Positions 1-64,000 of a stretch of 64,000 nt of DNA are shown here, in pieces; positions within the stretch are counted from its first letter, which is position 1, and each line of letters starts with the position of its first letter. A program made the position numbers and the translations under genes. Location: NCBI RefSeq assembly GCF_021869535.1, contig NW_026262581.1, forward strand, positions 96,100,001-96,164,000, in the 5' to 3' direction. The notes under the pieces were generated by a model that had not been told where the DNA came from, made no database searches, and saw nothing but the letters and a program-made list of their open reading frames with translations. The DNA comes from Mytilus californianus (lineage: Eukaryota).

Positions 1-1239
1 TAATTCAAAACCAAAGTTAAAATGAAAATTTCTACATGACTAAATACTTACATGGTGGATAAAAAAAAAAAAACAATAAAAGTTACTTGTTAACCTTCTT
101 TGAGGGTTACTTTTTGCAAGGCACAACCACATAAAGGACACATGAAGTTTTTGTGATCGGGAGATGAAAGGACAATTAATATAAAAACTTGAAACAAACA
201 GATTTGTGGTACCACAAATTTAACTAACATGGGAGATAACTCTTCATTTCAAAAAGACAATTTAAATAAAGTTATATGTAGTTTTTACATGTGAGAAATT
301 TGGAAAAGTAATTATACAATGTATTCTCAAATTTTATGTACTTTATGATTATGAAAACACTTTTTGAATAAATGACTGTCTTTTTCACACGAAAAATACT
401 CTGAGCACAGAAATACATGTGCAACAGTTTCAAAACAAAAGTTAAATGCACATTTTGTGTATGTGGTTTTATTGATTTTTTTTCAAAAAAGTCCATTTAA
501 CCACATATTTACCAAAACAAAAGACAGTATTTGTTTTAATCCATTATTCAGAGGAAAAATTGTATTTTAATATAATAATGACAAATATCTATCGAAACCA
601 TAACGTTTCTTGTAAAAGCATGTGAAGTTGAGCATGGTGAATATCACTTTCTTCGGGTGAATATGCTGTTGTATTCAAAATCCATTAATTCATATAGTAA
701 AAACTTAATAAAATAATACCAATATGGAATAAATACTACTATTCATGCTATTACTCTAGCTGTATATAATTCTAACATTATGATTGCAAAATGAGTAAAC
801 TGAGCAATAATATGATCGATAAAATAAAATTCAAATTCATATATTCCTTGCAAGTTTCTAAATTGCACTATAGAGTATAGTTATAGTATAGTCGAGTATT
901 AAGAACATTTACATATACTATATAGTACTGCACAGTCTGTTTATTTTGATATATTTATACTGAATACTGGGGATCGAGAGTAGGGACAAGGTCTATGATT
1001 GTCCTAATTATTATGACTCTTGGAGGACTAAAAAACTTTATTTAGCTTTAGCAGATTTCATATATTATGAACAATATATTATCTGGCATTATCTGGACAC
1101 TATGATTACCTGAAAGATCGTGTTAAGTTTTCATTATCAAGGACTAATATATATATTATTAATGTTTGTGTAGTTGTCCCTATTTTCATATTAGTTTAAA
1201 ATCTTACACTCTGAAGTTGATTTGTGGAAATTGTAATTG

Positions 1240-1314
1240 TTTACTGTGCTACTGGACGCCATATTTACAATTTACCTGTAATGACCTAAATAATTGACAC
1301 TTTACTAATCACAG
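1240..1314 (+). other. Possible non-coding first exon / promoter region of the CUB-like membrane protein gene
   Basis: cag|gtaaag donor at 1314/1315; clustered CAGGTA/TACCTG and TAATTG motifs at 1270-1430; the first coding exon (9046) starts with an acceptor, so an upstream exon must exist. The 5' boundary is a guess. Confidence 0.3.
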
Positions 1315-1948
1315 GTAAAGGTTTAACTAAATGATACCAAGTTAAAATACTGGTTTTCATTATCGTCATTATCCCTCTCACATGAAAAGAACAAATTGTA
1401 CAAGGGACCAGTAATATACCTGTTCAGGTAGAACTTCCGGGTTATCATTTGCTTAACTAGGAAAATGGTAAGAAATTGAATAATCCAAATAAGTTTTTAT
1501 ATGGAAAACATTCAATCGAATTGTAGAGAACTACTAACATTACCAACTGAGATAATAAAAGGTAGTAGAAAGTATGTTTGTACTGTTATATGTGAACCGA
1601 ATCAAATTAAAACTTTGGTATTCGTATTCATTATCAGAAATGAATTGTTTAATTACATCAATCTGTCAATTATTGACTGACTATGGGCAATTAGAAATAA
1701 TCCTAATTTTGAATATATATATATAATCTGGTACACATTACATGCCCTATACAAAGTTAATCCATAGCATACTGGCATACTCTCCCTGCAGGGACTTTCT
1801 ATACTAGCATATATATAGACTGTCCCTGTTCCCTGGTAGTTGATTTGCCCCATAAATAGGTTGATAATCTTTTTTTGTATTTATAACCAACAAGTGGTTG
1901 CTTGATATCTGTTATTTTTTTGTCAAACTGCAATTATGATGATATATG

Positions 1949-2085
1949 CAGGGCTGTCAAGTTTTCATGAAGCAAATGTGTGAGATTTGGCAAAAATTGT
2001 AAAGATCAAAGAGAAAAAACAATAAATCAAAGGAAAATGCTGCCAAATTAGCATGAAATTGCGTGAGTCTCACTTGACAGCACTG
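1949..2085. mobile_element. Small MITE with CAG termini (hAT-like)
   Basis: TIR cagggctgtcaag / cttgacagcactg (12/13 match); flanks tatatg / catatg (5/6), consistent with a 6-bp TSD. Confidence 0.55.
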
Positions 2086-2312
2086 CATATGTTTCTGGTG
2101 ACTGCCTTAATTAGTGATGTCACATAGGGTATTGGGTTGCTTTGCCCTTATCACCTTTTATAAAAATGAATAACAAACAAAACAAAAGTTTTTTACCTAC
2201 ATACAACATAACTTCTTAATTTTGTTTTAAGATGTACATGTTTTTCATAATAAAGTTTAAGAATTATACTGTTCATACAGTCTTCAATATCATCAACTTA
2301 TTTGAGGTCAAT

Positions 2313-2440
2313 TGTTCTCTCCGGACACTCCCACTTCCTCCACAGATATAAAGGACGTACAGCCACAATTTAGCCAATAGTGCTGAAACTTTCCCCATGA
2401 AAGTGGTGTTAAATACCAATAATCAATCAACCAATCAACT
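2313..2440 (+). mobile_element. 3' fragment of a V-domain-like SINE
   Basis: ttctctccggacactcccacttcctccac followed by gaaagtggtgttaaataccaataatcaatcaa tail; same layout as 21619-21868. Confidence 0.5.
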
Positions 2441-3057
2441 TATTTGTCTTATATATATGAAATATGAATGAATACTTTATTGAAGAAAGCATCAAGTATG
2501 CTATAATAGCAACGGAAACATATTGACAACAAGACAAATGATAAACAGCTGAGCAGAAAGCAATACTTAAAATCCATAATAAGAAAACAAGCAACAATTA
2601 GTGTGATTTGATTGATCCTGCTTATTTTATGTATTTACACTATTTCCTTATAAGTGAAACATTCGTAAATTTAAATAATTAATTCTGTAATTTTGTAGTG
2701 TTTTGCCTAGAACAATAACATGTTGGTTAAAAAGTAGGCCTAATTGATCTAAAGGCATACTAATAAAAAATGGTATTTGTTTTCAACACACTGCATATTT
2801 CAGTATTTGCATATATATATATATATATATATTCTCTAGTCATTTTAGTATATCTTCCTGTTTCAATGTTCATTTATAGTGTTCTACTACATAATTTGAT
2901 TGAAACATGTGAATTATAACAATAATCTAAATAATCTTCAAACCTGAATTTTAACTTTTAGATAGATACTAGTTTTTCACTCCTTTCTACAGATTCTTAA
3001 CAGCTATGTATAAACTGATCTTTATTCTTTAATCCTATTCCTAATATCAATATATAT

Positions 3058-3673
3058 ATTTTATTAAACTGGTGATATATACGATTTCCCATGAGAGGAC
3101 AGCCAGGTGGCGCTGTCCAAGGTCATACTTCAGAGCTTGAGGATCTAGTTGTAAATAAGGGTGGGAACAATTTCACAAGAAATTCCCAAGAGGTGGGCAT
3201 ATGAAATCTATATCACGAGTTTAATAAAATTATAATTAATCTTCAAATGTTTCGATTAATTGAAACATTTTATTTAACTGGTGATATATACGATTTCCCA
3301 TGAGATTTTAGAGCACAACTAGATCATCAATCCACTAAGAATTGTTGAAAAACCTTCTTTAGGCCAGGTTATTATCAATCAGTTCAAATAATTTTATCTT
3401 TTAATAAACATATATACATTTGTACATTAATGTCCATCATAACATTTCTTAAGAACACAATCATTCAACTATAGCTACTTGATGGTAAAATCTTTTGAGC
3501 TAAATTATTTTCATTGTCGGTAATAATTGTTTTATTATAAAATTTTTGAAAAGTTGTTGCTGACTTCCACCCTGCACTTTTCATAATAGTGTCTAATTTA
3601 AGTCCTTGGCCTAATGCAGCTGATGTTGATGCTGAACGACAACTATGTGGACCAAAACATTCAATGTTTATTC
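3058..3673 (-). mobile_element. DIRS1-like retroelement 3' end: tyrosine recombinase C-terminus (3465-3673) plus terminal repeat region
   Basis: Minus frame GINIECFGPHSCRSASTS...AGWKSATTFQKFY (HxxR, W, Y motifs); a ~35-bp motif occurs twice direct (3060-3094, 3268-3304) and once inverted (3208-3232). Confidence 0.85.
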
Positions 3674-4874
3674 CAGGGCTCACGCTAGCAGGCGACTGGG
3701 GCGACAAAGTCGCTTTCCCGTCCGTCACTTCGCTTTGCCCGACCGTCAAAAGCGATAACTAGTCGTCCTGTTATTCACTGTTATTCGCTTTCAGTCGCTT
3801 TCTTCATCGGCAATTTATATGTAAAGAAATTCGAACATAAATAATTTATTTCTTTAGAAAAGTGGTGAAAGCATTGACTTTACAGTTGGTTGTATTTTAT
3901 TTCATAAAGACAAATTATTTTGTATCACTTCCAGTACTTGTTACTCGAGAGTGTACATCAATTCATTCTAATTTTCGGCAACATAAGTATGTTACTTCAT
4001 TAGAACTTGATAAAAATTGTCTTTAGTTAATGTTTAATCCCCTTGTTGCATTAAAACGTCATATTTCTTTCCAAATAGCTTGTCAAACATCGTTTATACT
4101 TGTAAATTTTCTTCGTCCGCCATTGAAATATTTGTACGAACTACGAATTGGAGGCGGGATTCATCGGAAGCGGATCAGCTATGAACGAAATCTGTATTTT
4201 TACGATATTAACTACGGACACACGATTGCACTAAAGAATATTGATCCCAAAAGGAAAATTACGCATTCCACAAGCATTAGCAGACTTTTGGTTAGATCTA
4301 CTTGCTTAATGTATATATTTCCATGTATATGCATTGTTTTAATTTAATGATTAAAGTTGCTAAACTTTGTTAAATTTATATATCTTTTTAATGAAAAACA
4401 TTGAATTTCATAAACATGATAAACAGATTATTTTTTTAAATGTATTTTAATTGATATATTATACTTTCTTTTCCGTTTTAGTATAAAAAAAAGATCTTTT
4501 TAGTGTAATATTATTAGTTTGTAGTTTCTGACAAGAAGACAAATATAATTGTGTATCTAGAAATGATAAACTTAAACAACTTTGAATTTGATATTTGAAC
4601 TGTTACTTTAATTATACTCCGTTTGGTGAACCAACGCCTGTGTGAATCCTTTCGGTAGAGCCCATGAGTGTTACTTTAATTGTATACTCAGGTAAGAATT
4701 GAACAAAATAAAAAAATATAAGATACATATGGCCCTTTATATTATAGTAAAAAACCAAACATTGTAGCGCCACAAGCAAACAAGTACTTCTCTTTCAAAT
4801 CTCACCACTTCTCCTTATCAGTTTCAAAAAGAGAAGTCACTTCTCCCTATGATTCTGAAGTAGTGTGAGCCGTG
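3674..4874. mobile_element. Non-autonomous TIR DNA transposon (hAT-like, 6-bp TSD) inserted in the DIRS YR gene
   Basis: TIR cagggctcacgcta / tagtgtgagccgtg (12/14); ttattc duplicated at both ends; the YR frame resumes exactly across it (KSS-GINIE); subterminal TCGCTTT and ACTTCTC repeats. Confidence 0.8.
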
Positions 4875-5080
4875 TTATTCCAGAACTTTTCATAACAGTT
4901 TTTATCCATCTGGCAATGGTACTTTTGGTGACAGCTTTATAAGGTTTTACAGTAGAAACAAACACTTTTTGTTCTTTGTTCCGAAGAGTTTCTGTTTTTC
5001 TTACATATTCCTAATAAGTTCTCAAAATACACAATTTTTCATTGACAATATATCTTTCAAATACTAAAGGTTGCATATGT
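4875..5080 (-). pseudogene. DIRS1-like tyrosine recombinase, middle fragment
   Basis: HMQPLVFERYIVNEKLCILRTY*EYVRKTETLRNKEQKVFVSTVKPYKAVTKSTIARWIKTVMKSSG; one premature TAG at about 5011-5013. Confidence 0.85.
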
Positions 5081-5732
5081 AGAAAGCATTTGATAGAGAC
5101 TGTCTACTTTTTAAATTGAGAAAAATTGGTATTAGCGGTATATTTTAAAATTGTATTACTTCTTTATACAGTAATGTCAATTGTGCAGTCAGAGTAAATA
5201 ACTTTATGACATCCTTTTTTCCTGTTGCTCTTGGTGTAAAACAAGGCTGTGTTTTATCGCTGACTTTATTTTCTATCTATGTAAATGATTTAGTCTCAGA
5301 TATTAAAAAAGCAAATTGTGGTATTCAAATAGATGACATAATGGTCTCTATGTTATTATATGCTGATGACATTGCATTGATTGCACCTGATGCAGAGAAA
5401 CTGCAAAAGCAGTTGGACATTTTAAACAAGTGGTGTGAAAAGTGGAGATTAACTCTAAATAAAAACAAAACCAAAATTGTTCATTTTAGAAATAAATCTA
5501 TACAAAGAAGTAATTTTCAGTTCAAATGTGGTGAACTTTGTCTTGAATATGCAACTTGTTATAAATATCTTGGTGTACTTTTGAATGAATTTTCGGATTA
5601 TTCAATAATTGCCAAAGAACTGTATAAATCAGCTAATAGAGCTCTTGGTGTTATTAAAGCAAAATTTTGTAAAACTGGTGGTATGAATTTTGATGTATTT
5701 ACTAAATTATATGACACTTTAGTCAAACCCAT

Positions 5733-7675
5733 TTTTATACGACCGCAAAAATTAAAAATTTTTTGGTCGTATATTGGTATGACGTTGGCGTCGTCGTCGT
5801 CCGGCGTCGTCCGAAGACACATTGGTTTTCGCACTCTAACTTTAGTTTAAGTGAATGGATCTCCATGAAATTTTACCATAAGGTTCAATACCACGAAAGG
5901 AAGGTTGGGATTGATTTTGGGGGTTATGGTACCAACAGTTAAGGAATTAGGGGCCAAAAAGGGGCCAAAAATAAGCATTTTTGTAACTTTCAGACAATAA
6001 CTTGTGTGTAAGTGTATGGATCTCTCTGACATTGTACCACAAGGTTCCATATCACAAAGGGAAGGCTGTAATTGATTTTGGGGGTAATTGCCTCAAAATT
6101 TTAGGAATTAGGGGCAAAAAAAGGGGCAAAAAACAAGCATTTTTCTAGTTTCATGACAATAACTTGTGTGTAAGTGTTTGGATATTTCTGAAATTGTACT
6201 ACAAGGTTTCATATCACAAAGGGAAAGCTGGAATTGAGTTAGGGGGTAATTGCCTGAAACGTTTAGGAATTGGGGGCCAAAAATAAGCATTTTTCTAGTT
6301 CCAAGACAATAACTTGTGTTCAAGTGTATGGATCTCTCTGAAATTGTACTGCAAGGTACCATACCACAAAGGGAAGGCTGGGATTGAGTTTGGGGGTGAT
6401 GAATCATAAGGGGGTTCAAAAAATTTGGGGGATGGGGTGGATTTTTTTTTTTTTCTTTTTTTTTCTTTTTTTCCTTTTTTTCCTTTTTATTTCTTTTAAA
6501 ATTTTCCATTTTAAGTTGGTTATTTCTGATTTATATTTAAAAGCAAATAATAATGATATGGTAGGAGATACACACCAAACAGGATGTGTAAATTTTTATA
6601 TAATAAGTATTGTGCAATAGCAAGAAATTTTCAATTGCACAGTATTGCACAATAGCAAGAAATCTTCAATTGCACAGTATTGCGCAATAGCAAGAAATCT
6701 TCAATTGCACAGTATTGCGCAATAGCAAGAAATATCCAATAGCACAATATTGCACAATAGCAAGAAATTGTCAATTGTACAGTATTGCGCAATAGCAAGA
6801 AATATTCAATTGCACAGTATTGTGCAAAAGAAGATACTTCTTATAAATTGCTTATTTCTTGATCAATTTCAATGGGGTTTTATTCTTGAATTCTTGGGGT
6901 TCTTTAATATGCTGAATATAACCGTGTATTAAGTTTTTGCATTTTGGGCCCCGTTTTTAAATTGGTCCACATTGAGGTCCAAAGGGTCCAAAATTTAACT
7001 TTGTTTGATTTCATCAAAAATTGAATTATTGGGGTTCTTTGATATGCCGAATCTAACCGTGTATTTAGATTCTTAATTTTTGGTTCCGTTTTCAAATTGG
7101 TCTACATTAAGGTCCAAAGGGTCCAAAATTAAACTTAGTTTGATTTTAACAAAAATTGAATTTTTAGTGTTCTTTGATAAGCTGAATCTAAACATGTATT
7201 TAGATTTTTGATTATGGGCCCAGTTTTCAAGTTGGTCCAAATCAGGGTCCAAAATTAAACTTTGTTTGATTTCAACAAAAATTGAATATATGGGGTTCTT
7301 TGATATGCTGAATCTAACCATGTATTTAGATTTTTGGGCCCCGTTATCAACTTTGTCCACATTGAGGTCAAAAGGGTCCAAAATTAAACTTTGTTTGATT
7401 TCATCAAAAATTGAATTCTTGGGGTTCTTTGATATGCTGAATCTAACCATGTATTTAGATTTTGGATATTGGACCATAATAGGTGAATGTCCAATTTAAA
7501 ATTTTTAAGTTCTTAGACCACATTCATTCTGTGTCAGAAACCTATGCTGTGTCAAATATTTAATCACAATCCAAATTCAGAGCTGTATCAAGCTTGAATG
7601 TTGTGTCCATACTTGCCCCAACTGTTCAGGGTTCGACCTCTGCGGTCGTATCAAGCTGCGCCCTGCGGAGCATTT
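5733..7675 (+). mobile_element. Helentron-associated (HINE/DINE-1-like) non-autonomous element with three internal tandem arrays
   Basis: 11-bp subterminal IR atacgaccgca (5737) / tgcggtcgtat (7641); inner IR at 5763; 3' hairpin gctgcgccctgcggagc; inserted at TT with no TSD; same family at 55298 and 59144. Confidence 0.8.
6606..6830. repeat. 35-bp minisatellite, about 6.5 copies
   Basis: agtattgcgcaatagcaagaaatcttcaattgcac recurs at 6606, 6641, 6676, 6711, 6746, 6781 and 6816. Confidence 0.9.
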
Positions 7676-8740
7676 TATTACATATGCTTCTGGTGTATGG
7701 GGCATTAATATACATAATTGTATAAATAGTTTGCAAAACAATGCTTGTAAATTTTTCTTAGGCTTAAGCAAGAGAAGCAGCAATCTAGCTGCTAGAGGTG
7801 ATATGGGTTTTTTATCAGGTGATGCACTACTAAAAGTTGAAGTTTTTAAACTATGGAATCGTCTTAAATGTGACAATACCAGTAATATATGTAAAAAGGT
7901 TCATACCTGGGCGATTAGAAGAAAATCGTCATGGGATTATAGAGTTTTACAGTTAGCTCGTAAATATAGTTTGATTCAAAATGTAGAAGATGAAATTAAT
8001 ATGAGTAATGTATGGGATTCTATACAAACTTTTGAAAAAGAATCTTGGCATCATGAAGTATGGAATGATAAAAATAATGTCAATGGTAATAAATTAAGAT
8101 TTTATAGATTGTTTAAAACTTGTATTGGTACGGAGCCTTATGTAAAGGTAGTTAATAATAGATGCCACCGACGTATTTTGTCATTTTTTAGAGCTGGTTC
8201 GTTACAACTTAAAGTTGAAACAGGTCGATATGCTAGACCACCAGAACCTCTACAAGACCGTTTATGTATTTTTTGTGATAGTTGCCAAATTGAAGATGAA
8301 AAACACTTTCTTTTTAATTGTTGTTTTTACTCTGATATCAGACATGAATTATATGCCAAAGCCTGTCTTTTAAATGTTGATTTTGAGTATTTATGCGATA
8401 TTGAAAAACTTCGTTATCTTATGTGTAATGAGAATATCGGTTCCTCTTTTAGCTAGTTCCCTTTATTATATGTTTTACCGACGTTAACATGTCATCTAGA
8501 AATTATATATGTTTTTTATTTTTTTTTTTATTTACGAAATACTTTTTAAATGTAACAAAGTTGTCCTTTTATGTATGTATTAGATGTTTGTTTTAATGAT
8601 TATTAAGTGTCTCATAAGTCATTTTTGGCTGGCATCCTTTTACTAAATGTTAGGTTCTTATGACTTTATGTGTATATATATAGATACTGTAATGGATGGT
8701 GACACTTTAATAAAATAAATCTTATCTTATCTTATCTTAT

Positions 8741-8945
8741 GTATCCCAGGTTTACTTTGTTTTAATAATTCACTAACATAAGCAACCATTTTGTCTCCTT
8801 CAATTTGAACATTATCTAATTCTAATTTATATACAGTTTGACATCTTTGTCCACTCAATAACATAAACAGCATAGCTAGTTTTTGCGATAACTCTAATAA
8901 AGACAACTGTCCATTGTCTGGTATTCATAGGAAATTTTCAAATAT
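8741..8945 (-). pseudogene. DIRS1-like tyrosine recombinase, N-proximal fragment
   Basis: IPDNGQLSLLELSQKLAMLFMLLSGQRCQTVYKLELDNVQIEGDKMVAYVSELLKQSKPGIH joins in frame to 5080 (PGI-HMQP); catalytic R in SGQR. Confidence 0.85.
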
Positions 8946-9091
8946 TATGATTGTTTGTGATTGGTGGCAGGTGGAGTATCTATGTATAATGATTACATTT
9001 TCAACTGAAAAGGAGTTTACTTAAGCTTTTTTCATTTACTCACAGATAGCTGAACCATGAAAAGCTTTCATCTTAATCAAGAAAGATAAAT

Positions 9092-9200
9092 ATGAGAAGA
9101 ATAACAGGATTTCTATTTCTGATTACAAGTGGCTTGGTCACAGGACAGTCGTCATGGTCATCTTGGAGTGGACAAGGTCCTCAAACTAATGATTTGACTT
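9092..9200 (+). CDS. Uncharacterised CUB-like type I membrane protein, coding exon 1 (signal peptide)
   Basis: Acceptor tcacag at 9045; MRRITGFLFLITSGLVTGQSSWSSWSGQGPQTNDLT; donor gtaagt, phase 1. Join 9092-9200, 11901-12148, 12995-13133, 17855-18244, 19278-20344 = 1953 nt, 650 aa, open throughout. Confidence 0.8.
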
Positions 9201-10146
9201 GTAAGTTATTTTAAAAGTTATTTTTCATAAGGAAATAATGAGAAAATTAAAAGCTTGTTCAAATATTCAGTATAATATGATAGACAGAAATTACAGAAAT
9301 ATTAGTTGCTTATTGTTGTTTCAGGGCAATATATCATGGTCATGGGAACTGGCTAAACAATAAGGGCCTAGAAGGGCTTTCTGTATATCAAGACTCTGTA
9401 GGAATCATTTATAACATATGACAGATAATATAAAGAATGAATTGGAATCTTGAATCAGAATTTTTAGAAAAATTTCATAAAATATAACTTTTTATTTATT
9501 TCTGTATTATTATGTGACCAATCTTAAAAGGGTATAACTAGGTGGATGAACTGTAACATTTTAGGGGAAAGTGGGTACCTTTTTTGTAAACATCTCCTCT
9601 ACAGTTTTATACTCTGATCCCTGAAACTTCACACAGAAATATGGCACTAATATTGGAAGTTTTGTTTATGCTATATATTAAATTGAATATTGGAAAAATG
9701 TTCAGTGGAACATCTAGAAAGCCCGCTATACTTTTGTATCATGCTTTTATAGGGAATTTTGTGAAGTTTGGATATCCAAAATAAAGAAGGGAGATTTTCA
9801 TTTCCCTTTTTTATGTTAATACAAAAGAAAAGAAAGACATATTTATGATTTTCTAAAATCTACTCTTTCTCGAATGATGCAAGATGAGAAGTATTTAATT
9901 GGAATTTCCCAGCTGTGAAATTCATGATCAGTTGTAAGGCAATCCAAAACCTGATTTTTCATATAAAAACAATATTTCTTTAGGCTTTGTCTGCTGGGAC
10001 AACAACATATCTGTTGTTAAGAGAGGAAAGGCATCCACAATCGCAAGCTTCTTTAAAGAGGTAGAATCCCATAATACATTGTAGATTTTAAATATTATTC
10101 TGAATTCATGACGGAACATCATTGATCCATTCAGTTTAGTGTCCAG

Positions 10147-11522
10147 TTTTTGTCTCGCCTGCGACAAAAGTCGCAGAAAGTGAGACATAGGTATTACTAT
10201 CCGGCGACGGCGGCGTAAACTATTTGTATAAAGCTTTATATTTCAGAAGGTAGAAGACCTGGATGCTTCATACTTTGTATGCAGATACCTTATGTTACGA
10301 ACTTTCTGTCTGTCATATGTCCAATGTCCTTGACCTTATTTTCATGGTTCAGCGACTGCTTGAAAAAAAAGTTTAGTTTTTTTGTTATGTAAATTTCTCA
10401 CTTATTATGAGTAATAGGATAACTATATTTGGTATATGGGTTCCTTGCAACGTCTACATGTCCATCAGACAGGGTTCACCTGACCTCAGCCTCATTTCAT
10501 GGATCAGTGATCAAGGTTAAAGTTACGTGATTAGGTCCGTTTCTCAGATACTACAAGCAGTAGGTCAGCTATATGTGGTGTATGGAATGATTATAAGGGA
10601 TACATGTCAGTCTGGCAGGTTTCATCTGACCTTGACCTCATTTTCACGGTTCATTGGTCAATGTTAAGTTTTTGTGTTTTGGTCTGTTTTTCTAATACTA
10701 TAAGCCATTGGTCAACTATATTTGGTGTATGGAATGATTGTAAGGTGTACATGTCTGTCTGGCAGGTGTCATTTGTCCTTGACCTATTTTCATGGTTCAT
10801 TGGTCAATGTTAAGTTTTTGTGTTTTGGTCTGTTTTTCTAATACTATAAGCAATAGGTCAACTATATTTGGTGTATGGAATGATTGTAAGGTGTACATGT
10901 CTGACTGGCAGGTGTCATTTGTCCTTGACCTCATTTTCATGGTTCATTGGTCAATGTTAAGTTTTTGTGTTTTGGTCTGTTTTTCTAATACTATAAGCAA
11001 TAGGTCAACTATATTTGGTGTATGGAATGATTGTAAGGTGTACATGTCTGTCTGGCAGGTGTCATTTGTCCTTGACCTCATTTTCATGGTTCATTGGTCA
11101 AAGTTAAGATTTTGAGTTTCGGTCTTTTTTTCTAATACTATATGCAATAGGTCAACTATATTTGGTGTATGGAAATAATTTATGATCTTTATGTCAGTCG
11201 CGCAGGTTTTATTTCACCTTGACCTCATTTTCACAGTTCATTACTCAGTGTTAAGTTTTTGTGTTTTGGTCTGTTTTTCTTAAACTATAAGCAATAGGTC
11301 AAATATATTTGTTGTATGGAAGAATTGTTAGCTGTACATGCCTGCCTGTCATGGTTCATCTGACCTTGACCTCATTTTCATGGTTCATTGGTCAATGTTT
11401 AGTTTTCTTGGTTAATGTTAAGTTTATGTGACAGTTGTAAGAAAGCTTTATATTTAGGACTATCAACATAATATCAATGATTAGTAAAGAAGGCGAGACA
11501 TTTCAGCATGTGCACTCTTGTT
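10147..11522 (+). mobile_element. HINE-like element with 147-bp tandem array
   Basis: Subterminal IR tgtctcgcct (10151) / aggcgagaca (11491); T-run start; short 3' stem; unit marker at 10422, 10568, 10715, 10861, 11008, 11155 and 11302. Confidence 0.8.
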
Positions 11523-11900
11523 GTTTATTAGAGGTTGACATTGTATACTGTCTGTCTATTGTTGAAGATCATATTAGATTTCCTTTTGTTTTTTGTTGGT
11601 TTGCTGTCACATTGATGTATACCCCACATCTGGTAAATAAACAGATAAAAAAAAAATATATTCTTTCACAAACTCTGGTAGAGAAGATGATTGAAATGTA
11701 GTGGCTATATTCAGGATTTGATTAACCTTTGAAATACAAAAATTAAAAACACTCCCTCCCCTATGCTTTTCAATTTTTTGGTAGTCAGTATCTGAGTGTT
11801 AGAAAATTTATATTACATATGGACTAAATGTTGTAAACAATTACACGAATAATGACCTCAATATTTTGTTACAATTATAAATTGTTGAATCTATTTTTAG

Positions 11901-12148
11901 TTTGGATGGATAGTGCTTCTCAATGTTCTGCCAAGCAGTTTAATGTGGGCACAAGTGCCATTACAATTTATGGAAAAGGTGCAGTCCAGAGCAATCCAGG
12001 AGCTCTTACAGAATGTCAAATAACATTGATTAGTGAAAAAACTGGAGAAATGAGGAGATTTCAAGTAGAAATTAAACAGGCAACCATCAATGAACAGAAT
12101 GTTGATTTTACAATGTATGATGGACAGAGTACAGGTTCTAATAGACTG
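11901..12148 (+). CDS. CUB-like membrane protein, coding exon 2
   Basis: ttttag acceptor, gtaaga donor; WMDSASQCSAK...TECQITL...VDFTMYDGQSTGSNRL (CUB-like Cys and YDG pattern); phase 1 to 0. Confidence 0.85.
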
Positions 12149-12994
12149 GTAAGAAGTTGTACTGTCAGTACTGACAAAAGTGGCAACTATAAAACTATGA
12201 CTTCAAATTCTGAAACTCCATAAATATTAGCATAGACATATATGTCTTTTATTTAATTATTCGGTAAAAATTGCATAAGGTGCAATCTAATCCCTATTAT
12301 CACTGACTGGTTAGGTATATTTAGGCCATCTTTAGTTCTCCATGCCCATGGTAAGCAATTATTTATACTATATACTCAGATATTTAATTTATAACATGAT
12401 GTATATGAATATAAACATACTAAATCAACAAAAAAAGTTGTTGAAAGTCATGCATGGACTATGAATCTATCAGTTCTACCTATATAGCTACAATTAGGGA
12501 CATTCTGCATCTTTTGTCATTAAAAGACCAAAAGCAATCTGCACATGGCAATGCAAAAATTCTGCCCTTACCCAGCTTACCTTCTTTTTTCACATGTTCA
12601 TTGTGAGTTGAACTTTGTAAAATATATGACAAATTACAATTTTGATCCAGTTTCAGTTTTTTTTTTAAATGAAAATTTGGTGGTTGGAGCATGACATGGT
12701 GCCCTATGAACATAAATTCATGTCTTGTTAATGTCCTGTAGTCAAAATATATCAACCCCTTTTTAGATGAATGGGATGCACTGATCTTTCAATTCTTAAA
12801 AAGAAAGATATATTTTTGTACTTAACAAGATGTCAAGCTGGAGATGTATTTTGTTCTTTTAAATTGGAGATAACAATGTAAAAACCTAGCACATCTGTTA
12901 CATAATCATCATTCCATATAAGTATCCAGTATGGAAAAGAACTAACTTGTAATTAAGTTAATCCTAAACTATATTAAAGTTTTTTTCTTTTCAG

Positions 12995-13133
12995 TTTACA
13001 GCATCGAAAGGATCTCAACCAAATACACAGATAAAATATACAACATCAGGAAATTCTGTCACATTCTATTTTACTAGAAGTTCTCCTGCTAATTTGGATT
13101 ATAATATAGAAATAGGAGTCATTGTTATTCCAG
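12995..13133 (+). CDS. CUB-like membrane protein, coding exon 3
   Basis: tttcag acceptor, gtatgt donor; FTASKGSQPNTQIKYTTSGNSVTFYFTRSSPANLDYNIEIGVIVIP (TSGNSVTFYF resembles the CUB C-terminal strands). Confidence 0.85.
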
Positions 13134-13655
13134 GTATGTAGATTGAAATTAAGAATGTAAAGCTGTACTAAGCTGTTTTGGAAAGATTAAATTACCATTC
13201 GTAGTTCTTATTGCCCCAGCAAAAAAAAAATACACAAATTAGTATATTTTTTACATGAGTTATTTATTTAGAAGAATACTTTAAAACATCCATGCTCAAA
13301 TTTAGATGTTTTGAATGATCTTGAATGTGTTATAATCCAAATAATATGTTACGTGTTGATATGTGTTTGTATTGTTGTATCAGCAACTTCTCTTGAACAA
13401 GTGACTAGATTTCAATGAAACTTTAATAATGTCATTATGCACTTGCATTTTTGTTTTTATGTCATTGATTCTTACAACTAATTGTGAAAAGTAGCTGTCA
13501 CCATGGTGATTCAGGAAGATTTACTACCGAATTGCAATCATACCACATCTTATTTTCATAAACTACCCTTATAAAGATCAGTGCTTTAATCATTTATGTA
13601 AAATTTCATACACAATGTTTTACTCTGTGTTAGGGTAAAATGCACTGTTATGCAC

Positions 13656-14642
13656 TTTATTCAAACCTGTTGTATGTAGTCAGTCTGTATAATAGTCTCA
13701 TATTGTAATTTTCTTGTAGTCTCTAATCTTTTCTGAAATCTCGTTAGGTGTAAATATTTTCTGTAGTTTAATAAGGTGGTTGTTTATTATTTGTGTCTGA
13801 GTGGTATGCAAAAACTTTTATAAATGTATAGTGTCAGTGAACAAAACATTGTAGGTCACCAATGGCAGGCTTACTAAAAATTTTGAGTTATATTTATTTA
13901 CCTATTCCAAAGAGCAAAGTTTCATAATGTAAGCCTTCCATTGATGAAATAAAAAGTTTAATGATCACATCAACCTGTATTTTACAGCTGCAATTTAGGT
14001 AAATTATTTTCTGTGTGTATCGATAAGAAGTCCTGATTATTTCCTGTGTGTATTGATGAGAAGTCCTAATGTCCAATATTTAGTTCAAGTAAACTCTCCT
14101 GATTGAGCAAATCTCAATTAAAGTCAAGACAGCAACCCACATATTTAAGCATTGTACACCAATTACCAGCTTCAAACACAAATAAACCAAATTTTACATA
14201 AGGGATATCTGTGTGTTAACCAAAACATAATACTTGCAAGTCACACTGGCTTAAAGCAGGAAGATATGTTAGAATAATAATTTTATTATAAACAATCAAA
14301 TCAGTTTGGCCCTTGAGAAACACTCAGCATACAAAATAAAATTTTGAGTTCCTGCCTGAGCAGGTCAGCTTGCAACCTTCAGTGTAAGGAAGAACCTGCC
14401 TGCCCGACAATGCGCCAGCCAGGAAGTGGAGTGTCTCCACAGAGAGGATGAGAATAGACATCTCATCTGCAGCCGGGTTGTGCAAGGTCTGCATCAGGGG
14501 ATAGCCCATGTGGTGCTATTACAAGTAGTAAGTAGCAGGGTCTATCAAACTGGCGCTGGAATAATTTTGATCAAATTTGTCCCCGAAATGCTTGGGGATG
14601 AATGAAATTTTAGAAATGACCAGTGATAAAATTCCATCAAGG
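13656..14642. repeat. B2 split direct repeat, 987 bp (copy of 15189-16175)
   Basis: Constant 1533-bp offset; identical ORFs in the track (13894/15427 and 14324/15857); no mismatch noticed by eye. Confidence 0.95.
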
Positions 14643-15189
14643 AAATATAATAAGAAAAGAAAAATAAATATATCACTAGTAAAATTGCTGAAATGTTTCT
14701 CTTGTCATGAAACATTATTGAAGGTGTTAGGAAGGTGGATGGTGGGTGGTAAATTAAATAATAGCACTGTAAACTATATCAACTAGTCAGACTGCTATGA
14801 ACCTAGAAAGTGATTATACAAAGACCATGCATATGGCTTCACACACAGATTGGGTACATCAATCATATAGGGGGAGGAGACTGACCTCACTTGGCCTTCA
14901 GAATGATATACTAATTGCTGTGCAATAAATTTTATAAGATCTGTTATCATAATCTGCATTTCCTCACCAAGAGTAATTGCTTGTGACATATATCTGATTA
15001 GGAAAAGATTAATGTTTTTCCTGTTGAGACTCCATAACCTCAAAATGTCAAATACCATAGAAATTATTCTCAAGCTAACACAGGTGGTCAATGATGTTAA
15101 ATGTATCAATGATGTCAGCATCTTTCACCAGATATTAATTGTACTCTTGTTTGTATAAACAAAACTTATATTACATATAAGTAAAATAT
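14643..15189. repeat. A2 split direct repeat; 14969-15189 is duplicated at 17586-17806 (truncated A1)
   Basis: aagagtaattgcttgtg...taagtaaaatat present at both sites, offset 2617. Confidence 0.9.
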
Positions 15190-16175
15190 TTATTCAAACC
15201 TGTTGTATGTAGTCAGTCTGTATAATAGTCTCATATTGTAATTTTCTTGTAGTCTCTAATCTTTTCTGAAATCTCGTTAGGTGTAAATATTTTCTGTAGT
15301 TTAATAAGGTGGTTGTTTATTATTTGTGTCTGAGTGGTATGCAAAAACTTTTATAAATGTATAGTGTCAGTGAACAAAACATTGTAGGTCACCAATGGCA
15401 GGCTTACTAAAAATTTTGAGTTATATTTATTTACCTATTCCAAAGAGCAAAGTTTCATAATGTAAGCCTTCCATTGATGAAATAAAAAGTTTAATGATCA
15501 CATCAACCTGTATTTTACAGCTGCAATTTAGGTAAATTATTTTCTGTGTGTATCGATAAGAAGTCCTGATTATTTCCTGTGTGTATTGATGAGAAGTCCT
15601 AATGTCCAATATTTAGTTCAAGTAAACTCTCCTGATTGAGCAAATCTCAATTAAAGTCAAGACAGCAACCCACATATTTAAGCATTGTACACCAATTACC
15701 AGCTTCAAACACAAATAAACCAAATTTTACATAAGGGATATCTGTGTGTTAACCAAAACATAATACTTGCAAGTCACACTGGCTTAAAGCAGGAAGATAT
15801 GTTAGAATAATAATTTTATTATAAACAATCAAATCAGTTTGGCCCTTGAGAAACACTCAGCATACAAAATAAAATTTTGAGTTCCTGCCTGAGCAGGTCA
15901 GCTTGCAACCTTCAGTGTAAGGAAGAACCTGCCTGCCCGACAATGCGCCAGCCAGGAAGTGGAGTGTCTCCACAGAGAGGATGAGAATAGACATCTCATC
16001 TGCAGCCGGGTTGTGCAAGGTCTGCATCAGGGGATAGCCCATGTGGTGCTATTACAAGTAGTAAGTAGCAGGGTCTATCAAACTGGCGCTGGAATAATTT
16101 TGATCAAATTTGTCCCCGAAATGCTTGGGGATGAATGAAATTTTAGAAATGACCAGTGATAAAATTCCATCAAGG
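15189..16175. repeat. B1 split direct repeat, 987 bp
   Basis: Copy of 13656-14642; the two diverge immediately after ccatcaagg. Confidence 0.95.
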
Positions 16176-16367
16176 TCCAAAAACACAGATGGAACAGCTG
16201 CGTGCCCCCAAGGATTTAGGAGTGTGGACTTATTCACCTTCAATAAAGTCATGAGAAAAGAAAAAAAGAAAAAATAATATAATAATAAAATACACCTGTT
16301 GACATATAAAATCAAAATAATAAAAATACATTTTGTAATGATAGATCAAATATCATGATGCTTTGTG

Positions 16368-17381
16368 TTAAGAATTACCTAACAAATCTTGTGCATACTT
16401 AATTGAAGAAGATGACACTCTTATATACCTGCAGTAACTATCAGAGGACCAGCGTCCTAGTACTTTGACCAAATGGTCTTCAATATGTGCTTTACCTGCA
16501 GTTGTGGCAGCTCCAATGCGTAGGCTATGACCATTATAGTGATCGGGATTGAAGCCACATAAACTAAGTACATGTTTAATGCAATTAATGAAATAATTTC
16601 TTTCTAAGGCTAAAGAATTTTGTGAGATAAAAAATGGATCAGATGGGAGATTAGGAATTAGATTTTTTCGAATTTGAAAATATTTGATTAAGATTTTATA
16701 AGGACAAATCTGATTTTGTACTTTATGAAGTTGAATATCTATACCCTTCCTAAAAGGATCTGTTTTTGACTGTTTCAGTTTCAAAACGGTCATATCTTTA
16801 TGAAATGTAATATCTCCAATACATAAATTTACAGATGAGTCATATTGGTTGGCATTCAAAACTGTGAATTCTCCGCATCTCATAAAGCCATAAAAACCTA
16901 CTGTACAGGCTGTTTCTAGCATTAAATCAATAAAAGGGGTAAACACCCCATGTCTAAGACGAAATATGATTTTTTCTAAAATCTCAAAAGTAATAGGTAA
17001 TCTCTTATGGTTCCTAGGTTTTTGAAGTTTTTTGACAGAGTTCAAAATGTAAGTGAGTCTATCTAAAGGTGTGTTGTTGTCAGATTCTAAAGGGTCTTTA
17101 CAACTATTCTGCAAATACCTGTATCTTATTCCACATAAATACAATTTAATGGTAGAATACTGTAGTTTTAAGAAATGGAAACAATATGCTATAAAGAAAA
17201 TTAAAATGTCTTCTGAAATAGGAGGTAAGAAATCATATTTGAAATTGTTCAGCAACATAAATCTCTCAAAATGTTTGAAACCAGTTTCATATGCACTCTT
17301 TGTTTTGCTTGCAATAGCAACGTCCCAAAGTTGATTAACTATTTTGTTCAGGACCACATTACTTCTGAATTGGGTGGGCAC
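16368..17381 (-). CDS. Tyrosine recombinase (phage-integrase family) of the Ngaro-type element, 337 aa, intact
   Basis: N-terminal SAM-like region (TKSAYETGFKHF), GFMRCGEF (R), LKQSKTDPF (K), GHSLRIGAAT (HxxR), GRWSSDSYCRY (W, Y). Confidence 0.95.
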   Translation of the reverse strand: MPTQFRSNVVLNKIVNQLWDVAIASKTKSAYETGFKHFERFMLLNNFKYDFLPPISEDILIFFIAYCFHFLKLQYSTIKLYLCGIRYRYLQNSCKDPLESDNNTPLDRLTYILNSVKKLQKPRNHKRLPITFEILEKIIFRLRHGVFTPFIDLMLETACTVGFYGFMRCGEFTVLNANQYDSSVNLCIGDITFHKDMTVLKLKQSKTDPFRKGIDIQLHKVQNQICPYKILIKYFQIRKNLIPNLPSDPFFISQNSLALERNYFINCIKHVLSLCGFNPDHYNGHSLRIGAATTAGKAHIEDHLVKVLGRWSSDSYCRYIRVSSSSIKYAQDLLGNS

Positions 17382-17585
17382 TGATGAGGTTTTAGTGCTG
17401 CATTTGGAGCCAGTCTGCGGAAACGGTTTATCTGTAAACGAGACAAAGCGTCACTTATTTCATTTTCATATCCTGGTACATGTTTCGCACTAAAATGAAA
17501 GTTATATTTACAGGCACACCATGTTAATTGTCGCATTAATTTCATGATCTGCAAGCATTTAGAGCGACCTTTTTTCACTATTGCA
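17348..17585 (-). pseudogene. C-terminal remnant of DIRS-group RNase H
   Basis: AIVKKGRSKCLQIMKLMRQLTW...AKHVPGYENEISDALSR, the typical DIRS/Ngaro RNase H HVPG..N..AD.LSR motif; 5' end fused directly to A1. Confidence 0.85.
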
Positions 17586-17854
17586 AAGAGTAATTGCTTG
17601 TGACATATATCTGATTAGGAAAAGATTAATGTTTTTCCTGTTGAGACTCCATAACCTCAAAATGTCAAATACCATAGAAATTATTCTCAAGCTAACACAG
17701 GTGGTCAATGATGTTAAATGTATCAATGATGTCAGCATCTTTCACCAGATATTAATTGTACTCTTGTTTGTATAAACAAAACTTATATTACATATAAGTA
17801 AAATATATAATACATGTACAGGGAATTCAAAATGTATTTTTTTTCTAATTTCAG

Positions 17855-18244
17855 GGGATCCTACCAGCCAAGATGAATGTAGAACTGGGAATGAATATGG
17901 CTGCAATTATTACGGCTATAAACAGGTTATTGATAAAGAAACAGTTATTGGTATTGTAGGTGGCATTTTTGGGCTGATTGTTTTCATAGTTATACCAATC
18001 ATTGTTATTTGCTGTTATCGAAGGAGTAAAGGGGTTAACAAAAAGTGGGATGAATTCAAACTTCATGATACAGTAACAAACACTGCAGCTGATATTCACA
18101 ATTCTAATGCAAGCTTAACAACAACAAAATCTAAAAAAGGTCCATGGACATCCCAGAGTTCCAGAGTACCATATTCTGATGGAAAGAGATCTTATGGGAG
18201 AGGGAGCAGATATAGTGATGGTGGAGAAAGTGAATTTAGTGCAA
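17855..18244 (+). CDS. CUB-like membrane protein, coding exon 4 (TM helix)
   Basis: aatttcag acceptor, gtaggt donor; DPTSQDECRTGNEYGC...VIGIVGGIFGLIVFIVIPIIVICCYRRSK; phase 1 to 1. Missed by the ORF track. Confidence 0.85.
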
Positions 18245-19277
18245 GTAGGTTAAATATATAAGTTTGTTAAATATAGAGTGGATATATTACAATCTTCTTG
18301 AAACAACTATGTAGCAAGATATGATGTTAGCCATCACAAACAGAAAGTGTTTCTAAAGTCAAAATAAAGAAAATTATTTTTCTCGGGAACTACAGATCAC
18401 TTAGATACTAAAATTTAGTATTAAACATCAAGTAAGCATGCTATACCATGTGAAGTAATTTTAAGATATTCTATTGAGCTGTCTGCTGTAAACCTGTCTG
18501 GTTCCAGCTGAATCATTTTCACAGGGAACATCACCCACCCTTTTTGTGTAAATGTTCTGTCCTTTTTCTTGTTATCTTGGCTTCCTGCTCTTCTCATTGC
18601 ATCACCCTGTCCTTATATTGAGCTGCCCTTTCCTTCCTTTATTTCAACAAAATTTGTCAATACAGTACTTGAAATTTTACTATATTCACTGAACTGACCA
18701 AAGTTAACTTTAATTTTCTTGCCTTATACTAATTTAGTCTTCTGCAAAATTAGGTATTATTGTAACTGATGTTTTGTTGTTTGCATTCTGATATAAGTAC
18801 ATTTTTGGTCTGGTTTCTCTTGTTTGTTTTTCATTATATAATTTGTTATTCCACCTTTTGAGATGCTAATAAAGGAAGGCTCAGAACTTCAAAGCTACTT
18901 TAACCAAGCTACATTTTTGTTGAGAAGTTTGGAATAAACACGCATATTATGTATCTGATGAGTCAAATTTGTAATGAACTAGAAAAAAGATGAATTGAAA
19001 AAATGACAAAAGATTTGACATCTACTGTATTCAAACAGAAAGTGTAGAGAGGGCAATTAACATCCATTAACAAGATACTGACTTAAGGACAAACAGGTTT
19101 ACATGTCTTATTTATAATGCATGAAGTAAAGTACAGAGGTGCTAGAAACTGTTTATTATTTTTTTTCATCTCTAATAGTCAAGATAACTATTTAAAAATA
19201 TTTTTAAATTTTCATTGTTCATTTCATTACAGTTATACTGACTATAAACTTTATGTTGACCAATTTTTTTCTTTCAG

Positions 19278-20344
19278 GTATTGACATTCCTCCAAAAGGT
19301 AGGCCTCCTCCTCCTCCATATGATGAATATGACAGGGGGCGTTCCTATAGAGATGGTCCTCGAAGTAATAGGAATGGATATCGAGACGATAGGAACAGAA
19401 ATGATCGCTATGATGATAGGGTGGACAGAGATTACAGATCTGAGAGGAACAGTAGGCCTCGGTATGATTCTGACAGGAAATCTTATTACAGTTCCTCAGA
19501 TGATACTTCATATGTTCAAGGAAGAGATGATCATCCACAGGAAGTTTTCATCGAAAGAATAATAGAACCTCGGGTAAAACCCAAATCAAAAGCAGAGTTA
19601 CAAAAGCGTGCAAAATATGAGGAAGATGATGAAGATCCGTACGATAAAATTGTTGACAAAGATAGTCCAAAATTTAAACCAAAGAAAGCAGTCAAAGAGA
19701 GTGCCATACAGTGTGAGCAAGAATCATCTGAGGATAATGAGTCAAATACTGAGAGTGATGATGAACCACTATCAACTGATGATGAAGATATGATCAAGAA
19801 AAAGAAAAATGAAGCACAAAAAGCAGCTTTATATGCAAAGCCAAGCAAAAAAGGTAGAAAACAGACACAAGCTGAGCCTGCTCCACCTCCAGCTGTTGTC
19901 CAACCAACACAGCCTGTACATATGGTCCCTGGCCAGCCTGTATTCTACAATGTACAGGCACCAAATGGTCCACCATTCCCAAGACCAATTCCTCCAGTGC
20001 AACAACCATACTTTACTCAACCTACTCATCCTCGTCCATTCATGTCTATTTCAGGTCTACCTCCTCAGCAACCCATGGGATACCCTCCTCCCATGTCTGC
20101 AAGATTTCCTCCTCCTCCTCCTGCTCAGGTACACAGGCCACCAGCTCCTCCAATGTACACTTCCTCACAAGCTGCTCCCCTGCAGCCTCCAGTATTCACA
20201 CATTTAGTACAGAGAGGTTATGGCAGACAATCACCAAGCTTAGACGGTTCAGAAGGAGGTAGGAATCAAACAGACGATTCAGACAGGACAGCTAATCTAG
20301 GAAGTGGAGTAGAATTTATGAAAAGGACAACTACAACTGTTTAA
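19278..20344 (+). CDS. CUB-like membrane protein, last exon (low-complexity cytoplasmic tail)
   Basis: ctttcag acceptor, phase 1; PPPPPPYDEY, RD-rich, acidic, then Pro/Gln-rich segments; ends RTTTTV*. Confidence 0.85.
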
Positions 20345-21618
20345 TTGACAATGTTATAGGTAAACTATATTATTCTTTTTGTAGAAATTTTGCTAAAATA
20401 TAGACAGTTAGCATGTAAAGAAAGTTCTACATGGAATCTCAAGACTTTGAACTGGTAAAGAAAAACAATTATTTGGAAGGATTTTAGAAACTGAAAAATA
20501 ATAGGATCAATAATAAAAAAAAGTTTGAGATAAGAAGGGAAGTTTGACTGAATTAAAAAAAAATAATAAAGGAATAATTAAGTGCAATTTACCTATTATG
20601 GTAATTAATTTTTGTTCAATCTGTATAATTATAGATTTTATTATATGATATGTACAATTCATTTATATATTTGTATGTTTCTTGTATATTTTATGCTATA
20701 TATTAGATGTACTACATGTTAGTATTTAGTAATCATTAATACATTTTGTAGCATAATTAGTAATTGAAAGTGCTGTTTCTGTGTATTTGATTTAAAGGGA
20801 TTTTTTTTTAGAAGGCTGGGTTCTTCTATTAAAGTTATTATGATACAAAATAACTGGTTTGTACTTGTGGAAAGAAGTAGCAGAGTGCACAAGAAGGAGT
20901 TGTTTTGATAGACTTTAACTTTTTATCTTGTAAACCAAAAAAATATGTCCTATGGTGACAAAAAGTATTACCGTAAGTGATGATCATTATAGATTTGACT
21001 TTGAGGGTTAAAAATGACTATGCCATCTGATGAAATGCCAAAAAATGTTAAGTGAATATGTATTTTAATTTTGGCTATTTCTAGTTATCAAGATTTAAAA
21101 AAAAAAGGTCATGTCTATTTTAATTAACATTTTAAAGGCTAATAATTATTAAATCAATCCTTAAAATATTCAACAAGCCTAAAATTTCTAATTGTAAATC
21201 ATAGATTAGATTTATCTTTCTTGTTGGTTCAATACATTGTTATTGATATTATACCCTCCAAGGGAATCCCAGTAAGCTATATTTAAATGGTACTATGTCT
21301 TCATCATGTGTGTATGACTTTGTTTTGACATACCACTAAATTAACAATTTTTACAAGTTCTTAAGATTATTTTTTAATTGGATATAGGAATGGAGGCTTA
21401 ACTTGTAGAATTCTTCAAGACATTGAATTCTGTTTTGGTTGAAAATTTCCATTTGATGGTATGAGTTGTTTGAATGTAACTGAATATGATAAAATGTTAA
21501 GATTGATTCTCATCTTGCTGTCCACATTTCTGATTTATGTTCCTTAGCTTTCCTTGTAGATCATTTATACTTTTGTTTGTTACACTATTAGGCCAAGACA
21601 AATAATTTGAGTACATTT

Positions 21619-21868
21619 GGCCTCGGTGGGTAAGTGGTTTAAGTAGTCGAACTACTGTATCACTGGCCTGTCAACACTATGCGAGTTCATATCCCACATG
21701 TGGCAGGTGCACTGGACTCCAATCTTGATTGACTAGGATTGTCAGTTTTCCCATCGAAGGTCCGTGGTCCTCTCCAGGCACTCTGGCTTCCTCCACCAAT
21801 AAAAACTTACCACCACGAAATAGCACTATAGTGCTGAAAGTGGCTTTAAACACCAATGAATCAATCAA
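21619..21868 (+). mobile_element. tRNA-headed SINE with V-domain-like core
   Basis: A-box-like ggtgggtaagtgg, B-box-like gagttcatatc, core ggtcctctccaggcactctggcttcctcca, (aatc)n tail. Confidence 0.65.
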
Positions 21869-24145
21869 GTACATTTCACCAACTTATTGTATGCTCTACC
21901 ATGTTTCCATAGATCCCAGAAAAGATATTTTGCATAAAAAAATTCTGTACCAGTAACAAAAAACAGTTGTTTTATAACTTTTACTTCTCTGCAAGCAGTA
22001 AATATATGTATTGAGAAGCATTTTAAATGATGTTATCAGAATTTTAATGTTTTAATATTTTCAAATTTATGTTTTTAAATGAATTCAGATATTTTTTATA
22101 TTTTATAAGATATTACATTGTTAATAGTGTATATTTAAGATTTAGATTTTTTCTTCAATGAAGACCATTTTTAAGGAAGTACAATTAGTACATGTATATT
22201 CATCATTTTTATAGTATTTCATCAAATCAAATCAAATGAACATCTGATCAATAAATATTGATCAGATGTACATTTTATCTTAATCAGATCAAGAAAATTA
22301 ATTTAAAACCATTTCATTATTAAGTCTCTTTTTTTTCTGTGTTACCTTCAAAAATATTATAAATTGTCCTTGTATAGCATTATAATATTTCCCATAGAAT
22401 GTAAAAAAAAGTAACACACAGTATTCTATGATATTGCACTAGTGCAAATATAGTGTCATCATTGAAAAAAATTGTTTTAAAAAGTTTTTCAAACTTTGAT
22501 ATACATTAAAGGGGTTAATATTCATGAATATTGGTGAATATTATCCCTGTATATTATCAATATTCATGCATTAACCCTATAACATTGGTAATAAACAATT
22601 ATTTGTATCAATGGTTGCACATTAATGAATTCATATGATATGAAAGTTTGTAACAACACTAGATGGCATCTGGGACTGACGGATACGAATGTATTAGTCC
22701 CAGATTGCAAGTTTTATTTACCAATAATGTAAAAGTTATCTGCTGTAAATATCAAGCATTGAATATGAATGCACATATGTTTTTAATCTGAAGTACATTT
22801 GTTGTATCTATTTATTTTAAGGATTAAAACTGGTTGTATATCTGAATACTTTTAGATATCTTTGTTTGTGTAAACTTCCGACATATATTTCCTATCTTTT
22901 ATGATTATCTGTTACATGCATACAGTATCAATGTAATTTTTTTTTTAAGTGTTGCCTCTGGATGTTTCAAAACAACAATCTAACAATCAGTTTCCAAGGA
23001 CTTTATTCCTCTGAAAAAAAGTTTGATTCTTTTTATATTATCATCTTTAAAATTTTAATCTACCAGTTGTTTTTTACATTCCAAATCAATTTATCTATAT
23101 CAAAATGTATGTGATTTTGTGATAGTTTTTATATTTAATTGGTGTTCATTGATCGACTGCAAAGCAGTAAGTTATTTGATTTTTGTAAGGAAAAGTAATA
23201 AATAATTTAACATACTAAGTGTTACATAATTTATACTCATACCACATCTGATATAAATAAGATGTGGTATGAGTACCAATGAGACAACTCTCCATCCAAG
23301 TTACAATGTATAAAAAGTTAACAATTATAGGTCAAAGTAAGGCCTTCAACACAGAGCCTTGGCTCACACCGAACAGCTTGTAATCCCATCTCATATTCTG
23401 CGACATTCATCACAGGCAAGACAAAAATCACCTGAAAGCAGGTTCTAAGTATTGAAAGTCATATGCTGACCTCTAAATCCCTTTCTTATATGAATGAAGG
23501 AGATCTGAAATGTAATTCAATGAATCAAATCTAACAACACAAAAACAAAAACAAATCAACAGCCATTTAGGGATTTACATACCTTCATATCTTCAAAAAC
23601 AGACAAATATTTATACAATATGTCAAGCTCTAAATCTCACAAACTTTTAGAAAAGTTATTAAATTTAACGGTGAGTATCAATGCATATGATATATTATTT
23701 GGCCCTTGAAATTCCAAAAATGGTTAACTTATTCAAGCCTTTCAAAATTATGTTAATTATATTTTTCATACATTAACATCTTTGTTAAATGTCTTTTTTG
23801 GTAAAATTGTTGCTCATATCCCAATTTTAATGACAAGATATCAAAATGGGGCTATTTTGGCAGTTTTTGCTGTTTTACACTAGGTAAATGTAAGAAGTTT
23901 GAAGTCCTATGTTTAACAAAATTCAAAAATAAATAAGCTGGTGTCTGATAGACTTATGTCTTGTGACCATCTGAAGGATGTTATTTGGTAGCTTTAAAAT
24001 ACTTTTTGATTTTCTAATTCAAGGGGCCAGTAAAGAGGCCTTTATCATGCCTTCTCCTTTATTTGAAGCAACATAAGCTATAGACTATCACAGAGGAGGT
24101 TGCTGTTTTTGAACAGGAACATGTTCATGTGTCAAGTTCAACTAG

Positions 24146-25121
24146 TTTTTATACGCCCGTTTACGGGACGTTTTATGGTATACAGTTGTCCGTCTGTCTG
24201 TCTGTCCGTCTGTCCGTCCATCGTCAACATGTCGGACATTAACTCAAAAATGCTTTAACCAATTTGCATAAAACTTTGGTGAATTGTTTTTATTTATTGA
24301 CGTGAGCTCCCTTTCGTTTTTTATAAATTTTAGATTTTACATTTCCGAGTTATGGGGTTTTATTCATTAAAAAAAGGGGGATTTTCAAGTTTTCGTACAA
24401 TAACTCTAGAATGCTTTCACCAACTTGCAAGAAATTGTGGTGAATTGTTTATATCTATTGACATGAGCTCCCTTTCGATTTTTATATATTATAGATTTTA
24501 CGTTTCTGAGTTACAGGGTTTTTTTCATAAAAAAAGGGGGATTTTCCAGTTTTCAGACAAAAAATCAAAAATGCTTTCAGCAGTTCTTATGAAACTTTGG
24601 TGAATTGTTTATATCTATTGATGTAAGCTCCGTTTAGAATTTTATAAATTATAAATTTTACATTTCTGAGTTTCGGGGTTTTATTCATTAAAAAAGGGGG
24701 GATTTTCCAGTTTTCAGACAATAACTCAAAAATGCTGTCAGCAATTCTCATGAAACTTTGATGAATTGTTTATATCTATTGATGTTAGCTCCCTTTACAT
24801 TTTCATAAATTTCTAATATGACATTGAGAATTAATTGAACTTTATTTGTTTATAGTCTGACAACAGATTTACTAAGTATTGCGCAACAGCACAGTGTATT
24901 GCACAACAGCAAGAAATCTTTAATTGAATATAAATTCAATTCATATAACCAATTTCAAGTTCTTTGACTACATTTATTCAGAAACCTATAATATGTCAAA
25001 TATTTAATTACAATCCAAATTCAGACCTGTATCAAGCTTGAATATTGTGTCCACTTTTGCCCCAACTGTTCAGGGTTGGACCTCTGTGGGCGTATCCAGC
25101 TGCGCTCAGCGAAGCAGTTTA
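24146..25121 (+). mobile_element. HINE-like element with (GTCY)n microsatellite and ~161-bp x4 array
   Basis: IR atacgccc (24151) / gggcgtat (25088); 3' hairpin gctgcgctcagcgaagc; unit marker at 24279, 24440, 24600 and 24761. Confidence 0.8.
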
Positions 25122-25489
25122 TTATGTTACTCAAACCACCCCATATTTTATGTATCGGTAAGCATGGTAAGCATGTGGAAATGAAAAAAGTATAATAAAA
25201 GTTGATTAGAAAATGCATTTAACTATATAATATCTGTACTTTAGACAACCAAAGCACTGGTGGTTGAAGTGAAAAGAATATTAACACTGCCACATGTTTA
25301 TGTGCCTGTCCAAGTCAGGAACACTTGTCAGTAGATTGTTGAATATCATATCTTTGTTTTTTGTTATTATGAGAATTGGGTGTTGACAGAAGAACTTTGA
25401 CTGTTTCTGTTTACCATAATTCATTTGCAAATTTTATTGACGATTTAAAGTTTCATACATTGTATAAATGCCTGTTTGTTGTTGATCGT

Positions 25490-25830
25490 TGATATTAGTG
25501 ATGGATAGCTGTTTAATGTCCAGTGGCAAATTAAATGCATATTCAGGACCATAACATGTTAATGTGATATGAATATATACCATGCTTTGTACTAGAAAAA
25601 CACGCTCAGCAGGATTTTTAACTTGCTCATTCACATGGTAACAGTCTGCAGGAAGACACATAATAATATCTTAGGTCAAGCAGTCTTTGCTTTTACTATT
25701 AAATGCTTCACGCTTGGGGGAGAGGTAGCAAATACCAATTTTAAAATTTTTTGTTTGACCAGCTTGGGGATGAATCCTACTACCTCCCGCACTTGAAGTG
25801 AGCATGCCAATATGTGACCAAGGAAGCCGT
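25490..25830 (-). mobile_element. tRNA-headed SINE with Meta-domain-like core, degenerate
   Basis: Minus strand aattggtatttgctacctctcc...gcatttaatagtaaaagcaaagactg and tail tgccactggacattaaaca; shares its core with 32640-32833. Confidence 0.6.
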
Positions 25831-26424
25831 TTGTTGTTGAAGACTGTATGTTGCCCTCTAGATGTCTTTATTTTTTTTGTCTTTGGGTTGCTGTCTCATT
25901 GACGTATACCCAACATCTTCTTTTATTCATAAATAATACAAACATGCTTGCAGTAACTGACAGCAACCTTTAAGTTCTTAATCTACTTATATAGAAATAA
26001 TGCCTTCCTTCACTCTATTATTGGCCACTGTATTTCCAAGTATATTTCATACATCATGTTCTGGAAGAAAAAATACAATCTTGTAAAATGCCCAAATGGT
26101 CTTGTGTTATCTTACCTATGCTATATTGGCAACTTGTATTTATGGGAATAAAACATTTGAAGCAAACATTTTTCATTTAATATGAATACAATCAATAAAC
26201 TCTGTCATCTTAAATTTAATTATATCATCAAAAATATTTGGCAAACACTGTCAATAGATATTCTTTATTCAGCTTCAGTTCATTATTTTCAGTTTTGATC
26301 CTTCTTATCATCATACTTTTAATACTGAAATAACTGAACATTTGGCAAAGTTAACCAAAAATGCTAAATTCTGTCTCTAAACAAAGGCTAAAAATAAGCA
26401 ATCTCATTCTTCATATAAAAAATC

Positions 26425-27456
26425 TTATTTTTTTGTTTTACTGTCATTTTTCATTTTATCCACCCATATAAACACATCACATCTAGCTTCAGGGTTACTA
26501 CTATGACCCTCTGGTCTGTTGCATACAAAGAATTGTTTCCCTTTGTTTGGGCCATCCTTCTTCACTGTCCTCAATACACAGGGTTCTTTGTGTCCTTTAC
26601 ACAGAGGTGCAGTAGGAGGACCTTTAAGCAACTGTTTCCATGCCTGAGCTGATGAACCACTTGTCACAGTCTTTGTTTCTGTTTTTGTAGTATTGTCATT
26701 GGCCATTTTAGGATTTATTTCCCCCTTTGAGAATTCTTCAGGCTTTTTCTCTTGTGAAGTATCCTTACCACTGCTTCTGTCATTAGTATGAACATTTGAC
26801 TTTGGAATGGAGAAGAAATTTTTTAAACTAGCTTGTTTTGATAGGCTGCCCTGATCATTCTTCTGTCTTTTAGCAGATGGTAACTTACTAGCAATAGAAT
26901 TTTCTCGCTTAAAACTGCTTTTGTTGTTAGATATATATTTTTGTTTTTCTTCCTGTGAGCTTGAAAACCCATCCTCTTCTTCAGATTCCTTAATTGATGA
27001 TGGTTGGCTGTCAGAACGTTTTACAAAAAAGGATGAGAGTTTCTGCTGCTTGCCTAAAAACTCTGGCATAGATTTTGAACACAACGATGGGCATTTTACA
27101 GATGGAATAAAATTTCCATGAAAAACAGCTTTACATGGACAGTGATCAGATCCTTCTACTTCTGGCATAACAACACAATCTTTAGAATCACATACTAAGC
27201 CAATATCAGTAAATATGTAATCTAACCGCCTCCCATAGTTTGTAGCTCTAGCTCCTGTTAGGGAGCACCAGTTTGTGTAAGCTTCTTTTTTGTCTGGATA
27301 TAAATATCTAAGTGTATCAGAAAAACAACCACCTTTTGCAGTACTTGTAACAGCTTGGAATCCTTCTATGGTGCGAAAGTCCTGAATTTCTGGATCTTTG
27401 TCCTGGTCCCAAAGAAACTGATTCAACCATATTCTACTTGGCTTTCTAATGAAACA
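26425..27456 (-). CDS. APEX2: AP endonuclease 2, last coding exon (EEP C-terminus, PIP boxes, zf-GRF)
   Basis: ttctag acceptor, phase 0 (CFIRKPSRIWLNQ); NYGRRLDYIF, GSDHCP, PLCKGHKEPC...GKQFFVC...C..FIW. Join 36969-36855, 33025-32942, 32505-32322, 29679-29533, 27972-27903, 27456-26425 = 1632 nt, 543 aa. Confidence 0.97.
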   Translation of the reverse strand, partial: CFIRKPSRIWLNQFLWDQDKDPEIQDFRTIEGFQAVTSTAKGGCFSDTLRYLYPDKKEAYTNWCSLTGARATNYGRRLDYIFTDIGLVCDSKDCVVMPEVEGSDHCPCKAVFHGNFIPSVKCPSLCSKSMPEFLGKQQKLSSFFVKRSDSQPSSIKESEEEDGFSSSQEEKQKYISNNKSSFKRENSIASKLPSAKRQKNDQGSLSKQASLKNFFSIPKSNVHTNDRSSGKDTSQEKKPEEFSKGEINPKMANDNTTKTETKTVTSGSSAQAWKQLLKGPPTAPLCKGHKEPCVLRTVKKDGPNKGKQFFVCNRPEGHSSNPEARCDVFIWVDKMKNDSKTKK

Positions 27457-27902
27457 CTAGAATAAAAGAATTTATAAATATTATTATTAATAAGGTCTAA
27501 CAAAACAAAAAAACAAAATTGCTAATCTACAATTGACTGGATAATCATTAAACATATATAATATGTAAAAATTCATTGTGTTAAAATTTTACTTCAGTGC
27601 AAAAACATACTGTGATATGAAACAATAATTGTGTGCAATACAGGTCAGAGTGACCAATATTTTGTATAATACTGCTATAATTTCCTACTTTTCACTTTTG
27701 TACAACAGCCAAGTCATGGGATAATTAAACCTTTCTATCAACCTTAAATGCTGGTTTTGAATGATATTAAGAAATGTATGCCAATCATATATTAATGCGT
27801 TTTTCCTTCACCAAATGAAGCATAAGATGCCTTACATACACATAAATACACACATGTATATTTTCATAGAAATGACATTACTTAAACTAAACAAATTCCT
27901 AC

Positions 27903-27972
27903 CTCATCATCTGGATCACAGTGGTCTATTTCTTTGTGAGTTGTATTTATATCTCCTAAAACTATAACATGG
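27903..27972 (-). CDS. APEX2: APEX2 coding exon 5
   Basis: (S)HVIVLGDINTTHKEIDHCDPDDE, catalytic GDxN motif; tttcag / gtagga. Confidence 0.95.
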
Positions 27973-29532
27973 CTGAAAGAAGAAAGAAAATATATGTTTA
28001 TGTTTACAAGGTTCTTTTCTGAAAAGCCATTATTAGGTACAACTGTACTGATCAGAAGTTTCCAATTTAATAATGTTTTTCTTTAAGTTCCCATTAACTG
28101 TTTCAAATCAGCCTCTTTTTGGCATCAAACATGGAAATGCAATATTGATATAGCAAAAGGTGCAACTTTAAGACTGTCTATACTTGCCTTTTTTTTAAAC
28201 CGGTAAAACAAATTTTGCAGTTATAATTTCAAAAACCTTTTTTCTATAAACTAAACAGAAGCAGACAGACAATTTTGAACATCAATCCTTTTCTCGAGAT
28301 TTATTCTAAAGAAATATCTAACAATAATATGTCCAAACAGATCATTAATGTACCTACCGGGGTATATGCAACAACAAAGATTTCTCAAATAAAATTACTT
28401 AACCTACCAGGGTACTTATGTAACCATAAACTGGTTATCTACACTTTGGCTGGTTTAAAGCTTAATTACATATGGGATAGACTATAATAAGTATCTAGTG
28501 TTAAAGACTATGTTTACTAGTACAATTGTTTCATGTCATTTGGGGTCATATTGATCATGACATACACCCCCATATCCGCTTTTTCTAACATATTTTGTCC
28601 TTGGAGTAATTGATGGTCAGTGACATCCTCAGATATCAGACTTGTAAGGAATGCTATACATTTCATTAAATCTAGTTTACATCACCACTCCTGTGGTTTA
28701 TAAAAAAGATTTTTTATTTTACAGAGATGCTTCAGTGTCTGTAACAAATCTGCACATGTATATCAACTTCAATTCCACCAATTTTCTAATCCATGTTATT
28801 TAAAAGGCAAACTATTTTTAAATTTCAAATGGAATCTGCCAACTTGATCAGATTGACATCACATTTTATTTCTACCCCTGGCATAAGTTATGCCAAGCTT
28901 AATTTTATTTAATTTTGATTGTCCTGTAGATCCGAAATGTTCATATTTTGTCTAATTTTTAAATCACATGTATCACAACATCATATTAATTTTGCACAAA
29001 ATTTATGGATCTTAATGTGGCAAATTTTTTTATAGAATTGTCTAGTAGGATAAAACACACTAAGATAAGGGTTGCAAAATGGCATAAGCTGACTTTTTCT
29101 CAAAAAATGGCAACAAATTGCAAAGTTTGACACATATTTATGCATAGGAAATATCCAACACAATCAAGAACCAAGCTATATTTATAACAGAGGAGTTGTT
29201 CATTTTGACTTTTGTGGTAAATTATTATCTTGACTGCATTTGCTTTATATTTGTAAGTCTGATAACCATTTGAACCTCAACCTACATATAATTCATATAA
29301 ACAATAAAATGTACTTTTTCCATGATGTAAAGTATTGTGGCTCCTTAACTACAGTAATTTATTTATTCATATGTTTTTTTATCTCAAGTTTAATATAAAT
29401 ATATGGTAAATGAAAACCTTAGGTACATAAGAAGTACAGATTTCAATGAAAAACTAAGCAGAACAATGCTCTTATCAATCATGTCCTCTTTCCAATATAA
29501 TTCCAAAGTGATGAACTAAAAAGATATTGTAC

Positions 29533-29679
29533 CTTCCACTATTAAGAAGGGCTTCTGCTCTCATCTGGAGTAGTGCATAAAATCTAAGCTGATAAACTTG
29601 GCGATCTTCTCTCTCAGGGTCAACACGTGGACAGTAGACATTAATAATGGCGAGATCTCCTTCATCTCCACTCTTCTTT
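29533..29679 (-). CDS. APEX2: APEX2 coding exon 4
   Basis: KKSGDEGDLAIINVYCPRVDPEREDRQVYQLRFYALLQMRAEALLNSG; tttcag / gtac. Confidence 0.95.
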
Positions 29680-30560
29680 CTGAAACATGCAAATCTGAGC
29701 TATAGTATCAAATGTAACAAAACACTCAATTTTTATAAACAATTCTGTTACCAGAATGACAAAGAAGGAGAGAATGTGAACATCAATAGGGTGTTTGTTT
29801 TCATTGGTAACGACAATGTAAGAACATTTTGTAATGAATAGTTAAAACTTCAACATTTGCTTACATCTTCCTTCTTTGTTTTTTTAGAGGACATTTGATT
29901 CATTGGCAGTTATGCCACATCTCGTTATTTTTATATTGAGTTAGTTTTGTCAGAAATGTTAATAAGTCAAGTTTTGAACGAACAAGGTGCCATAACTTCG
30001 GTACAGCTTATGTAAATAAAAAAAGAAATCCAATCATTCATGGAGCCTAAAAGTGTATAAACATTTTGTATAGATCACTCATAGCAAACTTGTGTTATCA
30101 TGAGATGAGCTACAACAAACAAGAATCAAAAACTAATGTCTTCCAGGTCAACTTACAAAAAACTTAGGTAAGTCAGGTTGTCTGAGTTTAAATTTAGGCC
30201 AAACAGGTCACTTTAGGCAAAGCTGATGTCATTTAGGTTTACTGATTGAAGGCTTCAAGGATCCAGCAGCAAATATATAACATGCAAATACAAGACAACA
30301 AAAATGTTGATGAGCTATTGGTATACATGTACCTATTTGTACTAGACCAACCTTTTAGAGTTGAATTGTTTTAAGGTGCTAGCAAATAATGTAGCAGTCA
30401 GCTTGTATAAATGTTCAGACGCATAATTTTAAGCTAGTCATGGATAGGCTCATATGACCTCCCTACTCAAGGCAAGCTCATTACCATGAGACCAACAAGA
30501 CAGTTTAGCTCATTTTATTTTATTTAACTGCATTAAAAACTGAATCAGTTTAAAATAAAA

Positions 30561-32242
30561 GAAGAGAGTTCCAATGTCCCCTGCGTTGCACATATTTTAT
30601 CTATCCAAGGTACAAGGGCAATAACTAAAAAATTTGTAAGGGTTCCGTGGAACCCAGAGTCTTGCCTACTTTTGCTGTTGTCTATGTTTTCAGTGTGATA
30701 GGGGAATGCACATAATAGGTTTACAGTTGATGAAATAAAACATTTGAAATGTATGAAAAAAGTTATGCTTGTAAAAAATGAATACAGTATGCAATCAAAT
30801 CTATAGATTATAAAAGAGTTGCAACATAAATTTATTGAATGAACAAATGATAAAGAAGATAATTTTTACATTGACAAAAGTCGCAGGCTCAACAAAAATG
30901 GGGAAATAATTATTAAATATTTTCCTATAAATACTATATTTTGATTGTAAGAAGCTTCTGTCAAGTTTGGTAAAAATCCAGAATGGTTTATGAATCTAAT
31001 AAATGTTTTAAAAACTTTAACTGCAGACTGTATGTAATGTTAACTGGAAGAAAAACTAAGTCCATTTAGAAGTAATATATGGAAAAACAGGAAATAAATT
31101 TTTACAAAATTTGCTTCTAGATACTAATTTTTGATCATAAACAAGCTTCTGTCCTAGTTTGGTACAAATTCAGGATAGTTTAAGAAAGTTATTAAAATTT
31201 TTAAAACTTTAACCACAGAGTGAATGTAATGTTAACTGGCGGAAAACTAAGTCCATTTATAAGTAAAATACAGATAAACTGGATTTTTTTTTTTTACAAA
31301 ATTTACTTCTGGATACTATCTTATGGTCATAAACAAGCTTCTGTCCAAGTTTGGTAGAAATCCAGGATAGTTCAAGAAAGTTATTAAAATTTCAAAAACT
31401 TTAACCACAGAGTGAATATTTGTGGACCCTGCCGACGAAAACACCGACGACGGAATGTAGGATTGCTATGTCTCGCTTTTGCACTTTCTTTTGTTGTTTA
31501 AATCTTTTTATTAATATCTTAGAGATATGAAGGCTTTAGAGCAAATGCAATGTGATTTCCATTATGATCAATATTTCCAAGGGGCATAACTCTTTACAAA
31601 TCTTTGATCAGAACTTATTTGCGAAATTGTCATATAAACCTTTGATATAAGTTTCATAAAATTCTGGCAAGAATTGAACACATGAAGCAAAGCAATTTTC
31701 CATATAATCAATATTTCCAAGGGCATAACTCTTTTAAAAATAATTAATCGGCACTGATTTTTGAACTCGTCAAAGACATTGCTGATATAAACCTACATTG
31801 TAAAAATCTGGCATGAATTGTACACACTAGGGTGCTCATAAGGCATTTTTCCATATAATTGATATTTCCAAAGGGCATAACTTTTTTAAAAATTATTGAT
31901 CGGCACCGATTTTCGTACTCATCAAAGACATTGCTGATATAAACTTATCATTTAAGTTCCATAAAATTCTGGCTAGAATTGTACACATGAGAGTACTCAT
32001 AAGGCAATTTTCCATATAATTAATGTTTCTAAGGGGCATAACTCTTTCAAAAATAATTGTTTGGCACTGATTTTCGAATTCGTCAAAGACATAGCTGATA
32101 TAAACCTATGATATAAGTTTCATAAAAGTCTGACAAGAATTGTACACATGAGAGGGCTAACAAGAATGGACAGATGGACGGACGGACGGACAGACACCCA
32201 GTATTTCTATGTCCCCCGCATCACGTTGTGAGGGGGATAATA
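30561..32242 (-). mobile_element. HINE-like element with ~150-160-bp array, interrupted by a second HINE-like element (30627-31480)
   Basis: Minus strand: 5' atccccc...gggggacat then (GTCC)n; 3' gcaggggacattggaactctc. The inner element has a gggttccacggaaccc 3' hairpin and ~190-bp repeats. Confidence 0.65.
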
Positions 32243-32321
32243 AGGTCAACTTGAGTAAAAAATGTTCATTTCATTAAAGTAAAAAGTTAGGTTTACATGA
32301 CATAAAAGACTGTATACTAAC

Positions 32322-32505
32322 CTTATTTTGTGCTGAGTTATGATGGTTCTTCCTTCTGCATCAAGTGATTCCAGCTCATCTTCTGTAAAATCTTGAATCT
32401 TGCCATAACAACCAACAACGTTTTCATTTTTCATTGATAAAGATGAATGCAAGCCTTCCTCTGACTTAAAAGGTGTAGCTGAGTCCCTGCAGAATGTAGC
32501 AACAC
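32322..32505 (-). CDS. APEX2: APEX2 coding exon 3
   Basis: GVATFCRDSATPFKSEEGL...LDAEGRTIITQHKIR; ttctag / gttagt. Confidence 0.95.
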
Positions 32506-32639
32506 CTAGAAAACATTAATGGAAATTTAAAGGAATATAAAAATATGGCTGCAGTCGATGGTATATATTATCATGTTGATGATAGTGTATGCACTTCTGA
32601 CCGTCTAGCGTTTTACAATATTAATGTTATAATGTTAAT

Positions 32640-32833
32640 TTGCCTCTGCATCTGGACAAATTATTCTGACTCAGAGCTGACTAGTCTTTGACACTCTTTG
32701 ATCTTATTCCAAACGCTGTGAGCTTGGCGGAAAACCAGCAAATACCAATTGTCATGTCTTTGATCCAGCCAGAGATCGAACCCACAATCTCCTGCACTCG
32801 AGTCAATCACTCTACCACAAGATCACCGCAGCG
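32640..32833 (-). mobile_element. tRNA-headed SINE with Meta-domain-like core
   Basis: A box tggtagagtga, B box ggttcgatc, core aattggtatttgctggttttccgccaagc. Confidence 0.65.
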
Positions 32834-32941
32834 TTTCTATTTTGTGCAAAGTGAATCATCCAAAATCAACTTGTTTACCTATGAGTAACTCCAAGGAATG
32901 TTTTTTATCTCCAGATTGTTGAGTGTACTACAGCTTCTCAC

Positions 32942-33025
32942 CTGAGTATCCACTTCTCTTTCTAGAAAAACTGAAATATGAATTATACCCATCAACAATG
33001 GCTGTTGGTTCATCTAACTGATCAC
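32942..33025 (-). CDS. APEX2: APEX2 coding exon 2
   Basis: DQLDEPTAIVDGYNSYFSFSRKRSGYSG; ttgcag / gtgaga. Confidence 0.95.
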
Positions 33026-33071
33026 CTGCAAAATAGTTCAACTTAACTTTTAATATTTATTTATATGAATA

Positions 33072-33278
33072 CTGTAAATTCAGAAATTAATGCATGCATT
33101 TATTATTGTAAATCACTAATTTCTAGTAAAAATGCAAGATCTTATTAATGTGATTGCAGAAATTTTGTGAAGGAAAACCACTACTGAAATTATGTATGCA
33201 AGTTTTTATTATTGTGAACCAGATACTGTCACATTTTTCGCATTAATAAAAACATCCCAATGATTTCTGAATTTACAG
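33072..33278. mobile_element. TA-flanked MITE (Tc1/mariner-like)
   Basis: ta-ctgtaaattcagaaat ... atttctgaatttacag-ta: perfect 16-bp TIR with TA duplication. Confidence 0.8.
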
Positions 33279-33795
33279 TAATTCATACCTATTAATCCAA
33301 CTTTATACTTGCTAAATAGTTCAATTTAAGAATTACATAATTGTGCTTGTGCTGGTAAAAAATAAAGAGTTATGTGCAATAACATATTCCATCTTGTTTC
33401 TATGTATTTTTCTAAAAAGCAATTTTACCAAGTACTGGTTAAATACAAATAAAATCTTAAAGAAATAAAACCTTTAAAATGAGAAATGGATGCCTTTAAA
33501 TATAGGTCATAGATTCAGAAAGTTGTGTTGACCTGTCTTTCCAGGTTATAAGTTCACCCATACTGTCATCATGCAAAAGCAAAGATTAAAAGAACTAGAG
33601 GTCTACAGCTTAGTCTCTGTGAGCTTGGAGAATAATTTTCTGGTGAAAATTAAAAAGAAGCAAGAGCTTTGACTTGAAAAATACAAATATGGTTTCATAA
33701 CCTGAGTTGTAATAAAATAACTAAGGACAATTCTGCACAGAGACAAAAGATCAACGGTTGCAACTTGCATTGTTTGTATATTAACTCTAATATAA

Positions 33796-34110
33796 AAATA
33801 ACGAGACGTGGTATGATTGCCAATGAGACAACTATCCACCAAAGTTCAAATGAGGTTGATGTAAGCAATTATAGGCAACCATACGGCCTTCAACAATAAG
33901 AAAAACCCATACTGTATTGTCAGCTACATTTATAAAAGGCCAAGACATGAAAAATGTGAAACAATTCAATACAGAAAACTAACGGCCTAATTCATAACAA
34001 AACAATTTACGAAAAATAAATACGAGACATGATTCAATGACAACCACTGAACTACAGGATCCTGACTTGGGACAGGCACATAAAGAATTTGACAGAGTTA
34101 AACATGTCTA
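33796..34110 (+). repeat. High-copy interspersed repeat (gtggtatgattgccaatgagacaac family)
   Basis: Related copies in this window at about 23255-23376 (+), 35545-35885 (-), 42620-42675 (-) and 46900-47190 (-). Confidence 0.7.
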
Positions 34111-34294
34111 TTGTCATAACATCTTATAATTGTATTCTTTACAATGTATACATGTATTTAGATATGTTATGCATTTTTACCTATGGACCAGTTGCCATTA
34201 TGTTGTTTAAGATGACCTTTCTGCACTTGAATAAATTGTAACTATGTTTATAATTTAAAAAAAGATTCACTAATTTCTAGTAAAAATGCAAGAT

Positions 34295-35068
34295 TTTGCA
34301 TCGGCACTAAACACATTTATTTAAAAACCAGTTGTTGGCATGACACGGGTTATGTTCTTCTCATATATGTTATGATGGTATGATACTAAACCCCTAGTAA
34401 AAATGCAAGATTTTGCATCGGCACTAAACACATTTATTTAAAAACCAGTTGTTGGCATGACACGGGTTATGTTCTTCTCATATATGTTATGATGGTATGA
34501 TACTAAACCCCTAACGGGAAGGATTGTGCCTGATATTCATATGATGAAGACATAATCTTTCAATCAGTTTAATTGAAGTCTGGAGCTGGCATGTCAGTTA
34601 ACTGCTAGTAGTCTGTTGTTATTTATGTATTATTGTCATTTTGTTTATTTTCTTTGGTTACATCTTCTGACATCAGACTCGGACTTCTCTTGAACTGAAT
34701 TTTAATGTGCGTATTGTTATGCGTTTACTTTTCTACATTGGCTAGAGGTATAGGGGGAGGGTTGAGATCTCATAAACATGTTTAACCCCGCCACATTTTT
34801 GCGCCTGTCCCAAGTCAGGAGCCTCTAGCCTTTGTCAGTCTTGTATTATTTAAAATTTTAGTTTCTTGTGTACAATTTGGAGTTTAGTATGGCGTTCATT
34901 ATCACTGAACTAGTATATATATTTGTTTAGGGGCCAGCTGAAGGACGCCTCCGGGTGCGGGAATTTCTCGCTGCATTGAAGACCTGTAGGTGACCTTCTG
35001 CTGTTGTCTGTTCTATGGTCGGGTTGTTGTCTCATTGACACATTCCCCATTTCCATTCTCAATTTTAT
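34295..35068. repeat. Interspersed repeat ending cacattccccatttccattctcaattttat
   Basis: Its end is the reverse complement of 41305-41385; 117-bp tandem duplication at its left edge. Confidence 0.65.
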
Positions 35069-36854
35069 CATTTATTTTCATTGGATGCCAATTCTCATGG
35101 ATTGGGTAAACATTGTATTTTCATAGATTTTCTTTGTGGTTTTGACAAATTCTGCATACAACATTGTATAAGCCTATAGGTAATTCCAGAAGTCTGGTAA
35201 TTCATATTTTGCTGAACACTGAAAAAGCTTTACTTATCCCCACTAAATCCACAGAAATGAGTACCAAACAAATAATAATGAATCCACAGTATGTTGGTCA
35301 GTAAAGCTTTGGTTTTTGATACAAAGAGTAGTAGGTGAATAAAAAGTATAAAATGATATTAGTGGAGAAAAAATAGTTAAGAAGTTATTAGCTTGTACAT
35401 GGATCTTTTAGGATTTGGGGATAGAAACTTGGTACACCTTTTGAGGGATCGAAAAAAAGGAATCTCAAAATCAAGATAAGCTAATAATTTTCTGAAACTA
35501 TGCATACAGTTTTATGGTGTCTTTCTATGTTGTGATGTTACACTATTGTTTCAGGTTAGGGTGAAGGTTGGCGCCTATTAAAACGTTTAAACCTGCTGCA
35601 TTTGTTTGCACCTGTCCTAAGTCAGGAACCTGATGTTCAGTGGTTGTCATCTGTTGATGTGGTTCATAAGTGTTTCTCTTTTCTCGTTTTTTATATAGAT
35701 TAGACCGTTGGTTTTCCTGTTTGAATAGTTTTACACTAGTCATTTTTGGGGCCCTTTATAGCTTGCTGTTCGGTGTGAGCCAAGGCTGTGTGTTGAATGC
35801 TGTACTTTGACCTATAATGGTTTACTCTTACAATTTGTGACTTGGATGGAGAGTTGTCTCATTGGCACTCATACCACATCTGCTTATATCTATTTAGAAT
35901 ATATTTATCTATACCTAATTTCATGCTTGCATCACAGCTGAAGATTGACCAATCAGATAATTAGATTGTGTTTATCTACTTAAATATTGGAGTTGAAGCT
36001 AGGGAGAAATCAACTGGTTTTACCATATATAATACTTCCTTTATATCTATGGACAATAATGAAAAGCTTATTTTTTTAAATATAAGTCATACTCGAAAAC
36101 TAGCCAAATACATCGTACAGGCATATTTCAAAAGACGAAATTCTGTTTACAAATAGCTTAATATCTTTATATTTTTTAAAATTAACATTCGTCAACAAAA
36201 AGATAATTTCATGAATAATTTGTTATTTTGAAGAACGTGATAAAATTGTTTTATAATTATTTAAATTCATTTGAGGTGACTTATAGGTCCATTGGGCCGG
36301 GTGTATTAATATTAATATTTATAATATATTGTATGTTTATAATCTGTACATATTTACACATGTCACTATAATAAATAATTTACTTACTTTACTTACTTAT
36401 AATGATACAAATTTAAAAATCAATTTATTTTTTGTTGAATCACTAAAATTTAATTTGAGATTGATTTTGCAATTCTCCTGATCATATTTGATATGACTTT
36501 AAAATATCTTTGTGATATCTTTTACCATTTTGTTTTAGATTGCAGATAAAAATGGTGAATTCCCATAGAGTAACTGAGTTTGAGGTAAAACCCTGAGAAT
36601 ATCACCTCCTAGAAAAATAAGTGCCAGGATGTTCGAAAATATGTATAGTTCCTGCTTTAAACTTCTGCTTCTGCCAGATAATGGCTACAATGAACGAACT
36701 GATTATACTGCCATGGATTTGGTGCGCATATTGATTTTTTTAGGTGAACCAGTATGTCTGTACTCATAATATAAAATGTTGTGGTGTATACTATATATTT
36801 TATATAAATAATGAGCCAATATCAAATAAACATGTACATCGATAGGACACTAAC

Positions 36855-36969
36855 GGGTGACTTTTGTTTCTTGTAAACATATTATATCCGTGTCTAAGGA
36901 ATCAAAAAGGTCTTTCAAATTTCTTTTAGCTGCCCTTATTCCATTAATATTCCATGTCAATATCTTCAT
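36855..36969 (-). CDS. APEX2: APEX2 coding exon 1
   Basis: [38 protein letters not shown] (WNING and LQETK EEP motifs); donor gttagt, phase 1. Confidence 0.96.
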
Positions 36970-37484
36970 TTTCGATAATTCGAAAGTACAAAGCGAAAAT
37001 AGAGACAGAAGTTTCAGATGTATCGAGGAATTTCATTGGATAATTGGATATTTTAGTCTAAATCTCAAAATCTTTCTCCGTGGTGGAAAAATAGTTATCC
37101 GGTCCTGGTTGTTTTACGCAGCCAGCCAGTCAGGGTCACAAGCTATGATCATGACTGTTCGTAAAAGCATGAAATATATATAAAAAAATGTTTTATTGTT
37201 TTATTAAGTCGGTGAACAATTATATACAGCAAAGTAGTTAATTCAAAGTGTTAGTCAGCTCTGGGACTAATACAGCGAAAAATTGCTTTGAAAATGAAAT
37301 ATTCTCTAACTTTGGTCACCAGAACAACAACTAAATAATCGGAAATTATGGAAATTAAAAAAAAGCTCTCAGCACCGCACAATCATTCATCTTCAATGTC
37401 ATATACTTTTTATCAATATCAATTGGCAATCTTAGACTGAGGACTTTGAAAAAATGTAAACCAATGTTTGAACAGAGATATACG

Positions 37485-39625
37485 AATAATAATAAATAAA
37501 TAAGCTTTGTATTTAGAGTCGGCATAGTATACAAATAAGGACATAACATAAGCTTTAACCGACATACAACGGACATAACAATACAATACATAATACGCAT
37601 GCAATAAGTTACATAACACAAAATGAAGCACTATAAACATGGTGGTAATAAGCAGATTATAAGCATGATAAGCTATGTATTAAAGCTAAAAAGCATACGG
37701 TATTAAAGCTAAAAAGCATACTAGGTGTAAAAGCTAAAAGCATCATATAAAATGTAAACTAAGCATGATTAGAAAGCCGGTAAAATGCATAACATAAAAT
37801 ATTAAAAATAGGATATGATCTAAATGGTAAAATTTGAACATAATATATTAATTAATAATCTTCACAAACTGTGCACTTTCAGTCATTTCTATTCCATGAC
37901 TTTAAAATATTTTTATACTGACTGAAATTAGCAATTTTTCTAAAATCATGTAGATCATTCCATAAAACAGCAGCTTTATATTTAAAAGAGTTCTTACCAT
38001 AGGTTGATGTTCGAACCCTAGTAGGTATATCTACAATATTAGAATATCTAAAATTAAATGTACAATCTTTTAATACAACTACTAAAATAAATCATATAAA
38101 CACGGTGGTGATGCTTAATATATAAAATTTTAAAACATTCAATAGCCATGTTACGCATACGTCTAATTTTCAGTGATGAAACTTTGCTTGTACAAGTAAT
38201 TCATCATACGAACTTACATAGTCTTCATATATAAATCGTAAAGCCCTTTCTTGATTTTTTTCTAATTTAGTGGTATTATTTTTGTTGCAAAAATGCCATG
38301 CCAAAGGACAAACATTAAAAAATTAGATAGAATAAATGTGTGAAAAATGGTCAATCTATTTAATTCAGTAAGATAGCAACCAATGCGCTTTAAAACCTTC
38401 AGTTGTTGAGATGCTTTACGACAAATATTTTTAATGTGGTAATTAACATTTAGTTGATAATCAATATCAATACCTAAAAGTTTGACAATCTCATCACACG
38501 ATATTTTAGCTGACTGTATACTAAAAACAGGCTCCTTTGCAAATGTTTTATTTCCAACTGCAATGGCTTGGAATTTATCAGGATTTGCCTGCATACAATT
38601 AAATCTAAACCAATCAATTAAAACAGCACTTTCTCTTTCAAGTGTACATAATAACTTTTCAAAATCGTTGTCAGCATATGACAGAGTATTATCGTCAGCA
38701 TAATTGTAAAGGGTTCCATGTTCAATAAAAAAGAATAAGTCATTTATAAAAATATTAAATAATAGAGGCCCCTTTCTGGATTTCAGCCCAACTGCTGAGT
38801 AGTCCCTGAAGTTTGATTTGTTGCCTACGATCTGTAAGACATTTTTGAAGTAATTTCACTGATTTTGAAGAAAGACCATAGGCAGATAATTTACTTAAAA
38901 GAATGTCATGTGGTAGACGGTCAAAAGCTTTCGAAAGATCCATAAGTATTGCTGCCACATACATATTTTTATCCAGAGCTATTTTCCAATCTTCAAGGAG
39001 TCTCAGTAAAAATGTCTGACATCCATGACCTTTTCTAAATGCACATAAAAAAAACATGAAATATATTTAAAAAAAATTCAGTTAACTGGTCAGACATAAC
39101 CATTTCATATACTTTTGAAATTGTAGGTAAAAATGCTCGCAGGTCTGTAGTTCTTTTTATCAAGTGGATCGTTCTTTTTGTTTAGTGGTACGACGTGAGC
39201 TTCTTTAAGCCTGTTTGGAAATTCACTTGATTCTATAGTATTATTTATAAGTGTTGTTATATGTTTGTTAAGTATTGGTGCTCCCAGCTCGTAATAGCTT
39301 AGATGATATCTGATCTACTCATGTAGCTTTTTTTATGTTGATTTTTTTTCACCAGTTGTCTACAGTGTCAACATGTATAGGTTTAAAATCAAAAAGTTTA
39401 TCATGTTGTATGTTAGCTTTAATTTTCAAAATACTAGGGTGTGTTTTTCTTCAAAAATAGTACCTTTGCTTATGTCGTTGGCAACATTAACAAAATAAGT
39501 ATTAAAGTTGTCACAAACGTCTTTAGTGTTGTTTAAAATTTTATTTTCTTCCATTCGTACAATATTTTGTCGGATGCAGGTAGACTTTTTAGAGAGAAAT
39601 GGTTTAACTGTATTATAAAAGTGTT
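37485..39625 (-). mobile_element. 5'-truncated, frameshifted CR1-group LINE
   Basis: TVKPFLSK, FNTYFVNVA, RKGHGCQT, MDLSKAFD, YADDNTLS, MQANPDKFQ; (TTA/TTTA)n tail near 37485. Confidence 0.85.
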
Positions 39626-41399
39626 ATGATTTTTGTCCTCCAGCACATCTTTCTTGAAAATAAATATTCACAGATTTTCTTTTTAATTTTGTTACCATAT
39701 TTCTTTGTTTTCTATATGCTTCCCAAGTTTTGTTTGTTTTGTATTTTTCAAATTTTGATCTCATACATGTATGCCCCCAAAAACAGCCATTTACAGGTAA
39801 ACTTTGCGGGATAATGAAATTGAAAACTTGATTAATTTAGTTGCATGTCCCTTTATCTATTAGTCCCAAGTCAGTTCTACAACTCATTTTATTTAATTGT
39901 TTATTAATTTTATTTCATATTTCTTACCAACCGTCCAAAATTTAGCTTAATATGATCAGAGACATATATAATACAATGTCTCTGATATGATCTAATGCCT
40001 TTTTTTACCGTTTATTATTACCGCTGTTGGCATGTAGTCGTGTGTCACTATATAAATAACTAAATATTACTGTCTATTGAGTTTCAAATTAAAAGAAATA
40101 CACTATGACGTCTTGTACATAACAACCATCCGTATTCAATAAAGCGCACATTTGATCAAGCGTCTCCGTGAAGGGTAATAGAGTAAATTGTCTCCCCCGT
40201 ATCAAACCAATCAAAGTCTGGCATTTTGACATGAAGTATAATAAATACAATTGTCCGCAGATCGAGGCGGTTGCCACACATTTTTATATAAGCTTCAACG
40301 TTTAGAAATCTGTAATTTGTGGTTGTTGATGGGAATACTATACTTACATGAGTTACCTATATGACATATATTATGTCCCAGGTTGCTGCATGGCTGTATT
40401 CAGTTGTATGCCGTTTTATATGTGAATTTATTCTGTTGTTTTATTTGTTTGGTATTCGTTATGAAATTCGACAAAAAGTTCGTTAGAGCTTCTGTTTGTA
40501 GGGTTTATACTATGCCAAATTTACTGAATATTTTTCCATGCTCATTCTATGTCTAAGCGGATAATGTGAGTACGCATTTGCCATAGGATTTAGCATTGAT
40601 AGTAACAAAAATTATCCCATAAAAAACGTTGAAAGCAAACGATATGGAGCTACGGAGGATTATATTTGCCAATGTCACGCAGTGGGTATATGTTATTCCA
40701 AATGAGATATTTGGTATGGGACATTTATTTTGGGGAAAGTGAGGTGGAAAATAATAAATTAAGTTTCTTTAAGTCTCAATTCAGCGGATACATGATAAGA
40801 AATCATAAAAATAATTTTGCTGAGGATTTGACATAAAATTGTACCTCGGTCCAACAATGAAGCTATAATCACAAAGCATAATTAAACTAAAATATATCTA
40901 CCGTCTATGCCAGCATTTATTTGAAAGTCAATGTTTCTACATACTAAAGCTAATGCGTGTAAAAGTGTATGGACATGATGCCGTACAGTACCTCAATGGT
41001 ATAATTTTGATGTTAATATATTAGTAGTACAAACGTTTGAGTCATTATACAATTTCATTCAAATTCTTTTTTAAAACTAGATTTACATTACGAATTGATT
41101 TTAAAACAGAAATGGGTGCCCACTGAAACTTTTATTGAAACAATAATTCTAAAATAAAGATTTGTTTAAAAATGAAATTATTGCATACATATATCTAGAC
41201 AGACAGACAGACAATTCCATTCTACTGTATACACATTGGTCCATAGAATGAAATAATAATACATAGTATACAAAATAAATTGTGCACATGACAAGATAAT
41301 AAAATTAAAATTGAGAATGGAAATGGGGAATGTGTCAAAGAGACAACAACCCGACCATAGAGCAGACAACAGCCGAAGGCCACCAGTACGCACAGTTAA

Positions 41400-41915
41400 A
41401 CTCAGTTTATGAATGTTACAATTACTTTACAAGATCATTTAGTTATTATAATAGAATAACAGATACTAAGCAGACAAAGGCTAACCTGCTAGTGAATTTA
41501 TAACCTGTGTAAATTTACATATATTTTTTAATCTATTTCTATGTGTTGTTTGTAATAATTTACAAAATTGAATTACATTTACTCTGTTACAATAAAATTT
41601 ATTAAAAAAACACTGAGTTTTCTTGAGTCGTCTAGAGATCTACAATTCAAAAGAAAGTGAAATTCGTCACCTAATTCTTGACATTGACATAAATTACAAT
41701 ATCTTTTTTGTATATCTAAACCTACCCATTTATTAGTTTCAATTGGTAATCTATGATTACCAGTTCTAAATCTACAAAATATAACTCTATCACTATCTGG
41801 TAATATATCTAAATATTTTTTCGAATTCAAACTTATCCTTATATAATCTGTATCATAAACCTTTTGACGAATTACATATATCTGAAAGCCAGTTCTGTTG
41901 AAATTGGTCAAATAA
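41400..41915 (-). mobile_element. LINE 3' fragment (same general type as 5081-8740)
   Basis: RFRTGNHRLPIETNKW...YCNLC...LGDEFHFLLNC. Confidence 0.8.
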
Positions 41916-42289
41916 CTTTTGCTTTAAACTATCATTTAGTCATTTTGTGCTAAAGTCAGTTTGTACAGTAACCAGATATTACTATAACCACAAGTATCAA
42001 GAATATTTTTTGTATGAAATAACACATTCAGGCGTACAATTAGTCTGTGAATATTTTATCGATGATTACTTGCATGAAACGACAACTTTGCACAAGCGTA
42101 TACATGTATATGTTTTAAATCAGTTTTGAATACATAATTAGATTATAATAAATCAACTGTGGATAGCATAACTTGGAAATCTTCGGATTCCCTCACGGTC
42201 ATTCTCGTGAAAAAAAAATCATTGTTCCAGAATATGAACGTACACGATCAGGGCTTTAAGTTTCGCTCGTTTAAAAATATTTTTGACTG

Positions 42290-42550
42290 CATACCGTCAA
42301 CTTATCAGAATTCCAATGGGTACCAAATGTGCACCTATAATGGTCGATCTGTTTCCTAACTGTTATGGATATTCTTTCATAGAAAACTTTCTGTAATGTA
42401 AATTTTTTTGAAAATCTGACAATTTAATGGACAGTTTAACAATAATATCAGATAGCTTGATGAGTGTACGTACGGTTGCCAATCCTGAGATTATCAAACA
42501 TGCTGAATGTATTTATCCGAAAGAAATTCAGTTAAATAAAGATAATAACA
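42290..42550 (+). pseudogene. Degenerate Penelope-like reverse transcriptase fragment
   Basis: YRQLIRIPMGTKCAPIMVDLF...IR*LDE...IYPKEIQLNK, resembling the PLE GIPMGTNCAP..ADLF, RYLDD and IYPxEL motifs. Confidence 0.7.
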
Positions 42551-44464
42551 GTATGAAATATTGTCGGGCATTTTAAGGTATAACTGGTAGTTTGGGTTAT
42601 CATATTTTCCCCCTTCTGTGTTTGAACTTTGGTGGATAGTTGTCTCATTGGCAATCATACCTCATCTCCTTACTTTTATATACGTACATGACAAACTTTG
42701 TTATGGCCATGTTCATCTTGTTGCATCCTATGGTGTGTACAATCCATAATTATATTATGTTATAATGAAGTTTTTTTAATGCTTGTAATCTTGCATTACC
42801 ACAAGTTACGTTTAAAGGGTTACAGATACTAAAAAATTTCAATACTATAAAAAAAAAATAAAGTCGTTATCTACATTTTATCTGTAATCACAATGTTTCT
42901 CTTAAACAGTAGGTGGTATTTCTCATCCTACCTGTTATAGTAACGTCGTAAATATAACTAAACTATTGTTACAAAAAAAGATATATTCAAACTAATGAAA
43001 GTACTTACATCTTTCAACAGCAAGAGCTACAGGCATGAGTTGAAATGGTTCTTTCTTTCAAGCGTCTAGCGAATTCAAACTAGCAAAAACAATATGCTCT
43101 ATTTTGATTTCGCTGGTGGGTTGTTGGCCCTTATGTAGTCAATGCTTCACCTTTTCAATTTTTTTCATGTTAAGTTTACTTGTGTTATATTAAAATTTGT
43201 TCTTCGGCATGGCATGCCGATGAAAATACGGATAGTGTAAATTTAAAAGGAGCAGGGCGTCCAATTCCAAAAGTTGTAAAATCCTACTGGAAGATTGAAT
43301 ATTAGATAATCTATATCATATTTTTAAAAAAGTGTTACCCATATTACATATTTCCATAAAATCAAGGATGTAAATAGTAAATAGTATCTTACTATAAAAT
43401 TCCTTGATAAAATCAAAACGTTATTCAGTTCTACGTACATGTTGCTGTCTGTTGAAGACATTTTAAAACAAATTTTACGTGTTTTTGTCAAATTGTGCAT
43501 CGAAGAACATGGCTAAACAAAATGAATGAATTGGTTGCCGAAGGAAAGTACGTAGCTTTACTTCCAACTAATTTTGGTTTTGGTTAACGATGTTCTTGGA
43601 CATTTTTGGGAGAAAAACTAAAAATTTTCCAAAATCTCTCAAAATTGCTGTTTTGAGCATTCTTCAGGCTTTTATAATATGATGACCTGTTTAGAAGTAA
43701 GCCAAGACATAGTTAGTACCTTAAAGTATACATATTTGGCTGTAATACTATTAATTTGAGTAAAGATTGAAAGAATTTTAAAAATACCCTGTGTTAAATA
43801 AACTTCAGGTGGAATTAGCCATAATACTTTAATTTTTGCTGTTATAAAATTTGGAAAATAATTTTGAATACAAGAATGTGTTTGCCTCATGCATAGCTCC
43901 GATTCCTTGTCCAGGTTTTACTTTACTTTTGATTCTTTTTTGGTTTTACTAGTCATTTTTCAACGTTTGAATCAGGCTTCAATGGATTTCCAATCATGAG
44001 CCGGTTTGGCCTCACCCGAGCCATGATTACCAAAGAGACATATTATTTATTATCGATATGCGCATTTAGGACCATTTAGTGCAATGACTTTGGTTTAGTT
44101 TTAAAGGTAACACAGTGTTTAACTTCCGGTTGTTATATTCCTTTATTTGCCTTTTGTTATTTCGATGATCGACATAATAAAAAGGATTTCATCGAATGAG
44201 ATAGCATGAAAACCAGCGGTTGTCTTTTGTCGTATCTTAATATTAACTTTCTTGTTATTTTGGGATATTTGGCATTTATGGCAGATCTTTAATTTGATAG
44301 TCGTATTTATTGGCTGTGCCTATTACCATTTTTTTATTTTGTGCTTAGTAAATGACCATTTGACGGTTTTTATGTGATGAAAAAAACTTCTAGTCACATT
44401 CATCAATGTCCTTGGTTGTTCTTAATTCTTTCTTGGTGTTGTGTTAAACTTTAGACGTAATTTT

Positions 44465-44549
44465 TAAGCCAATCATATTAGCCGTAAGATAAAACGGAAT
44501 AGGCTTTTATTTCCCGCCATCTTTACAACACAGACAATAACCAATCAAA
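44465..44549 (+). promoter_or_regulatory. TMPO-like proximal promoter: CCAAT boxes and overlapping E2F/YY1 motif
   Basis: CCAAT at 44469 and 44541; TTTCCCGC at 44510-44517 overlapping CCGCCATCTT at 44514-44523. Confidence 0.5.
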
Positions 44550-44804
44550 ATGCCCATTTTTACAGATCCCAGCAAATTGACAAAAGCAAAACTGAAAGAA
44601 GAACTTATACGTTTTAACGTGAAATTGCCACCTTCTACGTCTAAAAAGCAAGTTTTGGTTGATCTTTATGAGCAACACATTAGTCAATTAAACGATCCTA
44701 GTATTTTCGAAGACGAGTTCGTTGAAGGAAGTTCTGAACAAGAGGTTGAGGAAACCGAAAGTGAAGACGAACAAAACTCCAATTCTGACATTGAGTCTGA
44801 AACG
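44550..44804 (+). CDS. TMPO: LAP2beta/thymopoietin-like protein, exon 1 (LEM-like domain)
   Basis: MPIFTDPSKLTKAKLKEELIRFNVKLPPSTSKKQVLVDLYEQHI matches the LAP2 N-terminus as I recall it (MPEFLEDPSVLTKDKLKSEL...). Join 44550-44804, 48950-49073, 51090-51188, 52028-52055, 54551-54697, 56781-56985 = 858 nt, 285 aa. Confidence 0.9.
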
Positions 44805-44961
44805 GTATACATTAAAAGATAATATGTTAATAGGCAAAACCTATGTTACTAGCGAATAAAAAGTTAACCGTACACATGTATTTGTTTTATTCCAATAATC
44901 TTTAAAATAACTTTTTCTCCCTCAGGCAAAGTTGACCTTTAAAAATAAAGATGGATCTGAC

Positions 44962-47900
44962 CTGAGACTACTATAACACAGAGATTGGTCACTATAGATT
45001 TATCGGATTATCTGAGTCTCCGGTAGTTAGCTACGTTATTTTAACGTAGTTTCGTATTCGACCGTAGCAGACGACATATATCACCTATCACTGAGAATAC
45101 TATAACAGTAGCGGATATTATTATTTTTCTTTTAAAAATAATTTAAAAACAAAATTGAATTAATCAAAAAAAAAAAAGAATATAGTTTTTATCTTTCAAA
45201 TGCAGTTATATCTATTCATATTTAAATTTTTGTTTTTAATCATTAATAATTTGTTAATAGTTTGTTATTATGCGGCCACTCTTGAAAATGTGAATGTGAT
45301 TAATCTTATCAATCTTACAGTTACATTGTTTTGCTACACGTCCATTAATTGTATCTAATATACAATTATTTTACCTGTAAAGACAGGTAGTCTCATAAGC
45401 ATGGGAGACGAATTTTGTTTCACAGCTGGGTGCCCAAGGTACACGAGGCTCCGTTTATTGCAGTAAACTTTTATTCTATACTTGTAAGGTATTTCACTGC
45501 TGAGTGCCCAATATACATGTTTATTGTAGTAAACCTTGTCAAATATCGTCGGTGCACTTGTGGTAGGATTCAGGAGGGTGTGGATGGGGTTTAATAGAAT
45601 GGAGAAATAGGGACAAAAAAAATATAGAATGGAGAAAAATGGACCGACAAATAAAGAATAGAGAAGAGAAAATAATAAGTTATTAAGATTTAAAGAATAG
45701 AGAAAAATGGCATAGAAATTATAGGAAATAAAGAACCCCATCCAGACCCTCATTCAGATTTTCCAACGTGAATTTTTTTTTCAAACAAGTTTCAACCCCC
45801 CGCCCCCACTTTTTTTAAATTTCCGTCTGATAATTAGGTCAAGTTTTTGCAAACAATGTAATAAGCGGCGATCACAGAAGAGAGAAAAAATTTCATTAAA
45901 GGTAAATGAGTAATTTCCTTACGTAACAGATCAGGAAAGAGGTTATAACTGCAATGGATACATAAAGCAGCAAACATAAGCCCTACAAATTATATATATG
46001 TTCCCAAAATATCGCCGGCATTTTCATTTTTCAATTCACAATGTCCAGTAACATTGATTTTTTATCTTGGGATGATAGTGATCTCAATCTTGATCTTTTA
46101 CGTGGTGAATATACTGCATCAGATATTGAATCTGAGGATGACTATATACGTCCCTGCTGCAAAGACTGCAAAAACTACAAAAACTCCAAAAGAAGCATCA
46201 ACCGCAAGTACATGTAAATCAGAACGAAGAAGCTTCAAAATTACGTGACTGAATAATCAAATTATCTCTATGTTAACATAAATAGAACCCCATTAGTGTA
46301 AATTACGATGACATTTTTTCAACACCAGAAATATGTGCCCTCTTTCAAAATCCCGGACAAGAAATTTTGTGCTTCAATACAGAGCCGTAAAGTTTTTGAA
46401 AATTTGAATATTGTCTATTGTTAAAGTGTCGTATGTTTTAGTTATATCGCTATGCTTTTTGTAACCCTAATAATTGAGCAACTCAGATGAAAAGAGTTGT
46501 GATTTGCTTTAGTTTTTTTAGCCACAGCAAATATAAAATTAATGTGCTTGTTCAATGTTTGGTGACAAACCATGTTAATTGTTGTCGGCATGATGCTTTG
46601 TAAATAGGTTCCCTATAACATTTTTTTGTTGGGTAACTGCTGACAGTTTACCATGTGAAAATTCTGAGAAGCCAAAAATAATGCGGAATGTATAAATACG
46701 TAGCAATGTCAGATCTAAACAAGAATGTTAAATATGATAGCATATATTGATGTCACCTTTCTGTAAATTCAACTTCGATTCACAACTGCTTGTCAATGGC
46801 AAATATTTCATGTACAGTCAGCCTGATTAAACAGAAATGAACTATTTTCAAATTATGTTTAAAGTTTGTTTTATGTTATGTCGTTACACCAATGTCCCAT
46901 GCTAGTGGTGGTGATGAGCGCCTAAAAATATTTATCATTGTCACATTCTTTATGTGCCCGTCTCAAGTCAGGAGCCTGTAATTCAGTGGTTGCTGTTGGT
47001 TCATGTCCGTCATATTTGAATTTTCGTAAATTGCTTGGTTATTGTAGACACTTCGTTTTCTCTAGTGAATTGTTATATATTTTCCAATGTCGGGGACTTT
47101 AGAAGCTGACTGCACGGTATAGGTTTTCTCATTGTTGAAGGTAATTACGGTGCATTCCAATAACTTACATCCACTTCACTGAACTTCATTTGGACTAAAG
47201 GAGTTGTCTGATGATCATTAGCAAAAATATATAAAAATCTCCTTAAAGTTTGCTTCAAGTGGCTATTCCTTTAATATATAAAGATGTGTGGTTACTTGTT
47301 TTTTTTTCTTTCATTGAACTGTTTTCCAAACTGAGTGTGTTAGTGAATTTCTGCATTCCTGTCTTAGTTTTAATGTATATAATAATAAAAATGTATATTC
47401 AAAGACTTAAATATTTATTTCTCCATGTAAGACAAGCATGACAAATTCAATGAAATTAAAAAAATACTAAAAAAAGTCATTTTCTCCTGTAGTACTTCTC
47501 CCTTCTTCTAATGCGTGATTTCTTTCTGGGGGTATTCCTACAATAAAGAATATATTATAAATAAAAAGAAATAATCTTTGTCAAGTTTATAGCATAGGCA
47601 ATTCATTAATTTTTAAGACAGTAATCTGAGACTTTGAGACTCAGCAGTAATTGACCAATCATGTCAATATGGATCAAAATAGTTAAACTGATGAAGGATG
47701 CAGACCAAAGGTGCATGTACTTTTTACATCATGTTTGGGTCAATTATTTAAAAAAAATACGTCTATTTAGGAACTCATGATGTACTGGTATTTCACATGG
47801 TGACACATTTTCATTGCATAATATTATTATACTAGCATGTATAGACTGCATATATATTATCAAGGGAACCAATATAAATCTAAATTTCTTTCACTAACAA

Positions 47901-48452
47901 TACAAATTCACCTATCAGACCTCATGTTGTGTGTGTGCAACTTGTCTCGTGTGTTTCTCAGTTCTGCAGCGGGAACTTACTGATACAGAAAAATTGGAAT
48001 TTCATATAATTACAAATTTTACATCATTACATCGGTTAATTACTAAGGCTTGCACATACATTATCCGGAAAACAGATTGTTCATCTGAATGTAAGTTATG
48101 GGTGAGTTGCTCATGGACCCTGTCCAACGGACTGGTAATAACTCGAGGTTATTTTCCGGTTTGGTCGGTAAATTCAAGTCTATAACTGCACTTATTTTAT
48201 TTAAAGTGCTTATAAACCAACATTTATGAACATGTCAAATCTTATATTCACACTTACCGGAACATAACACTCTTTATAAATCCACATTTGTTAATTATTA
48301 TTTTCTCTTTCGCTGTCAAAAATGGCGGTCGAATCCTTCTTGTCAATCATTGCGAGTCACGTGCCGAGTCACGTGATCGAAGACTTACAATTAATTACCA
48401 TTTGACTGGTCAGTACGGGAAGTGACCAATCTCTGTGTTATAGTAGTCTCAG
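44962..48452. mobile_element. 3.5-kb non-autonomous TIR element in TMPO intron 1
   Basis: Perfect 32-bp TIR ctgagactactataacacagagattggtcact at 44962-44993 and 48421-48452; perfect 7-bp TSD atctgac; no transposase ORF. Confidence 0.9.
45574..45751. mobile_element. MITE with GAG termini and 6-bp TSD
   Basis: TIR gagggtgtggatgggg / ccccatccagaccctc (15/16); attcag duplicated. Confidence 0.8.
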
Positions 48453-48550
48453 ATCTGACAAATTATTTTAAGGTCCTTTTTGGACATACACGTAGCTCTT
48501 CAACTGTTTCAGTTCTTATACATCCTTAGCTTTCTAATATTTGACTTTGA

Positions 48551-48592
48551 GAGTTCCTGATGAGGGTAAATCCAGAAAAGCACTCTGGACGC
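48551..48592 (+). ncRNA. Decayed minimal hammerhead ribozyme motif (Penelope pLTR type)
   Basis: gagttc CTGATGA gggtaaatcca GAAA agcactct ggacgc: core boxes, short stem II, 5/6 helix I; helix III and NUH site mutated. Confidence 0.55.
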
Positions 48593-48639
48593 ATGAAATT
48601 TATAATATTTTTTCATTTTGAACTTTTTTGACATGATAA

Positions 48640-48850
48640 ATTTGTAAACCTTCATGGATTATTACGAAACTTGGACAGAGCTTATCTTCAAGACCATGAA
48701 ATAGCATCTAAAGAAAAAGTTTGATTTTTTTTAAAATTCTGTATTTTACTGATAAATGGACTCATTTCTTAAGTCAACATTACACTTTTACACTGACAGC
48801 AGCAATCGCAGGCGAGACACAGGGTTCTGCGGAACCCCTTACAAATTTTT
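48640..48850 (+). mobile_element. 3' fragment of the HINE family seen at 58558-61725
   Basis: cgcaggcgagacacagggttctgcggaacccc end motif. Confidence 0.65.
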
Positions 48851-48949
48851 TCTCGAACACACTTCTACAAAATGTATATAATAAAAAAGACTTTTAGTTT
48901 CACGTAATGATATTTTTGCTTTAGTTATACTGAATGGTTTCTTCTGCAG

Positions 48950-49073
48950 GTTTCATTTGAAGAACCACAGAAAGAGACAAAGGAAGCCATGACTATCAAT
49001 GCTGAAGATTTGTCAGATAAAGAGTTGGCAAATGAACTACGCCTTTTAGGTTTTACACCTGGGCCTATTGGAA
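48950..49073 (+). CDS. TMPO: TMPO-like exon 2 (LEM domain, N-terminal part)
   Basis: VSFEEPQKETKEAMTINAEDLSDKELANELRLLGFTPGPIG; ctgcag / gtaggt. Missed by the ORF track. Confidence 0.9.
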
Positions 49074-49249
49074 GTAGGTACAGACCATAAAAAATACTTG
49101 TTTGTCATAACAAAAAATTATGATACTGTTATGGATGTTATGTATGATCATTTGTAAAAAGAGACAAATTTTACCAATAGGCAGTGGCAAATCTAGATCT
49201 GTTCAAGTCTAATATTTTAATAATTTTAAATGAAAGTGATATGCATACG

Positions 49250-49800
49250 AGTCAGAGCTCTGACATAAACAAGTCAGAATATTTAGTGTCATGAGTTACC
49301 TCCCATCATTTTTAAACATAAACTGACTTTTACAAATATGCACCCATATTTAAAAGTTGAGCATCCACATGACAATGTTAAAAATGCCTTCCACAAACAT
49401 TTTTTGATCTACAAAAAATATGAATAAGACCCTAAAAAAACAAGAGTCGTATGAAATTAACCATGACTATATTTTTACAATTTATCACAAATACATACCA
49501 TTTTATTGTAAAAAAAAAATTCTGTATAAGCAATGGATTTACTTGAAAGCTACCATGAAAAGATAGATTTTGGTATTGTAATGCATCATACAAATATTCA
49601 TGGTAATTTATTGAATAGGTTTGCTACAAATCTTAAAATACTGAAACTTCACAATCCACTGAACATATTCTGACCTGAATAAGTCTGTCATATTCTGACT
49701 TTATAAAGTAAAAAAAATGCTATTACTCCATTGTAAAAATGCATAATCTGACTTGCAGAAGTCTTGACAATTCAGAATTGTTTATGTCAGAGCTCTGACT
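49250..49800. mobile_element. TIR element, unclassified
   Basis: agtcagagctctgacataaacaa / ttgtttatgtcagagctctgact: perfect 23-bp inverted repeat; no clear TSD. Confidence 0.6.
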
Positions 49801-49870
49801 GATGTTTGATCATTAAAAGAGTTGCTTAGTGGTAAAAAGCCACATTTATGGCTTGTATCCACCAATGTCA

Positions 49871-50032
49871 GAGCTGTTCCATTTAAACATACCGGTACAT
49901 GGTACCCAGGGAAGACACTGTCAAAAATAAGGTAACAACCTATATAGGCAAATTTTCTCTCTATTTGACACCACCCTTAGTATGATTTCAAAGTGCCTTC
50001 CCTGAGTCCCATATATGTTTTAATGGAATAGC
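49871..50032. mobile_element. Small MITE
   Basis: gctgttccatttaaacata / tatgttttaatggaatagc imperfect TIR. Confidence 0.5.
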
Positions 50033-50842
50033 CCTCAGAAAAAATTGTCCTAAGCAATCAATGGAAATTGAATTGATGGGAATCCATGAGTGACATAAGT
50101 ATACATGTACTGTACATTACAAGTCTGAACAGATGTGTAGAAATGTTTATACCGGTACCATATAAAAGTACCCATAGTACATTAGCATAAGGGCTCAGCC
50201 TTGAATGAACATGCATGTACCATATCACTGTTTTGATGGAATTTGTAAATGATTTATTCATGTAGGTACATGTATTGGTAAAAAATCAACCCAGAATGGC
50301 CCTAACTGGCAGATTTTATACTCCACACATAATCTTACAATGTTTATGTATATATTTTTTAGATTTTTATTTTACTCTACCATAATTAATCATTCTAATA
50401 TGACGTTCTTCAAATGCTTTGAGTACAAACCCATGGTAAAATATGAATATATTGTTTGGGCTGTTCCGATCATACTCCCACATCATATGCTTTTTTATGA
50501 ATGAGCTACCCTATGTCATTGAACGATGACGTAAGAAAATAAGCATTTTACAGGAAAATGCACGATTGTGAAACTGAAAGTCATCAAAACAAGGAAACAT
50601 AAACAAACGACAAAATGTGTTATAAGCCAATTTTTTTTTACATATAAGTAAAACTATCATTTTAATTCATCCAAACCTATCCAAATGCGTTATTGTAAAT
50701 AGGTTAAGCATGTCACTAGTTCAGTTTGCTCCGTTCTTTTACTTCAATATAATAGTGTTTATTTAAGGGAACGGCAAATATTTGCCTTCACCTAGAGCAC
50801 TTGGATCCAAAAGAATTGCTGTATTTGTCCTATAAGAATAAA

Positions 50843-51003
50843 AATAATTCATGGGCACTTGAATTTATACTGATTTTACCATGGGTTTGCCCTTTATGCT
50901 GATATTTTACCCCTCGCTATTGTTCGTGGTAAAATATTTAGCATAAAGGGGCAACCTGTGGTAAAATCAGTATAAATTCAAACCCCCATGAATTATTTCT
51001 TAA
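50843..51003. mobile_element. Fold-back MITE, about 160-bp imperfect palindrome
   Basis: aataattcatggg...gaatttatactgattttacca...tggtaaaatcagtataaattc...cccatgaattatt; right flank tcttaa. Confidence 0.8.
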
Positions 51004-51089
51004 TCATACCATTGTAAAAAAAAATCATGTAGAGCTTTATGATATACAACTGTTAATGTTAAGTCATAATGATTAACAAACTATTACAG

Positions 51090-51188
51090 CTACAACAAGA
51101 AGAGTGTATGAAAAGAAATTAGTGAAACTGAGGCAGAGCTCAGGGGATGCTATAAAAGTTTCACCTAAATTATTTCAACAGAGGTATG
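51090..51188 (+). CDS. TMPO: TMPO-like exon 3 (LEM domain, C-terminal part)
   Basis: TTTRRVYEKKLVKLRQSSGDAIKVSPKLFQQRY; ttacag / gtaagt; alternative donor at 51183. Confidence 0.9.
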
Positions 51189-52027
51189 GTAAGTACTAAG
51201 GATACCAGTTTTATTAGGTCTTAAATGTTTTTATGTCATGTGGAGAATTTGAAATTAATGGTAGACCTTTGATGCATTGCATAGACACTTTTCTATTATT
51301 AAAGACAATATGAACACATTGATGAGACAGCAATCCAAGAACTAAAAAAAAAACAAAATAGACATTTTAAAATCAACATATGGTCTTCAACAATAAAAAA
51401 ATCTCTTATCATTCATATTTTCTGACTGTACATGTACATAATACATATAATTAGTATGAAAGAGTGACATGCTAATACCCTGTTTGTACATTTTTGTGAG
51501 AAATGTGTGTATCGATGTCTTAATGTGAATATGTAGTGCAGCAGCTCCTACGTGTACTAATGGGCAACTCTATTCAGAATTTAAATGTTGCACAATTTCT
51601 ATTCAGAATTACAATGTTGAACTGAATGTTGCATTGTAGAAAAAAGATAGAAATCTACATTTAAGATTGTCATTTGGACTGGACTATTTTTATGCTAATT
51701 TTAAAGGCTTAAGTTTAAAAAAAAAACTAAGTCAACTTTTTGATCAACCAAAAAATTGGCAGATCGGATGAATTTGTGACAACAGAAGGCTTATGAATAA
51801 AAAAAGGTAAGGGGGGAACATCACAGAAATAGTAGTTTATTGACATTCAACTTTAAAATTTAAAGGTCATTACAATAATCAGATACTTACACTATAGTAA
51901 GCTCTAAGTAAAACCAAGTGCCAACAAGGCATAAATTCAACCCAGACAATAAAAATATGCAAATAAATGGCAAATTCAGCAAATTTTCAATCAAGTACCA
52001 AATTTTTATTTATTTTTATTTTTGTAG

Positions 52028-52055
52028 ATGAAGTACCAGATGATGAAGATAAACA
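52028..52055 (+). CDS. TMPO: TMPO-like 28-nt microexon
   Basis: Long poly-T tract, tgtag acceptor, gtaagt donor; (D)EVPDDEDK(Q); phase 1 to 2 fits its neighbours. Confidence 0.8.
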
Positions 52056-52883
52056 GTAAGTAACCTTATGAACTGTAAATATAGAAAAAAAAAATTAAAA
52101 TCCTCAAAAAATGAAAGATATGTTTTTAATATTTTTGGGGCATCGTTTAAGGTCAAGGTTTCATCATTTTAAACTGTGAATAATATATATTGCTCTGGAA
52201 ACAGCCTTCTATGGAAGCTTTAACAGTTGCACAAAATACCGCCAACTGCAAATAAGGATTATTTGCTATTCTATGTTTAGATTACTAATCAACTGTTGTC
52301 AATATCAGGTAGAAAACAGTTTGTCATAAAGAAGGTGTAATATAATTTGGAAAAGGTATATTCTAGCCATATACAGTTGAAAAAAAAATTGAAATTTCTG
52401 GAATCCTTTTAGAATTTGAACTTGGTGTAAGTATGGGGATAGAAATTAAATGAAGTCTTTATCAGAATTTCATATAAGAAATAGGATAAGAAAACTAGAA
52501 AAATTGTGTAGCCTTGTGCACAATATTTTGCACCTAAAATTTGTTTACTTACATATGCTGTACACATGTATATGGTCCTTGTATTTTAACTGGACAATAT
52601 CATTTTACCTTATAATGGTGTAATATCTTAGTTAAGAAACAGTATTTAAAAAAAAAATACAAAGGAAAACTTTGGAATCTGTAAGGAGATGGTAAAAACT
52701 ACTATGCAAGTTTACAGATGTTACAAAGTCTTTAAAATGTGAAAACATGCGAATAAAACATAAACTTCAAAACCAGAAAGATTAATAATCCACAATATGT
52801 TGGAGTAGTTATCTGAAAACAACATATGCATGTAAACAAGAAAGTCACTGCTGTTTCCAAGGTGGTAACAGACAATCAGGTTA

Positions 52884-54464
52884 CAGAGCTCCAGATAAGC
52901 TGCGTATTTGCGTGATCACGCAATACAAATAATTAATAACCCAATGCAATTGCCCATTGCAGGGTTCAAAAACCCAATTCATTCAAAGGAAAACCCAATT
53001 ATATGCCAAAACCATGAGTTCTTAACGCTTTTATTCGCTATCGTTTGCGTTATTTACCCTTATCTGATTACAGTCATCGCGTAAATCTATTTTTATAATA
53101 TTTATAATTGGAAATGTCCTTTCGTTCTAAAAATAGAGCCCTGCATCAAGTAGCCGAAATGGGTCCCTGTTGGAATTTTCCGTTGCTCAAAAGGTACACG
53201 TGTTTATGAAAACATTTCGATCTTCTCGGCGTTTATCCAATTAGCGTTTGTCTTGTTGTCATATTTTTTTCGAATTGCTCGGGATTTATCATAACATACA
53301 ATGAATTAAATTGAAAGTAAATATCCAATAAAAATATTGAATAGAAGCATGTTTTCAGCTTCTTTTTGATACTTTAGGGAAAGTTATTATGATGATAACA
53401 AGACCCGTTTGTGTACCTTAACGAGAACATTGCTAGAACGATAAACACGGGGTTTTGTCAAGAACGAAATCAGTTGGAAAAAGTGAAAGGCCAAATCAAT
53501 TATGACATGATGTATGTAGTTGGAAAGCATCAGAAACCAAAAGTTCTCATCAGCTGGGACAACTTAACCCAGATTTATGTAAATTAAATTAAACAAAAAC
53601 ATTCAAGTATAATTTTAGTTTATATATTATTTTTTTCATTTTAGTTGATGAGTGAATACACATATCTGTTTTTTACGTCAATGCATCTTGACACTTTCTT
53701 TGTTTTGGTCTTATTGTTCTGTATGCTTATGATAGTTGTCTTATTGGCAAGTGCAGTTTAACATTGTCATTTATTTATTTGATGTTGCAGAATTATTTGT
53801 AAATTTAACTCTGTAAATTTAAGTTGAATGTGGTCTCCGTCATTAAACCTATAAACCTGGTCAAGGTTTTGGGGTATATCTTAAATCTGGGAACTACTTA
53901 TTATTTTTATTAAAAAGTAGATCTGGCAAATAGGTGAAAGGACTGGCAAAACTTTCTTACAGCACCTAAATTTCACATATATTACATAAAAATCTGAACA
54001 CTTAGCCACGCCTACCCCAACTAAACTGTAGGGTGATCATATGGGATCTAGAAAGGTAATTAGTAACTGTCCAACTAGTGACACCAGCTGCAGTTTATAT
54101 AAGTTGTGAGAAAATACAAAACTGGCAGAACGTTTAAAATAGGACACAAATTAAACGTACAATTGCTCGTCAGTGAATAAACCAAATAAAACAGTTAGCA
54201 TATATACAAAGAAAGAAACACATTTAAGATGGAAAAACATCTGCATGGGGTTGATATAATGTGATTATAACATGCCTAAACATTCAATATTGTGTTGATG
54301 AAAAAACCCAATACATTAAGGAGCTTGGTGGTGAAAAACCCAATTTGATATTTGCTTGAGGGGTGAATTGGAATTGATAATGCAATTTAAAAACTTTATC
54401 ACCCAATTACATAAAAAAATGGTGGGTAAAAACCCCAATTTGTGAATTCTTATCTGGAGCTCTG
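52884..54464. mobile_element. 1.58-kb non-autonomous TIR element (hAT-like, 6-bp TSD)
   Basis: Perfect 16-bp TIR cagagctccagataag / cttatctggagctctg; TSD aggtta; ACCCAAT subterminal repeats at both ends. Confidence 0.9.
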
Positions 54465-54550
54465 AGGTTATATTTTTGTGAGCTCATGCTTCAGCTATTA
54501 TAAATAACATCTGTAAGTTGTTTTAATTCCTCGAACATGATCAATTTTAG

Positions 54551-54697
54551 ACCACCTGTTAAGCCAAGATCACCAAGGAGGCGTCCTCCACCAAGAAGAA
54601 TTCAAAGAGAAGAACCAGTTGACGAACCTGTTGAGGAACCAGTAGAACAAAAAATCACAGAGAATCCTGTATTAACCAGGCGTCCACTGACTGCAAG
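54551..54697 (+). CDS. TMPO: TMPO-like exon 5
   Basis: PPVKPRSPRRRPPPRRIQREEP...RRPLTAR; ttttag / gtatat; phase 2 to 2. Confidence 0.88.
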
Positions 54698-55297
54698 GTA
54701 TATAATTAAAGGAGCATGATAATGTGTAACAAAATACGTTCACAGTGAGACTTATGATAAACTAATATCAATGATACATATATTTTATTTTACAAATAAA
54801 AGTTTACAATTCCATGGTTGATGCTACGGTGTCCTCGCATTTCTCTTTTTAAAAGCTCTTTCATTTTGGCCATTTTTATACCAGTTTTCAGTAAACGATT
54901 AAGCTTTTGAACGAAATAAATATGGTATTTGATTAAACCATGGTTAAAATAATATCTTACTAATGTTTTTCACATATATTGTAGTATAAACATCCTAATT
55001 TCATCCATGTTTCGTGCCATAGATTGTTTATAATCAGGTAAATTTTGTGATCTGCCATTTGTCCAAATTAAATATTGATTGGAGAGGGCTGATTATTACT
55101 AGAATCTGTGTGTGTATGAAAATAACAAAAGACACAAGCAAAACAAGATGTTTTGAGTCCAAGTGAAAAATAATGCACAAAAGTGGCATATGTGAATTAA
55201 GGAACAACAGGACTGTATTTGAATAGTTGCGACCATCAGTTGAGTATTTGACAGTCACAAATGCAGTTTTACTGGAGACACGGAGCAAAGTCAGTAA

Positions 55298-56194
55298 TTA
55301 TATGACCGCAAAAAATTTTTGGGGTCTTATATTGCTATCATGTCTGCGTCGTCGTCCAAAGACATTTGGTTTCCGGACAATAACTTAAGTTTAAGTGTAT
55401 GGATCTCTATGAAATTTTACCAAAAGGTTCAATACCACTGAAGAAAGGTTGGGATTGTTGTTGGGGGTGATGGTCCCAACTGTTTAGGAATTAGGGGCCA
55501 AAAAGGGGCCCAAAACAAGCATTTTTTTAGTTTCAGGACAATAACTTGTGTATAAGTATATAGATTGCTCTGAAATTGTACCGCAAGGTTCAATACCACA
55601 AGTCGAAGGTTGGGATTCATTTTGGGGGTAATTGTCCAAACCGTTCAGGAATGAGGGGCTAAAAAGGGTCTAAAACAAGCATTTTTCTAGTTTTCAGACA
55701 ATAACTTGTGTTTAAGTGTATTGATGTCTTAAAATGTACCACATTTTACAAAAAGAAAATTTTCTTCAAATGATTTTTTTTTTTGGAAAAGGGGGGGGGG
55801 GGGGGGGGGTAAAAATAAAATTGGGGGTGTAAAAAAAAATTTTTTTGGGCGGGGACAATTTTTTATCCTCAAGATTTAAGAAATTAACAAGAAAATTTCT
55901 TCAAATATTTATTTTTGGAAAAAGGATGGGGGGGGGGGGGGGGGGGCGTCAATTTTTTTTCTTCAAGATTTAAGAAATCTTCAATTGAATATAAATTCAA
56001 ATCATATAACCAATTTTAAGTTCTTTGTTCTTTGACTACATTTATTCTGTGTCAGAAACCTATAATGTGTCAAATATCTAATTACAATTCAAATTCAGAC
56101 CTGTATCAAGCTTGAATATTGTGTCCATTTTTGCTCCAACTGTTCAGGTTTGGACCTCTGCGGTCGTATCCAGCTGCGCTTGGCGAAGCAGTTT
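55298..56194 (+). mobile_element. HINE-like element, same family as 5733-7675
   Basis: tatgaccgca ... tgcggtcgtat IR, same 160-bp units and 3' module; long G runs. Confidence 0.8.
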
Positions 56195-56780
56195 ATACTG
56201 ATATTTGCAACTGTGAAATAAAAAATTGACAGTCGCAACTATTAAAAATACAGTACTGTTATTCCTATTCTAATGCAATACTCTTGAAATGCTCATCAAT
56301 AAACATTTTGAATATCCTGTAAATTTCAACTGCGATTGCGCAAAATTGTTGCCAATGACTCCGACCGTCAACCATGGAATTGATGGCAGAGGTCATCCAA
56401 TCAAAATTGGGGTTACATGCCAAATTGCATTAGAATGTTAATTTCCAGTATATACAGTGTATATTAATGCAAATGCTTTGTTTCAATTTCTCAAATTATA
56501 CATTCTTGAATTGAATTTCAATTAAAACAAAACTGACTTTCACTTCTTACTGAAGTCAACCTACCTTGTCATTTCACCCTGTCTGGCTGCCAGGAGATAG
56601 TCACTTTTCCTGAATTAATAAAAATATGGTGACCTCTGTTTTGTAAAAATGTAACTTTACTTGTGAAAGTAATATGGAAATTTCTTGGAAACATGTTGTT
56701 GTGATACTTTATCATGATCAGATACCTTGTCAAGTTACAGCATATTTCATGTTCAAACAATCACCATTGTTTATTTATAG

Positions 56781-56985
56781 AACAAGAGGAAAGACAGAAC
56801 GATCATCACCTACAGCATCTTCAGAGACCACATCCACAACAGAAGAGAAATCTGGTGGTGGAATACCAATGTGGGTCAAGCTTGTTATTTTCCTATTGGT
56901 GGCTTTCTTTGTTTACCTTGTTATTGTGAACATGGAACCATCAGCTGATGGCAAGATACCAAAGTCCATCACAGAAGGAACATGA
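56781..56985 (+). CDS. TMPO: TMPO-like last exon (C-terminal TM anchor)
   Basis: GIPMWVKLVIFLLVAFFVYLVIVNMEP resembles the LAP2beta IPxWIK...ME TM segment; stop TGA. Confidence 0.9.
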
Positions 56986-59143
56986 TCTGTATATATAACA
57001 TTGTGGACACTGACAATATTATTTAAAATGTATATGTAATTATCATGTAGATTAATGTTAATTGGACATTGTGTTCATTGTAACTTGCATAGTTATTGTG
57101 TCAGTGATACATTTTTATTGTAATGGTACATGACGGCTTTGGGTTTCATTATTGCAACATTGCTTTGCTAAAATAGCTCATAATATCAAACTGAAAGATG
57201 TTTTTTATTGGAGAGGCTAGCATGCTACCTTTAAATAGAAGTATTAGAAGATGAAATATTTTACATCACACAAATGTGAAATTTTAGTGAAAAATTATTT
57301 AGAAAGGGTTAAAGTTTGAAATTATGTACCATTTATAGAAAGATTTCCAAAATCTACTGGTCAGTATCCATAAATATAAATAGCAATAAAGCTTTGTTTA
57401 ACTTTATTGCTAAAGGATAAAGGAAAAAACCATTATTAATGCAAACAATAAGATTGAAAAATAATAAGTTATTATTGTTTCAAAATTCATTTGAAATGCT
57501 TCTACCTATAAATTATTCATTTTTATTGCCTTCCAACTTTATATACCCTTAAAAAATGTCAAAAGAGAGTATATGTTCTTGGGCCGTAAAGTTTAGATCT
57601 CATGGAATGCTAAAATCAACGTGAATTATCCAAATCAAGACAAAAGAATGATTTATGTTTTTTATTTCATAAATTCAGATTTCCATTTATATGTGCTTGT
57701 AATTATATATCAATGCAAGTGAATGTGACGCATATGAGTTTATAGTGGATTGACCATTAAATTAACACCACAATGTTGTGCTTCATCAGGGTTTACCACA
57801 AATTTTGTTAATAAGGATGGTGCATACTGAAATCAAAATCAAGTTTTCATCATGTATCAAATAAACAGAACGGTAATTGTTTATCCTGATAGACTGATTA
57901 ATGATTCTCACATTCAGACAACCCACACTTCCTGAGTACAAGATTATATATTGACATACATGTAAACTTTTTAAAATGCTGTTTATTGCTATGACTACAG
58001 TTAATTTATAATGTTATGATTGTAATGATAAAGTCACAACAAATTATTGTGATGTGCTTAAATCGTAGTCTATATTGTTGTTTGAAATACTTTGCTTTGC
58101 GAATTCATAGAAGGAATTAAACATTTTAATGTATATAAAGAACAGTATAAAGCCAATGTTATGTTTTATATTTGCCAGGTAAGCTGTAAATCATTCCCTC
58201 AAGGTATACATGCTCCATCTATACTACTATAATAACAAGTTCCAATTTGTTACCCGGCATGACATAAAAACGACAAATCAAAGAATTCAACTTTATGTAT
58301 AACTAATATAGGACAATGGTGTTGTTTAAAATTACACCATTTTAGGCCCTTTTGTTTTCCACATAATTTAGATTACCAAAGGAAAACTGTGCACCTTACA
58401 ATCAGCATGACTATATCAGATGACAATAAGAATACTAAAAATCCAGGCTAAAAAGAAGCGTAGGTACTTTAATTCAGTCACGGATCCGTGATATTGCGGG
58501 TGTGTTCTAGTTCTAATTATGATAATTATACTCCATGCTACAAAGTAATGTGTGTGATTTTTGTTGCGCCTGCAAAATTTATTTCGCAAAAGCGAGAGAC
58601 AGCGATCCTAGATTCCTTTGGCAGCGTCAACATTTAGGTTCAGTCTGTGTTAAAAGGTTTTTTTAGACATCAATAACTTTGTCAAACCTACATGGAATTT
58701 AATGAAATTTGGACAGAAGCTAGTTTATGACCAAAAGACAGTCTTTAGAGCAAAATTTTGAAAATATTTATTTTCATTTTTCTGTATTTTGCTGATAAAT
58801 GGACTTAATTTTTTATTTAAACACTCGGGCTCAGTCTGAGGTTAAAGTTTTTCAGTCATCACTAACTTTGTCAAACCTTCATGGAAATATATGAAATTTA
58901 ATAAGAAGCTTGTTTATGACCATAATACAGTATCTATAGCAATTTTTTTAAATATTTATTTTCTTTTTTCTGTATGTTACTGATAAATGGATAAGTTTTT
59001 TTACAGTTAACAAGAAGATAGTCTGGGGTTAAAGTTTGTTACACATCAACTATTTTTTCAAACCTTCATAGAGTTTTATGAAACTTTGGCAGAAGCTTTA
59101 TAATAATTAAGAGATAATGTCTGAAGCAAACTTTTGAAAGATA

Positions 59144-60341
59144 TTTTTATACGACCGCAAAAAATTTTTGTGGTCAAATATTGGTATCACGTCTTCGTCC
59201 GAAGACACTTGGTTTCCGGACAATAACTTTAGTATTAGTAAATAGAAAGCTATGAAATTTAAACACAAGGTTTATAACTACAAAAGGAAGGTTGGGATTG
59301 ATTTTGGGGGTTATGGTCCTAACAGTTTAGGAATTAGGGGCCAAAAAAGGGACCCAAATAAGCATTTTTCTAGGTTTCAGACAATAACTTGTGGAATGGT
59401 GTATGGATCTCTCTGAAATTGTACAACAAGTTTCCATAACACAAAGGGATGGTTAGGATTGGCTTTGGGGGGTAATGGCTCAAACTGTTTAGGAATTAGG
59501 GGCAAAAAAGGGGGAAAAACAAGGGTTTCCTTGTTAATGGACAATCACTTTTAAGTACAATGTTAAATTTGGATTACCTCCCTTACACTGCTTCAAAATT
59601 ATGTATAAAGAAATTTTGTATTGTCTTGAGGTGATTAGCTGTCAATTTATTTTTAGAAGTTACTAATAAATATAATAAAAATGCTGATTAAAGATATATT
59701 ATTTTTAGACATGATTATGTATGTCATTTTCTATTTTAAGACTTTTATGATGTATTTAAATGGGTAATTATGGTTGCAAACTCCATTGGAAATTTTAATT
59801 GAGATAATGACCATATCTTGAGGGAAAGATTTTTTTTTTTGGAAAAAGGGGAGGGGGGGAGGGGGTACAATTTTTTTTTTTCTCATTAGATTTCAGAAAT
59901 TGCAAAAAAAAAGGGGTGGGGTGAAAAAAAAATTGTTTTCCAAAAAAAAAAAGGGGGGGTGAAATTTTTTTTTTTTTTGGGGGGGGGGGGGGGGGGTCAA
60001 TTTGCAACAGCATAGTGTATTGCACAAAAGCAAAAAAAAAGGGGGGTAAGTTTTTTTGGGGGGTGGGGGGGGTGGGGGTGGGGGGCGGGGGGCGGGTGCA
60101 ATTCGCAACAGCATAGTGAATTGCACATAAGCAAAAAATTGAATATAAATTCAAATCATATAACCAATTCTAAGTTCTTTGACTACAGTTATTCTGTGTC
60201 AGAAACCTATTATGTGTCAAACATTTAATTTCAATCCAAATTCAGACCTGTATCAAGCTCGAATATTGTGTTCATTTTTGACCCAACTGTTCAGGGTTGG
60301 ACTTCTGCGGTTGTATCCAGCTGTGCTCGGCGAAGCAATTT
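59144..60341 (+). mobile_element. Nested HINE-like element (family of 5733-7675)
   Basis: atacgaccgca ... tgcggttgtat IR; 3' hairpin; inserted in a T run. Confidence 0.8.
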
Positions 60342-60379
60342 ATTTTCATTTTTAGTGTTTTTCTGATAGATGGACTTTG

Positions 60380-61516
60380 TTTTTGTCTCGCTTGACAGAG
60401 GTATGCTGTTTCCGGCAGAGGCGGCAGCGTCAACAATGTATTAGTTTGTGATTAGGTCTAGTTTATGGTGAACCACTAGTGGTAAGTCAATGATATTTGG
60501 TATGCAGTTGTATTAGTATTGGCACATCTCATTACCATGGAGATTATTTAGCCCTGCCCCCTTAGTCAAGGTCTATTGACTTTGAAACTTTGCTTAGTTT
60601 ACATGTATTAGTTTGTGATTAGGTCAGTTTATGGGGAACCACTAGTGGTAGGTCAATGATATTTGGTATGCAGTTGTATTAACATTGGCACATCTCATTA
60701 CCATGGAGATTATTTAGCCCTGCCTCCTCAGTCAAGGTCTATTGACTTTGAAACTTTGCTTAGTTTACATGTTTTAGTTTGTGATTAGGTCAGTTTATGG
60801 GGAACCACTAGTGGTAGGTCAATGATATTTGGTATGCAGTTGTATTAACATTGGCACATCTCATTACCATGGAGATTATTTAGCCCTGCCCCCTCAGTCA
60901 AGGTCTATTGACTTTGAAACTTTGCTTAGTTTACATGTATTAGTTTGTGATTAGGTCAGTTTATGGGGAACCACTAGTGGTAGGTCAATGATATTTGGTA
61001 TGCAGTTGTATTAACATTGGCACATCTCATTTCCCTAGAGATTATTTGGGCCCGACCCCTCAGTCATGGTCTATTGACTTTGAAACTTTTGCTTAGTTTT
61101 CATGTATTAGTTTGTGATTAAGTCGGTTTATTTGGAACCACGAATGGTAGGTCAATGATATTTGGTATGCAGTTGTATTAGCATTGGCACATCTCATTAC
61201 CCTGGAGATTATTTGACCCTGCCCCCTCAGTTATGGTTAATTGACTTTGAAATTTTGCTTAGTTTACATTTATTAGTTTGTGTTTAGGTTTGTTTAAAGA
61301 GAAATACTTGTGATAAGTCAATGGTATTTGGTATGCAGTTGTATTAGCATTGGCACATCTCATTTCCAAGGAGATTGTTTAGCCATTTACCTTCAGTCAT
61401 GGTTTATTGACTTTGAATATTTGCAAAACTTACATGTGAAAGTGTTGCTATTTTAAATTCAACATTCGCATTATTGAAATTACAAAAAAGCGAGACATAT
61501 CTCTGTGATAACAGTT
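60380..61516 (+). mobile_element. Nested HINE-like element with 166-bp x6 array
   Basis: tgtctcgct ... agcgagaca IR; ctgtgataacag hairpin; unit starts at 60438, 60605, 60771, 60937, 61104 and 61270. Confidence 0.85.
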
Positions 61517-61726
61517 TATTTACAGTTAACATTTACAGACAGTCTAGGATTAAATTTGTTGACATGATGAATATGTAAACCTTCATAGCATTTAAAGAAA
61601 AAGTGATTTTTTTTTTGAATTCTGTATTTTACTGATAAATAGACTCACTTTTTAAGTCAACAGTACACTTTTACACTTACAGCAGCAATCGCAGGCGAGA
61701 CACAGGGTAACGCGGAACCCCTTACG

Positions 61727-62025
61727 ATTTATATGCCCCACCTACGATAGTAGAGGGGCATTATGTATTTCGGTCTGTGCGTCCGTTCGTTCGTCCGTCC
61801 GTCCGTTCGTCCATCTGTCCCGCTTCAGGTTAAAGTTTTTAGTCAAGGTAGTTTTTGATGAAGTTGAAGTCCAACCAACTTGAAACTTAGTACACATATT
61901 CCCTATAATATGATCTATCTAATTTTAATGCCAAATTAGAGGTTTGACCCCAATTTCACGGTTCATTGAACATAGAAAATGATAGTGCGAGTGGGGCATC
62001 CGTGAACTATGGACACATTATTGTT
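61727..62025 (+). mobile_element. Short HINE-like element with (GTCC/GTTC)n and one ~165-bp unit
   Basis: IR atgccccac (61733) / gtggggcat (61991); 3' ccgtgaactatgg stem. Confidence 0.75.
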
Positions 62026-63295
62026 TTTTTGTATCTGTCGGTCATTTTGGTTTCAGGATGCAGCTTATTGCTCAAGTTCTTTTAGTAACCAAAGATACAT
62101 ATATGGTCACATATACTAAGAGGAAGATCCTTATTGATTTTGGGGTCACTATGTCAAAATTCAAGGTCATAGTAACTAAAGACAGACTGAAACTTTTGCA
62201 GGAAAGTTTGAATGCTTAGTGAAATATTTTATTAAGAAAAGCAACTTTACTGGGATACATGGTCACATGTAATGAGAGGAAGATCCAAATTGATTTTGAG
62301 GTCACCACTTTCAAGGTCAAAATAAATGAAAATTGCCAAAAAATTTCAAGGTCTTGGTTACCTAAAATAGATCCAAATTTGTGCAGGAAAGTAGTTTCCA
62401 GATTATAGATTTATATAATTACATGGATGTGGAGCCTAATAGCATAAATGGGTCACATGTAAATAATAAATAAAATTCTTTATTTAAAGAAGGTAACACA
62501 TTTAACAATGACATGTTAATCTTCCATGAGGCCTTCAATAACTATTAATACAAATAGAAAAGACAAAAATAAAAACAAAATAAAATACATAATACAGTTA
62601 TATATAGCAGCTTAAATATTGAATAAGTACATATGCATTCAATAGAAGAAAAAAAAACCGTAATGTAACGAGAGGCAGATGGGTACAGATGCGCAATTCA
62701 TTTCAGGTAGGTGGTAATGGTACGGTAGCCTTTTCCTCAGTTCCTCTGCTCATATCATAAACTTGAATATGTATGATGGCTCGTTTTGAAGCTGACATTT
62801 TCACGTATGTGGTTAAATTTTCGGAGTATGAAGAGATTCGTTTTTCCATAATTTAGCAAACAATGAAAAGTCGTTTGTGATGCAGCTTCTCGAGGTTAAA
62901 AAATCTCACACAATAAGTTCTTTGAAAATTTAGTTTTTTGCATACATTAATAACTCCATAGTTTTTACACCTTTATTCTATGGTCCTCTGCTCTCCAAAT
63001 CAGCTCAAATAGTTAAGCTAAGTCACTTGTTAAAAATTGAAACATGTCCAATATCACTACACAGATTTTTCATTTACGCACAACTTTTGTGTTCCTTAAT
63101 TTGAGGCGCATTGGGATATTGATCCAGATCCCTATTGATTTTGAGGACATACCTCAAGGTGATTATTACTAAAAATAAATGGAAGTAGGTGCAGAAAATG
63201 GGTTACCTAATGATAACTCCACGAACTTTCATGGGATTGAAACTAAAATTTGATATTTGGTAAATATAAGGGAAGGGCTATCAATCCCCATTGAC

Positions 63296-63695
63296 TTTTA
63301 TGGCGGCATGTAGTGTTACCCTTGACCGTCCATTCCATTTTCGTTTCCGCACTAACCTTAGTTTGTCTCATGCAAATTTGATGAAACTCACACACAATGC
63401 TATAAATCAAAACTTGCGGGCAGAGTTCGAATTTGGGCAGTGAGTCATTTACCGTTCAAGAATTATTCCCCTTTATAACTTGGAAAATTGCAAATCTTTG
63501 GTTTCCGCACTCTAACTGAAGTTTTCCTCGTCCAAATTTTATGAACTCATACACAATGTATGAGATCCGAATTTAGCAGACAGAGTTCGAATTTGGGGAG
63601 TGAGTCACTTACTGTTCTAGAGTTAAACCCCTTTTTAACTTTTTAAAATTGCAAAGCTTGAACGGGGGCATTCGTGTCCTGGGACACATTATTTT
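63296..63695 (+). mobile_element. Partial HINE-like element with two ~165-bp units
   Basis: 3' end gggggcattcgtgtcctgggacac as in the other copies; duplicated gcagagttcgaatttggg..gtgagtca. Confidence 0.55.
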
Positions 63696-64000
63696 ATTCA
63701 TCTATACATCCATTGGTCAAGATAAGTTACTACAAATTTATTGCAATGTTTAACTTGGTTTTCAGAAGGAAAAAATCTGCGTTATTTAAATGAAGTACAG
63801 TGGGTGACTTACAACACTTTCCCTGCAATAACTTATGAACCTTTCAACCAATGCTTTTAAAATCTTAATGTGTTGTTTCCAAAGACAAAATGGAGGTCAA
63901 GTTAGATTTTGACTTTACTGTTCAAGAATAATCATCATTGATAGATCGGAAAATGGCACTTTATGTTGTTTCCGTACATTTACTTATGAACTATTCAGCC

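What the first reader, a model, noticed from the sequence alone, without database searches (positions are those of the whole stretch)
13656..17806. Young Ngaro/PAT-type YR retroelement with split direct repeats and an internal copy of its own circle junction
Seen: on the minus strand the order is A1 - RNase H tail - YR - B1 - A2 - B2. The B copies are 987 bp with no visible difference, and the A copies match over 221 bp. The B1/A2 join (gtaaaata-t-ttattc) is exactly the right end (gtaaaatat, 17806) fused to the left end (tttattc, 13656), with 1 nt of overlap and no TSD. Known: this is the diagnostic layout of Ngaro/PAT elements, which replicate via circular DNA integrated by the YR. Inference: a recent insertion from a family with roughly 1-kb B repeats. 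It fills 4.15 kb of a 4.72-kb intron and ends 48 bp from the host TM exon acceptor, so it may be polymorphic and affect splicing.
Basis: partly seen in the sequence, partly recalled or inferred. Interest (0 to 1): 0.75.

Follow-up and report, generated by a model that had tools for sequence, protein, structure and literature searches.

The report
Polymorphic gutted Ngaro retrotransposon in mussel intron
This is a very recent, internally deleted copy of a Ngaro-type tyrosine-recombinase retrotransposon sitting backwards in an intron of a mussel membrane-protein gene. Other individuals of the species carry the exact empty site, so it is an ordinary but cleanly documented insertion polymorphism.

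Summary
B copies 13656-14642 and 15189-16175 are identical over 987 bp, and A copies 14969-15189 and 17586-17806 are identical over 221 bp.

The same genome holds three long copies of the family, about 7.4 kb each, at other loci. Their layout is A1(440)-gag-RT/RNase H-YR-B1(987)-A2(440)-107 bp-B2(987). With no methyltransferase, no integrase and no inverted repeats, the family is Ngaro, not PAT or DIRS1.

The window copy is a one-off derivative. A 3,251-bp deletion removed half of A1, gag, RT and most of RNase H. The recombinase ORF is intact, and the deletion junction occurs nowhere else in the genome.

RNA reads confirm the host intron 13134-17854. The insertion is therefore real, young, free of target-site duplication, and polymorphic.

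The "1-nt overlap" is a target base, not a fixed feature: 8 of 19 family 5' ends lack it. An effect on splicing is untested.

This scan has already noted Ngaro elements in this genome. It is a new member of a known kind and of modest interest.

The parts
13656..17806 (-). Whole insertion: internally deleted Ngaro-type YR retrotransposon copy. The element proper is 13656-17805 (4,150 bp). Base 17806 is shared with, and probably belongs to, the target.
   Evidence: The empty-allele contigs skip 4,150 bp with 1 ambiguous base. The first base varies at 8 of 19 family 5' ends.
17586..17806 (-). A1, truncated: the first 221 of 440 bp of the A repeat. The deletion junction lies at 17585/17586.
   Evidence: A 121-bp probe across the junction matches in full only here in the 1.65-Gb genome.
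17348..17578 (-). Remnant of the RT/RNase H frame, covering the last ~75 codons of the RNase H domain. It ends with the usual C-terminal aspartate motif.
   Evidence: ORF; alignment to the uninterrupted frame of a long copy. The nearest Atlas clusters for the C-terminal 159 aa of the long-copy frame carry RVT_3 / RT_RNaseH.
16368..17381 (-). Intact tyrosine recombinase ORF (337 aa from GTG). The open frame extends upstream to about 17450 and overlaps the RNase H frame.
   Evidence: Protein identical to that of long copy L031. 665 homologues were found, many named Tyr recombinase domain-containing. The family profile hits XerD/XerH. R168, K206, H285, R288, W311 and Y319 are present. The Pfam Phage_integrase hit is only sub-threshold.
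16176..16367 (-). Unique non-coding spacer between the YR stop and B1, containing a T-run whose length varies between copies.
15189..16175 (-). B1 repeat (987 bp). Its first ~300 nt are GC-richer and fold stably. It ends in an AATAAA motif.
   Evidence: Fold z-score is -3.2. This part is ~89-90% conserved across subfamilies whose other parts are 77-85% alike.
14750..15189 (-). A2 repeat, complete (440 bp). The B1|A2 junction at 15189 is the internal copy of the joined element ends.
14643..14749 (-). 107-bp unique spacer (X') between A2 and B2, present in all long and solo copies.
13656..14642 (-). B2 repeat (987 bp), identical to B1. The identity includes a substitution private to this copy (13813, matching 15346 in B1).
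13134..17854 (+). Host intron (4,721 bp; about 570 bp without the element). The host gene is on the + strand, so the element is antisense to it.
   Evidence: RNA joint 13130->17852 (cut +3), GT..AG, 8 reads. Splice sites were read.
12995..13133 (+). Host exon upstream of the intron.
   Evidence: RNA reads continue into the preceding exon at 12994, and the donor lies at 13133/13134.
17855..18244 (+). Host exon encoding a single transmembrane helix followed by basic residues.
   Evidence: Translation. RNA reads join 18244-18247 to the next exon. Pfam gives only weak TM-type hits.

Best explanation
The stretch is one copy of a young Ngaro-type tyrosine-recombinase retrotransposon family of a Mytilus mussel.

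**The complete element (7,407 bp).** It reads A1(440)-gag-like ORF-RT/RNase H-YR-B1(987)-A2(440)-107 bp-B2(987).

**How it is thought to replicate (taken from the literature on DIRS/Ngaro elements, not shown here).** The element is transcribed and reverse-transcribed. The internal B1|A2 junction serves as the template that brings the two cDNA ends together. The encoded recombinase then crosses the joined molecule into the chromosome at the B-end/A-start point, leaving no target-site duplication.

**What is shown here.**
- The ends are constant at more than 15 independent loci.
- There is no duplication of the target.
- An exact filled/empty allele pair exists for this locus.
- Within every copy B1 equals B2, even though B differs between copies. 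This indicates that both B copies are made from one template in each cycle.

**The window copy.** It carries a unique 3,251-bp deletion with 1 nt of microhomology, running from position 221 of A1 into RNase H. It has no gag or RT and cannot copy itself. It keeps an intact YR frame and all 3' repeats.

**When the deletion arose.** It arose either by template switching during the reverse transcription that produced this copy (about 55%) or after insertion (about 45%).

**Location and population status.** The copy landed antisense in a 570-bp intron, 48 bp upstream of the acceptor of the TM exon. It is still segregating in the population.
For: - **Repeats.** They are exact.
- **Family census in the same genome.** There are three long copies more than 99.5% identical to the window copy, one A-I-B form, and many solo A-X'-B units. 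All have different flanks and the same termini.
- **Domains.** RVT_1 scores 1.9e-8, with retroviral RTs as hits in the PDB. The C-terminus is RNase H-like. The YR family profile hits XerD/XerH and all catalytic residues are present. The gag-like ORF has a CCHC knuckle.
- **Exclusions.** No methyltransferase, no integrase, no inverted repeats.
- **Deletion.** It was mapped, and its junction is unique in the genome.
- **Host intron and empty allele.** RNA reads splice 13134-17854. DNA contigs of two studies join 13655 to 17806. The window copy's private variants at 16875 and 15346 are absent from all three DNA runs.
- **Repeat homogeneity.** B1 equals B2 in 4 of 4 copies (apart from a 79-bp duplication in one B2), while B differs between copies by 1-3 substitutions.
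- **Literature definition of Ngaro.** PMC8547959, PMC9210276 and PMC4157794 define the layout. PMC7192593 shows that the internal junction region is needed for DIRS-1 retrotransposition.
Against: - No phylogeny against named Ngaro, PAT and DIRS reference sequences could be made, so family membership rests on architecture.
- Pfam recognises the YR only below threshold (16.5 bits against a cut-off of 27.1).
- The filled allele and the deletion junction are supported only by the assembly itself. None of the listed contigs of the three DNA runs crosses them, and most contigs were not listed.
- The replication steps (circle, junction-templated end joining) are inferred from other elements.
- The identity of B1 and B2 could also come from gene conversion.
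Confidence: 0.9

Rival explanations
1. Assembly artefact. The duplicated A and B blocks, or the whole insertion, come from a mis-join of repeat-containing reads, and the locus is really empty.
For: Two DNA runs show only the empty join. No listed contig crosses the flank/element junctions or the deletion junction.
Against: The same A/B order occurs at three other loci with other flanks. The insertion borders fall exactly on the family's canonical termini. The deletion joins non-homologous points with 1 nt of microhomology, which repeat collapse does not produce. The copy carries private substitutions of its own, one of them in both B copies.
Confidence: 0.03
2. It is a PAT-like or DIRS1-like element rather than Ngaro.
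For: PAT elements also have split direct repeats (PMC4157794, PMC9210276). No reference-anchored tree was made.
Against: PAT and DIRS1 elements encode a methyltransferase domain. Here the RT/RNase H frame is 543 aa and runs straight into the YR frame, leaving no room for one, and Pfam finds none. The internal repeats lie downstream of the YR, as in Ngaro. There are no inverted terminal repeats.
Confidence: 0.04
3. The empty allele results from precise recombinase-mediated excision of the element, not from chromosomes that never received it.
For: The copy keeps an intact YR frame and both ends. The empty site is exact to the base.
Against: An exact empty site is equally expected for a never-inserted allele. 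Excision has not been shown for any Ngaro element. The private variants of this copy are absent from three other runs, as expected for a rare new insertion. In run X5 the empty allele carries its own linked variant at 17836.
Confidence: 0.05
4. An LTR retrotransposon or nested/tandem arrangement, in which A-X'-B is a 1.5-kb LTR and the structure arose from nested insertions or unequal recombination.
For: Solo A-X'-B units greatly outnumber long copies, as solo LTRs do.
Against: No integrase is encoded and no TSD is present. The 5' end is A alone, not A-X'-B. The same order recurs at independent loci. Isolated AB repeats are already described for Ngaro elements (PMC8547959).
Confidence: 0.02

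Closest known systems
Ngaro superfamily of YR retrotransposons (Ngaro1 of zebrafish; Ngaro elements of sea urchins, fungi and Cafeteria; reported as abundant in the mollusc Lottia)
   Same: [quoted passage not shown] No methyltransferase, no integrase, no TSD. Overlapping ORFs. Isolated AB units scattered in the genome (PMC8547959, PMC9210276, PMC4157794).
   Different: B repeats are long (987 bp), and a 107-bp unique spacer separates A2 from B2. There is no SGNH hydrolase ORF. This particular copy lacks gag, RT and most of RNase H. Phylogenetic placement was not tested.
PAT-like elements (Panagrellus PAT, Toc, Kangaroo)
   Same: Split direct repeats and a YR in place of an integrase.
   Different: PAT elements carry a methyltransferase domain and place the internal repeats differently. 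Neither is seen here.
DIRS-1 of Dictyostelium
   Same: An internal sequence that reproduces the joined termini. In DIRS-1 this is the ICR, shown to be indispensable for retrotransposition (PMC7192593). Integration is TSD-free, with a short sequence shared between junction and target.
   Different: DIRS-1 has inverted terminal repeats and a methyltransferase. The shared sequence proposed for DIRS elements is a trinucleotide. Here at most a weak bias is seen: one base, often A, and T at -3.
Internally deleted (non-autonomous) retroelement copies and solo LTRs
   Same: A deletion with minimal microhomology that removes coding capacity but keeps the ends. Recombination between direct repeats leaves solo units (A-X'-B) or A-I-B forms.
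   Different: The surviving gene is the recombinase, and the repeats are split rather than terminal.

Membership tests
Ngaro (YR retrotransposon) | Encodes RT, RNase H and a tyrosine recombinase in that order, with no DDE integrase | tested here: met
   Long copies: RVT_1 and PDB retroviral RT hits, RNase H-like C-terminus, YR profile hits XerD/XerH with the catalytic residues present, and no integrase hit. The window copy itself keeps only the RNase H tail and the YR.
Ngaro (YR retrotransposon) | Split direct repeats A1-[ORFs]-B1A2-B2, with internal repeats downstream of the YR | tested here: met
   for the window copy; for three long copies at other loci.
Ngaro (YR retrotransposon) | No methyltransferase domain | tested here: met
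   No Pfam hit. The frames fill the internal region without spare coding space.
Ngaro (YR retrotransposon) | Insertion without target-site duplication | tested here: met
   Flanks of more than 10 copies; exact empty allele.
Ngaro (YR retrotransposon) | RT and YR fall in the Ngaro clade in a tree with named references | not tested
   No named Ngaro, PAT or DIRS reference sequences could be obtained with the tools. The homologues found are unnamed mollusc proteins.
PAT-like | Methyltransferase domain after RT/RNase H | tested here: not met
DIRS1-like | Inverted terminal repeats plus an internal complementary region | tested here: not met
   No inverted repeats of 30 nt or more at the ends.
LTR retrotransposon | Identical LTRs at both ends, DDE integrase, 4-6 bp TSD | tested here: not met

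The most novel reading that the evidence does not exclude
The gutted copy, which keeps only the recombinase gene and the complete set of end and junction repeats, is handled as DNA by its own YR. It would be excised and re-inserted, or release 1.5-kb A-X'-B circles that seed the many solo units. That would make it a living intermediate between a Ngaro retrotransposon and a Crypton-like DNA transposon. The empty alleles would then include excision products.
Probability: 0.03. Interest if true: 0.8.

Novelty: new member of a known kind. Interest (0 to 1): 0.3.

Why it matters
Ngaro integration has never been studied experimentally. This locus offers a natural filled/empty allele pair resolved to the base. 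The surrounding family has near-identical copies and repeat variants that track each copy. Together these support TSD-free recombination at the joined ends and regeneration of both B repeats from one template.

For mussel genomics, it is a concrete example of a segregating 4.15-kb intronic insertion lying 48 bp from a splice acceptor. It could serve as a marker and as a test of how such insertions affect splicing.

It does not reveal a new kind of element.

Tried and rejected
- **Splicing as the origin of the deletion.** The deleted segment starts next to a donor-like motif and ends next to an acceptor-like motif. However, neither of the two possible placements of the junction gives GT..AG borders, so this was rejected.
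- **Rfam scan of the element.** It found nothing meaningful, only one sub-threshold chance hit.
- **Pfam on host exons.** The exons were searched one by one by reference, and only weak TM-type hits came back.
- **Intron flank next to the insertion.** It is not a repeat in the assembly, so the element did not target another transposon.
- The tally was redone from locus references.
- **Two paper look-ups failed twice each** on a too-short search term and were repeated without it.
- **No consensus, repaired frame or reconstructed element was made.** Copies were only compared and described.
- **Read data limits.** The reads could not show the genotype of the RNA-run animal or the zygosity of the DNA-run animals, because contigs show presence, not absence.
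Full report
**1. Observation**

- B2 13656-14642 equals B1 15189-16175 over 987 bp with no mismatch.
- A2 14969-15189 equals A1 17586-17806 over 221 bp with no mismatch.
- B1 and A2 share the single base 15189.
- Outside these blocks similarity ends at once.

On the minus strand the order is A1, a 76-codon ORF (17348-17578), a 337-codon ORF (16368-17381), B1, A2, 326 further bases, then B2. Perfect repeats of this length are far beyond chance.

**2. The family**

A search of the window's own 1.65-Gb assembly with the element found copies at other loci that are nearly identical from element position 221 onward. Each has an extra A-like block about 3 kb further upstream.

After these regions were fetched, one long copy (L031:1387-8793, minus strand) measured 7,407 bp:

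| Part | Position in the long copy |
|---|---|
| A1 | 1-440 |
| Internal region | 441-4887 |
| B1 | 4888-5874 |
| A2 | 5874-6313 |
| Unique spacer | 6314-6420 (107 bp) |
| B2 | 6421-7407 |

A1 equals A2 and B1 equals B2 within this copy.

Two more long copies (L032, L033) have the same order; L033 carries a 79-bp tandem duplication in B2. L034 has the form A-internal-B. Many loci hold only A-spacer-B, a unit of 1,534 bp.

Junction probes give a rough census:

| Junction probed | Loci found |
|---|---|
| A-to-internal | 4 at 98% or more (plus 2 partial or divergent) |
| B\|A internal | 6 (4 at 100%, 2 at 92-93%) |
| A-spacer-B | at least 40 scored, out of 235 candidates |

All copies have different flanks. 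All start and end with the same short terminal motifs and show no target-site duplication. The repeat layout is therefore a property of the family, not of this assembly locus.

**3. Coding content**

The internal region of the long copies holds three frames.
- **A 543-codon gag-like frame.** It contains a CCHC zinc knuckle.
- **An RT/RNase H frame.** It matches Pfam RVT_1 at 1.9e-8 to 3.1e-8 and retroviral and foamy-virus RTs in the PDB. Its C-terminal 159 residues are closest to protein clusters carrying RVT_3 and RT_RNaseH, with a score of 0.97.
- **The recombinase frame.** It overlaps the previous frame by about 100 nt.

Coding integrity differs between the long copies. Some have all three long frames open; others carry frameshifts or stops. 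I only describe this and made no repaired or consensus version.

Evidence that the third frame is a tyrosine recombinase:
- It has 665 homologues, mostly in Mytilus, scallops, oysters and abalone. Many are labelled Tyr recombinase domain-containing protein.
- A 26-sequence profile hits XerD and XerH across the catalytic box.
- The window protein carries R168, K206, H285, R288, W311 and Y319.
- Pfam alone gives only a sub-threshold Phage_integrase hit.

No methyltransferase, integrase or hydrolase is found, and there is no spare coding room for one.

**4. The window copy**

Compared with the long copies, it lacks 3,251 bp. The deletion runs from position 221/222 of A1 to inside RNase H, and one base of microhomology sits at the junction.
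- This explains why the A match is only 221 bp.
- It also explains the "extra" 326 bp: these are the rest of A2 (219 bp) plus the 107-bp spacer.
- A 121-bp probe across the junction matches in full only here. Every other copy breaks at the junction.

The recombinase protein is identical to that of L031. In the 2.4-kb shared unit the copy has three private substitutions and one T-run length change. One of the substitutions lies in B and is present in both B1 and B2.

In all four copies examined, B1 and B2 carry no substitution differences (L033's B2 additionally has the 79-bp duplication), while B differs between copies by 1-3 substitutions. This is what is expected if both B copies are made from one template at each round of copying, as with LTRs. 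Gene conversion is the alternative explanation.

With zero differences over 1,207 compared bases, the insertion is young. Under assumed rates of 1-5e-9 per site per year, the 95% upper bound is about 0.25-1.2 million years. The rates are my assumption.

**5. Host gene and polymorphism**

The host gene is on the plus strand, so the element is antisense to it.
- The exon 12995-13133 ends at a GT donor.
- The exon beginning at 17855 encodes a single TM helix followed by basic residues.

Public reads were laid on 12900-18300.
- **RNA run X21:** 8 reads from 7 start points skip 4,721 bases with GT..AG borders. This confirms the intron 13134-17854.
- **DNA runs X1 and X5:** these come from different samples and studies with the same species label, and their flanks are more than 99.5% identical to the window. 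One contig in each passes directly from 13655 to 17806, skipping 4,150 bases with one ambiguous base.
- **Private variants:** those at 16875 and 15346 are absent from the contigs of X1, X5 and X10. This fits a rare insertion, though contigs can drop rare variants.
- **Limits:** no listed contig crosses the filled junctions, so the filled allele rests on the assembly. The genotype of the RNA-run animal is unknown, so the effect on splicing is untested.

The 48 bases left between the element and the acceptor keep the host polypyrimidine tract.

**6. The junction base and target choice**

Across 19 genuine 5' ends of this and related subfamilies, the first base is A in 11, T in 4, G in 3 and C in 1. 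All 3' ends and all internal junctions are constant.
- The first base is therefore best read as target-derived.
- The element proper is then 4,150 bp (13656-17805).
- The "1-nt overlap" reflects a preference, not a rule (P about 0.03 for A enrichment).

Two weak target biases appear in the flanks:
- T three bases upstream, in 15 of 19 ends.
- C just downstream, in 8 of 16 ends (P about 0.002, uncorrected).

The upstream bias makes the left target side resemble the last bases of B. This would fit the short junction/target identity proposed for DIRS elements (PMC7192593). The sample is small and mixes subfamilies.

**7. Mechanism**

Shown here:
- The architecture of the family.
- Constant ends and no target-site duplication.
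- An exact empty site.
- B1 and B2 homogeneous within each copy.
- An internal deletion that removes the replication genes.

Inferred from the literature on DIRS/Ngaro (PMC7192593, PMC8547959, PMC9210276):
- Transcription and reverse transcription of the element.
- Use of the internal B1|A2 junction to bring the cDNA ends together.
- Recombinase-mediated crossing of the joined molecule into the chromosome.

The window copy cannot copy itself. Whether it was born deleted through template switching, or was deleted after insertion, is open. I put this at roughly 55:45. The reasoning is that it is very young and that at least one of its private changes predates insertion.

Solo A-spacer-B units and the A-internal-B form are the products expected from recombination between A1/A2 and B1/B2. 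The former are already described for Ngaro (PMC8547959).

**8. Comparison and classification**

By the published structural criteria (PMC4157794, PMC9210276) this is Ngaro:
- It has RT/RNase H and a YR.
- Its split direct repeats have the internal pair after the YR.
- It has no methyltransferase.

PAT and DIRS1 each fail a defining feature. A tree against named references could not be made.

**9. Organism**

Two RNA runs that hold a small share of the stretch's words are labelled mollusc metagenome. The best homologues are from Mytilus. Contig C99 of this assembly has the same length, 132,162,296 bases, as the longest contig on record for a Mytilus californianus protein. The genome is therefore probably that species; this is an inference.

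**10. Earlier notes of this scan**

These notes already describe Ngaro-type elements in this genome, a conserved folded GC-rich 3' region, and the gag/RT deletion of this very copy.

I checked the last in full and the second in part. The first ~300 nt of B fold with z -3.2. They are about 89-90% conserved across subfamilies whose other parts are 77-85% alike.

**11. Verdict**

It is a well-documented ordinary case: a new member of a known kind, of modest interest.

Noticed in passing
window 15860-16175 and 14327-14642 (minus strand): The GC-richer first ~300 nt of the B repeat fold stably (z -3.2). They are ~89-90% conserved in subfamilies whose coding parts are only 77-85% alike, and they show the highest contig depth in all DNA runs.
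   Followed up: partly
L031, L032, L033 and the window copy: B1 and B2 have no substitution differences within each copy, yet B differs between copies by 1-3 substitutions. All three private B substitutions seen occur in both B copies of their element.
   Followed up: yes
19 family 5' ends and 16 family 3' ends (loci L001-L046): Weak target bias: T at three bases upstream in 15 of 19 ends, and C immediately downstream in 8 of 16. The first 'element' base is variable and so comes from the target.
   Followed up: partly
L033:7553-8618: One long copy has a 79-bp tandem duplication inside B2 (B positions 63-141 repeated).
   Followed up: no
L034:1420-7277; L007:1501-3039; L008:1501-3035: Two derived forms of the family exist: A-internal-B (5.86 kb, without A2-spacer-B2) and solo A-spacer-B units (1,534 bp). 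The solo units outnumber long copies by more than ten to one.
   Followed up: partly
long copies, overlap of the RT/RNase H and YR frames (L033:4743-4842): The recombinase frame has no start codon near its beginning. It overlaps the RT/RNase H frame by about 100 nt in the -1 frame, which suggests expression by frameshifting or as a fusion.
   Followed up: no
window 10406-11406: A tandem array of 147-bp units (6.8 copies, 85% matches) in the intergenic or intronic DNA upstream of the host exons.
   Followed up: no
window 17836: In DNA run X5 the empty allele is linked to an A>T variant 30 bp from the insertion point. A second, reference-like allele is also present at lower depth, so two haplotypes occur in that sample.
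   Followed up: no
window 8001-8453 (+): An open frame of about 150 codons within the nested transposon stack that another finding on this window covers. It was not examined.
   Followed up: no
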